NCBI GenBank assembly: GCA_047495785.1
Contig: JBLDXI010000017.1
Span: forward strand, 2,604,001 to 2,668,000
DNA length: 64,000 nt
Reading direction: 5' to 3'
DNA from: Lepidodermella squamata
Lineage: Eukaryota; Animalia; Gastrotricha
This document shows, piece by piece, positions 1 to 64,000 of the stretch (position 1 is its first letter; each line of letters starts with the position of its first letter). Made by a program: the position numbers and the translations under genes. The notes under the pieces were generated by a model. That model did not search any database and was not told the DNA's origin. It saw nothing but the letters and a program-made list of their open reading frames with translations.

Positions 1-1245
1 CATCAGCCATTTCAGTAAGCTTTCGCCGGAGAAACAATGATAGAAAGTTTTCGCCAACGACCTGCGTGTTTCGAACTTCAAACCATTCGGCTGGAATGCT
101 GATTCGAAAATTCGCTTCAAGTTTGCGAACTGAGGCAAAGCTTCGATGTTTCCACGTGATTCCACGTGGTTCTGGTTGAAGTCATCCTCATCGCCACTTC
201 CGTATGAATTATCGACTGTTATTTCGTCCAGTGTCATTCTACGATCAACCAGCCGCCTTAACGGATCAAGAATCACACCACTCGAGTCATCAATTATAGA
301 GGTCGAGTTAGACGGACTTAGAGGTACTATGCTCGTATATGCAGGCGAGTGAGGGACAGCTGCATCGTTGGATATTCTAGGCGAAGGAGCGATTCGGCTC
401 AAACTTCGATTTAATGCATTGCCTGAAGATCCGGCATTAGAGCTCTGAATATTTTGCACCGAAGACGATGTTTGCATCTGCGTTTGATAAGGCTGATTAG
501 CCGTCATAGCTGCTCCGGCAACCGTTGCATAGAGAGACGCAATTTTTTGAAGCATTTCGTCAGATAAAGATTCGTAATGCGTTTCTAACAGACTTTTCAG
601 CGTATCACGATAGCACACCTCACAGGACCTAAGACCCTCTGAAAAAAATTAACTGAAGATAACTTCATTTATTCGATAGTAGAAGCTACCTCTCGCTCCG
701 AAGGGTTGCCCTGGAATTCGAAAACTCGAACAAGAATCACAGAAAATTCTGCCACAGAACCGGCAATGATGTCTGCGAAGGAATGTAGTGAACTTCATGG
801 AGCAGGCATAACAGTGGCGACACGCATCGTCGCTGGCCCATTTCGCATTCAAACCAATCGAAACTGGCGGGTTTTTACCGAAAATCGAAAGGAATTTCTT
901 CGGTGCCTGGCCTGCGTGAGGATTCGATGCAGTTGGCGCCTGTGAAATGCTGCTAATATCAGAGCTGCTAATAATACTTCCCGTCGGTTCATGACTTGGA
1001 TCGGCATCTGCTTGGGTAGGCTGATTTTTTGTCGCTGAATTCGGAGCTGACAATGGGTCTGATTTTTTCGATGAATCATCACCGCGCCGAAATGCAGAAG
1101 CGACCGCCCCAAATAGTGAGCCTAGCCGGGATGATGAATGCGTATCTGCTTCATCGGGATTTGGAGGAGGCGCGCCAAATGACGTAAACGTATTGGGATC
1201 GAAGTCTACTTCTTGTAACGAAGGTTGCGTATTGGACTGCTTCAT
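1..1245 (-). CDS. PIKFYVE: FYVE-domain protein, probably PIKfyve/Fab1 PI3P 5-kinase; 5' part only, continues past the left edge
   Basis: WASDDACRHCYACSMKFTTFLRRHHCRFCGRIFCDSCS is a FYVE motif (WxxD, RRHHCR). It is completed by GLRSCEVC after a 51-nt GT-AG intron (639-689). The N-terminal position and the IPG..G...LR.C context resemble PIKfyve. The kinase domain is not in the window. Confidence 0.75.
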
Positions 1246-1417
1246 CAAATAAACAAAAAATCTACAAAAAAACGCGATTTTAGAACGATTGTATAATGCA
1301 TATATCGTCAGATAAATAATTTTGAGCTTGTGATCAGAAAGCGCCAACATTAGAGTGAAATAGTTAAAATGATAGAAAAATACCGCATCCATGAAAATAC
1401 CAAGATCTCATGTAAAA

Positions 1418-2632
1418 TTAATGTTCCAAAGATGTAGAAGAAACTAATGTTTTTAAATGTGCCGAAACATCGCGCAGCACTTTGTTTGATGACTGCAAAG
1501 ACACGTTGTAGCCGTGATTTCGCATTACTTTGATAAGGCTAAAAGGCGATAATTTTAGCAGGTTTTTGTGTCCATCAGCAGCGTCAAGTTCCTCCCAATA
1601 TTGGCCGTAAGGCCTCGCTCGATACAATAAATAATCCATCACGTACATCTCCTCGGGAGTGGTCTATAAAAATTATCGACAATAACAAAAATTATCCACA
1701 ACATGGATAAAAATTACGTAATGAAAAGATATAGCCGCATCAGAACAACAGCCCGGTCCTTCGGTGTAATTGAATCGATCATGCCCCCATACCCAGTAAT
1801 CTTTCTTCAGACGGCCGATTATCAGATGATCCAAAGGTTTCAGGGGCATGAAGGTATTTCTGCCCAGCGAATCCCGAGTGTCCACCAAGGTGGCTTTAGA
1901 GAACTCGTAGGCTCTGCCCAGCTCAACATCCTCAAGAGCAGACTCCAGCCAGGCCGAATACGACTGCTTATAGCCAACGTCGATCATTTCGTACAAAGCT
2001 TTTCGCGATATAGCGTAACCAGCTCCACCGCTCATATACCCCGCGGCTATGAACGGTCGAAAAGCGCGACCCACAACTAGATTGTCATTTGGGTTGTACT
2101 GCGATAATAGAAGCCGTAAATTTTCCATAATAACGTAAGAATCATCGTCAGCTTTTAAGAACCAATCAAAATCCTCGAGATAATTGTCATGAGCCCACTT
2201 GAATCCGGAGCGAACTTTGCCCCATATTTCCCAATAACCGCTAAAAATGGAGGCGGCAATAGCCCCAATTGAAGGATCATCTTCGTCGGATAGAAAAACC
2301 AGTTTATTACATCGACGTCCCCAAGTGTTTTTGACGTGAATTGCCTTTGTGTGGTGATTTTGGGCTGAGGTCAATACTAGACAGAGCACGCGAACCGACT
2401 GCGACATGAGATCGACGACCTCGTTCTTAGATATAACTATTTCCTTTGGTGAATTGACGGCTTGCGGGAACCAAACAGTTCCGTAAGGCCATAACCAGCT
2501 TCCATAGCCGAAAACAATAAGCGAGTAATTCCAATAACTCAGCCAATATACAGAAACTGTGACTGCACAGCCGAAAACAACGCCGCGTTTAAAGGTCAAT
2601 GGCGAAGAAGACTTTTCGACTACGAACTTCAT
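1418..2632 (-). CDS. C1GALT1: Core 1 beta-1,3-galactosyltransferase (T-synthase)-like, copy 1; intron 1664-1717
   Basis: N-terminal TM anchor and motifs HVKNTWGRRCNKL, FLKADDDSY, YMSGGAGY, CCSDAAISFHY|TTPEEMYVMDYLLY. Confidence 0.9.
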
Positions 2633-2830
2633 GCCATAAAATCTAGGGAAAGAAATCAAAGAAAAATACACCATTTATCAGATAAAATATCGAAAGAGAG
2701 ATGTGATTTGAAAGAATTGCTGTGAAAGAATTACAAAAATAATACGATAAAATTTCCTTAACCAGATAGAAAAAAATTCGATTCTATCAGAAGAGAATGA
2801 GCAAGTGCAAACAATCGAAAGCCCAACAAG

Positions 2831-4053
2831 TTACGATGAGTTAGGTATGTTTGATATCATCTCTTTGGCATGAGCAGCAATTTTTTGAATAACCTTTTTT
2901 GAAAGATCCGATGATATGTTGTAACCGTTTTTCCTTATATTTTGTATCAATGTTATTGGTGACATTTTGTTCTCGTCTTTGATTAAGTCAGCTTTCTCAG
3001 TGTACATGTTCTCCCAATATATTCCATAAGGCCTTGCTCGATAGAGTAAGTATTCCAGCACATGCATATCCTCCGCTGACGTCTGAAACAAAAATAATAC
3101 CCTCTGGACGATTTTAAACAAGTGAATCTTACATAATGAAAAGATATTGGCATATCCGAACAGCACTCGGGACCCTCTGTGTAGTTGAACTTATCATATT
3201 GCCACGTCCAGTAATCTTTTTTAATCCTCCCAATGATCAAATGATCAATAGGTTTCAAAGACATAAATCGCTGTCTCCCATAGGCATCCCTCGAATCAAC
3301 CGGCCGAACGCCGGCAAACTCTAATGCTCGGCCTAGTTCTACGTCTTCCATTGCACCTTCGTACCAAACCAGGTTCGAACGGGCGTAGCCAATGTCAATC
3401 AACTTGGAGAGTGCTTTCCGAGAAATAGCATAGCCAGCTCCTCCACTCATGTAGCCTTGATCGACGACCAGCTTCAGCCACCGCCCGAAATATAACGGTT
3501 CATTCGGGTCGTAATGAGATAGCAGCAGCCGTAAATTTTCCATGATAACAAACGTGTCATCGTCAGCTTTCAAAAACCAATCGAAGTCGTTCAGGTAGTT
3601 GTCATGGGCCCACTTAAAACCAGATCTGACCTTCGCCCAAACTTCGAAGTAACCGGACTGAGTTGTCATTGCAATCGCTCCGAAATAGGGGTCATCTTCG
3701 TCAGAAATAAATACCAATTTCGTACATCGCCTACCCCACGTATTTTTAACATGGATAGCCTTATCTCGATGAACCTTAGCTGTCGTCAAAACCAAGCAGA
3801 GGATCCGAATTGAATCCGAGAGTAGATGTACGACGTCGTTGTTACGTAAGGGCGGCTGAAAGGCATCTTCACTAACACGATTTAACACGGCAGTATCTGG
3901 ATGCCGATAAGCGTACGACCAAAATGCATAGCCAAATACGAGTGATGAATACACCAAATATGTTATATAGTATGCCGCAACGGAAAAAAGACAGCCGAAA
4001 ATTGCTCCATAAAGAAAGCTTTGACGCTGGCGATTACAAATGGTAATTAACAT
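2831..4053 (-). CDS. C1GALT1: C1GALT1-like, copy 2; one intron after SFHY
   Basis: Same motifs (TWGRRC, KADDDT, MSGGAGY, CCSDMPISFHY|TSAEDMHVLEYLLY) and the same intron position. Confidence 0.9.
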
Positions 4054-4218
4054 TTGAGCCTACGAGTTGGAAAAATCACATTTTCAAAGCGTAAAAAATG
4101 TTAAAAAATCTCGGTTCCCAAAGTAACATAACAGCAGTCTGGTAATTAATCTTAAAAAATCACAACCGAAATAAGAAAAAGTTCCCAAGTAGTAAAAAAG
4201 AACAATTGGCAACAAAGA

Positions 4219-5479
4219 TTACGGACTCGTGTTCGTGTCATCGGGAATGATTATGGGTGACAGAGATATCAAATTTTGATCAACTGCTCCTTTGACCAAC
4301 TTATTCGTCATTTCTGGAGGTAGCTTGTAACCACTTTTCCGCAACTCATTGATTAACGCGATCGGTGACATTTTCAATTCATCCTTGGAAAATTCGCCGA
4401 TATCCCTAGCTTCATCTTCCGAAGACCAATAAACACCATATGGCCTGACTCGATACAAAAAATACTCTAGAACGTGCATGTCATAAGGAGCAACCTAAGG
4501 GCAAGAACCTCTGAAATTTACAAATAATCGGATCAAAATTACTAACGTAGTGAAATGAAATAGCCATGTCCGAACAGCACTCGGGGCCTTCGACGTAGCC
4601 GTGCATATCGAAACTCCAAATCCAATAGTTTTTCGGGATCCTACCAACTATGAGGTGGTCTAGGGCTCGAAAAGGCATAAATCGCTGTCGGCCGTAAGCG
4701 TCTCTAGTGTCAACAGCTCTTACACCCGCACCATCCAAACATTTGCCCATTTGTACATCTTCTGCTCCCGTTTCCGACCAAACAGCGCAATATTTTGGCT
4801 GCCTGAAGCCATCAGAGACCAGACGAGACAATCCTTTACGAGATAAAACGTATCCAGCACCACCACTCATATAACCCTGCTTGATGTATGGCTTGAATAA
4901 TCGCCCCAAGTATAGCGATTCATTGGCATCAAAGTGAGATAAAAGTAATCGTAGATTTTCCATTATTACGAAAGAATCATCATCAGCTTTCAAGTACCAG
5001 TCAAAATCATGCAAATGATTGTCGTGAGCCCATTTGAAGCCTGAACGCACTTTGCCCCATACCTCGCTGTAGCTCGAGAATTTTGACATTGCAATAGCTC
5101 CGAGTTCTGGATCCTCATCGTCAGAAATAAAAACCAGTTTATTACAACGACGACCCCATGTATTTTTGACATGTAAAGCTTTCTCTTGATGATTTTTGGC
5201 AGTGGTCAACACCAAACACAATACCCGAACAGTTGCTGACAGAAACTTTGTAAGGTCATTTTCTCGAATCGGGGGCAACTTCACTTCAGGAGCAATTCGT
5301 GGAGCAGGAAAAGCTTCGGGTCCTTCGGGGTGGTAAGCTCCTATCAGCAATCCATAGGGTTCCGAGAAGACTGAGATGTAGATTAAATACAAGAAAAATG
5401 AGAATGTACATCCGATTATGACGCCAAATGATAGCCAAGTACACTGTAACCTTTGACGAGAATGCGTTTTGATAACCAT
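4219..5479 (-). CDS. C1GALT1: C1GALT1-like, copy 3; one intron after SFHY
   Basis: TWGRRC, YLKADDDS, MSGGAGYVLS, EDVQMGKC, CCSDMAISFHY|VAPYDMHVLEYFLY. This is the most canonical of the three copies. Confidence 0.92.
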
Positions 5480-6360
5480 GGGTCTACGACAAAAAGTCAC
5501 CTAAACACTAGAAAATATTCATTACTGAACTTATGCTAAATGACAAGAGGAAAAGTCGAAAGAACTTCTTACAAGTTCTTGGAAACCTGTCTGTTTCAAG
5601 ATTGGTTATTGGTTGAAGCCATCAACTAAAACTCCTAAGGCCTTATTAGGACTTGTAATCTCAGGGAAAAAGAACATATGATTGATTCAGGGATAGTATA
5701 GGACTATAGAATAGACCGTATTACACCTTTCAGCGATAATCTGACAACTAAGTACTGGATGTGAATGTTTCAAGCAGTAAAATATAGTTTTCAAGTGTTT
5801 AAATAAGTGCTCACGCATCTCGGTGAGCCACTGATGGATTAATGAGTGAATAAAGAGGTTTTTTGAAGAAGCATTCGGCATTAACAATCGCATTGTTCAC
5901 TTTTGAAAGACGGTAACAAGTGGCTACGTGGTGCCAAACCGGTATCAAAGGGCCGCCGCAACTTGAAAAAGTAGCGCCAAAACGGTGAATGTCACACAAT
6001 TTATCTAATAAACGTCAAATTTTGTAATTTGACAATTTCTTATTATTTTTTATCGAAATTGTATTAATTTAAAAAAGAGCGTCCTTATCAACGTCATGTG
6101 ATTCCTACGAAATATCCCTAGAAAGTGCGATCGCTCTTGGATGCTTTTTACTTTTTAGCTAAAGCTTAAGTTTTTGTCTGATGTCATGCGCTTTGATTTC
6201 GAGTTTTTGACACGTATACGGTCACAGCCACCGCTTAAGAGCGTAGACGTGGATGGATATACTTATTCTTGTGCTGGTCGGAATGATCAGAGGAACCAGT
6301 ATCTAGGAACCAGTATCGTTTATTACTCTCTATTTTAGGTTTCACGACTTATTTAGCAAG

Positions 6361-9300
6361 ATGATGATGATAGCTGAATCTAATGACATTATCGACAAGT
6401 CTGAAGTTGTGCCTTTTTCAAACTCATCTCCAGCTATTGAGTCTATCGATGTTATATCTAAGCTTGAGAATTTCGGTACGAATTATAAGAACGGCTAAAA
6501 TAGTTATTAATGAATTCATTTCAGCGCTGGCTATCAAGTATGGGTATTTGGTTGAAGAAAAACGACTTGTGGACATCAAAGCTGTCGTTAAAATTGTAGC
6601 TGAGCTGGTAAGCAGTTTTTGGCGAATTTCTGTGTTATTTTTTGTGGGACTCGTGTGTGGGCTGTGTTTAGGAGGTGAGGCCGCTGCGCTTTCACCTGCA
6701 ACACACGATAATAAGTGTGAATAAATCAGAAATAATCGCGGTTTGCATTCATTGCAATTCATAGATACCGTATTTTCCGTATTAGCTTCAGGGGGCATTG
6801 TAATTTCAAAGCCTCGAAAAAGGGGGGTTGTAAACGGGACGTGTTACAATTGCGAGCATGCGACTTTATTGTTTCAAAGCAAGTTTTCAAGTGTTAAAAT
6901 TGAGTAAAAATAAGAATAAATTGATAATTTTTGAACTACAGCTTGTAAAGTCAACAGCTTTTCATAAAAATCGAGAACTTCATCGTTCGATTGCGAGTTT
7001 TCAGCCATTTTTATGCAAATTATTGAAATTTTAAAATCTTAGTTTTCTTCAAATCATGAATGCTAGGAAATCGACAGCTACTTTGGCAATTTTCGTTGCT
7101 GAACTTCTCTCACTCGGCTATGTTTCGCCATTTTCAATCAAACATGCCCGTCAAACGCCTCAGAAATGGAATTTCAAAAAGTTAGGCGCTATTATTTTAA
7201 AATGCGATTTTCAAAGTTTGAATTTGAATTTAGGTCCCGGGTAGCTATTGCGAGTATGAGGCTTTAATTTTTCAAAGGGCTTAAAAAGGGGGGTTGTAAA
7301 CGGGACGGGCGGTAATAACGGGTATATGAAGCTATTACGGAATATACGGTACATACATTTAGACATTTAGACATTAGAGACACGCTGGAGGTCCCAGGGC
7401 CCTCGTCCTTGCTAGAAATAAAATTTCCATTCCTTCACCACCTATAGTTACGAGATTTTGCTACTTATTTGCCTGCCTAATTATAATCCATTGGCTTATA
7501 AAAAAAATCGAATACATTTTCTTTTTTTCTCGAGCGCTGTTCTCGTAGTTTAAAACGGAACCAAGACACCACTGCCCAATTAATCAACTTCATTTTTATC
7601 AATCATTTGTCGTTTGCTCGTTAGCGTTAGCCTCTAACTTTGGTTTGGGCAATTCATCACCTCTGAATTCACCTTTGAAGTCACATCTGAATTCAGATGA
7701 ATCGTTCATCTGAATACAACATACGAGATACTTGCTTTTCCATGCCCATGCTTTCTTTCAAGCACACCTTATTTTGAAACAGGAGGAACGTCGTAAAAAG
7801 CTGCACGAATTTTTGGAATTGGAGTCGATAAAAACGTCCCAGCTCCGTTCAAACTTCAATGAAGTACGTGAATTCGGAGAAAAAGAAATTATGGACGCTG
7901 TCTTGGCAGCTCGGCAGTTGAATTTGGGACGAATTAGGTCTTTGGAAGCTGAGGTTCGATTCTTAGATGGCCGGATTGAATTTCTAACAAACGATATGGC
8001 CCGTTTAGAAAATGAAAACAAGGATCTCGAGTAATTTTTGCTTCGTGAACGCTAATTTTTTACTATGTTCCAATACTTAGGAATACTCGATGTACAAGCC
8101 AGCTTGAATATGACAAAGTCGTAGAGGAACTTAACAAACAGCTAATGAAGAAAGCCGAGAAGCAGATTATGCTCAACGAAATTCGAGATCAAATTAAAGA
8201 TACCGGAGAAAAGGTTGATGAAATTTATAATTAAACTGAAAAGGGAATTAACGTTTTTCGATTTTTTCAGATTGTGGAAATGGAGGAAGATATCATTATT
8301 CAGAAAGAAGACCTGATTCAGGAGCGAGCTGAGGCCAAAAATGAGAAGGAGGGTCTTGTTAAAAATATTGTGAGCAAGAATACCCAATGATTTTATTTTT
8401 ATTCAATTTATTTCTTTTCAGGAAGACGAGGGGAAAATTTTCAAATCACAACAAGGCGTTAACGCTGACAAGAGAGCGTTAGTTTCAATACTGAGAAATA
8501 TAATGAGCGATTCCCAATTTTCTTGTGTTGAATAAGGGAGCTGAATGTTGTCCTCGAGGAATTGAAAAGAACGAAGGCGGAGCTGAAAGCTGCCAAGAAA
8601 ACCTACGACAATCTCACACATGATCTTACCATGCTGACTCAAACTGAAGCTGAGCTTCATGGAAAAGTCGCACGGGAGAAAGAATCTATAATATCTATTA
8701 AGCGACAACTGTAAGTGAAGGTTTCAATGCACCTTGCGAGATTTTATAATTAATTTGTTATAGGGATGAAATGAGGCAAGCAAGGAATTTGGCGATGATC
8801 AAATTTGATCAAAACGAAGCTGATCTTAATCAAAAAATGAAACTTGTAATTTAAAATTGAGTGCGTGCAAAAAATTTGTGTTAATATTGATCTCTTTTTA
8901 TAGATGGAACAAAAATGCGGTGAGGGCATGCATAATCTATGCAAAATCAGTGCCTAATTTTGCCTTTCATTGCCAATTGACAGAGCACGAAGATTCTCGT
9001 AGCCAAGAATTGCAAGTCAAGAAAAAAAGCATCGAAGACAGTGAGTCGTGCAAACTGAGTGCGTTTATTTTTGGTAACGTTCTCAACGTTTTTTTATTAG
9101 CCGAACGACAGCTGAAACCGAAAGTCAAGGATCTGGCAGAACGCGAGCAGGCTGTATCAGCAGCGTAAGCCTCTTTCAAGTTCATATAGGTCATTTAATC
9201 AGTTACGCAATAACGATCGCGTCGAACAAGTGCCAATTTATCGTGAACCCACCGCCTTATTTCTTACTCATTATGCACTCAAATGGCCGAGCTGGAGATT

Positions 9301-12300
9301 TGCAATTTTCGTGTTAAATTGCCGTTGTTAATCAAGCGGTGCATGCTTCGTATGGTTCTTCTTTTACTTTTAACCTACGGCGTCGTTCCAAATATAACAA
9401 GTATGAGTAGCCGAGGTATACACAGTAGCGTTTCAAAACCGCTCGTTTAGCGTGTAATACCTGGCAATACAGTATCATTAATATTAATATGGGAATCTAT
9501 CATCTTACTAAACACTTGTCTTAAGCATTGGGGTGTGTAGTGTAGCACATTGCCCTGTACATTACAGTGAAAAAATTGCGCTCCCTCGGCCGTTGCTTGT
9601 TGAGTAATGCTGTTAAGACCCATCAACATCGTCGTTGCAATGCGGCTAGTAAGATACATCGCCGTTAACATATTGGTTATAAACATCGCGGCGAAAGGAG
9701 CTTCAACGCGATTTTACTTTTCTCGAGAATATTATTATCAACTATATTTTGAAACCTAGTATTAGGCATGTCTACAACCGCTTAAATTTTCCTGTTACCC
9801 CATGGTTCTTGGTGCATATTTTTTTAGCTTTTTAAACTGCGAATCACAGTTAATTCCTGGCTAATGCTACCAATATGTTGCGTTTACTCATTAAGTTACC
9901 TGCCGGTGTACGCACGCTAGTATTATTTTTCTCCACCGCATTAGCGCGTTCGTAGCTCATCGGCAACCAGTTGCTCAAGTGTATAACATATGGTAAGCCT
10001 TTCATCTGCCCGTTATCGGACTCTTCATGTAGTAGGTACTAACTGTAAAAAAGTGCATATTTCAGCGAAAGACAAGCCAAATACAACTCACTCGCTCAAG
10101 TGGTTATATTATCGCTCGTTGCTTCTTCTGGCTTCTGAAGATGCGTATTACTCGCCTCTCCACTTTGATTTAGCGAGCCTGTTATTGTTTGTCAGCGCTC
10201 AAGCTTACTTTTATTTGATGTTAGCAATGTAACTCCATTCGTTTTAAGTACGCATTTCTCACCGAAAAAAACATTGGCTTAATTTTTTAAATCGCCTAGG
10301 AAATTTTTGTTCGAAATTCTTTTCTCCAATGAAAAGTAATAAGCCGGTTAATTTGGCGACAACCTCTAATTTCCCCCTCTTCCCTGTCGATGTCGGTCAG
10401 TTTGTTCTCGGGGGCCGGCAAGACGCCGTTTCCACTGTCGACAATCAAATCGGCGACGACTACGACGATCTGGTGGAAACAGCGTCAATGGACGCCTCGA
10501 ACAACAGCGCGGATGCAGCTGAATTGACGGCCCCTGAAACTCCTCGAATTACCCCGAATAAATCCCAACCCGCCAGGGGCGAAATTCGTTTTTCCCGGCC
10601 TGTTTTAACATTTATGCTCGACTGGTATGAGCAACATTTGGATTTATTCAAGGGCAACGAAACACAAAAGAGCACGTTATGGGCGATGGTATCGGATGAA
10701 ATTATTCAGAAATTCGGCGTTCAAGTCAACGCGTCAGAATGCGCTCTTCGCTTCCGCCTCATGCGAAGTCGCTGGCGTATGGTCAATCAACACAACAAGA
10801 AAGTCGACTGCAAAAAGAAGAAAACAATGTGCTTCAAAGAATGGTTCGATCGCGTCATTGGTCCAGCTAAGGAGCTGAAAGATGATGCGGTCTGTGACGT
10901 GGCGAAAAACGAGAACGAAACAGTTATCAACAGTGCCCAGGGCGAAAATCAAGACGCGGTTTTTGACTTGTCGAACTGCACCAGTGGCCTGTTGATGCTG
11001 AAAGCACCTCCCGAGGCGTCTTATACTCCTCACCAAGAATTAGCTCAAAGTAGGCTGTTGTTGTCCCGACCTCCGACAAAACGATCACATTCAACCTCAT
11101 CATCCTCATCGCAGTTATCCGAAACCGAATTTCCCAGTGATATTTCGACGCCTGTCAAACCGGCAGGTAATCTTCGACCGGCTGGAACCGCTACGATGGT
11201 AACTTGTGCATCAACCTCAACAAACAGAACGCAATCTAATATCGCTCAATGGCCAGATCGAACGCCGCATCGTCAAGAAAATGCCTACGAAATTGTTGGC
11301 GATAAACTCGATAAAGTAACTGAAATGTTGGAACGAATATACGATTTGCAAAGCCGTCAATTGTCGATCGAGACCCGCAATCACGAGGAGCACATGACGA
11401 TGTTACGCGAAGTCGTTCGAGCTTTGAATCGGCAAAGTCCGACAGCTGCTCAGCTGAAACAGGGCCAAAGCAAACTGTGAAATTGTATTGACTAAACTCG
11501 CCGGTCGAATCCCAGTGTTATTTCGAGATAAATACCTACAAATTGCCTCCTATTCTTTTTCCGAGAGAAAAACCTTTATTTTTCGCACTTTCAAAATCAC
11601 GCACGCACATTAAAATTAAAATAAAACCAAGAATAATTTTGATAAATTGGCGCTTGTTACGATAATTCCTGCCTACGGTTTCCATAATAATTTAACTGAC
11701 GAATTTCAGGCTAAAACAAAAGAAGGAGGAGCTGCGAGAGGTAGCCGAAAAGCGAGCTGATTTTGATCGTCGAATGCAGATTGCCAACGATCAAATCATC
11801 AGTAATACTACGCTGCACAAGGCCACGATGGAACAACTGGCCCGCGAGTTTGAGCAAACTAAGCGTATGCTAATGGAAACTCGCGAAGAAAGGCAACAAA
11901 CTTACCAACTCCGTTAATTCTAACTATATGCAATTTTTCTATCAGGGACATCGCGCGAGAAAAATGCGATGAATTGAGCGCGGAGATAACAGCGGCTCGG
12001 GAAGAGCAAATGAAATACATCGAAGAGGCTACGGCGATTACGAAGCAGCAAGAGGAAACACTTGAAGAATTGGCGCGACAGGTTCGGAAAAAGTTCGAAC
12101 ATAAGCTCACACCTAGTGCGGAATATTTTTCTAGAGAGACGAGTATCATAATTCAATAAAAAACTGCGACCGACAAATCGCTACACTTACCCAGACCATC
12201 GAAACCGAAACTCAAGATTACAATCAGATGAAAACGGAAAAAACCGCTGTGCTTGATGATCTTCTGGTAAAATTGCGTCACTTTTTATTGGAACGAATTC

Positions 12301-13577
12301 ATCAATCTTTGCGCTGCAGAAACAATTGGCTGAACTAGAGGCAGAAGTAACGAAAAACGACGAAGTACTTGCGGCAGAACGTCCAGTATACGCTGCGCTT
12401 AAGCAGGAGTATGCCGATCGAACAGTCGAATGTGAACGGTTGAAGCGAGAAGTAGTCGGTAAGGAAATTTTAATAACTTCGAATGTTGTAAGCTACGTCT
12501 CTTGGCGTTGTCAACTAATTTAATTACGACAGATATCGTCATTGGTGAGCTTAGTTATTTACTAGATCATATAAGTTCTAGCATGAACCGTTATGTTCCT
12601 TTTATTTTCCCTTGAAACCCTTGAATTGCGATTTATCAACTGAATTTTGTTGCATTAAGATGGATTAACACTGCCTCAGGGTAAGAGTCGGTCTGCGTCT
12701 GTCGGTTTTCTGTTTTAGAAAAAATATTTTTATCGCACATCGTACAATTATTTTAATCACCTTGTTCCACTTTATTGGGACATATTCTAATTTTCGAACT
12801 CTGAATTCAGTGAAAAAGGGAAGGGTCGCTGATCTGGAGGCAAAGCTGAAAGCTGCCAACGACTATATCAAGCATTTCCCGAAGCTGCATGTAAGACAAA
12901 CGTGAATTGAATGATATAAAATTTTCAAATTGTTTGTTGTTCAGGAAGCCCTCGAGGAAGACGTCGCCAAATCGGACAAAGATTTTGACTTCAAGAAAAA
13001 GTGGTGGCACAGCGAAATAATGGAGGTCGAGAAGCAAATCGTCGAAAATTGGACGAAATTGAAGCAGGTCATTCTTGAGAACGATCACTTCAACAAGGCT
13101 GTCAATGACGTGGAGGCTAAAATAAAGCGCACCGAATCGTTGATAGCAACAAACCAAATGCGTCAACCAGCTGTCGGCGATAGAATAGCGAGAGAACGCG
13201 AGGCGATGGAGGACCAATTTGCCAAGTTCAAAGAGTCTCAAGAAGTACGAAAAATCACTCAAACCCTATTTTATTTTTATTTAATGAATAACTTTTAATA
13301 GCAAATTCGTTCTCTCGACACGATTGACCTCAACAGATATTTAGTCATTGCCGAGATAACGGGCGATCGGCTTGACTGTGTCACGGAAGTTTTCGATCAG
13401 CTCAATAATAACATTAACGCCCTGAGGGAATTTCTCGAAATACTCAGCGGGCAGCGTAAACCAGGTATTTTCCAGGAATCTTAATTTTTTTTTTTTTTAA
13501 TTCATGTGTATTTTTTAGAACCACCCAAAGTTGTCCGTTTCGATGATGACGAGCCGCTCTTAAGCATTAACGCCTGA
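6361..13577 (+). CDS. Multi-exon long coiled-coil protein, CCDC175-like; large introns 6608-7782 and 9165-11709
   Basis: Exons join in frame: MMMIAESND...IVAEL|EERRKKLHEFLELESIKTSQL...DAVLAARQLNL...ELNKQLMKKAEKQIMLNE...ERAE, ending VVRFDDDEPLLSINA*. The LE.ES, AR.LNL and ERAE spacing recalls CCDC175 from memory. Glu/Lys-rich heptads run throughout. Confidence 0.65.
6817..7307. repeat. 25-bp direct repeat AAAAAGGGGGGTTGTAAACGGGACG (6817-6841 and 7283-7307) in an enlarged intron; probable TE remnant
   Basis: Exact repeat visible twice, each preceded by a similar TAATTT..CAAAG. Confidence 0.7.
10329..11480 (+). CDS. Myb/SANT-like (MSANTD/trihelix-type) DNA-binding protein nested in an intron of the coiled-coil gene
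   Basis: Uninterrupted 383-aa ORF. F....LTFMLDWY...KSTLWAMVSDEI...VNASECALRFRLMRSRW...CFKEWFDRVIG fits the Myb/SANT-like helical Trp pattern, followed by a Ser-rich linker and a C-terminal coiled coil. Confidence 0.8.
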   Translation: MKSNKPVNLATTSNFPLFPVDVGQFVLGGRQDAVSTVDNQIGDDYDDLVETASMDASNNSADAAELTAPETPRITPNKSQPARGEIRFSRPVLTFMLDWYEQHLDLFKGNETQKSTLWAMVSDEIIQKFGVQVNASECALRFRLMRSRWRMVNQHNKKVDCKKKKTMCFKEWFDRVIGPAKELKDDAVCDVAKNENETVINSAQGENQDAVFDLSNCTSGLLMLKAPPEASYTPHQELAQSRLLLSRPPTKRSHSTSSSSSQLSETEFPSDISTPVKPAGNLRPAGTATMVTCASTSTNRTQSNIAQWPDRTPHRQENAYEIVGDKLDKVTEMLERIYDLQSRQLSIETRNHEEHMTMLREVVRALNRQSPTAAQLKQGQSKL

Positions 13578-13655
13578 TTTTCCAAATTAACACTCATGTG
13601 ATATTTTTATTCTATTTTTATATCAATCGATGTCAATAAATAAAGTAATTCTTAT

Positions 13656-15008
13656 TCAATGCATCAACAAATCAGTTATCCGAGAATGAATAGGGAAAGT
13701 TGTGCCGCTGTGACACTTGTCCAACGGATCGTGGTCTATTTGAAGGCTCCATATCATTATTCCTCCGAATTGGTTGTCCTTCAAGTAATTCACCTTAGCT
13801 TCAAGGCTGTTGAAATCGTCGAATGAGTACCAGTCGAGATCATTATACGCATAAGGTGACTGCAAACATTATTTTGAGACTTCAACAACGACAAAATTAC
13901 CGCAGTTTACCTTGGCAAATGGATCCCACTTGTGCTCGGTACCATTTCTCGCTAGAAAAGCGCAAATATCGGGAAAGTTGAGAGTAGGCGGTTTGGCTGC
14001 CGAGCTTGCAAATTAAACTTTGATTATCGACAACTGACCTAGGTAAAAAAAATTACGTTGCCATAGCAGCTATTCCGTGGTCTTCTGTCGAACGCAGCCG
14101 CCAACCATGAGCGTAGGCAGGTAGGCCTAATACTAGTTTTTCTCTAGGCATTCCATTCGCCACATAAAAGCGGGCTGACCAATCTAAGTTCAGGGTATCG
14201 CCGAAGAATTTGCTGTCGTTCTGCGAAGCAAAAAGCGCTGAATGGTGCCCCGTTATGAAAAATCTCTCCTCCCAAGCCCGATAATCGTAGCCCTATCAAC
14301 AGCATGGTGTAACATTCGCCAAAATGATAGGTATCTAATTCACCATGATGCTCAGGAAATCTAGACTTTTTGCCAACTTTGGAATGTTGTAGCCTTCTTC
14401 GATGAGGAAATCGACGCCAGCTCCAGCCATCGACAAAATCAAGGGCCTGCCAGTGGCGTCGAAAGCCGACCGTAAGGTTAGAAGCATATCGGCAAAAGGT
14501 TCCTTATCCGCTTCTCCTGGGAATCTAAAAAATCTTATTGCGCGGCTTCAATTTGAAAGCATTACTATACTCAAAATCAAAATCGAATCCATCCAACGTA
14601 GACTCTCGAAGAAAGGCAACCGATGTATCAGCAAACCTTTTCCGGACTGCCTGAAATATTAGTTATTTTCAGATTTCATGCCATTTCCAACGAGCAAACC
14701 TCGTTTTTTATAACAAAGTCGAACGAACCGCTAAATTCAATCAAAAGTTTGAAGCCATGCGTGTGGCGGGCTATTTTGAGCTCGTCAACAGCAGCTTTGT
14801 CTGCTGCATCAAGCCATTGAAACGAAAACCTGCCGCAATCGAACCCAATCCCATAGAAGATCAGATGTGAGCATACTGTCAAATTCAACTGTGAAACAGG
14901 TAAACCAGTCGGAGCGTAATAGTAGCAGACTCGTTTGAACGTGGAATTAGCTCCAGCCAAGGCAACACCGAATATTAAAATAATCAAAAATTGGCAGCAA
15001 TGAAACAT
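13656..15008 (-). CDS. Secreted GH18 chitinase, copy A (multi-exon, no chitin-binding domain)
   Basis: Signal peptide, KRVCYY, LDGFDFDFE|FP (split by an intron), IM|GYDY, SPYAY..W.SFDD, GGIMIWSL. Confidence 0.88.
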
Positions 15009-15186
15009 TAACGCTTCGAAAAGAAAGATTTATTCGAATGAAATTGATCGTAAAAAGCAGTGAAAACGATGATTGAACTTTTTGGGCTGTCAGCCGCAGC
15101 TCAAAGACCAGGAAATTGCAGTAGTAACGTAATCAAATGATCAAATCAAAACAAAGTAAAGCTTTAAAATATGTCTGAATGGAAAA

Positions 15187-16585
15187 TCAAGCCAGCAGAA
15201 GATCCGTTAAATGAGAGTGGTAAGGAAACAAATTTCCTGTTTGGCACGCGTTTTTAGGGTCGTAATCTCCTGGCAGGCTCCAAATCATGGCGCCGCCAAA
15301 GCCGTTAGATTTCATGTAGTTGATCTTGACCTCGATACTCTTGAAATCGTCGAAGCAATACCACCTTTTACCATTATAAGCGTAGGGTGACTGCAAAAAA
15401 TATTAGAAAAAAGGATTGGTTTCGAGATTCAATGCTCAAAGTATTATTACCTGTGCGTACGAATCCCACACACGAGTCGTTCCATTTGTCCTCAGGAAGG
15501 TACAAATGTCAGGAAAATTGATTGTCGGAGGGTTGGCAGTTCCACTATAAGAGTGGAGAGAACGTAAAATTATAATATAAGGCGTCCGATTCGAAATGAA
15601 TAAAATTAGAGCTGTTCAATGCTGATTTTCTCCTGATTTACTTTTTTTAGTTACAAGAGTGACCCCAGTGGGAAAACTTACGTTGCCGGTGCGAAAAGAC
15701 CAGTGTCCAAGGTCGTTAATAACGAGTAGCTGTGGGCGTAAGTTGGCATGCCAAGGATTATCTTCTCTTTCGGGAAGCCATGGGATGCGAAATAATTGGC
15801 TGACCAGTTCAAATTCAGAGTGTTCATGTATATTGTGTCGTATTTTGTAGCATACAGTGGCGAGTGATGCGCTGTCACGAAGAACTTTTCCTCCCACGAC
15901 CGATAATCATATCCCTGGAAAAAATTCCTATCAACACTGTTAGGAGCTTAGCATAATAATTGACATACCATGATATCAAGGAGATCGACGCTTTTCGCGA
16001 GTGAAGGAATGTCGTAACTCTCAAGTATTAGCAGTTCATTCCCACTCGCAGCTATACTAATCAGTAAACCAGCGCCAGATGAGTCAAATGTTTGCCGAAG
16101 GGTAGACAACAGATTTGCAAACGGTTCTTTGTATTTGCCCTTCGGAAATTCCCAATCGAAGTCTAATCCATCCAGTTTATTAGCAATTATAAACTTGGTG
16201 GCAGCCTCTGAGAAACGGGTCATATTTTCCTGAGAAAAACACAATCATAGAATTTTTAGAATTGACTCGAAAATGATCCAACCTGAGAGCCAGTTATTTC
16301 CTGTAGAATTCCTCCCGTTACAGCCCACAGTTTGAACCCATATTTAGCCCTGGCTGTCTTCAGAAGTTCAATTGTAGGTGCGTCTTCCGGTTTAGGCCAG
16401 TAAAATGTGTTCGCGTCGTTGTCGTATTGCATGAAGTAGTAAATGATGTGCGTGCATACAGTGAAATTCAAGTTCGAAGCAGGCAAAGTCAATGGGTCGT
16501 AGTAGTAACAAACTCGTTTGAAAGGCGATGCTGTTTCTGCAGCAACCACAGCCCCAAGCGCAACAATAATCAATAATTTAATCAT
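15187..16585 (-). CDS. Secreted GH18 chitinase, copy B
   Basis: Signal peptide, KRVCYY, LDGLDFDWEFP, KIILGMPTY, GFGGAMIWSL. Confidence 0.9.
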
Positions 16586-16652
16586 GAATAAACTACTTGG
16601 AAAGCAATTTTATTAAATCGTGTAACAAACAAGAGATTAAACGTAAAAAAGA

Positions 16653-18043
16653 TTACAAAGGAGATAATTCGACTTGAAATTCTTGATCATCGGTCAACAA
16701 TTGAGCAAAGTAGGCATGCATAGGAAAACAACTCTTCCTCCCACAGGAATGATTGAAGTCAGCATCAGCGTTAAGGCTAAACAGCATAACGCCGCCAAAG
16801 AGATTCGATTTGATGTACTTAGCCTTCACAGATGCGCTTTGGAAATCATCAAACGAGTACCAATTGGAACCGCGACTCGCATAAGGGACCTTAAATGATA
16901 AATTACCCACTGAGCTGAAAAATCAACGAAATGCATACAAACCTTAGCATAGTCGTCCCAGTTCAATATCGTATCATTCTGTTTCAGTAATTCGCAAATT
17001 TCAGGCATAAATAGCTCTTCTGGTGTTGCTGGCCCTCTAGCTGGGGCGTAAAGCGTATTTATTTTTGGGCATATCAGCTTCCAACCGATAGAATAAGTTG
17101 GAACGCCAATTACAATCTTGCTTCGATCCACTCCATTGTCCAAGTAGTAGCTGGCAGTCCAATTAACATTTAGTTTGCGTAGATATAAAAAGTCACGCTT
17201 GGAAGGGTAGAGAGGAGAATGGTGGCCAGTCACGATATACTTGTATTCCCAAGCTCGGTACGAATAGCCCATAATGGATAAAAAATCGAGAGTCTGGTTC
17301 AAAACAGGTATTTCGTAACCTGTAGCGCTCTGTAAGAATGATTATTTGACAATTAAAAACTGCTAACCATCGACCATGAGATCCTCGATAGCAGCTGCTG
17401 CTATACTCAGCGATAGCTTGGGCTCAATGTTATCAAAAGCTTTCCGCAAAGCACGCAGAATCGTCGAGAACTTCCCTTTATCTGATGTTGAAGGATATCT
17501 AAATTAGATTCTAGGAATTTTAGAATGCTTGGTATGGTACTGCAAATAATTACTCCCAGTCCAAGTCTAGTCCGTCCATTCCATAGTGACGCAAAAATCT
17601 AACGGCTTCTGTTGCAAACGCATCGATTTTCTCCTGGAACCATCAATTAATGTTCAGTCAAATGACAATGCGTAATTCCTCACTAGCGAATTTCCGATTT
17701 CAGGATCAACACCCGCAAACCCATGACCACCCAACAGCCTGAACTGCGCTGTCTTTTGAGCTATTTTCAGCCATGAAATTGCGGGCAGATCGTATGACGG
17801 CTTTGAAAAATTCAGCGAGCCGTTTGAATACCTTAAGCCTGGGTTTCAAAAAGCTGTTAGCTTCGTTGGCGCGTTTACCAGCTTACCGTAATATATCAAA
17901 TCAGTGCAAAGAGTCACGTCCAATTTCTCGACTGGCAGATTTTCAGGTTCGTAGTAGTAACAAACTCTTCGATAATAGACACTGGATGCCGAGTCAATGC
18001 AAAGCAAGAGAAAACAAGTAAATATTATTTTGAATAAAAACAT
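16653..18043 (-). CDS. Secreted GH18 chitinase or chitinase-like protein, copy C
   Basis: Signal peptide, RRVCYY, MDGLDLDWE|YP, KIVIGVPTY, WYSFDD, FGGVMLFSL. Confidence 0.88.
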
Positions 18044-18606
18044 CTAATAATCAATGTTCATTCGTGAATTTATTAAATAAATCATTACTTCGCGTAATTT
18101 TCCCATCTCATTCAACTTCAGGCGCAACAAAATTTGAGTTTCCGATAAAATTATTCTTTCATAGGCACAACCGCAATTTATTAGAAAATTATGCACGTGT
18201 GAAATTCTCGTCAGCTTAGTTCGTCGATTTCAATTGAAAACCTTAAGTCGCATATATATGTAATACTTGAGCAGCGAAACATTATGACATGTAATTATTT
18301 GCTTAGAGAAATGAATCTTTGTGTCCCGTAGAAAATAAGCCAGCGAAAAGCTGGTGAGTTCAAGAATCAATTATTCATAAAATAAATAGGGCTGTAATTT
18401 TAACAATACAAAATATCATATGTTATCTCCTTTCCACACAAAATATCACTCATAATTTACGCTCGTTAAAATTTACTCGCATCTAGTTAAGCACTACAAC
18501 TTCGCCCGTTTTTTAAGAGATATATTTGTTTCAAGCAGTTACTGATTCCGAACTGAGTGACACGAACTTCATGTCAGACGAAACGCAAATGCGATTGAGT
18601 TGAAAG

Positions 18607-19746
18607 TTATAAGGTAGCATTTGCAGCCACACATTTATAATTTAGCGGTTCTTCCAAAGGAACAACCAGCACGGAAGGATAAGCGGTCAAGTAATCTTGA
18701 GAAGACAAGCCTAGTAAAATGAACGGATATGTCGTAATAACGAGAATTGTGTAAGCGATCAGCGTGTACGAAATCAAGTAGAAAGGTATTTCGTATGGTC
18801 CCCAGCGTTTGATTGAAACGCCCTTTGGAGGCTGCAAAGAGGGAAAGTTGTTGATGATACTGGTCAAAAAAGAGTGCAGCACTACCCTTGAGCCAGATCT
18901 AACTAAAAGAGCAGCTGGTAAACCTAGAGCAAATCTCAGCAAACAGCGAGAGATTCTTGTCAGCGAAAAGGCATCATTCGGAAACGGTAATGATCTAGAC
19001 GGTAGATGACACGGAAGCTGAATGATTCCCAGATCCCAATAAAACTTGTTAGCCAAATACATGGCCAACAATACCCCCAACAGCCGACATGTGTCCGCGC
19101 GTAAACCGCAACCATCGTCACAAGGCGTTGGAAAAACGATGGCTAATACAATAGCTCCCAAAACGGCTAAATAAGGATAAGCTAGAAACAGAGCATCCAT
19201 AGGGGTAGCGAATGGATGGAGGAGATACAATAAAATAATTGAAATCGCACTACCAACGACAATATCAGAGAGATAATGCATCCCGAGATATATGCGGCTG
19301 AAAGAAATGTTTAGAGCACTAAATGCCGCGAGAAATATTCCTGTAGCTGCATTTATGTCATACCACTGCATAGTAAAAAACAGGAGCGAAAACGGTAAGG
19401 CAGTTCCAAGACAAGCATGAGTTGATGGCATCGTAGATTCCGCCACGTAGATATGTTCCAATCGAACAACAGGTGGACATGGTGGTCGCGGCCAAGGTGT
19501 GTATGACTTGATCCACTGTCCCACGTACATTGCTGCAACGGTGACAACACATGCATGGCGTAATACGTGATAATCTACATTCCAATTCCAAGTTGGCAAC
19601 ACGACCAGGTAACCATATTCCGCCCCGAATAAAGTCCAAAGCATGAACCAATAATAAACTGTTTTGAACCTGACAGGGTCAGAACCATCAGGCTTAGCAA
19701 CGACTCCGAGCATTGACTGGCACCAGGTAATGATGGCGGTCTCCAT
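18607..19746 (-). CDS. SGPP1: Sphingosine-1-phosphate phosphatase (PAP2 family), intronless CDS
   Basis: PAP2 motifs K......RP (KSYTPWPRP), PSTH and SRIYLGMHYLSD, the SGPP-typical PPVVRLE, and multiple TM segments. Confidence 0.85.
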   Translation of the reverse strand: METAIITWCQSMLGVVAKPDGSDPVRFKTVYYWFMLWTLFGAEYGYLVVLPTWNWNVDYHVLRHACVVTVAAMYVGQWIKSYTPWPRPPCPPVVRLEHIYVAESTMPSTHACLGTALPFSLLFFTMQWYDINAATGIFLAAFSALNISFSRIYLGMHYLSDIVVGSAISIILLYLLHPFATPMDALFLAYPYLAVLGAIVLAIVFPTPCDDGCGLRADTCRLLGVLLAMYLANKFYWDLGIIQLPCHLPSRSLPFPNDAFSLTRISRCLLRFALGLPAALLVRSGSRVVLHSFLTSIINNFPSLQPPKGVSIKRWGPYEIPFYLISYTLIAYTILVITTYPFILLGLSSQDYLTAYPSVLVVPLEEPLNYKCVAANATL

Positions 19747-20844
19747 ACTTGAAGGCTATAATATTGTAAGAAAGCGAGAGCCTAGGTAAAAGGGTAACAG
19801 AAAGGGTGGAAAATTGGTGGCAGAATGACGTGTTTGAAAGCATCTCTCAGATTTTAAAGCTGCGGATTTTCCAAAATGCTACACCGAAGGTAACGTTAAC
19901 GGAGAATGGCTTTACTCTAAACATATCTGAGCGTGATGTGCGGCATTCGCCAAGCGTGATTCCGATCCGCTTGACTGCGCTGTGAAAACAGTCAACAGGT
20001 CGCATAAAAGGAACCTAAGGTATAAGCGAATGACAAAAACAAGTAAAAGATACCGGTAAAATTCAATTTGTTTTCTCGTTATTTTATAGAGCAAATTTTT
20101 TCCCGATTCTAAATAGCCAATGAACCCTATTTTCTTCTTAGGAATGCAGAATTCATTTTCCTTTTTCTTCTTTCGTTTTTGAGTTTTGGCGCGCATGTTC
20201 ACTGCTGGCCGCTGGCTTCAAGTTGTGAAGTTTCTTGGATCTTTTTGGAGAGGAGATGATCGGCAGGGTGAGAGATGAGTTGAGAGTTGAGAGTGACCGT
20301 GCCCTATCTCCTATCTTATCCTCACATATCCGTGGCTCGAGGCGACCATTAAAAGTCATCATCACGTAATGTGGAATGTGGAAAGTGGCTGATAGCTGGT
20401 GCTGGTAGAAGTTTGAACTATTTGCCGTTGAGAAGTTTACTTCTATCACTTTGTTGGCTGTTGGCTTTTGCTCTTCGGGATGTTGGCTGGTTAATTTGTT
20501 TTCTCCGATCTCCGATCTCTGAGCTTTATGCATTTTGCAGCTTCTTGCCTTAATTTGAATTGAGGCAACGTCTCTAATTGACAGTAAGCAGTAAGCTTTC
20601 CGCACGCAATCACTATAATTAGTCGGTAGTCATTGTTTCACGTTACTTAGCTTGTTTCTTGGCTTTTTCAGGAAATCTCAAGCGCATTACAGGGTTGGGT
20701 TTTTGGGTTTAATGTATTGACCTTGGTTCTTGTTGACTTGAAGCAGGGCTCTTTTACTATAATATTCGTTCAATTTTATTCCATTTCTTAGTTCTTAAAT
20801 CTACTCGCTGAACAAACGCTGAATAGTGATTGTTCAACTCAAAA

Positions 20845-21378
20845 ATGACGTCGAAGTTTGAATTTCCATGGCAGTGCAATTTTCCTCCGTTCTATACGAT
20901 TCAAACTCATGAAGAGACTAGAAGAAAACAACTTGACGCTTGGTGCGACCTAATAACTGGCTATTGCAAGGATCAGAGAATATTCTTTTTTACTGTTCCT
21001 GACTGTGAAAAAGTTGTTCCATTTGCTAACGCATCTATAGACAGAAAATTATCCGCCGATGGTTTGTTGGTAGTTTTAGAGGAGCTTAGGCGCCGCGGTC
21101 AAATGTCATGGATTCAAGATGGTGCTTCTGCCGAAAAGCGAACATGTATTGTTCTATGGAGGAGCATCGATGAATGGGCTAGACTTCTCACTGACTCGAT
21201 CCGTCAGCGAGGCTCTCTGTCAACAGTTTGCACGTTATATGAAATCACCGATGGTTCAGATGCACACCCAGAGTTCCAAGGCGTTCCCAAATCTTTACTT
21301 GTAATGATAATTCAGCACTTGGAGAAACAAGGCAAAGCGGCGCTTGTCGGTACAGATGGTGTTAAATTCTCGCTGTAA
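20845..21378 (+). CDS. VPS25: ESCRT-II subunit VPS25
   Basis: FEFPWQCNFPPFYTIQ...KQLDAWCDL, FANASIDRKL, VCTLYEI, and C-terminal DGVKF. Confidence 0.95.
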   Translation: MTSKFEFPWQCNFPPFYTIQTHEETRRKQLDAWCDLITGYCKDQRIFFFTVPDCEKVVPFANASIDRKLSADGLLVVLEELRRRGQMSWIQDGASAEKRTCIVLWRSIDEWARLLTDSIRQRGSLSTVCTLYEITDGSDAHPEFQGVPKSLLVMIIQHLEKQGKAALVGTDGVKFSL

Positions 21379-21493
21379 TTTTATAAATCCGGCTAACCAA
21401 CTATTCTGCTCTCAAATTGCTAACATCTATTATTTGCATAAGTATGACGCTACAAGAAGCAAGCATGATTCAATGTTCAATTTTTTAACGTAG

Positions 21494-21850
21494 ATGTTAC
21501 AATTCTCTGTTGTATCTCGATTGTTGAAAGATGCATCATTGATTTTCTTGCCAATTCGATGCAATGGTAATCGCTTTGCTATTGGTCGAATGCGAAGAAG
21601 AGACTTTGCGCTCACTTATCCCGTGACTTTGGTTCAGCCTGATGGTTCCTCTATCGAGATTCGTTACAAAATTCCAAGAAAAATTATCAAATTACCCGAA
21701 GACTTGTCGAAACTCACAGATGCCGAGCGCCAGCGTAGAATGGAAGCGCGGAAACCGAAGAAAAAGCTTGTTATTGAAGAGGATTTGACCGATAGCTTCG
21801 ACGCCGCTGAATATCTGCAACTTTCCAACAAGCCTCAGTCAAAAAGCTGA
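21494..21850 (+). CDS. MRPL55: Mitochondrial ribosomal protein L55 (bL31m)
   Basis: Basic presequence, then YPVTLVQPDGSSIEIRYKIPRKII.LP.DL..L...ER..R...RKPK. Confidence 0.88.
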   Translation: MLQFSVVSRLLKDASLIFLPIRCNGNRFAIGRMRRRDFALTYPVTLVQPDGSSIEIRYKIPRKIIKLPEDLSKLTDAERQRRMEARKPKKKLVIEEDLTDSFDAAEYLQLSNKPQSKS

Positions 21851-21918
21851 TCATTAGTAAAGCGTTATTTGTTTCAATTCGGATTATTTAGAGTTTTATT
21901 CAATATCATATCGGCAAC

Positions 21919-22793
21919 ATGGGTAATGCTGTAAAAAAGCACGTGGAGATGGCTGGTAAAACCGGGACTTGTACCCTGGTTAATATGGATCTATCGAAGG
22001 TGAAAACCCATTACTTATCCTAGAAAATATCCTATTTACGTTTTGCATCGCAGATCCCACCAGAGATTTTGACTGGTCTCCAAAAGTTGCGGAGCCTGGA
22101 CGTGTCCACGAATAAAATAGCAAAGTTGCCAGACGAAATCGTTACTTTGGTGAACTTGAGAATAGTTAACATAAGTCACAACCGACTAAGTGAGATTCAC
22201 GCGCTTTATGTATCCGCTGTTAAAATTGTTTTCTTTTCAGCGGATCTCCCAGCTGATTTTGGCAAATTAACGAAGCTGGAGAATTTAAACCTGAATGATA
22301 ACCACATTTCTCAATTGCCGTCTACGTTCATTCAGCTGACGGCGTTGCGAATTCTGGACCTCTCTCACAATAATTTTGCCGCATTTCCTGTTGAAGTCTG
22401 CATTCTACCGAAGCTGGACGCCTTATCTCTTGCTTTCAATTTCATTCAAGTCATTCCTGATGGAGTCAGACAATTGCAGGCCGTGGAGCTTGATCTAAAT
22501 AACAATCGAGTAATAATTCATTTAAATTACGTGCTTCGATTTAACTTGAACCTTTTTCACAGCTTGATAGTCTTTCGGAGGCCATTATCGAATGTCCTAG
22601 ATTGAAGGTGCTGAGGGTGGCTAACAATGTTCTGGAATTGCAAGCTTTCACCCCGACGATCATGCGTACTTCGAAAATCAGTACGTTGGCCGTCGATGGA
22701 AATCGTTTCAATGAGAAGCAATTCGAAAAGCACCCTGGTTATGAAGAGTATCTCGATCGTTATACGAAAACAAAAATCAAGCAAGAACATTGA
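21919..22793 (+). CDS. LRRC57: Leucine-rich repeat protein 57 (4 exons)
   Basis: MGNAVKKHVEMAGKTGTCTL N-terminus (myristoylation-type), LRRs, CPRLKVLR, and C-terminal GYEEYLDRYTKTK. Confidence 0.88.
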
Positions 22794-23474
22794 GCTGGCC
22801 TTGTTTTTGTTTATAGTCTTCAGAATGCTTTTTCTATCGTTTGTTCCTGTGCTTTTTGAGAAATGTTCCATGCGTAATGCGCGAATCATCTGGTGTTAAT
22901 TTAATAAATATTCGAGACGGTGTTCGAATGTCTGGCATTTGATAGCAATACAGAAAGCAATATTGACATGGACTCGCGATTCGGAAAGCAGTAATTGGAC
23001 ATTGTTTGTTCACTTTCGTCGCTGATTCATCGCAATAAGGGTGTCTGACGATAAATAGTGTTACTTTCTGTGTTTTGAATGTCAAAAAGCTGTAATAGCG
23101 ACTACGCATTGCGGTGTGAGTGACAAATCACTACATAGTAGATAACTCGAGACGTAATAGTGCTCTTGGTCGTGTACTTGGGGTTTGTCTTATGACTAGG
23201 CGCAAAGGGCGCGGTAGCTATGCTTTTTAGTTGAACAAACAGCCACGCGCAGGTAAAAACACGGAACTAACCTACGACGGAATAAAAAAATATACTGCAC
23301 CCTTATACGGTAAATACGTCCGCCAACGACATAGATACACACTCGGCATCCCCTTCGAGCTTTTTTTCCCATTCTTACCACGTTTTGCTATTAGGCCAAA
23401 CGCGTCAGAGCTGCTATTGTAAAATGTTTTCATAATATTATTTGTATCGCAGGGCTTTGTTTCGGCAGTTTGAC

Positions 23475-25081
23475 ATGTTACTTCTGGAAATGTCGCCTGT
23501 CAAATGGACTATTTTTGTATTAATCCTATCCGTGGCATTTTGCCAACTGACCTCCGGCGCGAGAACCATCAATACTACCAATAACACTAACAGAAATCGA
23601 AAGAATGCCACCCGACCTGCGACAGCAAGTAGCTTAAGGGGCCAGCAGCAGCAGCAGCAGCAGCAGCAACAGCAACAGCAGCAGAGAGGTCCACTACAAC
23701 GTATGGCCACGGTCCCTGTGAGGCAGTCGGATAGCGAAGCTATGCGTAACTACAACGATAATTTTGTGTATAAACCCAGCCAGCAGTGGAAGCCGATGGG
23801 ATCTTTTGATGCTGCCAGCATTCCACCATGGCTAATGGACATGCTGAACAGTTTGCTGGGTGGCAACAACGCCAACAGCAACAGCAATCCAAGCAACACC
23901 AACCTGATGCAATCCACTCCTATGCCAGCTACCACAACAACAGTTTCGACGTCCAAGTTGCCTCCCGCTGTTCCAATTTTGACGCAATCGACGTCAATGA
24001 GAACGGCGCTGCCTTTACCGACAACTACAAGCTTCAATCCGCTTTCATCCATTTGTGGAACGAATAAATTTTCAACAAACACTCGAAGTGCTGCTTACAT
24101 CCCGAACCCGAATTTGAAGATTGTAGGAGGTAATTTTGAAAATGAGCTGAAAATAGGTTGGAAATATTATTATCCGGGCTTGAATAGGCACCGATTCCGA
24201 GGTCAACGAGGTTCCATGGCAAGTTCGCATCATGGCGTCAACATCTCGTGGCACGGCTTTGTGCGGAGGAACTCTCCTCAACAATATCGCTGTTTTGACG
24301 GCTGCTCATTGCGTGATGGATAGGTTTGTTGCATTGAAACACTCGTGAATGAAAAATAACAGAAATCTAAAACTATTATATTCAATCAGGTCCGCTACAA
24401 TCAGGGTGTTTTTAGGAGATTTTTCGATTGCAGCCCCAGACTCTGGCGAAGTTCAAGTGGCTGTAAGCAAAGTCATAGTCCACCCAAGTTACTCCACGAC
24501 ACTAAACAATTACGATTTCGCGATAATTCTATTAGCAAGTAATAGAAGCTTTTCCCACTGATTGCGCCAAAAATACATTATTTTTCGCTGTTTCAGGAGA
24601 AGTGAAATTTACCGACGCAATTAGGCCTGCTTGTCTGCCTAAAACCGATGACAACGATTTCAGTGGTACTACCAGCGTAATTACTGGCTGGGGAAGGTTG
24701 GAGGAAAGTAATTCGCGTCTACCAGATACTCTTCAGAAGGCGCCTACTCGCATTACCTCACAGTCGTATTGCAAGCAGATTTATAACCGAGGAAAAATTC
24801 AAATTTTCCCTCAGATGATTTGCGCGAACGCACCGGGAGGTAAGCAATCTCACCTTTGAAAATCTGAAAAGATCATCAAATTAATTTAATATTTAGTTGA
24901 CACTTGTCAAGGCGATTCTGGCGGTCCTCTGACAACGCTCGTAAATGGGCGCTTCACTGTGATTGGTGTAACGTCGTTTGGAATTGGTTGCGGGCAGTCT
25001 TTTCCCGGCGTCTACTCCCGTGTTAGTTCAGTTCTGCCTTGGATTCAAGCAAATGCTGGTAATTACGGCTCTCCACCTTGA
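23475..25081 (+). CDS. Secreted trypsin-like S1A serine protease with a long low-complexity Q/N/T-rich pro-region
   Basis: Signal peptide, K|IVGG activation site, CGG, TAAHC, DFAII, PACLP, GWG and [11 protein letters not shown]. The catalytic triad is intact and Asp189 implies trypsin specificity. Four short introns. Confidence 0.93.
23643..23684 (+). repeat. CAG/CAA repeat encoding Q14
   Basis: Direct reading of the sequence. Confidence 0.95.
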
Positions 25082-25997
25082 ATATTGTTTTAGAATTTAG
25101 CATAGGACCGTTTATACATATTTTGTTGTAAACACTTCATGTTTTTAATTGCATAAAAATTTGCAATGTGATTTTCGAGCATTGTTCCCCAACTCTCGTA
25201 GCGTATGCTCTATTTGCGGTCCGGTTTTCCGTGTTGAATCTCGGCTATCTACGTGTGAAGTAGAACAAAAAAATAGTCTCGTGTTGCATAAGCACCGTAA
25301 ATATTTAATAAAAGTGAAAGATTGAGGAATTATCGTTCACAAGTGCGTAAAATGCGTAGAATGAAGTCTTCATAGTGCGATAATATGCGGTTGAGAGAGC
25401 GCTCGGCATGAGCCGATTCGATGATTGATGAGTGCATCCTCGCCTGCATACAGTCAAATTATATGCGGAAGTATTGAATACCTATCATCAGTCCAGTCTA
25501 AATATGATATCGCAATAAATTCCCCAGCCAAGCCAGTGGTTGTAAACGGCGCACAGCGAATGATTTCATCTACGTGGAGCCAGCAGTGCAATCATCATTG
25601 CCAGCCCTCCGTAGGCGCACTGCTCTCTCTCTTGGCACAAGTTTCATACGAGCATGTTACATTGAAATATTATGATAAAAAATCGCGCGAATAAAACGAT
25701 AATACGATAATCACTACGAACTTGCGGTATGATTATTCAAATAATGTTAGAGCGATTTATTCGGTTAAGCGTTTCACCATTTGTTTTTCCTGTATCGCAT
25801 ATTTGGATTATGGTTTTTTTTGTGTAGAAGTATCCACAATATTCTAGATGCGCGGAGATTCTGCCGATATCCGCAGGTGTGAAGGCACAATCTGTTGAGC
25901 ATTTCATTTTAACAGTCGCTTCTGTTCTTCACCCTTAGAATACTGTAATCACCTTATATACTAAAAATGCCCTTAAATTTAGATTAATTTATTAGCA

Positions 25998-27059
25998 ATG
26001 ATGGCAGGTGCTGCAGCCTGTGCTGCTGGGTCAGCATATCGGAAACGAAGTTCGCTCGCGTTTATTTTCATGCATTCCCAAGGTAGTCCTAGCGATCGCC
26101 AATCATCAAAAATACACCAAGCATCCCAGAAACCGATACCCGGAGCTTACCATGCTCACAGCACTACTGGTAAAAAACGGAAAATCGATCCACAATTGGC
26201 TAAGGACCAGCTACCCCGATTCTACAACCCTGCAGATCCGCCGAAAATCTCAGTTCCAGTAGACACCGATGATGAAACTTCGGCCGTTTATGCCAGCAAT
26301 CTTGACCGGCAACACAACAGGCTTAGTTTCCAAGCTTCTAATTCATCAGTCAACGACAATCCTCGCCCGCCCCTGATGGTGGTTGTTGATAACGCTGTGG
26401 TATCAACTTCGGATCAATCTTATAGCGACAGCTACTATCCACCGGATCCTTCAGTAGCAGCTACAACATCGAAAAACCAACAAAATAAAAGAGGGCAAGC
26501 GGTTCGTGGGCGCAGATTGAGACGATCATCGAGTTGGAAGCAGCCTGGGCCTTTAACAAGAGCCATTCCATACATATCAAAAACGGAGCTAGCCTATTTA
26601 TGCTGCTTCATAAATGTTGTTCTCCCAGGATTTGGTAAGATATAAAGCTACGAGGGACATCCATATACTATTTTGTCGTTTATAGGAACCTTACTGGCTG
26701 CAATCATTGGTGGAGTGCGGCCATCCTTGGCAAAATCAGAATTTTCTCCTAAAAATACTTTTCTATGGAACCTTCTGGCAGCTGGTCTCCAATTACTTTT
26801 TGCGCCTGTTTTGTTTGGGTGGATTTATGGCATTCTATGGGGAATGGAGGCAATCGAACGCTCACGATTACTAGCCATCGCAAGATTAGCTGAGAAAAGA
26901 CAGAATATCGCAGATAACTCAGAAAATCGAAGGCTTGAAGATAACGTTCGGTTTTCGACGAAGCCCTTGGTCAGCAATAATCAGCCTGAAGATGATATTC
27001 ATATCAACCTTAAAAATGATCAGCCTGAGAATGTTCGTATCGGTCAGGATTGCAATTAG
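25998..27059 (+). CDS. Stum/SPEC3-like membrane protein (2 coding exons)
   Basis: AIPY...LCCFINVVLPGFG|TLLAA...NLLAAGLQLLFAPVLFGWIYGILWG matches the stum/SPEC3 family pattern, after a long disordered N-terminus. Confidence 0.8.
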
Positions 27060-27302
27060 AAGAAGACTTCATTTGTGCATGAAACGCATAACAGCCAGCG
27101 TTTCGTATGTTAACTTTATGTTGAGGAATGATTCTATATGAATCTTATCGCGAGACGACATATTGATCAAAGCTGGTATCATGAATTCTGAAAGATGCAA
27201 TCAAGTAAATACACTTCACATCCATGCAATTCGTGACTTAATTTTAAACTTTTGCCTGCTAATCAAGTGGCATTTCAGGCCCTCGTTTTGATAGTAAAGC
27301 CA

Positions 27303-27934
27303 TCTATTATATATTATAATTTCTGTGTTGGTGTTGTTGTGCCAGACAAGAAAGAGTACAAGGTTAACATCAAAAGATAGGTACCGTATCGCTTCATCAT
27401 CCTCAAATTAATACCGAAAATCTCGTGAAAGCTTTTTCCATCAAGTTTCAAGAGACCGGATATACTGCTGGCGGCATCGAATAGCCTCATCGGAACAGTC
27501 ATTTTCAACCTAAATGGTAGCTGTTAGTACAATTTTCCGCCATAATTGATAAATGATATAGCTGGCGTGTAACGACTCGGCCATTTTTTTAATCTACATA
27601 ATCTAATGATTTATGCATCCTTACTCCTATAGAGGCGCTGTCCCGTTGCAAGATTTTGCAAGGACACGGCGAATTAATAATCGGGCGTTTGTTATAAGAA
27701 AAGGCCGGCTGCAATACCGAAATATTATCGTTGCCCGCGATTCTGGCGTCTTTTTGGTCAAATAAACCATGGCAGCTCCATGACATTTTTGCATATTCTT
27801 GAAGGTCAGCATGCAGCTTGTAAACTATGATAAAGTTTACCTCAGAGTCCACCTCAAAAAGTCCTTTCGATTCGATTTGCGGTGGGAATGGGCAGGTGGG
27901 CAGGTCCCCGGACTCCTCCGGGGACTGCTGTTAG
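27303..27934 (+). mobile_element. Probable non-autonomous Helitron
   Basis: 5' end A|TCTATTATATATTATAA. 3' GC-rich hairpin GTCCCCGGA-ctcc-TCCGGGGAC (27904-27925) followed after 5 nt by TTAG|T, a CTAG variant. Sits between A and T with no TSD. Confidence 0.55.
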
Positions 27935-28890
27935 TCGGAAGACGAGAGTTTGTCCAGGACGCATGCGGCAGACTTCCGTCGATTTCCTTGTTAATTTCTT
28001 GCAAATCTTTTTAACTTTTTTGAATACTTATTTTAATCAATTTTATTTCTATGAATATTCAAATTTATGCAAATTAGGTCTCGCCTAATTTAGAGGAGAG
28101 ACGTCTTAGTGCTCGTGCTGGGTTTACCCTCATCGACAGATTTTGTGTAGAGTGAGAGGCGGAAACTTCGACGAGAGCAGCATATTGTTACACGGTTGTC
28201 GCGCAGTCCTGTTTGAAAACTAAGGAAGCCTTGCGGAGTGGAGTATTAACTGCGCCACACGAGAATAACTTATTGAGGGAGGGTTCTGTTTCAAAAGGAG
28301 GTAGAACAACAAAGCCGCGTGAGATCTACCCCACTCCGCTCGCCCTGCTCGCTCCGTCTCGCAGTTACAATGTGAGAAGAGAAGCAGCGGAGTATTAACT
28401 GCGCCACTGGCGAGACGGTAGGCTCATAACATCACTCCATCGGTATCAGTGAGCGGTGCATAATCACACTGACAACTGATATGCAAAGAACGGTTGAGAC
28501 AATTTCCGTTTCAAAATGAGCTAGACGAACGAAGCCGCGACATTGTGGGATGTCTTTCAATGATTTAGTCAGCTGAGTATTTCACTGAAAATCACTGAAG
28601 CCTGCGTCATTGCAGTTAACAAATGAGATTGCATACAGCTAAATTGACTCTGATTGCGCTTCTGATTCACATACGATACTTTTCCAATGCCCCCCTCGCC
28701 TTCAATTCAACATTAGTAGGCACCAGCATACGATGATCAGAGCAGAACGCCGCGTCACTGATGTGTGTTTTATCACTGTAACACTTATTCACACCGTTCG
28801 ATAGTAGTCGATCAAATGTCCTGTGTCGAAGACTTCTGATTTTCACTGATCATCGTTTCATTCGGTCAACTGAGAGTAAATATACTGCTG

Positions 28891-29453
28891 CATTATACTC
28901 CCGTTTTGCAGGTCAAATGTCACACGTGCACACGTGATCAAAACGTGTGATCAAAACACTAAACTTTTAGGTTGTTGCTTGTTGTTAAGTTGGTGGTGGT
29001 TTCGTCATTTCGTCAATTCGTCACTTTGAAAAACTTCCAAAAGGCCGAAAAAACTTAGAAAAAATAAAAAAAATGATATGAGCTGGAGTCGAACTATCAA
29101 CCTCTGGCTTGGAGTGCTAGTGCTGGAACCACTAAGCAAGCAAGTTGTCTTAAAATCGTGTGCATCTATCTTGTTGAAGTATGCTTTAACTGTGGCCTAT
29201 ATCAATTGATTCTAAGACGGGTCCCATGTGTCTCCTGTGTGGTTTAGTGGTTCAAGCTATAGCTCAGGAAACCAGAGGTTGATAGTTCGACTCCAGCTCA
29301 CAACATTTTTTTAATATTTTTTTTTCATAGTGACGAGATGACGAAATGACGAAACTACCACACTAGCAACAACCTAAAAGTTTAGTGTTTTGATCACACG
29401 TTTTGATCACGTGTGCACGTGTGACCTTTGACCTGCAAAACGGGAGTATAATG
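28891..29453. mobile_element. Palindromic MITE-like element with ~90-bp near-perfect TIRs and two internal inverted tRNA-derived cassettes
   Basis: CATTATACTCCCGTTTTGCAGGTCAAA...GGTTGTTGCT at the left is the reverse complement of the right end. Interior symmetry continues to the centre. Confidence 0.88.
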
Positions 29454-32400
29454 TGTCACACGACGCCTGCAATGCCATTGAAATGTGATTGCAGACTACA
29501 ATTCCCGCTTCTCTTGTGCGTATGATTCGCAGATGGCACACTCTCAACATCCACACTTTTTCTAGGTCAAAAGCACGGTTGCCGTTGTTGAGAACAATGT
29601 TCAACATTGGTTACATTGTTTATTTTTGTTCAACATCCGAACTCCGAACACATGAATCATCTGATTTATAGATAGCTAAAGATTGCTGCTCCTTGAGGAA
29701 TCTCCGGAGTCATTCTAGACTTATTTACAGAATTATGTACTCTTTTCTCAATGATAATCACGCTGTGTTATCTTTGAGTTAAAATTAATAACTGATCAGT
29801 GATCAGTGATCAATGACATGTGAGTTTCGTATCTAATAAAGAGCAAGTAATATCGGAAGAAAGCTTCCCTACGACATAGCTAACCTCTATTCAATACCTT
29901 ATCATCAGTAATAGTTTAGTTTTGTATTCGAAAAACTATTATCAGAAGAACGCTTTTATATGAGAGAGCTAATTCCTCTAAGGGTACGCATTCCGAGATC
30001 TAACCTTTACGCATCTAGAGAGATCAGAAGCATAATGCTGAGAGATGAAGCTACCCTGAGAGGTCTTCGCAAATGGAATAATATTGACATCAGCCATCAG
30101 CCACAATCCAATTAGTTTGTGTTAATTTTATTCCACTTGAATAATCTTGAACTTCTAGATCTTCTCAGAAATTTACCGGGTGAATTCCTTGGAGATTAAT
30201 ATATCGAGCGCAATTGTGCTTCCAATTTGGATTTTGAGTTTGCATATTTTTCGTTAGAAGAGTGATAGAACCGAGAGAAATTCGGAGTTCAGAATCGCCA
30301 ATAAGCCCAGAAGTGTGGATGCTTATCATTCATCATTATCCGCGTTGAACGATCCTTACCTGAGCATTTGAGCTCAACCACAGAAAGGCACCATAAAAAG
30401 CACAGAGAGACATAAGTTTTGTTCTCTATGATCTCAAGTTGCTCGTTTGCTAAATGAGTGTTGGCTTTGACTCACTGGTATAACTTCTTTAAAACGAAGA
30501 ACAAATGCACTCGCTAACTCACAGTTAGAGTTAAAGTTTTGATTCGATTATTACAGATGGCCACTGCGGTTACGTAAATGTCAGCACTCGTGCGAGTTCG
30601 AAGTTATCAATTCAACTCAGCATGACATCAACGTGGTCTGTACCAAAACTAAGATATTTTAGATTGACGGCGCAGATAAATCATACCTCTAGAGACAAAT
30701 TGAGATGCGCAACTAAGCACAATAAAACTGAATGAAGAATTCCGATGAGAGCTTGCAGGAGCTAGTAAAACTGAGTTGTGGGAACAGCTGATCGAACGCG
30801 CCGATACTCGCTGGTGTCATGCAGTGAACACATTGAAAACGCATCGTCACGCTGACTGCATGCTTTGATCGTCTAGCTAGGGCTGGGTGACTTACTCAAT
30901 GCCACGAACATCTGACCGCTGCTCTACTCGAACTCTTGACTCTTTTGAATGGGAGATCTGATATTTCAAGCTGGCCGCTGGCTTTTCTAGCCGCTGGCTC
31001 TTACTAGACCTTTTCTATATAAAACATAAAACTCCTTTTTTCCGCAAGACAACGCAAGACAATGGGACCTGCCCATTACGCCACGCTGCAAGCGCAGCGC
31101 AGCGGCGTAAGAAAATCGTTCGTTGCACGTGCATGAGAATTTCCGCGCTCGATATTAAGCGATTTTGTATTAGATTTGTATTTAAATTTATTTCAAAGCC
31201 TAATTTAGTATCAATTTTAAAATAAAAATTTGTTGATGAATAGTTTTTCACATAAATTTTTGGTTTATCACAATGTGTATGCAAGTGAAATATTTAAATC
31301 TATTTAGACCTCGACATATTTAAAAATTTTATGGCGTTAAAAAATAGTAAAAAAATTAATAATCAAATTTGGAAAAGTATAAATGCCCTTTAAGAGCAAA
31401 AATAATGAGAATAAATTAAAAGAAGTTGTTTTGTTTGAGTTTCTCCACGTGTTTTCATGTTCTTGGCACTCGACGCGTTTTACACAGTAGCGAAGTGCTG
31501 AATGTAGTGCATCTCCCGTTTGGCCTGATTTTCTGGCTTGTTGTTGTCTTTCAGCTTGTTCCTGCAGCTTAACAATAAGCATACGTATTTCAGCTGCTCT
31601 TTGATCATGTTATTATTGCTGCTAATCAGTATAGTGACTTTTGAGTTAACACCTTGAAACTTATGCCATCAGAGTTACTTTGAGATTGGAACTTGGACAT
31701 CATTTTCTTTCATCCAGCTTCTCAACACCGTCCAAGTATAATGCCGTGGTCATTATTTCTTATTTAATTAGCTTTCATTTGCCTGGACGCCGCTCAGCTT
31801 TAAGCTTTAGCTTAAATCCTGTAACACAGTGAATTTTGATCTTTGAGCCATGTTTTTGATTATCTTAATTGACTCGTCATGCAGCTGTTTCATGTGTTAA
31901 GCTTTGTTAGTGCTAGATTAAAGTGGTTGTTATTCTTCGATGCCTTCAGTTCGTCATTTCATTTGACTCAATTCATCATTATGGCCAATTTCTAGCCCAT
32001 AAATTGATCACCAGAACATCTATGATAATTTCCTGGGCGTCTTTGGGATCTTTTTGTAAATCTTCTTGGATCTTCTTGTCGAACATTGGAGTGAATCTTA
32101 TCAGCTAAACATGGAATGCTTGTAGTTTTCTAACTGCTAGTAACAGGATACTGATGTGATGGAACTTTGAAGATTGACTTAATTTGGAAGATTTTTCATG
32201 CTTGATTTTGACAATGACTCTTCTTAAGTTAGTCAAGAAAGTCAGTTACTTGATTGCTTGCAGTCACCGACTTTCATTATTTATTCACTTAGATCCGCAG
32301 GCTTTCATGTTTCGCTAATCAAGATTGAATTTGGATTTCTCGTTACATTTCCGTTGTCAAGTTTCACTTCAAATCTTTGATTTAAGTGTTGATCGATAGT

Positions 32401-34578
32401 CTCTCAGTTATTGACGATTGACGATCTACACGAGTTACGTCAACATATGATTTATTGATTATTGTATCAGTAATGATGTTTTGGGCCTAGTCTGTGAAGT
32501 CTGCTGGTATAAATTTGCACTGTAACTGCTCAGGATCATGTCTCGGATGAGCTCTGAGCTTTGCTTAGCTCGTCTCTTAGCTTAGCTTTGCTTAGCCACC
32601 TATGTTTCAATTCTTCTAACAAAAAGTCTTATCACTTATCTCTTATCACTGCTCATAATGGTATCCTCTTGAATTACATAGAATTGTTTGATTTAAGATG
32701 CCGAAAATCAGCGGCCTTCGACGAAGCTATTTCGATTTTCTCAATCAAGTCCTTTAACCGGTCATCTCGGCTGACGAGTCGCGCTATCAATGGCCAACAA
32801 CTGCCGCTTCAGCATGCTTGCATTATCTAATCTCTTAAGCGGTAATTCTACATTCAATGCTGACGAAAATCATCGAGCTTCTAACTTCCTCAATTTCGCT
32901 CAAAATGGTATTCTGCGGCCGGTCTTCATCTAAAGCGTCAGTCCTGGAGTATTACTGGGTCGCTCTTGAACGAACTTGCATGCAAATTCGTGGCTGTGGC
33001 TTCGATTACGTGCAAATTAAGCCCATTTTTTCGAGCAGTTACGAACGAATGGCTCCTGATTGATCGATAATTATCAATGACGTTTAACGGAATACTTATC
33101 TGCTTGCCTGCAATTGGATTCTTTTCAAGATTGACACTAATATTATGAACTGTATCATGAAAATCTATGGTCTATTGGATTGTTAATTCAATTTTGTAAT
33201 GATTAATATCATTTGTGAATGCCTGTTTTGAATGACAGAAAATTGATGTTCTAAAGAGTTTCTGAATAAAATATTGGGTGTATAACATTCTCGTCTTGAT
33301 TTACCGGTGAATATCATTGATTCCAGTAATTTGCAGCAGCAGAAGAATTGATAAGATAAAAAGTTGGAGAGCAGCCTAGACCTAGATCGCCCACCAGACC
33401 CCGGAAAATCCTAAAAATGTGGTTACCGCGCTCACTGCAAGCAAGCTAGGCAACACTAACTAGCCAATTTTAACACAAGATTGCGTGGCATGACTTGCTG
33501 AATGCGCCAGGAATCAATTGCAGACCTTGCAAGAGTGCTAGAACTCTCAGAAATGAAACAGGCGGGGCGTGACTGTTTATCGAAAAAGCCCAAAAAAACC
33601 ACTAAAACGACGCTAAAACCTCGCAACCATTATAGCAACAGGCTAAATTCGCATGCAGCAAATTTATCGCTGCAAAACAATTTAAATATTTTACAATAAT
33701 GTATTTTCAGTTTTAATTTTATTTTTGGTGTATGTTTATGCCGGGGCAAAAATATCCTTGAACAGGGCCTAATGCCGCCGTTACGTCGAATTTTTAGTTT
33801 CGCCGCTCACATATTGATTTTGATTTGGATGGATTTTTTGTGGCAATGAAGTCGCCAGAATGGGCTGGATGCCGAGTTTTGAGTTGAAAGGTAGTTAACT
33901 GTTAACTGCAGACCGCCTGAAAGCGCGAATCGAAAGCGAATGATGCATAGATAAACACATATATGCAGTTTTGCGAGGAACCCTTCGTGCGCTAACTGAC
34001 TTTATTTCAAAAACCTTCATCATGAGTCTATCATGAAACCCTGAACTGGGTGCAAAGTCGAAGTATTAGTCGGAGGACTGGCGACTGAACTAATATGAGC
34101 GACGAGCGACTAAACTCTCATAAACCCAGCCAGATAGAACATTAGCGCAACTTTTCGGCCGCATTTGACGGAAATTTTACGTAATGTAGATTGTGAACCA
34201 TGATCCCGGATCCCGGCTTACTGAATCGCAATACTTACTCAGTCATAAGCAAAATATGGCAGTACGCAGTACTGAGTAGTGAGTATTGTTTGCGCATGCA
34301 AGCTAGCGGTTATTATCGATTACCGCATTTCTTCCATCCGCCTCGAAGCCCTTTAAATGCTGCATGTTGATAACTGTTTGAAATTACCTGAATTTAAATG
34401 CATATTTATACATGCACGTTTCGCAGTTGCTACAGTATATTCATATTGTGCAGCTGCCTGCCGATCCTTTATGAAGGAAGCGTCTTTGTGTTGTACTGTT
34501 GCTCACCTTAATATGCAATCGCTTGTTATAAGTCCTAATTGATTTTTCTTTTCAATTAGGTTTCAATTGATCGATATT

Positions 34579-35470
34579 ATGAAAACTAGAAAAGCAATCG
34601 AAGAGTGCAAGAAAACAGGAGCATTTGAGTTGGAGCTGATCGAGAAAGGCATTACGGGCCTTGAAAAATATGAAGTGTTCGGGCAACTCGGTCATCTGCT
34701 CAAATTATCGCTAGCTCACAATAAGATCACGCGTTTGCCTGCTTCTCTGAGGGGACTTGTATCCTTAGAGCTGCTTAACATCTTCGACAACCATTTACAG
34801 GAATTTGGTGATGAGCTGCTTCATTGTATTTCCTTGAGAATCCTCATTCTAGGGTAAGCGGGCGCATATTGGAATTATTTCTTTATTTGATTCATGTATA
34901 TATAGAATAAACTGTCTAACAGCGATTCCGTCTTCGATTGGGATGATGAGAAATCTGCAGGTCTTGGACTTGTCATACAATTTCCTTCGCAACGATAGTT
35001 TTCCGGAGTCATTTTGGCGTCTTGACAACCTCCGCGCGTTGTATTTGGCCGACAACGACTTGACAGAGCTCCCAACAAATATTTATCGCCTCGAAAAGCT
35101 CGAAATTCTCAACGTTCGCGGAAACGATTTAACTAGTCTTCCGGCTCAGATCGGTCATTTGACCCGATTGCGCGAATTCAATGCACAAGGCAATCGTCTT
35201 TCCCTGTTACCGCCTGAATTCGGCGACCTCAATTTTGTAGGGCCTGCTGCGAGTTTGCAGCTTGAATTCAATCCTTGGATGCCTCAACTCGAGAAGCGGA
35301 TGAAAACCGGCCTAGCGTCGTTTTTCGAATATTTACGCAATGCCGAGTATCGCAAGAGCTACGAACGCTTTTTGGCACAACTTCCCACTCAACCACCTCC
35401 TCGTAAAATTGACAAAGTCAGCAAAAAGAAATTGGCTGAATATTTGCCTTCAACTAAACAGGCGAAGTAA
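34579..35470 (+). CDS. RSU1: Ras suppressor protein 1 (LRR), 2 exons
   Basis: N-terminal ELELIEKGI, L.L.HNK, LQVLDLSYN.L...SFP..F..L..LRALYL.DND, QGNRL..LPPE.G.L, NPW, and C-terminal PPP...DK.SKK. Confidence 0.9.
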
Positions 35471-36720
35471 TAACTCTGGCTCATATGGTGCTATAAATTC
35501 ACATCTGCCTGTGGAAAGAAGTAGACTAGCTGGCTGTTAGACGGTCCTCCAAAGGAGCTGGTATAATTGATCAGAGTTCTACTGTTGCTAGTCCTCGAAA
35601 AGTGCTTTTATATTAGTGAGCCAATAAGCGTGCTGCCACGCATGTTCTTTCGAACGGTCTCATTTCTTAGTTTTTACTCGAATTTCTTCCCAACTTCGTT
35701 TTTAAGCGAACTGTGCTGTTTCACGACTTAATCAAAGATAGCATGTTTTCAATTAATGTCCGATTTTCTATCATTTGACACGTGCTACACTGCTGGGCGC
35801 TGCTTTTATTTACAATCTGTAATCATCTGCGCTACCGGATTCTGTTTTATATGCAATGATAGCGGTCGCTTCTTCACATATTATTTAGCTGTTGCTTATT
35901 ACTCATGTGCGTCGATGAAATTATTATTGTTATACATTTTATCATTTGCGTGCCGTTGTTTTGTACATGATGACGATTACAGTAAATAAAAGACTGATCA
36001 TATATGGATTTTGAGTATTATTTTATCTGAAGATCAAGGAGCGGGAATCAAGTCGCTTGATAAACCTATCAGCAGATATAGCTGATAGGTAGTCCCTGAT
36101 TTTTGCATAATATGGAGCGCACAATTTTCACATTTCTGTGCGTTAGCGACTCAAAGATCGAGTCCCTTCAATTATAACCGCAGATATTTTAACGTCATTC
36201 ACGGTGCCTCGAGTTGAGTTAGCTTATTCGGCGATATGCAGCGGTCTGAAAGGCGGCTCAAGAATGGCTTCATCTTTGCTGGATACCATAGAAAAGCTGT
36301 GAAATATGAAAATAGCAGTTTTTCCATTGTGCCCTATATTGACAGCTTAAACTTTAGGTAATAGTATCTTTTCTTGTCTTGTCTTGCGCCTCATTACTAA
36401 CAATTATTTCTTCAGCTTTTATCACAAAAAGAGTCAATTGGTTTTAACGCGTCTTTTATTAGCAGAAACAATCCTACACTTGAACAATAATTTCGAATCG
36501 AACACGACATCAAGAATGTTGTTCATACGTTGCACTTGAATTTATGTGGTTAAAAATCATTTTGATTAAAAAGACCGGGCTCTAAACCGTCATTTGGCCT
36601 CCCAAGCCTTGCTAGAAGGCGAGTAAGGGCCGTCAGGTGATAAACAAAAATAAAACTGTTCAGAGATGGACGTGTCGATATTTTGACAAATTGCGATCAA
36701 AGCTTGGATAGAGCGGGTGT

Positions 36721-37354
36721 TCAAGCGACGGGACCGCTGGAAACGCCACTCGCGTTGCGGCTGCCGACAGCCACGGAGCGTGAAAAAATGCAGGTGATGA
36801 AGTGCATCAGACCAGCAGCCAAGCCAATTGCCTATGATGACAAATCTTTAAAATAGATGAACTAAAAAACGGACTATAAATTTACCGCCGCCGCGCACAG
36901 CTCGGAATAACATGTTGCAACAGCCAAAAGGTAGATCGAAGCGCCAGCATAAGCCAGCGTAAAAATCGAGTCGAAAATCGTGTCCTGAGCCAAACAGTTG
37001 ATTCAGTAAATCAAATCAATGATTAAAAACTTACGACAATCCTGTAACGATAGCCGAAGGAATAGTTATAATCGACGAGGTTGAGAGCAGTCAAGATGAC
37101 GGTGACGGCAAGCGCAGAGGCTGCAACAATAATAGCTATATCTTCGGATCGCTCCATGTGATCTTTGTTGCAGGAAATGTTGTGTTTGTTGTAGGAACGG
37201 CTGTTGGTCGCAGCCAGTGACAGAACGACCACGGCAAATATCTGCTCAAAATTTCAAAGTTAAGAAAAGTAAGCTGAAGTAGGTCAAGACCAACGATTTG
37301 AAGGAGCCGGAGGAATCCGTAAGACGTCATTAGCCAATCGGTGTTGAGGGCCAT
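36721..37354 (-). CDS. MARVEL/CMTM-like four-TM protein, copy 1 (4 exons)
   Basis: MALNTDWLMTSYGFLRLLQI|IFAVVVLSLAA...|DTIFDSIFTLAYAGASIYL...ELCAAA|AIGLAAGLMHFI. The W/L..G.LRL start and four hydrophobic helices are typical of MARVEL. Confidence 0.7.
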
Positions 37355-37900
37355 TTTTAGGTTAGATTCGTTTAAAGCTGAAAGTCTTGTTGAAAACTAA
37401 AGCTGTTTGCAATGGAATGATGATGAATGGCAGTCCACCAACTATAACAAAACTTGATGAATAATTGCTAATTGTTACGCGTCTGAACGGCCATTTTTGT
37501 TGCGTAACATAAGATGCGTCTCGCTTATTTTTTAAAAGCTCAATACGCAATCATCACTACGACCAGTGTTATGCGCAATGTTATTTTTTTGTTTTGCTTG
37601 TGATGAATTAGTTCCAATGATTTCCTATTCTAATGAAGTATTTTGCCATATATGGATGTTGCGCTGGAATCATTCACATCGGGGTTTTCAATGCCAACCC
37701 GGTGATACTATAGCCGATGAGAGAAAAATTACGAAAATAGTGACGAGTTGCATTCTGAATGTTTATTTTCGTTAGCAAGTTATTTTTGCCAACATTCAGC
37801 TATGCTTTCGCAAGCGTGACATCAAAAGCATAATTAAACGAGGTATAATTTTTCGCCGTTGTTCAACTTCCTTTCACGTAAACCGCAAGAGCCGGACTGT

Positions 37901-38503
37901 CTAATTTTTCGAACGGATTACGATATGGACGATGTGGACGATCGCAGCCAGCAGACCGAATGCCTAAAACCAACCACTTTCGAATAGAAATGTAACAGAT
38001 AAAAATAGTTATACCATTGAGGCCGTGAGTTCCTGCCAACAAGTTCCCTTTGCTAGTATTACAGCACTGGATATCAGGAACGCCAATGCCATTATCGCGT
38101 CATAAATTCGATCCTTTTTTACAGGAGGTCGTTGAAAATTAGTTATAGATGGCAGAGTGAGGACAACTTACGATCATTTTCCAGTTTGTTTCGGTCGTAA
38201 TGGAGGCGCTAACGCCAAGGAGGAAAATTACAACGAAAGCAATGCCGAAAGCCAGACCAATCGAACCCATTGCGATCTGAAAATCTCTTCCACCCTGAGC
38301 GACATACCCATCGCAACCTATCGCGCTGTAAGTTCGCGTTTGCTGACAAGCGGCCAAGGCTAATGCTAGAATGGATAGAACCTTAAAATTAAGTGGGGTG
38401 GTTTGATAGATTTAAATTAATTGCGCACGTTTCGTCATGTGCTTACGATTAAAACCAATCGGCAAATTCCCGACATCGATGTTAACCAAGCAGTGTCCGC
38501 CAT
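37901..38503 (-). CDS. MARVEL/CMTM-like four-TM protein, copy 2
   Basis: MADTAWLTSMSGICRLVLI|VLSILALALAA...WKMI|DRIYDAIMALAFLISSAV...TCWQELTASM|AFGLLAAIVHI, with the same intron positions as copy 1. Confidence 0.7.
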
Positions 38504-39129
38504 CTATAATAAATATCCCCTATAATACTTTTAACGATACCAACTGTGAATCATCATTTTCAACGAAGGTGCCGCTATAGCGGAAAATTTATATATAAAC
38601 CCGAAAAAAACCATAGCCGTGAAGCAAGGACAAGATTAGGCTAATTTTTCGATAGAAACGTGTCTAATAATTGGAAGAATATATACGGGTAATCTAACAA
38701 AAAATGCTTATTCATGACATATCTGTCCGATGTCTGATGTGATTATGGCGATTATTATAGCTGTGAAAATATGTCGCTGATAACTTTTATTGTTCCGCTT
38801 TTATTGTTCTGCTATTAGTTTCTTTGGAATTCATACAACCACCCACCAAAGCGATTACTGGGCACGCGATAAGTCGAAGTGCTTCTAGCGATGCCTGACC
38901 GATAAGGCCATTTTTGCGGGACGGGGGCGTGAAATTAGGTGAAATTAGCACTTGCTAAGCGCAAGTTGTTGTATTTTATTCTTTGATTTTTATATAGATT
39001 AGCTAGAATTTTTCCTACTAAAAGCATAACATAAACGCGACAATTTAGTACAAAAAATATTATTCCGCTGCTGCCGCTTCGAAGTTCAGAGGCTTTCAAG
39101 GTCATGGAGATTGTCATCAGATCTGGCGT

Positions 39130-39742
39130 TTATGAGCTGATTGCCGGCGAGCGATATCTCAGAAATAAATGGATTGCATGTAAGATGGCTGCGATCAGAC
39201 CAAATGTCTAGAAATTCACAGAAATTACGCATGTGAGTTGGCAATAATAAGTCTAATACCAGCGATGCGCACACTTCGTTTATGCAAGTTCCAACTGCAA
39301 TCATGAAGATGAAGGCGATGAGGTAGCCGATTGTCATCGAGCCGTCAAAGACCAAGTCCTAACATTCAAAATTGTATTGAAATAATTTAATTTTAAAACA
39401 GTGATTATTTCATTACGATTATGCGCCAAATTGGATCCGCCGCAATGGATGCGTTGAGCGTGAGTGCGAATATGACGACCAAGAAAAATCCGATGATGAG
39501 CGCGATCGAACCCATGGCGATCATGAAGTTACAAGCATGGCCGATTTGCCACGCATCGCACGTGAATCCCGATCTATTGTAGTGCCTAGGGTTTGCAGCT
39601 AGAGCCAAGGCTAAAATGGCTAAAAGCTGAACGAAAATATTATTATCAAATTCGAATCGACGAAATTCGGGATTCTTACAATTAAAACTAGACGGATTAT
39701 GCCTGTCCTGGAGAGAAGCCAAGATGGGTTGAATTGCGCCAT
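39130..39742 (-). CDS. MARVEL/CMTM-like four-TM protein, copy 3
   Basis: MAQFNPSWLLSRTGIIRLVLI|LLAILALALAA...WRII|DLVFDGSMTIGYLIAF...TCINEVCASL|TFGLIAAILHAI, with the same exon structure. Confidence 0.7.
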
Positions 39743-42356
39743 TTTTTAGGCAATATAATCAGATCTTATCTTGTAAAATAAAACCCAAAATCTAAAATGA
39801 TAACATGTCATGAATATTATTATTGGAATGCTAATATGGCACAGGTGCGAGACATTCCAGTACGCTTACCCGAAAGAATGATAAAGAGATGAGTCGCGTA
39901 CAATATGCGGAAAGGGCGTAGGTGTGCCTCACGCTGTACTGCATCGTTTTGTTAATCTCGCTTTCGGCGTCCAACGCAAAAAGTAACACTACGGTGATAG
40001 CAGGTCTTATCTTAACGTCAAAAATCGAATTATTGCTGCAATAAACTGGACATGCTTTAAGACACTTGGGGGTGACACAGCGTCGAGTGGAATAATAATT
40101 GCGATAAAAAATCTGCTTGGTACGTTTCTCAAACCTAACACAATATAATGAAGATAGGTAACACAGAAAAAGAGAAGGTCCAACACCTCCGTCACGCGTC
40201 GTAAAAAATGTGCTGTGCAAACAATGTGCAATCGCATATGCATGCCCCTCATCCGGTTAAGGAGGTTAGCACTGGCGATGGAATGTTTCAGGAAAATACA
40301 CGGATATACCCTTGAACAGTGACTGGGCCTGAATGCAAATGAATTGCTTATTCAAAGGTTACATTTTTTACGTATTCTGAAGCTGTAATTGATGACAGTG
40401 ATGAGTCAGCAAAGCGTTTGACACATAATCTTTACACATATGCCAGGTCTACGTCGAAGAAGAGGCTACCTCGGACCATTGCATCCACGTTTCCCCAAAG
40501 AAAGGCGGGAAACGAATGCATGAACGAATCAAATAAATTAGGGGAATTTTTCGCTCATGATTTTCGCTAGAACAAAATTGGTATTTCGCTAAAATATATG
40601 TGTGAATGAGGACTTCAAATCAAGCTTTGTCATCATATCATGGAAATAGATTTGCTGTCACCGAAAATGCTGGCCACTGGGCGCCAAATAGTTTGCCGAC
40701 TTGGCTGAAATTTCCGGTGTGAAGTGTGACATTTTCCTGCATTAATTTGTACTTCCTGCAATACCTGAGGCGGCTGCGATTTATACCAGTTCGATGAATA
40801 TTTGGCACTGATTTTTATCATTTTTAATATAAAACGTACCTGCAGCCACAAGGAATGATAATATTTACCTTACATTTTATTTTTCGAGTTAATTATATGA
40901 CACAAAAATTGAGGCAATGATGCGCTCAGGTAGTAATTAACTACCCATATATAACAAGTCGTTATCGCGCCGAGTGAATCTAAGTACGCCGGCACGAGCT
41001 GGCCAGATGAAGATAACACACGAGCGGCAAAAAAGCCATTGACCAATGCAGGCGAAGGCATCGCCATAGGTAGTATCTCTTTTCGCCTGGCGCAAAAAGT
41101 CGAGCGTTTTTTTATTATACAATTTTCGACTCGCGTGAAAAACAATAATCGCTACAGAGCGTAAATAGACAAGTAATAAACATACGAAAAGTGTATGACA
41201 AAATGTAAAACAATAATGATAATTATATGTTTTTATAATATGATGATGTACGAAGAACACTGGACTTGCGATGGTGCGAGCGAGTGAGCGCGAGTGAGTG
41301 AAGGCTCGTGATTTTTTCTGCTCTCATTAAATACATTATTGGCCTGTTGAAAACAAAACGCTCATTAAGGTTTGCTACGCGATCCGCAAGTATAAAGCGA
41401 TTCAAATAATATTTCCATTGTTGTTGTTACGAAAATCACCACCGCAGTCCAGTTTTTACCTGGTTCTGCGCTGTGCTTCTCCATAACATAGTAACTAGTC
41501 GTTGAATAAATCGCAATTCTACTACATTAAATTACGCGGTTTTGTAGTAAGTCTACGCGCTACACATTACACGCCTCTCAGTTATAGCCTAATTCGCTTT
41601 ACTTTCTTTAGCAATAATATGTTTTATAGGTAGCTAATGTTATATTCGAAATATATAGCTGGGAGCTGGCAAAAAATGAAGCGTAATGAGCCTACTCTGC
41701 TAGTGGACGCGCTTACTTTTTGCTTACGTTTTTTTATTGGCCTCAAACACCTTGGTATAAAATGCCCTGCGAGTCCGTTTGCAGAGAAACCATTAGGATT
41801 ATCTTAACGAAAACGAATCGCCCTGGGGCAAATTTGTTTAGCCCGGTCAATTTGATTTCAACATCTGCCATGTAAACATCCGCAAAAAATCGCCTCTCCT
41901 TAGCCCCAAGAAGCGAAATGAACGCCGGCGATAAACTGCCCCTAGGCTAGCACTTGTGTGATTCCGGCTGCTATTATTTTTCGCAAAACTCAACCACACC
42001 GTCGCTAAATAGTTATCGTTAAATTTCCCCGGCCATTATTTAGTCTTTCTCTCGGAATCCGATATGTTAGCGGGAGATTTCATTGCAATGCGGCAAAAGT
42101 TCAAACTCACTATCGGTTAAGTGCAAAATTAGTTTCAACTGGTCATAGGATGCACGCGCTCTTGCTACTTGCGGGCATTAATTAAGTTTTTGCATATTGT
42201 TTCAACCTGTCATTGCAATGATTAATGCTATAGGAAGCGAAATTGCTCTCAAATACAGAAAAAAATTGATGGACCTGATATAGTATATGTCAGAGGTCAA
42301 TTTTTTTAATTTGACTTTTATTTTTCCTATAGCATATTTACACACATGAAGCCGAA

Positions 42357-45300
42357 ATGAAGAGGCTTGTGTCGAGATTTGCTGGGGTGATAGCGATAGC
42401 AGTGTTCTCCCTCAACTATTCGATAGTCCACGCAGGTGTTCCCCTCGATGATTTCTTCCCCTTCGGCCCTGAATACGGCGACGAAGTTCTGCCGCCAATG
42501 ACGGACGGCAGCAGCGGCCCGGTGTCGTTAAGAGTGCCATTTCCTTTCTTCGACCGCCTCGAGACGACTATCATCGTCGACGTGCATGGCACGCTGTTGT
42601 TCGAACGCGCTCAATCGCATCACACGCCGGACTGCGCGCCGCTCGAAAACTTCGGCCGCATGATCGCCGTATTTTGGGCCGACTCGGTCACGCACAACAA
42701 CGCCGGCGGATCCGTCATGTACCGGCAAGACTCGAGCCTAAAAATGTTGCGGAAGGCAAACCAGCAAATAGCGGAGAAATACCCGGAGATGCGGGCTATT
42801 CGCCTGAAATATCTCTTCATCGCTACGTGGTTGAATGTCACTTTCTACGGCGTGGAGGGCTGCCAGCCTAATCCAGAGTTTTATCCAAGAAACACATTTC
42901 AAGCTGTACTAGCGACTGATGGAACGGCCTCATTCGCTATTCTTTACTACAACTCAGTCATTTGGACAACGTCGAGATTTCGAACGAGCGCTGGAAATTG
43001 TTCCGGCTTAGGTGAGCCTCAATATTAAATTTTAATCAGGTATTTTAGGCGGATTTTATGTTAATTTTAAGGCGGAATGCCGGCCAGGGTTGGTTTCGAT
43101 CCGGGTGATCGGCGAAATTTTCATTCACTCGCCGAGTCGTGCACCGACCTTATTGTCGACGTGGATAAGATGACTAATGTAGGCGCACCTGGCCGATGGG
43201 TGTTTCGCATCGATCGCGGGAGCAATGTGAAAATGGAACACACTGATCAACCGGTGTGTACTGCGACTAACGATACAGCAAAACTGCGAATAATGCCGAG
43301 TTTTGTCGACGTTTTCGGAGGTCCTGTTGTTTTGCAGGGATCAACTTGCCTCGGCAGTAATGACTACTCGGCAACATGCATCTTCCATGACCCTCGAAAA
43401 GGTGCTTTAAAGGTAGTCGGCAGCATCGTTAAGACGTCGCCTCGATTTGAAATTCGATGCATAGCTCCATTTTTTCATGACACGGGACGTGTGAAAATCG
43501 ATGTGAAAATTACTGGTCCGGAGCAAATTCAACTTCAGGCTTTGCTTTCTGTTGTCAAAAAGACCCCCGAGGTCGAGGCGAAATTGATAAAGAACGGTGA
43601 ATTGCTAGAGGTAGAGTGGGACATCAACGCCGATGCTGTCATCAACGCAACTATGGTCGATATTGAAATGTTGAGACATGAAAACGGGACTTGGCGAAAA
43701 GCTGATATGTTGGCGAACAATGTGCCAAATATCGGGCATTACGAACAGCGACAATCGAATCTAGATTTCCTGCCAGACGATGGCCTCGTCGTTTTTTCGA
43801 TTGTCAAATCACTCGATGAATCTTTAAGGCGGCGATCGAAACGAGGCATTAATGACAAGAACATTGACAATCGGTTGGAGGTGAACGAAAACGAGCAAAT
43901 ACCTGACGCTGAGCGGCATGATGCGACGTTCGATGAAGTTTTCCTCGAGTCGCAGGTATCAAATTATTTGACGAAAATCAGCGCGAAATCAGCTCAGGAA
44001 AAGCGGGAAGCTTGCTTAAGGTGGCATGCCTATGACGATGGAGTGCCAGCCAAGGTCCTACCCGCCTGTCCCCCGACTGTTGCTAGGTAAGTTCGTGCGA
44101 ACATAAATTTCATTCAATTAAATTCTGCCTAATTAAGGGCGAGGCTGGACCCGGAGTTCGAACAAGATCCTTGCGCGTATTTTCTAGCTCGAGAGCATTG
44201 TTTAGCCAAGTACCACCCTGGTGCTGTTGATGCCTATTTATCGAGCGTCCCCCATGCCGAGGGCTACGGCCAGCATTGCACATACGGGCGGAATGGAAAT
44301 TTGCTCATTGGACCACCGAGCGGTGGAACAGCCGATATGTCTAGTCCGTGGGGATTTTTCGGCGAGACGCTTCATATCGAACAAGACATCGTGCCTTGGG
44401 TCGCCTGTTGCAGCGAAGCAGAAAAGGACCTTTGCGCTTTGTACTACGAAAAACGGCCATCAGACGACGGAGCCGACTACGTTGACCCTGTCGCAAGTTT
44501 CGCCGTTGGTGATCCTCACCTGGCGACTTTTGACGGCTTGGAATACACCTTCAACGGCATCGGCGAGTTTTGGCTTGTTAAACCGAGGGCTAATCAAAAT
44601 TTAACAAATTTCAAAATGCAAGCACGAATGGAGGTTTTCAATCCGCCTGTTGCTGGCGATGATAATTCTACGTTTGGAATTGTCGGATCCGTTTTCACCG
44701 GTTTCTCCATGCGTGACGGCAACGGTCCGGTAGTGCAAGTTCAGCTAGCTTCCACGAGTGATGAACGCATTCTCAACATTTTAGTAGACAAGGAATCTCT
44801 GAGCTTTGATGATGAACGATTATGGTCTCAGCGGTTTGAAGGCGTAACAATACGAGCGGCAAACAGCGATATATCCGATGTCACAGTCTCATTTTCAAGC
44901 GGGTTCACTTTCAGATTTTTGGCTACAACTGAAGCAATTTCGTTGTTCTCAAAGGCAAAACAACGACTGCAGGGTAAAATTGTCGGATTGCTAGGAAATT
45001 TCGACGGTAAGCCGAATAACGACCTGGAGTTGCCAAATGGCACTAGTTTGGATCCTAGAACTGCCACCCTTCGCCGCGTTCACTTCGACTTCGGGATGAA
45101 GTGGCTTGTTGACTCTAATGAGACCCAGTTTCACTACATTGGCGAGGAAAGTTACGACGGATTCGCACGGCCTGATTTCGTGCCAATGTTCAAAATTGCG
45201 GCTGAAATCGCCGATCAGCTACCGCCTGCAGTTCGAGAGATGTGCGGGGCTTCAACCGCCTGCGCTTATGATTTCGTTGCAAGTGGCGGAAATCTCGCCC

Positions 45301-46130
45301 TCGCCAACCATACGGCTAAAGCTGAAGCAGCATTTCGGAAAGCTTCGACTGCAAACAATTCGCCGGTTATTATGTGCCCTCATATTGAGTTCAACGGCTA
45401 CATGACTACGTCGAATGGCTCCAGCTTTTTTGATGGGGTGACGCTTCATTTCGAATGCGATGACGAACTCGGCTTTAATCTTACTGGACCCTCTGAAATA
45501 ACATGCTTGAACGGGTCTTGGTCAGATCAACCCCCGCGTTGTGATGGTCCGACACAATGCGAGACTTTCAGATACCCTCTTGAGCATGGCTCTATCAGTT
45601 GGCTATCGAGGACTCACCTATCGTTCTCATGCAATGATGGGTATAAACTCGTCGGGGCTAATTCAACTTTTTGCATTAATGGCTCCTGGTCGAATAAAGC
45701 TCCTATTTGTCGTCAAATAGCCGTGAAAACTACTACTACTACTACTACCACCACCAGGATCATCTCTAAATCTATTACGACCACGACTGTTATTCCATCA
45801 ACAACGAAAGTTCAAGCTGGTGATAACGTTACTCTCGCCGCGTCTATCTTGACAGTAAGGAAAGTGGTTGGGAGCAGCGATGAAGAGCAGCCGGCTAACT
45901 ATTTCATGGTACTTGCGGTGACCGCAACAGTTTTCGGGGCGATTCTATTCACAGCAGTGGTGGTGTTCTTCACTCGGCGGAGCAGGTACCACCAATCTTT
46001 GTTGGTTCGATCTTTCCCAGGCACCAGCATTTCTAGTAACACCGCTTATCACCATCAGCTATTAACCGACGACGGCGTTGTGAACAATCAAAAAATCGGT
46101 GACCATAAAATAACACAGCCTTTACTTTGA
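42357..46130 (+). CDS. SUSD2/Mesh/MUC4-like type I membrane protein (NIDO-IPT-AMOP-VWD-2xSushi-TM), 3 exons
   Basis: Signal peptide; NIDO (FFPFG, IAVFWAD, NTFQAVLATDG, PGRWVFRID); AMOP (LPACPPT, GQHC.Y, C.LYYEKRPS); GDPH-VWD (GLLGNFDG); two CCP modules; Thr-rich stalk; TM. Confidence 0.9.
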
Positions 46131-46441
46131 ATTAGATTATTTATACCCGAAATAATGAATCTGAATTTGACTTGAGATCCGGCTTCCTGGATGCCGGTTA
46201 TGTCTTGGAAGAAACAATCATTACCAAGGAATACCGCATGAGTATTGGTTTATTTTGGCATTTTCAAGTGCCATCGAATGCATGTTTCCGAGCCAACCTC
46301 CTTAATAATTTTGTAATATATCTCTACGATTGCCAGCCCTTTAATCGAAATACCTATTGCGAGCGTGTTTCTGCGATACTAATGCTGTTATTTGTGTTTT
46401 CTCAGGAGAATAAAACTGTGGATCGTAAACTCTCTTATTTA

Positions 46442-47184
46442 GGGTAATGTGCCCTAATGTGTCATAATTTCGCTTACTTTTTTCGCGGCCCGATATCTAC
46501 TCACCGGATGGGTCCTGGTCCGATTTTTTTTGACAGGGACCTCACTTCAGGTCTTGGCTTCAATAATCCGTCGACAAAATTTGACCCGAAAGCGTATTGT
46601 GTGCGTGGCAGCAGGTGGTGTTGCGCAAGAGACCGGTTTTTAAATCAAGGTAAATCAAGGTCGGCGGATTCGATTATCGTGGTCAGGAGGCCCGAATGTT
46701 GCTCGTATGGGCGGCTGCCTCAAGCCAAAAAAGTGCCAAATTTCAATTTTTTTCAAAATTTCAGTCTCGTTTTTTTTGGTCATTGGTGTTTATTTAGCGA
46801 CGGTTGAAAGTATAGATCATTTTAGATGGCTCTATGACGATTTTGGGATGATAAAACGAGACTGAAATTTTGAAAAAAATTGAAATTTGGCACTTTTTTG
46901 GCTTGAGGCAGCCGCCCATACGAGCAACATTCGGGCCTCCTGACCACGATAATCGAATCCGCCGACCTTGATTTACCTTGATTTAAAAACCGGTCTCTTG
47001 CGCAACACCACCTGCTGCCACGCACACAATACGCTTTCGGGTCAAATTTTGTCGACGGATTATTGAAGCCAAGACCTGAAGTGAGGTCCCTGTCAAAAAA
47101 AATCGGACCAGGACCCATCCGGTGAGTAGATATCGGGCCGCGAAAAAAGTAAGCGAAATTATGACACATTAGGGCACATTACCC
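46442..47184. mobile_element. Foldback/MITE with ~332-bp TIRs, 79-bp spacer and flanking TA
   Basis: 46442-46773 is the reverse complement of 46853-47184. The ORF track gives the same >100-residue translation from both arms. TA occurs at 46440-41 and 47185-86. Confidence 0.93.
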
Positions 47185-47392
47185 TATAACTCGGGTACCT
47201 TCTTGGATTTTAATTAAACGCGAGCACGTGCGCCTCACATGTTTTGAAGGCGTGGTGCCTTGGACACCCAGAAGTCTTTTGGCGCCGCAATAAAGGTGGC
47301 GACCTCAATAAATAGGGCTTGTCACCATTTCGGGCCATACTATTTTCAGACCACATTAACCTGAACACAAGTAGACTTCGCTCATAAAATCA

Positions 47393-48378
47393 ATGTTTCG
47401 ATTATCCTTGTGCCTGGCGCTGGCGATCTACGCTGTTTGTCTATCAGCCGTTGAGCATGATGACGAAGAAGAGCATACCGTATGAGCCTCTTCTCATGAC
47501 GAACTTCGCTAATTTGATTTTGTTCTAGGAATTTGGTCAGGCTTTCCAAACAACAATAGGACCCTTAGCAAGAAGTAAGCCCAGTTTACTCGTAAAGCCC
47601 ACTCATCTAATTATTGTGCAGCTCAGAGATTTTGTGGGCATATACCCAAGGTTGAAAACGGCATTATCAACCCCGGCAAAAATATTGTTGGCGCCACCAG
47701 AACAGTGAAATGCGACGCAACGTTCATGATTAATGGTCCGAACCTGGTTGTATGCACTGAGAAGGGCTGGACGAAGCCCGGCGAATGTCTCCCGGTCTCG
47801 AAACGTTTCTACCTGATCAAAGACGCTGTCACGTGGTACGATGCCGTTGTTCGATGCGCCTCAGCCGGCGCCAGGCTCGCTATGCCTCGAACAGCGACTG
47901 ACAACGCTATCATCATTACGATCATGCGCCAACAAAGTTTGACAATTATTTTCCTAGAATTCACGATTTATTTGGCTGTGCTTTTCAGAACAGCTGATGG
48001 CTTGGATTGGATTGAATCGTGTAGGCCCAAATTCGGATAGATGGCAGTGGATTGATGGCAAATTTTACGATGAGGCATTTTCCGGTTGGCTGCCAGATGA
48101 GCCCAACGACCCAGAGTTTGAACGATGCGCTCTTATGAGACTTACCGTTGGAGTGAGTTCATAACAATTTTTTATTTTGGCTGAATTTAACAATTTTTTT
48201 TGCACAGCACCACCACGAATCGCGGAAGTCGCTGATGGTTGGCTGGAACGACTACTCGTGTGCGCTCAACCGAACAGTGATGGTTGTTGATTACAAAGAG
48301 CGTGTTCTCGACATTGGCGCGGTTTGCGAGCGAGAGGCTGCTAAGCGACCGATAAATCGTGCAGAGGGCGATTCTTAA
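47393..48378 (+). CDS. Secreted Sushi(CCP) + C-type lectin protein (5 exons)
   Basis: Signal peptide, CCP (CGHIPKVENG...C...GW....EC), and a CTLD with TWYDA..RC, LA.P, WIGL, W.W.DG, EPN, WND and CE. Confidence 0.85.
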
Positions 48379-49038
48379 GACTAGCAACTTCTGTGCAGTA
48401 AAACTCCTATATTGAAATTCTTCATAATTGTTGGAAATTTATTGCTTTTATACGCCTAAATAAATAGATACAAGTCATTTTTCAATATTCTCTGCCTTCA
48501 ATGTTAACGACTCCGCTTTTGACATTCAATTACGGGATTTCAGCAGCTGTTTCCCCATCAAAAGAGCTACTTTGTATCATCAAAGAGGATTTATTGAAAA
48601 ACTGAAATGGGTTTAGCGAAGTCGTAACTTTCTTCCCAGTGAGCCGATTCAGGAGAAATTTTCTCTACCGCTAGACAAACGGATGCTTGTACCTCCTTAA
48701 TCAAGTAACAAAAAAACAGTTTGATCGCATGTGCATAGCAACGTTTCATTTTATTATAATCACCTAATTCATGAATAAATTTCACTTCGTGTTTAAAGTG
48801 CCGAGGCACAACGACTAAATGAGCTCGAGACACACCGGAAAAGAGCCAGGCGAAAGCACAACACCGGAGTCCGATGGCATGATATTGCATCACATCATAA
48901 ACTAATCGAATTAACAGCGCGATACGCGCACATCAGATAAAAAAGCGCAATCTGCATAATTAGAGACGAGACGCATACTGAAACGTCTTTTTCGCGACCA
49001 CGTCCAGTCCTGAATATGAGAACGGTTCAATCTGGTCC

Positions 49039-51293
49039 TTACGAATCCGCGTCCTGCTCCGCAAGCGCAGCCTGGAAAACGAAACAGGAAGAATTAGCTT
49101 CAATTAATCCATAAAATATGGGAAACCAACCTTGGCAAAAGCCTCAGCCTCATTCAAAACACTTTCAGGCACAAATTGATGACGCTCTTTTGTATCTATG
49201 AAGCACCAAATTCAGCGGATAGTTACAGAAATACACGTAATAAAATTACCACGAGTAACCCACGACATCTCGAGCAGGAAATGTTTGTCCTTGATATCGT
49301 CGTGGACCAGGTAGATGCTACAACGCAAAAAAGCGGTCAACAAAGCTCCTATTAGGTTATCGAATTGTAACTCACATTTTCGCCAGCTCCTTGGCAAGCT
49401 GCTCGCAGGTCATCTCTTTCAACTAACCGCAAAACAAAAATTAGAACGAGGAAGTTGAATTTAGCGATGAAACGCATACTTTGGGCAAAATCTTTTCCAA
49501 CTCAGTTTTCGCATTCTGCTTAGCTTTGCCGATAGCAACTGCGTGATAGCCCTGATATAAACAGAAGTCTACTACTTAAAATCATCAATTGACCCGTTGA
49601 TCTTACAAAGGAAGTTCCAGCCGGGTCGACGAGGAACAGATACGGCTGAGGCTCGGGCTTCTCGTGGCCGAGACCTCCGACGAGCAGGCTGCAGCCGAAA
49701 GGACGCAGGGCGCCGTACAGGGTGTAGGCGTGTGCGTACAGGGCCATGCGCTGGGACAAGTACTTGATCGGAATGTTCTGACCGTTCTCGTTGCGGTAGT
49801 TGGCCGCTTCGTCATGACCGATTTCAACGAGGTGCTTCGCGTCAGCCAACAAGCCGGCAACAGCCTGATTTTATTCAAAAATGAAAATCATCGATTCAAG
49901 TTTCTAAAACTTCTTCCTTAGTCTTTGAGAAATCAAATGCGTTTGGCATAGAGAATAGAGTTACCAGAGATGAAACTCCTATTGGAAACTAGAAGTTTTA
50001 ATTCTTTTGCCGATTTCGTAAAATTTCATTATGGCGGATCTTTTTGAAAGTCGCGCATGCATGTTTACATGTAAAAAATGGTGTTTTTCCACGCGCTATA
50101 CCCACTATCCCCCATCATGGAATTTTGATTTTATTATTTTAATCGAAGGGGATCGGTTTCATCTACAATATTTGTTTACATTATTTGTTTACCAAAGCCA
50201 CCGTTCAAAAATTATTCATGGGTTTCAGAAGCATTTTTTCGGGATTCTGTTATTGAATATGGCAAAGTGTAAAGGCTGAAATCAATGCTAAGTTGTTTTT
50301 CAAATTATTTAAAAGCAGCCTACAACATTTCTCAATTTTTTTCATACGAAGTGCGAACGCGTTTTCTCATGCGGAATGACGTCTGGAATGACCGCTGGGT
50401 GGTTTAGGTATAAAGCATGTAAACCAAAAAAATGCTTCTGAAACCCATGAATAATTTTTGAACGGTGGCTTTGGTAAACAAATAATTTCTATATGCTTAT
50501 AATTTGGACTCAGCTCTATCATTTCCACCAAAGAAAACGATAGTCCGATCAAGGATGCGGCCCTGGGGTCAAGCCGAAAACACCTATTTTTGAACCCCCA
50601 AAAAGTAACCTCCGGGAAAACCGCTATGGCGTCAAAACCGTGCATTTCCGTACGGATTCCTTTGAACTGGTTGTAGATGAAACCGATCCCCTTCGATTAA
50701 AATAATAAAATCAAAATTCCATGATGGGGGATAGTGGGTATAGCGCGTGGAAAAACACCATTTTTTACATGTAAACATGCATGCGCGACTTTCAAAAAGA
50801 TCCGCCATAATGAAATTTTACGAAATCGGCAAAAGAATTAAAACTTCTAGTTTCCAATAGGAGTTTCATCTCTGGTAACTCTATTCTCTATGAGGTACGC
50901 ATTTTGATCCGATAAAATCGAGACGAATCTCCTGATAAGTAATGGGACATACGCATCCGACGTGAGTGTCGATGCTGAAAATTCGGCGGTTTGAGTCAGG
51001 TTCGTACAGCTTCGATGTGATGATTTTTTCTACAGCGAACACAACACCGTCCTTGCAAACAGCAGCCACGGCGGTTCTGGTGAATGCCAAATTAAATAAT
51101 GATAATAAATTGCGTCAAGGCAGCAAACCCGCTGGCATCAACTGCTTTCTGAGCATATTCAACCTGGAAAACGCGACCGTCGGGCGAGAAATGACCAGCC
51201 GAGAGATCGTACTAGCAAAAATTAACACATCGATACATCGATAATTCGCAGCCCAATTTCAATAAAACATACGCCTGTACCAATGGAGCTCAT
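49039..51293 (-). CDS. PSMA3: Proteasome subunit alpha type-3 (alpha7)
   Basis: MSSIGTG|[30 protein letters not shown]...[33 protein letters not shown]. Confidence 0.96.
49947..50892. mobile_element. Non-autonomous DNA element with 222-bp TIRs and an inner ~60-bp inverted repeat, within a PSMA3 intron
   Basis: CATAGAGAATAGAG... 49947-50168 is the reverse complement of 50671-50892. Inner pair at about 50180-50239 and 50427-50486. Confidence 0.92.
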
Positions 51294-51490
51294 TTTTCCA
51301 ACCGAAAATGTTATAAAATGACCTAAAAATATGACAATTTTCAATTAAAAACTGTTTATTGCCGTAGCAAAAGCACCGATCACACGAAAAACACGTTATA
51401 GGTGCAGCAATTTCGGATTGTTAAATATTGAAATAAGCAAGCCAAGTCATGACCTAACAATAAATACTGGAAGACGAGATGGTGAAGGAA

Positions 51491-54400
51491 TCAACAGGCA
51501 GCAGAGAGAAAAGCAGTGTGGATTTGATTGAACTGGTTCAATGTCACATTCAGCGCCACTACCGACCGTTCGCCCTGCTTTGTTTTCGCCAAATCGACCT
51601 CGGCAAGGACGTCGCCGGCCGAAATTGGCTGGATTAGTTTAGGGAAGTGTTGTTCGACTTTGCTGGAAACAGCCAGCATTGACTCGTGTAACGATCGCAA
51701 CCTCAACGATCTTTGATTCAGAAGCCATTTTAGTTTATGAGCCGAAATAGTTTCATCAGCTTGGTGCTGATCGCTCCTCAGCGGCTGCGATAACTCTTGC
51801 ACCATCTTGGTCTGAAGCAATTGCACTTGTTTCGCGACATCAGCCGCACTCTCCGAACTACAGGCTGCTCCGTTCGAAGACGACCGAGTAGGCTTCCGCA
51901 GGGGTTTCAGCCCAGCAAAACGTTCCGTCGACAGTTTCATGCGAAGCTGATTGCGTTCAACTATCAAGCGTTGACACGCCGATTCGAGATCGGCGATGCG
52001 TGACTGAAGCATCGGCGAGTCTCGAACGACAGTGGCAGCAGATGATGAGACACTATCAAGACCAGGCGCATGTGTTTGGTGACTAGCAGTCGACGGTTGG
52101 GAGCTGTTCGACGAGTCGGCGGATGTTGTTGGCTGACTTGTGGCTTGGCCTGTAACAGACCGCCGAGACATCGCAACAACCTTTTCTTGCAGCTCCTGTC
52201 TCTCGGCCTGCAACTGGCCGATTTGCCGCTGGTATACATCGAGGGTCCTTTCCGCCTCGTTTTGTTGAGCAACCAATTGCACCTTCAACTCCTCGTATTT
52301 GCGTTGAGCCGCCTCGGCATCTCGACCTCCAGCTTCGATTCGCCGCTCAAGGAGACCGATTTTTGTATTCAGTTGATCGATTTCGTCCTGGGAGGCTCGG
52401 ATTTGCTTTTTGACCTCTTGCAATTCGAGATCACGAGCCTCCAACCGCTGACGAGATTGGCGGTTCTCATTCGCTTCTGCTCTTAAGGAGGCTGCGCGTT
52501 GTTGAATGGAAGTGGCTGGAGAAATTTGAGAAGTTGGAATATCGCCATCTGGTTCAAGGTACCCAGATAGAGTCTTTGTCGCCTCAGCCACGTCCAGAAG
52601 CTGGCGGCAGTGCTCAGCAATGCCCGCGTCTTCAGCCGCAAAAACTGCGTGGCAAGCCGCAGCCGCGCATTCGCTGAACGCCTCGACAGTCAACTGCCAG
52701 GGCGCAGAGGTCGGCGACAATTTCTTAGCGCCTTTCGCCTCTCCGCCGGTTCCGCTTGACGCATCGTTAGACGCGACCAGCCGAACTACGGCCGAACTGG
52801 TTTGGCGAAGCAAGTTGCAAATTCGAACAGCTAAATGACAAGCTGAAAGAGTTTTACTGCGAACACTCGCTTCTATCGCCAGCTTTTTGCCAGGCTCTAA
52901 ATTCGAGAATAGACGTGCTCCACGCCGCGACGCTTGCATCAGCGACTTGGCAGTTGCTTTCAAATCGATAACGGCTGCTATCGAAGGCACGATCAGCAAG
53001 TCGCTCGGAATTAGCGGGGCGATCTGGCTAGCAGCACTCAACGCCAGCTGTGCAGCAGTTTCGAATAGGCGGAAACTATCTGAAACAAGTTTTGAGTCGC
53101 CAAATGCAGCCAACTTTTCTGCTGGTACCGAGTTGAGCTGCGAATCAAAAATGCGACGCATTGCTTCCACCGGCTGACTGAGCGCTTCCAGGCTCGAAGT
53201 CTCATCTAACTGATTGGTTTTCAAACGATCAATAAACACGTCAATCGACTGCTCTTGACGCTGAACATCGCCGGAAAACGAACTAAGCAGCATTATAGCA
53301 TGATCTGGCTGCAACGAGTCGGTCAAGGCCAGCAATTGACCGGCGTGAAGACTCAATTCGGCGCAGGATAACGAGACCGCAGCCGCGAAATTCACCTGCT
53401 GCGACTCACTGTTATGTAGAATAACGTGGCGAGACCATTGCTCAGCGACAGGAGACCATTCGCCGAACCATTCAGCAACTTTATTTGCAATCATATTGGC
53501 CTTTTCTATCAGCCGCGAAATACTGACATAAGTTTGAACCGCATTCAGCTCATTCGATGACTTCGACTGCCAATTTTCTGGTAAGAATGGTTGCACCAAT
53601 TCGACATACCGTTTCATCGACGTTGTCTCGATTTTGGAAAGTTCAAATTGAACTTGATTAAGGCGGATTTGGTTATTGCTAGACCGCGTTGCTGCGCTGA
53701 TGGCAACAGGGGGAGCTGCCTCTACAACAGCCGGTTTCTCGCCAGAATTCTGAGCCATAGCTATTTGTTCCGCCAAATCAGCGTTTTCGAGCCGCAGCTG
53801 ATCTGCCTCTTGCCGCAAAGATGCGACTTGACGCTGGAAACGTGACACTAACATCTCAGCATCGGCTAATTGTTCGTTCGCGTGGTTCAATTTGGTCAGT
53901 AACTCTTGCCGGCTCGATTTTATCATATCAAGCTCTTCTTGAAGCTGAATTTCAACATGCCTTAACTCTTCTTGAAGCTGCTGGTCGACGTCTCGCAACT
54001 GCTCTAAATCGTTCCGTTCATCTTCAAGTGCATTCACTTGGTCTTCCAGTTCGATGTTTTTGCGAGTTAAATGCTCAACCATTTCGGTGGCGCCCATTGC
54101 GGCGTCTACCTGTTCGGTTAGTGCAAGGCGAGCTTCTTCCAAGTTTTGAATTTCATTCAGCAACTTTTCGCGCTCCTTCAAATTTTCGTCGATCATCTTC
54201 TCGCGCTGTTCTGCCGACTTTTCAAGAGCATCAATTCGCTCACGGTCGGCCTTATTCAAATCACGAAGGCGAATTACAGCCTCCTTCAACTTGGCGTTTT
54301 GTTCCTCGGACTGTTTCAGCTGGTAACCGAGAACTGCAGCATTGCTGCCTGTTGCGCCACCGGCAGCAGCGGGGCTTGACGCCATGGATGCCAAGTCCTC

Positions 54401-55687
54401 TTTCATAGAGTTGACTTGTTTCTCCAACTCGATAACCCTCTCGTTCAGTTCGGTGTTTTCTTGTTGCAGCAAATCGGCTCGCTCTTCTGCCATTTCTTTA
54501 TCGAGAGTCGCCATTTCAATAGTTTCAGCAGCGGTTGACATCTCCTCTTTGTACCTGAGCAAAATCAAAATTAATAATGCGAATAATTTAAATACTTCAG
54601 TTATTACTTCTCGAATGCCTCTTGAGTCTCTTTCAACTCATTTTTGGCTTTTTGGAGTTGGCGCTGAATCTCTGCATGCTCGATTTGCATTTTGTTTTTG
54701 AATTCCTAAACACCGAAAATTATCAATGATATTTCTTAGCCTTTCTTTCTTATCTTCAGTGCAAATGACTCACCGTTAGCTGCTGCAGCTGAATCAACTT
54801 TGCGCGGTCTTCATTGCGCTTTATCTTCAGTGTCTCTAGTTTTTCCTCCAGGTCGCGATTTTTGACCATCAGCTCTTCGATACTGGCTAGATTCGTTGTT
54901 GAACCCGATGAATCGAAAGCCTTTTTAGCGGCCATCCCAGACAAAGATGATGTCATTGATGGTGTTTTCGGCACCAAAATATCAGCAGGTGCGGCAGTAA
55001 TACTGTGTTTTCTTCTGTCAATGAAGTCGGCCGCACGATCTTCAAGGTCCTGAGCTTCGTACTCCGCCTTAGGCTTAGTAGGCAATGTTTGAGGTTTCAT
55101 AGGCATTACTTTTGCAACTGGCGTGCTAGTTCCTTCACTCTCTGAAATTAGAATGCTAATTAACAACATACGTGTCAACATTCATAAATATACCTGATGG
55201 TGGAGGTGGCTTTGGAATGCTGGGAATGCCAGAAGCTCTTGGGAGACCAGAGGGCGCGGGAATCGAACTCTCCACGTGGGGAGCAGCTATTTTTGATGTC
55301 GCGGGTATACTTGATGCAACAGGCGTTGCAGGTGCGGGTGTGGATGGTACATTTGAATCACTCAGTAACGCTAACTGTTTGAGATTAATTTTTTTAATAT
55401 TAAACTTGAAACACTTAATTTAGCTGACCTGTGTTTGTCTCACAAATATACCGTGGTTATCCTTGCAAGCGAAGTATTTCACGCCATTTACGCTGCCGTT
55501 GTTTTTACCTTTGGCTTCGTCAAGAACCACGCCTATCCACTTGCCTGAAACGAGCAACAGTATGATTTACCGGAATCAAACAGGCTCATAATTTACCTTC
55601 AGCAAATTCAGTATTGCCAACAAAAGCAACGGCTCCGAATATACCTTTTCCCACAACTTCAACTCTGTTACCGATCGAAAGTGACAT
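51491..55687 (-). CDS. DCTN1: Dynactin subunit 1 (p150Glued)
   Basis: N-terminal CAP-Gly ([19 protein letters not shown]), [28 protein letters not shown], and [16 protein letters not shown] coiled coil. Confidence 0.96.
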
Positions 55688-57285
55688 CACTCATAAAAAA
55701 TGATCGATCTAATTAAAGCAGATGAAATGAATAGATCAATCACATTCCCCATATTCACCACTCTCGACGAAAGCACATACGCAGACATGAAGCCGCTATA
55801 TATGACAAATAAATAGATCAAGAAGTTTGAATTGGAGTAGCACACCCTAGCCTCAAAGCTAGTAGCACTATGGAGGTCTGACTATCAATATATCACCATC
55901 ACCATATTCGGGAAATTGTGGTGCAACATCGAATAATTAATTTGGCATTAGGTTACATCCGCATAAAATCTGGTAACATATGTAATTTGGCAGTTCGATG
56001 GAGGCTTAGATGGCTAGTTCGGTAAGTTATTTCCCAGAGAAAGTAAGACCTGAAGACGGCTTTTGAAAAAGAGCGTCAGTGAAAAAATCTCTCAAAAAGA
56101 GAGGAGGCTGTGGAAATGAGGTGATTTGAGGTGTAGATCTCATGCTATCAAATTCAATCGGCCAGCAGATCGCACTATTCGCTGCTTTACCTCTCGCTAT
56201 ATCTCTTGTCCCTCCTTAATCTTGCAGAAGTGGGAAATAAATTGAGCTGGGAATCTAAACCGTAGCCCACGGTTTTGCAAGGAATACACTGGGTTACGAC
56301 CAGCGACCAGCTATCGCTTTAAGTTTAGCAATTCGCCCCTATGCACTTTTCGGCAAGGATCACAAGGCAAGATTTTACCGACTTGAGAGAAAGGGGAGCT
56401 ATTCAAAATCCAGTTGAGTATACTATAGTGTTGAGGGAAAAAATACTTTCAGCAGAAGAGAGATGACCGCAGGTCGCAGGTTGGTTCCCATCCGCCCAGG
56501 AGGCGTTCATAGTTCAGAATTGAGTTGAATTTTCTAGAAAACTGAAAACGCAAAACGGGTAACCAAAAGAAGTTGTGGGTAAGTTTGAACGGCGAGCGCT
56601 ATGAAGATTGACAATGCAAAATTCGTGAGAATTATGTGATTTAGGCAGAGCGCAGATCGCAGAGCTTTCATCAGGAGTTCACTGACAGTTGTTTACTGAG
56701 TAACTTTGGTTTTTCGGTGTTCGGGGGATCTTATCGCGACGATAGTTTGCTTCATATGCGTTAAGCGCAATACCTTAGATCACTGAGATGCGGGATGGTT
56801 CAATGTTCTTGTCTTGTGAGTTAGCAACGCCAAACAGCGACGTAAGAATCGCCGCGTCTGGCGATCCCTTTTCTGCGGATCTCACAGATCCTCCATTTTT
56901 TAGTTATTTGCTTTTCACAGTATTTTAATAGAAATTCTTTCAAATGACTTTAAAACTTTAAATGCTCGTATCATAGAGCCTGGTGTATGAGTTATCCAAG
57001 AAAATAAAATCAAGGCCCACGTGACCAAGAGCCGCCAAAAATCTCCAGCAGCCAAATCCTAGGCAAAACGATCGCTGAAAATCGCTGACGAAATCGATAG
57101 ACTTGGGACTTGGCAAAGCGAATCTTACTTACCTAACGCGTTCCTACCGGCGACATGGAGCGACTCTTGGGTTTAAATATCCAATTAGCATTCAAATTTG
57201 GCCCGAAAACTTCAGGCCTTTACTGCTTAATCTATAACTAAGCAGCGGCTGTTTACTAAGCAACGTGTTTACGATGTTAACCGAA

Positions 57286-58105
57286 TCAATGCCTGACACT
57301 TCCTGGTGCTCTTGAACCAGCTTTGCCACTGCCGGAACGACCAGCAAGACTCGCCTTAGGAATCTCAGCCGTAAGGGGACCAAGCCTGTCTAGGTATAGC
57401 GCATTCATACCGATTGTCTTTTCGAACTGTTCGCGCCGGCTGATGCCAACAATGCATCTGAGTGCGTCATGCTCAATGATGTAGAGCTTTTCCAGCTGCG
57501 TCTCACTGGCGTTGAGGAAGCACATACACACATATTCCAAAATCGGACGAATCAAAGTTATGTAGAGCCACACCATGTCGGTCGAGAAGGTTACCCCAAG
57601 ATAACGTGCCTCATCGACAACCGGCAGTTCGGTTTGACCAAGAAATAGCAGGTCTGTCCCACGTACCGAAACACAGCACCTGACATTTGGGAGGGCTCAG
57701 AGGCAGCTTCCACAGTCGACTCCACATACCCACCATGCGTAGCGATCTTTGCAGCTTTGTAATCGCCACGTCTTGCGCAACCTCGCAGGCGTACAGTGTT
57801 ACATCGTCGGCGAACGAGGCTGGACTCGCATCCATAAGGCCAATTGTCTCTTTTATCAGGTCAGCCGTGAAAAAACAGAACAGGGTAGGGCTTAGCGGCG
57901 AGCCTTGCGGCACCCCAGCACCAATTGGCGTTTCATCACTCAGGCTGTCACCAACTCGGACTCGAAAGTTTCTCTCAAATAAAAACGATGAGATCCACCT
58001 TACCCACTCCCTGGGTATCTCCTCACATTTTTGTAGCTTATACATCAGGCTGAAATGATCAGCGGCATTGAATGCGCCTTCAAAGTCCAACAGTGCAACT
58101 AAAAG
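57286..58105 (-). mobile_element. Truncated, disrupted non-LTR (LINE, I/Jockey-like) reverse transcriptase fragment
   Basis: LDFEGAFN, WISSFL..R.FRV, GVPQGSPLSP.LF, FADD, then a frameshift to YLGVTF and LY..LIRPILEY. No endonuclease or ORF1. Confidence 0.9.
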
Positions 58106-58295
58106 GACTTCCTTTTCAGCCTTGCCTTGGAAGCCAATTGCGACAGCGTGAACGTGTGATCATTGGTAGAGCGAAGTCTTCGGAAACCACTTTGGTGAAT
58201 ATGGGTGACAGAATCAGAATTGTTTTCAGTTCTGGTGTAAAATGGATTGCCAGGAATGATGTTTCCAGGGATGTCTTGTGTCTTGGATTTAAAAA

Positions 58296-61200
58296 ATGGA
58301 TTTATTATATCTTAGAATTCTTTTCTTATTTTCAATGGATAAATTCCTTGAATTCATCAATGCCCCGTCCGTTGATTCAGTTGAAAACTTTTTGAGTGTC
58401 ATTCAAGCTAAAGCAAAGGAGATTGCTGTGAGGTCTGTCAGCTTTCGAGATATTTTCTTATTATTAAAACTGAAATATTAACGATTCAAGCGTTCAACCG
58501 AAAGCAGTGCTCCATTATGCCGCCGAATGTGTTCATGAGTTCGTAGAATTGAACTGGTCTTCTCCTGTTCGTTCAGCAGCGGAAGAAGTAAGATTGCATT
58601 TCTCTCATTATTTCTCGGAAACGGAGTTGATATTCGTGGTTGTAGATCTCTCAAACTTTCGGAGTTGATGGGTGCTATTTGCCTCCGTTCGTGAAATCAC
58701 CCCAGCTTTTGCTTGTCGCGCGAGCAATATTTGATGCATTTGATGAATCTGTCAATGAAGCCCCGGTAAGTCGATATTCTGGTTATTAGAGCTGTATTTA
58801 TCGTTTTTTTTCTACAGGATCTTATCTGGGCTCGCATTAGAGCTGTTGCTTTGTATCAATTTATCTTAGATGAACCCTCTCATTCATTACGAGCTGAGTT
58901 GGAAAAACTTATCTCATTTGGTGAGAAACAAATATTCGAATAAATAGCTTGCAAACAAAAAACTTTAAATATTTTCAGCTGACGTGAATATTAGGTTCCA
59001 ATCCTTCTTGAGGTCACACAAGTAAGTTATAATGTGATTTCGCTTTCTAAATTCTTAACTTCTAAATGTTTCCATTTAGCATGGAGATGCTGTTTTACGT
59101 CGAATGTTACAACTATCTCCGGATCTGTAATTCTCGTCAGAAGGCACATGAATATCTCGATAGAGCGACTGACCTGTCCGGACTAAAAATAACTTTTGCT
59201 TGTGAGTTAATAATTTTTCTATGCTTAAGCTGCATATTTTTACTTATTATTCAGCTGCTTTGGGTAAACGGACTCATTACCAAAACGAACCCATAGCACA
59301 GCTTTACGTCAACATCGAAGCTGCCCAAGGAGCATCAGATAGCTCAATGCGCGAGAGCAAGCTTTCTTTTGAAGCAGTAGATCCATCACTATTGCCATCC
59401 GTAATTGATTGATCCGTAATTATACGACTCCTTGGTATAAGTCAATATGCTTTAGAACCTGACGATCGAAGACGACACGTACTTGAACGATGTCAAGTTC
59501 GAGAATGCCGAAGTCAATGACACCAGATTTGTCGGAAATCTGACTTCGGCGGATCAAGTCCTGATTTTAGCCAAATGGTTCATTTACAAAGCTCTTAACC
59601 TTGATATATTTTAAAACGAGTGCATTTAGTGTACATTATGCTGAAAGTTTGCCGAAGGAAGATAGCTTCTTGAAAGAAGAAATTGCCGCCTTTCTGCGAG
59701 TTGTACTGAAAAACCCCATCGACTGGGGCATCCAGTATCATGCGCTGTATCTTCGTAGCCAATGGGAGCAAATGGGCTCAGCGTCCCGCAAGCTAGATCG
59801 ATCTATGAGGCAGTTGGACGTAAGTATTGAAATCTTGACGATTTCACCTGTTGAATTGGAGTCTTATTAGCACTTGTCGTCGGACGATGCTTACAAATTT
59901 TTCCATAAATTGAACGAGAAAAACGGCGGAGCTCAATCAGATGCGATTGAAAAGTTGGAACACAAATTCAAAGTCTTCCAGAATTTTTTCGCCGCCCTTC
60001 CGCCTGCGCCTTGGACTGTTCAGCGGACTCTGGGCGATCTGCTCAATCGCCTCGGCTGTGTTGCCAGTGCACTAGACATATACGAGCGGTTGCATTCATG
60101 GACGGACGTGATCACGGCATACACGCGCCTCGATCGTCGTGAGAAGGCGGAAAATTTAATTCTAGCTCAGCTCGCGAAAAAGCGCACCCCGGAAATGCTA
60201 GTCTACCTTGGCGACTGTTGCGGCGAGGCGAGTCATTACGAGGAGGCGTGGACGCTCTCGAACGGCCGTTGCTCTAAAGCTCAGCGAAATCTAGGCTTCC
60301 TGCTAGCTCAGAAGAAGGAATTTGCTAAAGCTGCAGAGTGTTTTGAGAAATGTCTAGCCATCAACAGCATTCAAAATGCTGTCTGGTTCGCTTACGGCTG
60401 CGTAGGATTTGCTCTTAACAACTTTGAAATGGCTGCGAATGCTTTCTTCAAATGCACTCAACTTGACAACGATGTGGGTTATTCTTAATTTTTTTGAAAG
60501 CTTCGAAAGTGTTAGTATTTTTAATTAGAACGGAGAGGCTTGGAGCAACTTGGCGACTTCTTACATTAAGCTGAACCAAAAAACGCGCGCCGTTGTGATT
60601 TTACAAGAAGCGCTGCGCTGCCAGTACGACAATTGGCGCCTGTGGGAGAATTATCTGCTGATGACAATTGACTGTGGCGTGTTTGACGAAACTATCCGCG
60701 CCGTTCACCGCCTTATCGACCTGCGTGACAAATTCACCGATCCCGAGGTGCTGCAAATTTTGAGCGATGCTGTCTGCAAGGATATCAAAGACGCATCAGG
60801 CGAGCCATCGTCGAAGCATCGCGGCAAACTGCTCGAGCTTATGGGTCGAATTCTTGCGACTTCATCGCCCGGTGCCAAAATTTCTCGATGCCACGCTGAC
60901 GTGATCTTATCCGGCGAAGATCTGAAGCCGGAAGATGTCCACAGGGTAAGTTTCGATAGAATGATTGAAAATAATGCGATATAATGAATACCGACGTTCA
61001 GGCGATCTCAAGTTTGCAAAGAGCTGTGCGAACACACCTTCAAGCCCCGAGTTCGACTTGGCTTGAAAATGATTTCGAACACTTGAAGGGTGTTTTAGAG
61101 GACTCATTGAGGCTACACGAAGCTTTCACGAGATATTCTGCTGTTCCCGGCGCCGGCGAGGTCGATTCGCTGAAAACTTCGCTGAAATATATGATCGCGC

Positions 61201-61322
61201 AGGTGATCACGCGTGTTGCGACAACAACTCGCGATTTGGAAGTCGATGACGACAATCGTGCTGCCTTGGAGGACATTTCGAAGCTGTCGAAGGAGCTAGA
61301 TGACGTGTCTAAGACATATTAG
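58296..61322 (+). CDS. TTC27: Tetratricopeptide repeat protein 27 (multi-exon; start uncertain)
   Basis: FVELNWS.P, ALGKRT.YQ...AQL, LGC..SAL.IYERL..W, YEEAW.LS, WFAYGC, EAWSNLA, NWRLWENY. Confidence 0.88.
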
Positions 61323-61590
61323 TTGGATGCTTATTTGCAATAAATTTGCTCATATGTGCCATTCTTAAAAGTGGAATAAATTTAATTTGCAGAATAAAAC
61401 GTTGATATTTTGGATGATTCGAAAATCAAATTTCGGTCAGGTAAATATTTTTTAGAAAAATAACGTTGTCGAGTGTAGATATGACCTTAAAAAACCTTAT
61501 TCGTTTCATCAAAGGACTGATCGCGACTATTTTTATTGTAAAACAGTGAGGTCATGAGAAAGACAAGAGATCACAAGCAACAACTCAAAA

Positions 61591-64000
61591 TTATGATAAA
61601 ACCTTCAATTTGTCAACAATGTTAAAATTTCCAGCATCACGAGCCAGATCTTGCGTCGTTCTGCCATCAATCGTTTTTAATGTGACTAGAGCTGGTCGTT
61701 TTTGAATCAGATATTCAACAACTGTCTCTCTGCCATATTTGGCTGCAAAGTGAAGAGCTGAAAACGACCGTTCCCCGTCTCTGCTGTTACACCTTATCGT
61801 CACGTCGGCGTTGTTTTCAACAAGAATTCGAACAACTTCGACATGACCCCGGGCTGTGAAAAACACGCATATTAGAACGTGAGGTCATTAAAATTTGAAG
61901 CTTGAAGAAAATACCCGCAGCTGCATGAAGAGGCGTTCGACCCGTCATCTCGTTGACCAAATCGATATTTGCCTTGGCCTCGACCAGGCGCGACACCACC
62001 TTGGAGTGGCCGCTATCGGCAGCGCGGTACAACGGGCTAGGTTGCGCATCGAGTTTCGCGCCTTGCGAGATCAGGTACTCAATCACTGATACACTTCTGC
62101 CATGAGTGGCTGCCACGCAAAGCGGCGAGCATCGCAAAGCATTTCCAAGGTCCAGAAGGTTTCGATTTCGCGAAAGTAAATATTTCAGAATATCGACATG
62201 TCCAAAAGCCGCTGTAAAATTTAAGCAAAGCCATTAAAGGGTGGGTGTGCGAGCGTAGCAGAAAAGTGAGTTGCGCTGCAGAGTGAACGTAGCAATAATC
62301 GAAATAGTGTAGCAAGAGCGCGTGTTAAGTAGCACTTAAACGTAATCCGCCGCACTTTCGGCTATTCCGCTGCGCAAACGCGTGTTATGACGCAGCAGGT
62401 AGTGCGACGGTCGCAGAAAAGTGGGTGAATGTAGCAAATTTTATTAATATACAAATTTATACCGGGGAACGGTACAATTTTGACAACAAACAGGTACAAC
62501 TTTGTAAAAAATTCCAGAAAATCAATTTAGGTGAATTTTTTCCAAATTTTACACCGTTAGAACCCCCTTATCCGAACGGTGCTAGAATTTTTAAAAAATT
62601 TTGGAAATTTTGGAAAAATTCTAGAATTATCTACATGAGACAGGCCTCATCGAAGTACCATTTGAAAATCGGTGAAGAAGTCTTTCAACGTAATTTTTTG
62701 AGTTGTCAAAATTGTACCTCAAAATCGCTGATTTGCAGGTAATTTACCTGGAACTGGCTCTTTAAAATGTACTTCTCGCACCTCAATAATTACTGGCTAA
62801 ACGCCAGCTTCATTTTGGTACGAAAAATTCTATCTAAAACCGCCAAGGTGAAAAGATCCAGAGGGGTGAGGTTCAATTCCAAAAATCAACAGTCAATAAT
62901 CAGATATAATCAGATCGATTCTAGTGATCAATCGAGGGGAAATTAAAGCCACAAAAATCATAAAAAAGCATTTAGTCCGAACTGAAGTCACACGTAGCAA
63001 TAGACAGTGGTAGAAGGCAAGCGACGTCAGCCCCACTTGCCTCTGCATGCGGCCCGCCGCCCTTCGTAACGCGCGCCATAGGTAGTCCGCCTCCTCTCAG
63101 CGCCAGTTCCACCGCCTCTCGCACCTACGCACCTACGCGCGCGCTTGAATTCTAAGTTTTGCGCACCTGAGCAGCGCGGTTAAAATTGACTTATTTTATT
63201 TAGGTTAATTATAACCCTTTTATTACATAGCCGCGCGAGCGGGATAAATTTTATTACTTCTGCCATCACTTCACCGTTTTATTCCACTTATCACATTATA
63301 AAATTCGTGTTGAAAATTCAATTAATTGGTAATTAAAACAGTGCTTTGGATTAGATTAGATTTGATTTGACTTGATTTAATTTTCAAAGCCGCTCCGATT
63401 TGTGAAAACCTCTTTAAAAAAGGGACATTGATTGATGTTGATCGATTGATATCAAAGGGTTACATTCGAATAATTTAGCGGTTTTTATACCAAAATAAAA
63501 TTCATTTGATTCTCTATCGATTGAATATGGGGTTGCAGTTGCCGGTACCTTGGCCGAAGCAACCCGCCAACAACCGCAGCGCGTCGCGAAAAAACAACTT
63601 AAATTTTGAAATTTTTCGATCAACCTTTGACGAATATCGACATAAAATTAAATGTAAATTAAATGTAATTGAGGCGTTTTCGGTTTGCTACGTTCACTCA
63701 GCTTTTTGCTACAATACCTCAGATATGCTACGTAACACCGTGTGGTGCTACATTCACTCAGTTTTACGAACATTTAGGTAATTCGTTACGCAACACACTT
63801 TTCTGCTACGCTCACTCAGGTTTATGCAGCGCTCGCCATTAAATCTATCGAAAATTGTAAGATTTAATGTAAACGGACACAAAAAAGTGCATAACTTGCG
63901 ATAAAAATTGCATTTTTGGCCAAAATGGCCAGCATGAGTGCGATGTAAAAAAGAGACAAAATAGTAGGGGATAAACTTATACCCGCCAAGTGGAAAGCTG
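61591..64000 (-). CDS. Ankyrin-repeat protein, 3' part; intron 62212-63982 holds a transposon
   Basis: AFHLA|AAFGH, SPLCVAATHG, SPLYRAADSGH, GRTPLHAAA|ARGH, SALHFAAKYG. Confidence 0.85.
62239..63834. mobile_element. Non-autonomous Mutator(MULE)-like element with a 9-bp TSD
   Basis: GCCATTAAA at both 62230-62238 and 63835-63843. Inverted GAGCGTAGCAGAAAAGTG.GTTGCG near both ends, with several subterminal GTGAA.GTAGCA repeats in mirrored orientation. Confidence 0.8.

Follow-up and report, generated by a model that had tools for sequence, protein, structure and literature searches.

The window analyzed here, a 64,000-nucleotide stretch of a contig from the gastrotrich Lepidodermella squamata, carries at positions 28891-29453 a 563-bp near-palindrome, which the original prediction had described as a diverged palindrome and which resolves into three inverted-repeat blocks running nearly end to end around a unique middle of only ~100 nt. 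The outermost block (28891-28982 with 29362-29453) spans 92 nt at 98% match, the second (28993-29033 with 29321-29361) 41 nt at 90%, and the innermost (29059-29135 with 29244-29320) 77 nt at 84%. No ORF of at least 50 aa lies wholly within the 563 bp, one 66-aa ORF just overlapping its right end, and the surroundings of this copy are free of long ORFs, the nearest lying ~1.8 kb upstream of the element.

At its borders, the element is framed by a 2-bp direct repeat, with one TG at 28889-28890 (the left TSD copy) paired with a second at 29454-29455 (the right copy). The left TIR (28891-28982, forward strand) begins CATTATACTCC and includes the CACGTG motif and the GTGATCAAAAC repeat twice each, and its inverted counterpart, the right TIR (29362-29453, reverse strand), closes with GGAGTATAATG; the first ~46 bp of the left TIR are conserved in all four MITE families discussed below (family A, to which the window copy belongs, and sister families B, C and D). 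Next to the left TIR are TTCGTCA subterminal repeats (28993-29033, forward strand), probable transposase-binding sites that occur in all the MITE families as well as in two 3.2-kb elements (L054 and L055, see below). Their inverted match on the right (29321-29361, forward strand) reads TGACGAA, the reverse complement of TTCGTCA, and is likewise kept across families.

Between these repeats lie two tRNA-derived units that point outward. The left unit (29074-29146, reverse strand) reads toward the left end, has its A and B boxes at 29129-29139 and 29085-29095, respectively, and is followed by predicted Pol III terminators (29059-29073, reverse strand) in the form of runs of eight T (29066-29073) and six T (29059-29064). 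The right unit (29233-29305, forward strand) reads toward the right end, with its A box at 29240-29250 (TGGTTTAGTGG) and its B box at 29284-29294, within which the string GTTCGACTCC occupies 29285-29294 of the plus strand; here the predicted terminators (29306-29325, forward strand) consist of seven T (29306-29312) and nine T (29317-29325). The A box (TRGCNNAGTGG) corresponds to tRNA positions 8-19 and the B box (GGTTCGANNCC) to positions 52-62. The unique centre (29147-29232), outside the palindrome, carries a TATA motif, which in 4/4 families precedes T8 of the right A box by 42-45 nt. The two units are identical from the variable loop to the end of the T arm, differ in their anticodon-arm regions, and share one pair of mismatches in the T stem. 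The box and T-run coordinates first proposed for the plus arm and its mirrored minus arm thus all hold, as does the description of arms that differ around the anticodon and share an equally broken T stem.

Copies, termini and mobility

A search of the genome (121 Mb, 151 contigs) answered the question of copy number raised by the original prediction with 86 matches to the element, including ~17 full-length copies at 81-97% identity, each with different flanks, which excludes a chance palindrome. Every copy of the family opens with CATTATAC and closes with GTATAATG, and alignment of the flanks shows homology ending precisely there. The exact ends, for which an inner TA had been considered as well, are therefore these termini, at 28891 and 29453 in the window and flanked by TG, the inner TA not being the boundary.

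Duplications of 2 bp (TG, AA, TT, TA, AT or TC) border 11 of 14 family-A copies (binomial p ~1e-11 at an expectation of 1/16 each), and two more copies are flanked by 3- and 5-bp repeats. The same 2-bp duplication was found at 6 of 9 related elements, and a 109-bp relative that consists of TIRs only is nonetheless bordered by one. Sister family B includes two 538-bp copies that are 100% identical and sit at different loci. Solitary TIRs were also seen, at C13, C4, C10 and C32. Overall, the element combines TIRs, a TSD of fixed length amid many unrelated flanks and the lack of a transposase of its own with the existence of longer coding elements that share its ends: it is a mobile, non-autonomous MITE that moves by cut-and-paste, one of a lineage-specific group marked by CAT...ATG termini, TTCGTCA repeats next to the TIRs and a 2-bp TSD. 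Insertion targeted to tRNA genes was considered and rejected, since ARAGORN detected no tRNA gene in the flanks (±1.5 kb) of 23 family loci.

Partner elements and their transposase

Searching with the 22-nt terminus (up to three mismatches) gave 132 genome matches, against five in the control, and revealed inverted pairs 525-563 bp apart, i.e., the MITE families, together with pairs 3.1-3.6 kb apart. Elements of 3.1-3.3 kb have these termini (L054, L055 and L072) and code for one conserved protein family. With the MITE, L055 (on C29) and L054 (on C33) have in common no more than 27-35 bp at the termini plus the subterminal TTCGTCA repeats, and L072 (on C4) agrees with MITE family B over the terminal 29 bp, at 100% identity on one end and 96.6% on the other. 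No tRNA-like unit was found in these ~3.2-kb elements. A plain deletion derivative of 2.2 kb sits at L061. The link between partners and MITE rests on the common termini, and by this token the 3.2-kb elements would be the most likely drivers of the MITE in trans.

ORFs occur on both strands of L055, and its 265-aa ORF is matched 63 times in the genome, in several cases ~1 kb inside further CATT(A/G)TA termini. The reading frame of L054, the closest candidate partner of family A, is broken. No Pfam match (DDE_Tnp_4 included) was obtained for the ORFs of L054 and L055, no match for the L055 ORF in a word-index protein search, and none for the L055-type transposase when PDB sequences were searched with a profile. 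This transposase had eight matches in a set of 1.84 billion representative proteins, all of them unnamed ENA metagenome fragments; one 7-kb contig carries two homologues. The terminus pattern, searched in JGI metagenome contigs, returned just six single, unrelated chance matches.

More distant similarity came from paralogs, profiles and structure. Two paralogous ORFs (at C42:256070 and C1:928113, with 44% and 37% identity to that of L055) scored 22.3 and 21.2 bits against Transposase_21 (PF02992, cut-off 28.6), four others scored 18 bits against DUF1280, and the Atlas neighbours of the transposase are clusters annotated as DUF1280, RAG1_RNase_H and Transposase_21. A fold model based on nine homologues (pTM 0.63) is confident over residues 6-130, which are arranged as strand-strand-strand-helix-strand-helix, and its best Foldseek matches are RAG1, amphioxus BbRAGL and HzTransib (E = 3e-4 to 7e-3). 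In the family alignment, a Cys/His cluster and a CxxC come after a conserved aspartate, an arrangement that RAG1/Transib and CACTA transposases share.

From these sequence and model features, taken together with the 2-bp TSD and the TTCGTCA repeats, we placed the partners, putatively, in the CACTA-Mirage-Chapaev (CMC)/Transib clade, nearer to CMC. The RAG1-type RNase-H catalytic fold, a Transib feature present in the partner protein model, does not separate the two, because the PDB holds no CMC structure. Transib elements have a 5-bp TSD and heptamer-like CAC termini where we find a 2-bp TSD and CAT...ATG. The short TSD of CMC elements (2-4 bp) is present here, at 2 bp, and TSDs of 2 bp have been described for CACTA elements and CMC MITEs of animals (PMC6004678). 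Subterminal repeats are a further point of likeness, and the similarity of the partner protein to Transposase_21 is faint and below the cut-off. Unlike described CMC elements, which end in CAC...GTG (PMC6004678), every family examined here ends in CAT...ATG, and the partners have no Pfam match at threshold. We found no CMC MITE with tRNA-derived units in the literature.

tRNA character and box conservation of the units

ARAGORN reported no tRNA in the window, the sister families or any of the 23 family loci, and no match at E ≤ 10 to the tRNA model of Rfam was obtained over 1.4 kb or over the sister families. A narrow Rfam scan of 276 nt gave a local tRNA match in the minus arm (29082-29137, E = 3), which covers model positions 10-63 and so runs from D arm to T arm, leaving out the acceptor stem. 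The tRNA covariance hit that the original prediction had called for stays below threshold: the minus-arm match reaches 14.2 bits, against a cut-off of 29, and the right (plus) arm has none at E ≤ 10 in the same narrow scan. No unit adopts a cloverleaf as its minimum-energy fold. Intact tRNA genes were accordingly rejected, the units being below threshold in all detectors and having neither acceptor stem nor cloverleaf, and Rfam matches to MIR821, snoRNA and lncRNA models were set aside as noise.

Outside this MITE group, the 85-nt unit has no match in the genome, and neither a resident SINE nor a close tRNA gene was therefore its source. The initial picture of a “SINE-like tRNA head” built into the arms of a TIR element is retained for a TIR transposon with an outward tRNA-derived unit in each arm; the SINE label is loose, the genome having no such SINE and the unit no acceptor stem. 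A tRNA-Gly is a possible parent, although this isotype is a guess from the anticodon loops, which are of GCC type in family D (where a perfect 5-bp anticodon stem encloses the loop CTGCCAA) and of TCC type in family C and in the minus arm of the window copy. An approximate tRNA-Gly(UCC) gene pattern had no match in the genome. The T-run follows directly after the T arm in families B-D, and after seven bases and a discriminator-like A in family A. Separately, a loose first-look search of the genome yielded ~14,660 tRNA candidates.

The sister families were picked solely by inverted termini 525-550 bp apart and not by their boxes: family B (L057 and L060, 538 bp), family C (L058, 550 bp) and family D (L059, 525 bp). 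Families A-D have one layout in common, in the order TIR, TTCGTCA repeats, A-run, reversed unit, centre, forward unit, T-runs, repeats and TIR. In a BLAST comparison, the family-A units showed no similarity to their counterparts in families B-D. The eight arms of the four families (single copies for B-D) nevertheless align without a gap between A box and B box, the distance from AGTGG to TTCGA being 40 nt in all but one arm, where it is 41 nt. A-box residues T8, G10 and A14-G19 are present in 8/8 arms, the B box reads GGTTCGA in all six sister-family arms and AGTTCGA in both family-A arms, and an oligo-T of four or more T follows every one of the eight units. At the sequence level, all parts of a type-2 Pol III unit are therefore present, i.e., an A box, a B box, tRNA spacing and an oligo-T.

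Between families, with box positions (8-19 and 52-62) set beforehand and closely related C-D pairs omitted from the identity values, the A box is 0.81 identical (7/11 columns invariant) and the B box 0.77 (7/11), against 0.45 between the boxes (4/33) and 0.38 upstream of them (0/17). Invariant columns thus make up 14/22 of the boxes and 4/50 of the rest (Fisher p = 1.9e-6), with p = 1.9e-4 for the A box alone and p = 6.5e-4 once the six alignment-anchor columns are removed; families C and D being close relatives, the arms amount to fewer than eight independent samples. Within family A, where about one third of all columns vary, B-box diversity is 0 in both arms, and the units overall are slightly less diverse (0.035-0.050) than the rest of the element (0.042-0.072). 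Where the original prediction had allowed that the boxes might prove no better conserved than their flanks, we thus found an invariant B box within family A, and 77-81% identity at box positions against 38-45% elsewhere between families. Across families, the conservation of the boxes is on par with that of the TIRs and of the transposase-binding repeats. A fifth family (L073, terminus CATTCTAC) also has a unit with both boxes, and a genome search for “B box, 40-68 nt, GACGAANNGACGAA” returned 89 matches (~60 arms), with 0 in the control.

Proposed selection on a Pol III promoter and alternative explanations

The reading that we favor, to which we assign a probability of about 0.6, is that of a TIR MITE moved in trans in which a captured tRNA decayed while its Pol III promoter was kept by selection, perhaps for a benefit in chromatin. 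An ancestor of the MITE group would have taken up a tRNA gene, and the arm would then have been duplicated in inverted orientation, which would leave one outward-pointing unit per arm. The tRNA body is decayed, with the acceptor stem lost and the other stems broken, and the type-2 promoter (A box, B box and 40-nt spacing) is retained in every family along with the oligo-T terminator. Since the stems decayed while boxes, spacing and terminator stayed, the pattern points to selection on the type-2 promoter and the recruitment of TFIIIC/Pol III rather than on an RNA. MITE copies decay neutrally after insertion, and conservation between families would therefore reflect the needs of “master” copies.

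Selection would act on TFIIIC/TFIIIB and Pol III binding at the two ends of the element, and not on the ~75-nt RNA. Judging by the sequence of the units, the element probably exploits the tRNA-transcription machinery of its host, and we infer that the units are occupied by Pol III and TFIIIC. The units are dispensable for the chemistry of cut-and-paste, because the partners and the 109-bp relative do without them, and any benefit would therefore be indirect. tRNA genes and TFIIIC sites have an established barrier activity, which is why we propose protection or accessibility of the ends as the most likely benefit: bound sites would keep the chromatin at the ends open and resistant to silencing, and leave the repeats within reach of the transposase. 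This benefit to the element is speculative. A stronger version, in which a lineage of DNA transposons keeps working Pol III cassettes at both ends and its non-autonomous elements, through open ends or clustering with tRNA genes, out-compete plain deletion derivatives, is possible, though less likely than not.

The main rival supposes that a tRNA gene was captured by chance, duplicated with the palindrome and left to decay as a neutral relic, the apparent conservation of the boxes being an accident of few and related samples. Such a history would fit units that fall below the thresholds of tRNA detectors and fold into no cloverleaf, the small excess of unit conservation within family A, and partner elements that transpose without units. 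Neutral decay, however, would strike box and non-box positions alike, and the invariant columns are split 14/22 against 4/50; it would also have to account for near-exact spacing and a terminator in eight arms of four families chosen by their termini. The time that sufficed to destroy the acceptor and anticodon stems would have been enough for the boxes to decay too. These points argue against a relic, in a sample that is small and related, and we regard it as unlikely, though as an explanation to be taken seriously.

A long hairpin RNA, suggested in the original prediction, would make the tRNA-like parts incidental, with read-through of the palindrome producing dsRNA and then siRNAs or miRNA-like RNAs. 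The single-strand fold of the whole element is indeed far more stable than that of shuffled sequences (-330 against -135 ± 6 kcal/mol), and the model of a plant precursor of the same hairpin shape, MIR821, matches it with 36 bits. This score is far under the threshold of 249, and a hairpin is generic to any palindromic MITE, so the suggestion gains no specific support. It would leave the box-specific conservation unexplained and would need Pol II read-through from outside, because oligo-T runs on both strands would stop Pol III short of full-length arms; we consider it improbable.

Two further classifications have little to recommend them. For a PIF/Harbinger-type MITE we see only a very slim chance: the duplication consists of 2 bp of variable sequence and not of the 3-bp TWA, and elements with the same termini encode a RAG1-fold, Transposase_21-like protein whose ORFs do not match DDE_Tnp_4. 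A tRNA-derived SINE or SINE dimer spread by retroposition, suggested by the A box, B box and T-runs, is hardly credible for an element that has 92-nt TIRs at 98% match, a fixed 2-bp TSD, neither a terminal A-tail nor a LINE-derived tail, DNA-transposon partners with common termini, and a unit confined to the MITE group.

Among known systems, the nearest analogue in logic to a MITE with a retained Pol III promoter is Cassandra, a plant TRIM retrotransposon with a 5S-rDNA-derived domain in both LTRs, whose promoter boxes and terminator are conserved above the rest and whose predicted RNA fold is unlike that of the parent RNA (PMC12486564). Both are small non-autonomous elements with a unit derived from a Pol III gene in each terminal repeat. 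Cassandra differs in having direct repeats (LTRs), a type-1 (5S) promoter, a 5-bp TSD and a need for an RNA copy in order to move, whereas the element described here is a TIR cut-and-paste element with inverted units, a type-2 promoter and no obvious need for RNA. With tRNA-derived SINEs it shares a tRNA-derived head in which A and B boxes are kept while the cloverleaf decays; SINEs, in contrast, retropose, lack TIRs, and have a LINE-related or A-rich tail and TSDs of variable length. A MITE interior derived from a Pol III-transcribed retroposon is also known from MER6, a mammalian Mariner-type MITE with a SINE-derived V domain (PMC6887750), which differs in that this domain is the conserved central one and not a tRNA promoter head, is single rather than mirrored, and has no reported promoter-specific conservation. 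In full-text searches of the literature we found no cut-and-paste element or MITE with conserved tRNA promoter units, and its status as undescribed is provisional.

Cut-and-paste transposons are, to our knowledge, not known to need Pol III. If the boxes are preserved by selection, recruitment of TFIIIC/Pol III can benefit a DNA element, and the MITE group would be the DNA-transposon counterpart of SINEs and Cassandra. The group also offers an origin for some of the tRNA-like sequence in the genome. Each insertion would bring a pair of potential TFIIIC sites, with barrier or insulator activity or as small-RNA genes, to a new place, and the group would then spread TFIIIC/insulator sites through an animal genome that is already crowded with tRNA genes.

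Conserved motifs in the terminal repeats and centre

Broadly speaking, two motifs recur across all four MITE families compared, namely family A, to which the window element belongs, and sister families B, C and D (represented by L057, L058 and L059, respectively). The first consists of CACGTG palindromes within the TIRs (window 28920-28940 and 29404-29424), which occupy the same columns in L057-L059 and could be either transposase contacts or host E-box sites. The second is a TATA motif in the MITE centre (window 29197-29202, with homologous sites in L057, L058 and L059), located 42-45 nt upstream of T8, the first base of the right-arm A box, in every family, within a centre that is otherwise unalignable between the four. 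This is further upstream than the usual Pol III TATA element, and the left arm has no counterpart of the motif in the families compared.

A candidate transposase source and a terminal-only relative

The ~3.2-kb element L055, which shares the terminal base pairs and TTCGTCA repeats of the MITEs, encodes a 187-aa ORF on the + strand (L055:291-854) and three ORFs of 98, 265 and 138 aa on the - strand (L055:951-2951), the latter probably being transposase exons. L055 is a two-gene transposon of compact size, and no more than 8 relatives of its protein occur in a set of 1.84 billion representative proteins. A 109-bp relative (L064, G000:C2:755587-755695), with CATTCTAC termini and a GA duplication, contains scarcely more than the two TIRs, which shows either that mobilisation requires no more than the ends or that the interior was deleted following insertion.

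Interrupted, duplicated and recently moved copies

Family-A copy L013 (G000:C3:3320373-3323287) is split by a ~2.3 kb insertion, and its halves match positions 1-503 and 495-563 of the 563-bp query; this 9 bp overlap suggests that a different transposon inserted there and made a 9-bp duplication. In a diverged family-A-like copy (L056, G000:C36:38879-42476), the inserted stretch contains a 290-aa ORF, which from motifs read by eye looks like a non-LTR reverse transcriptase. The family-A copies L015 and L016 (G000:C66:128221-128762 and 131248-131789), spaced 3,027 bp apart, each have the same flanking sequence; the pair is a tandem segmental duplication and not the result of two separate insertions.

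Two family-B copies at separate loci, both flanked by TG (L057, G000:C2:1964197-1964734; L060, G000:C7:1386740-1387277), are 100% identical across 538 bp; family B appears to have transposed very recently.

tRNA gene load of the genome

A loose first-look tRNA search returned ~14,660 candidates across the 121-Mb source genome (G000), which holds dozens of identical tRNA-Thr(CGU) genes dispersed across contigs C1, C3 and C19 (loci L024-L053). Taken together, these indicate that the tRNA gene load of this genome is unusually high.
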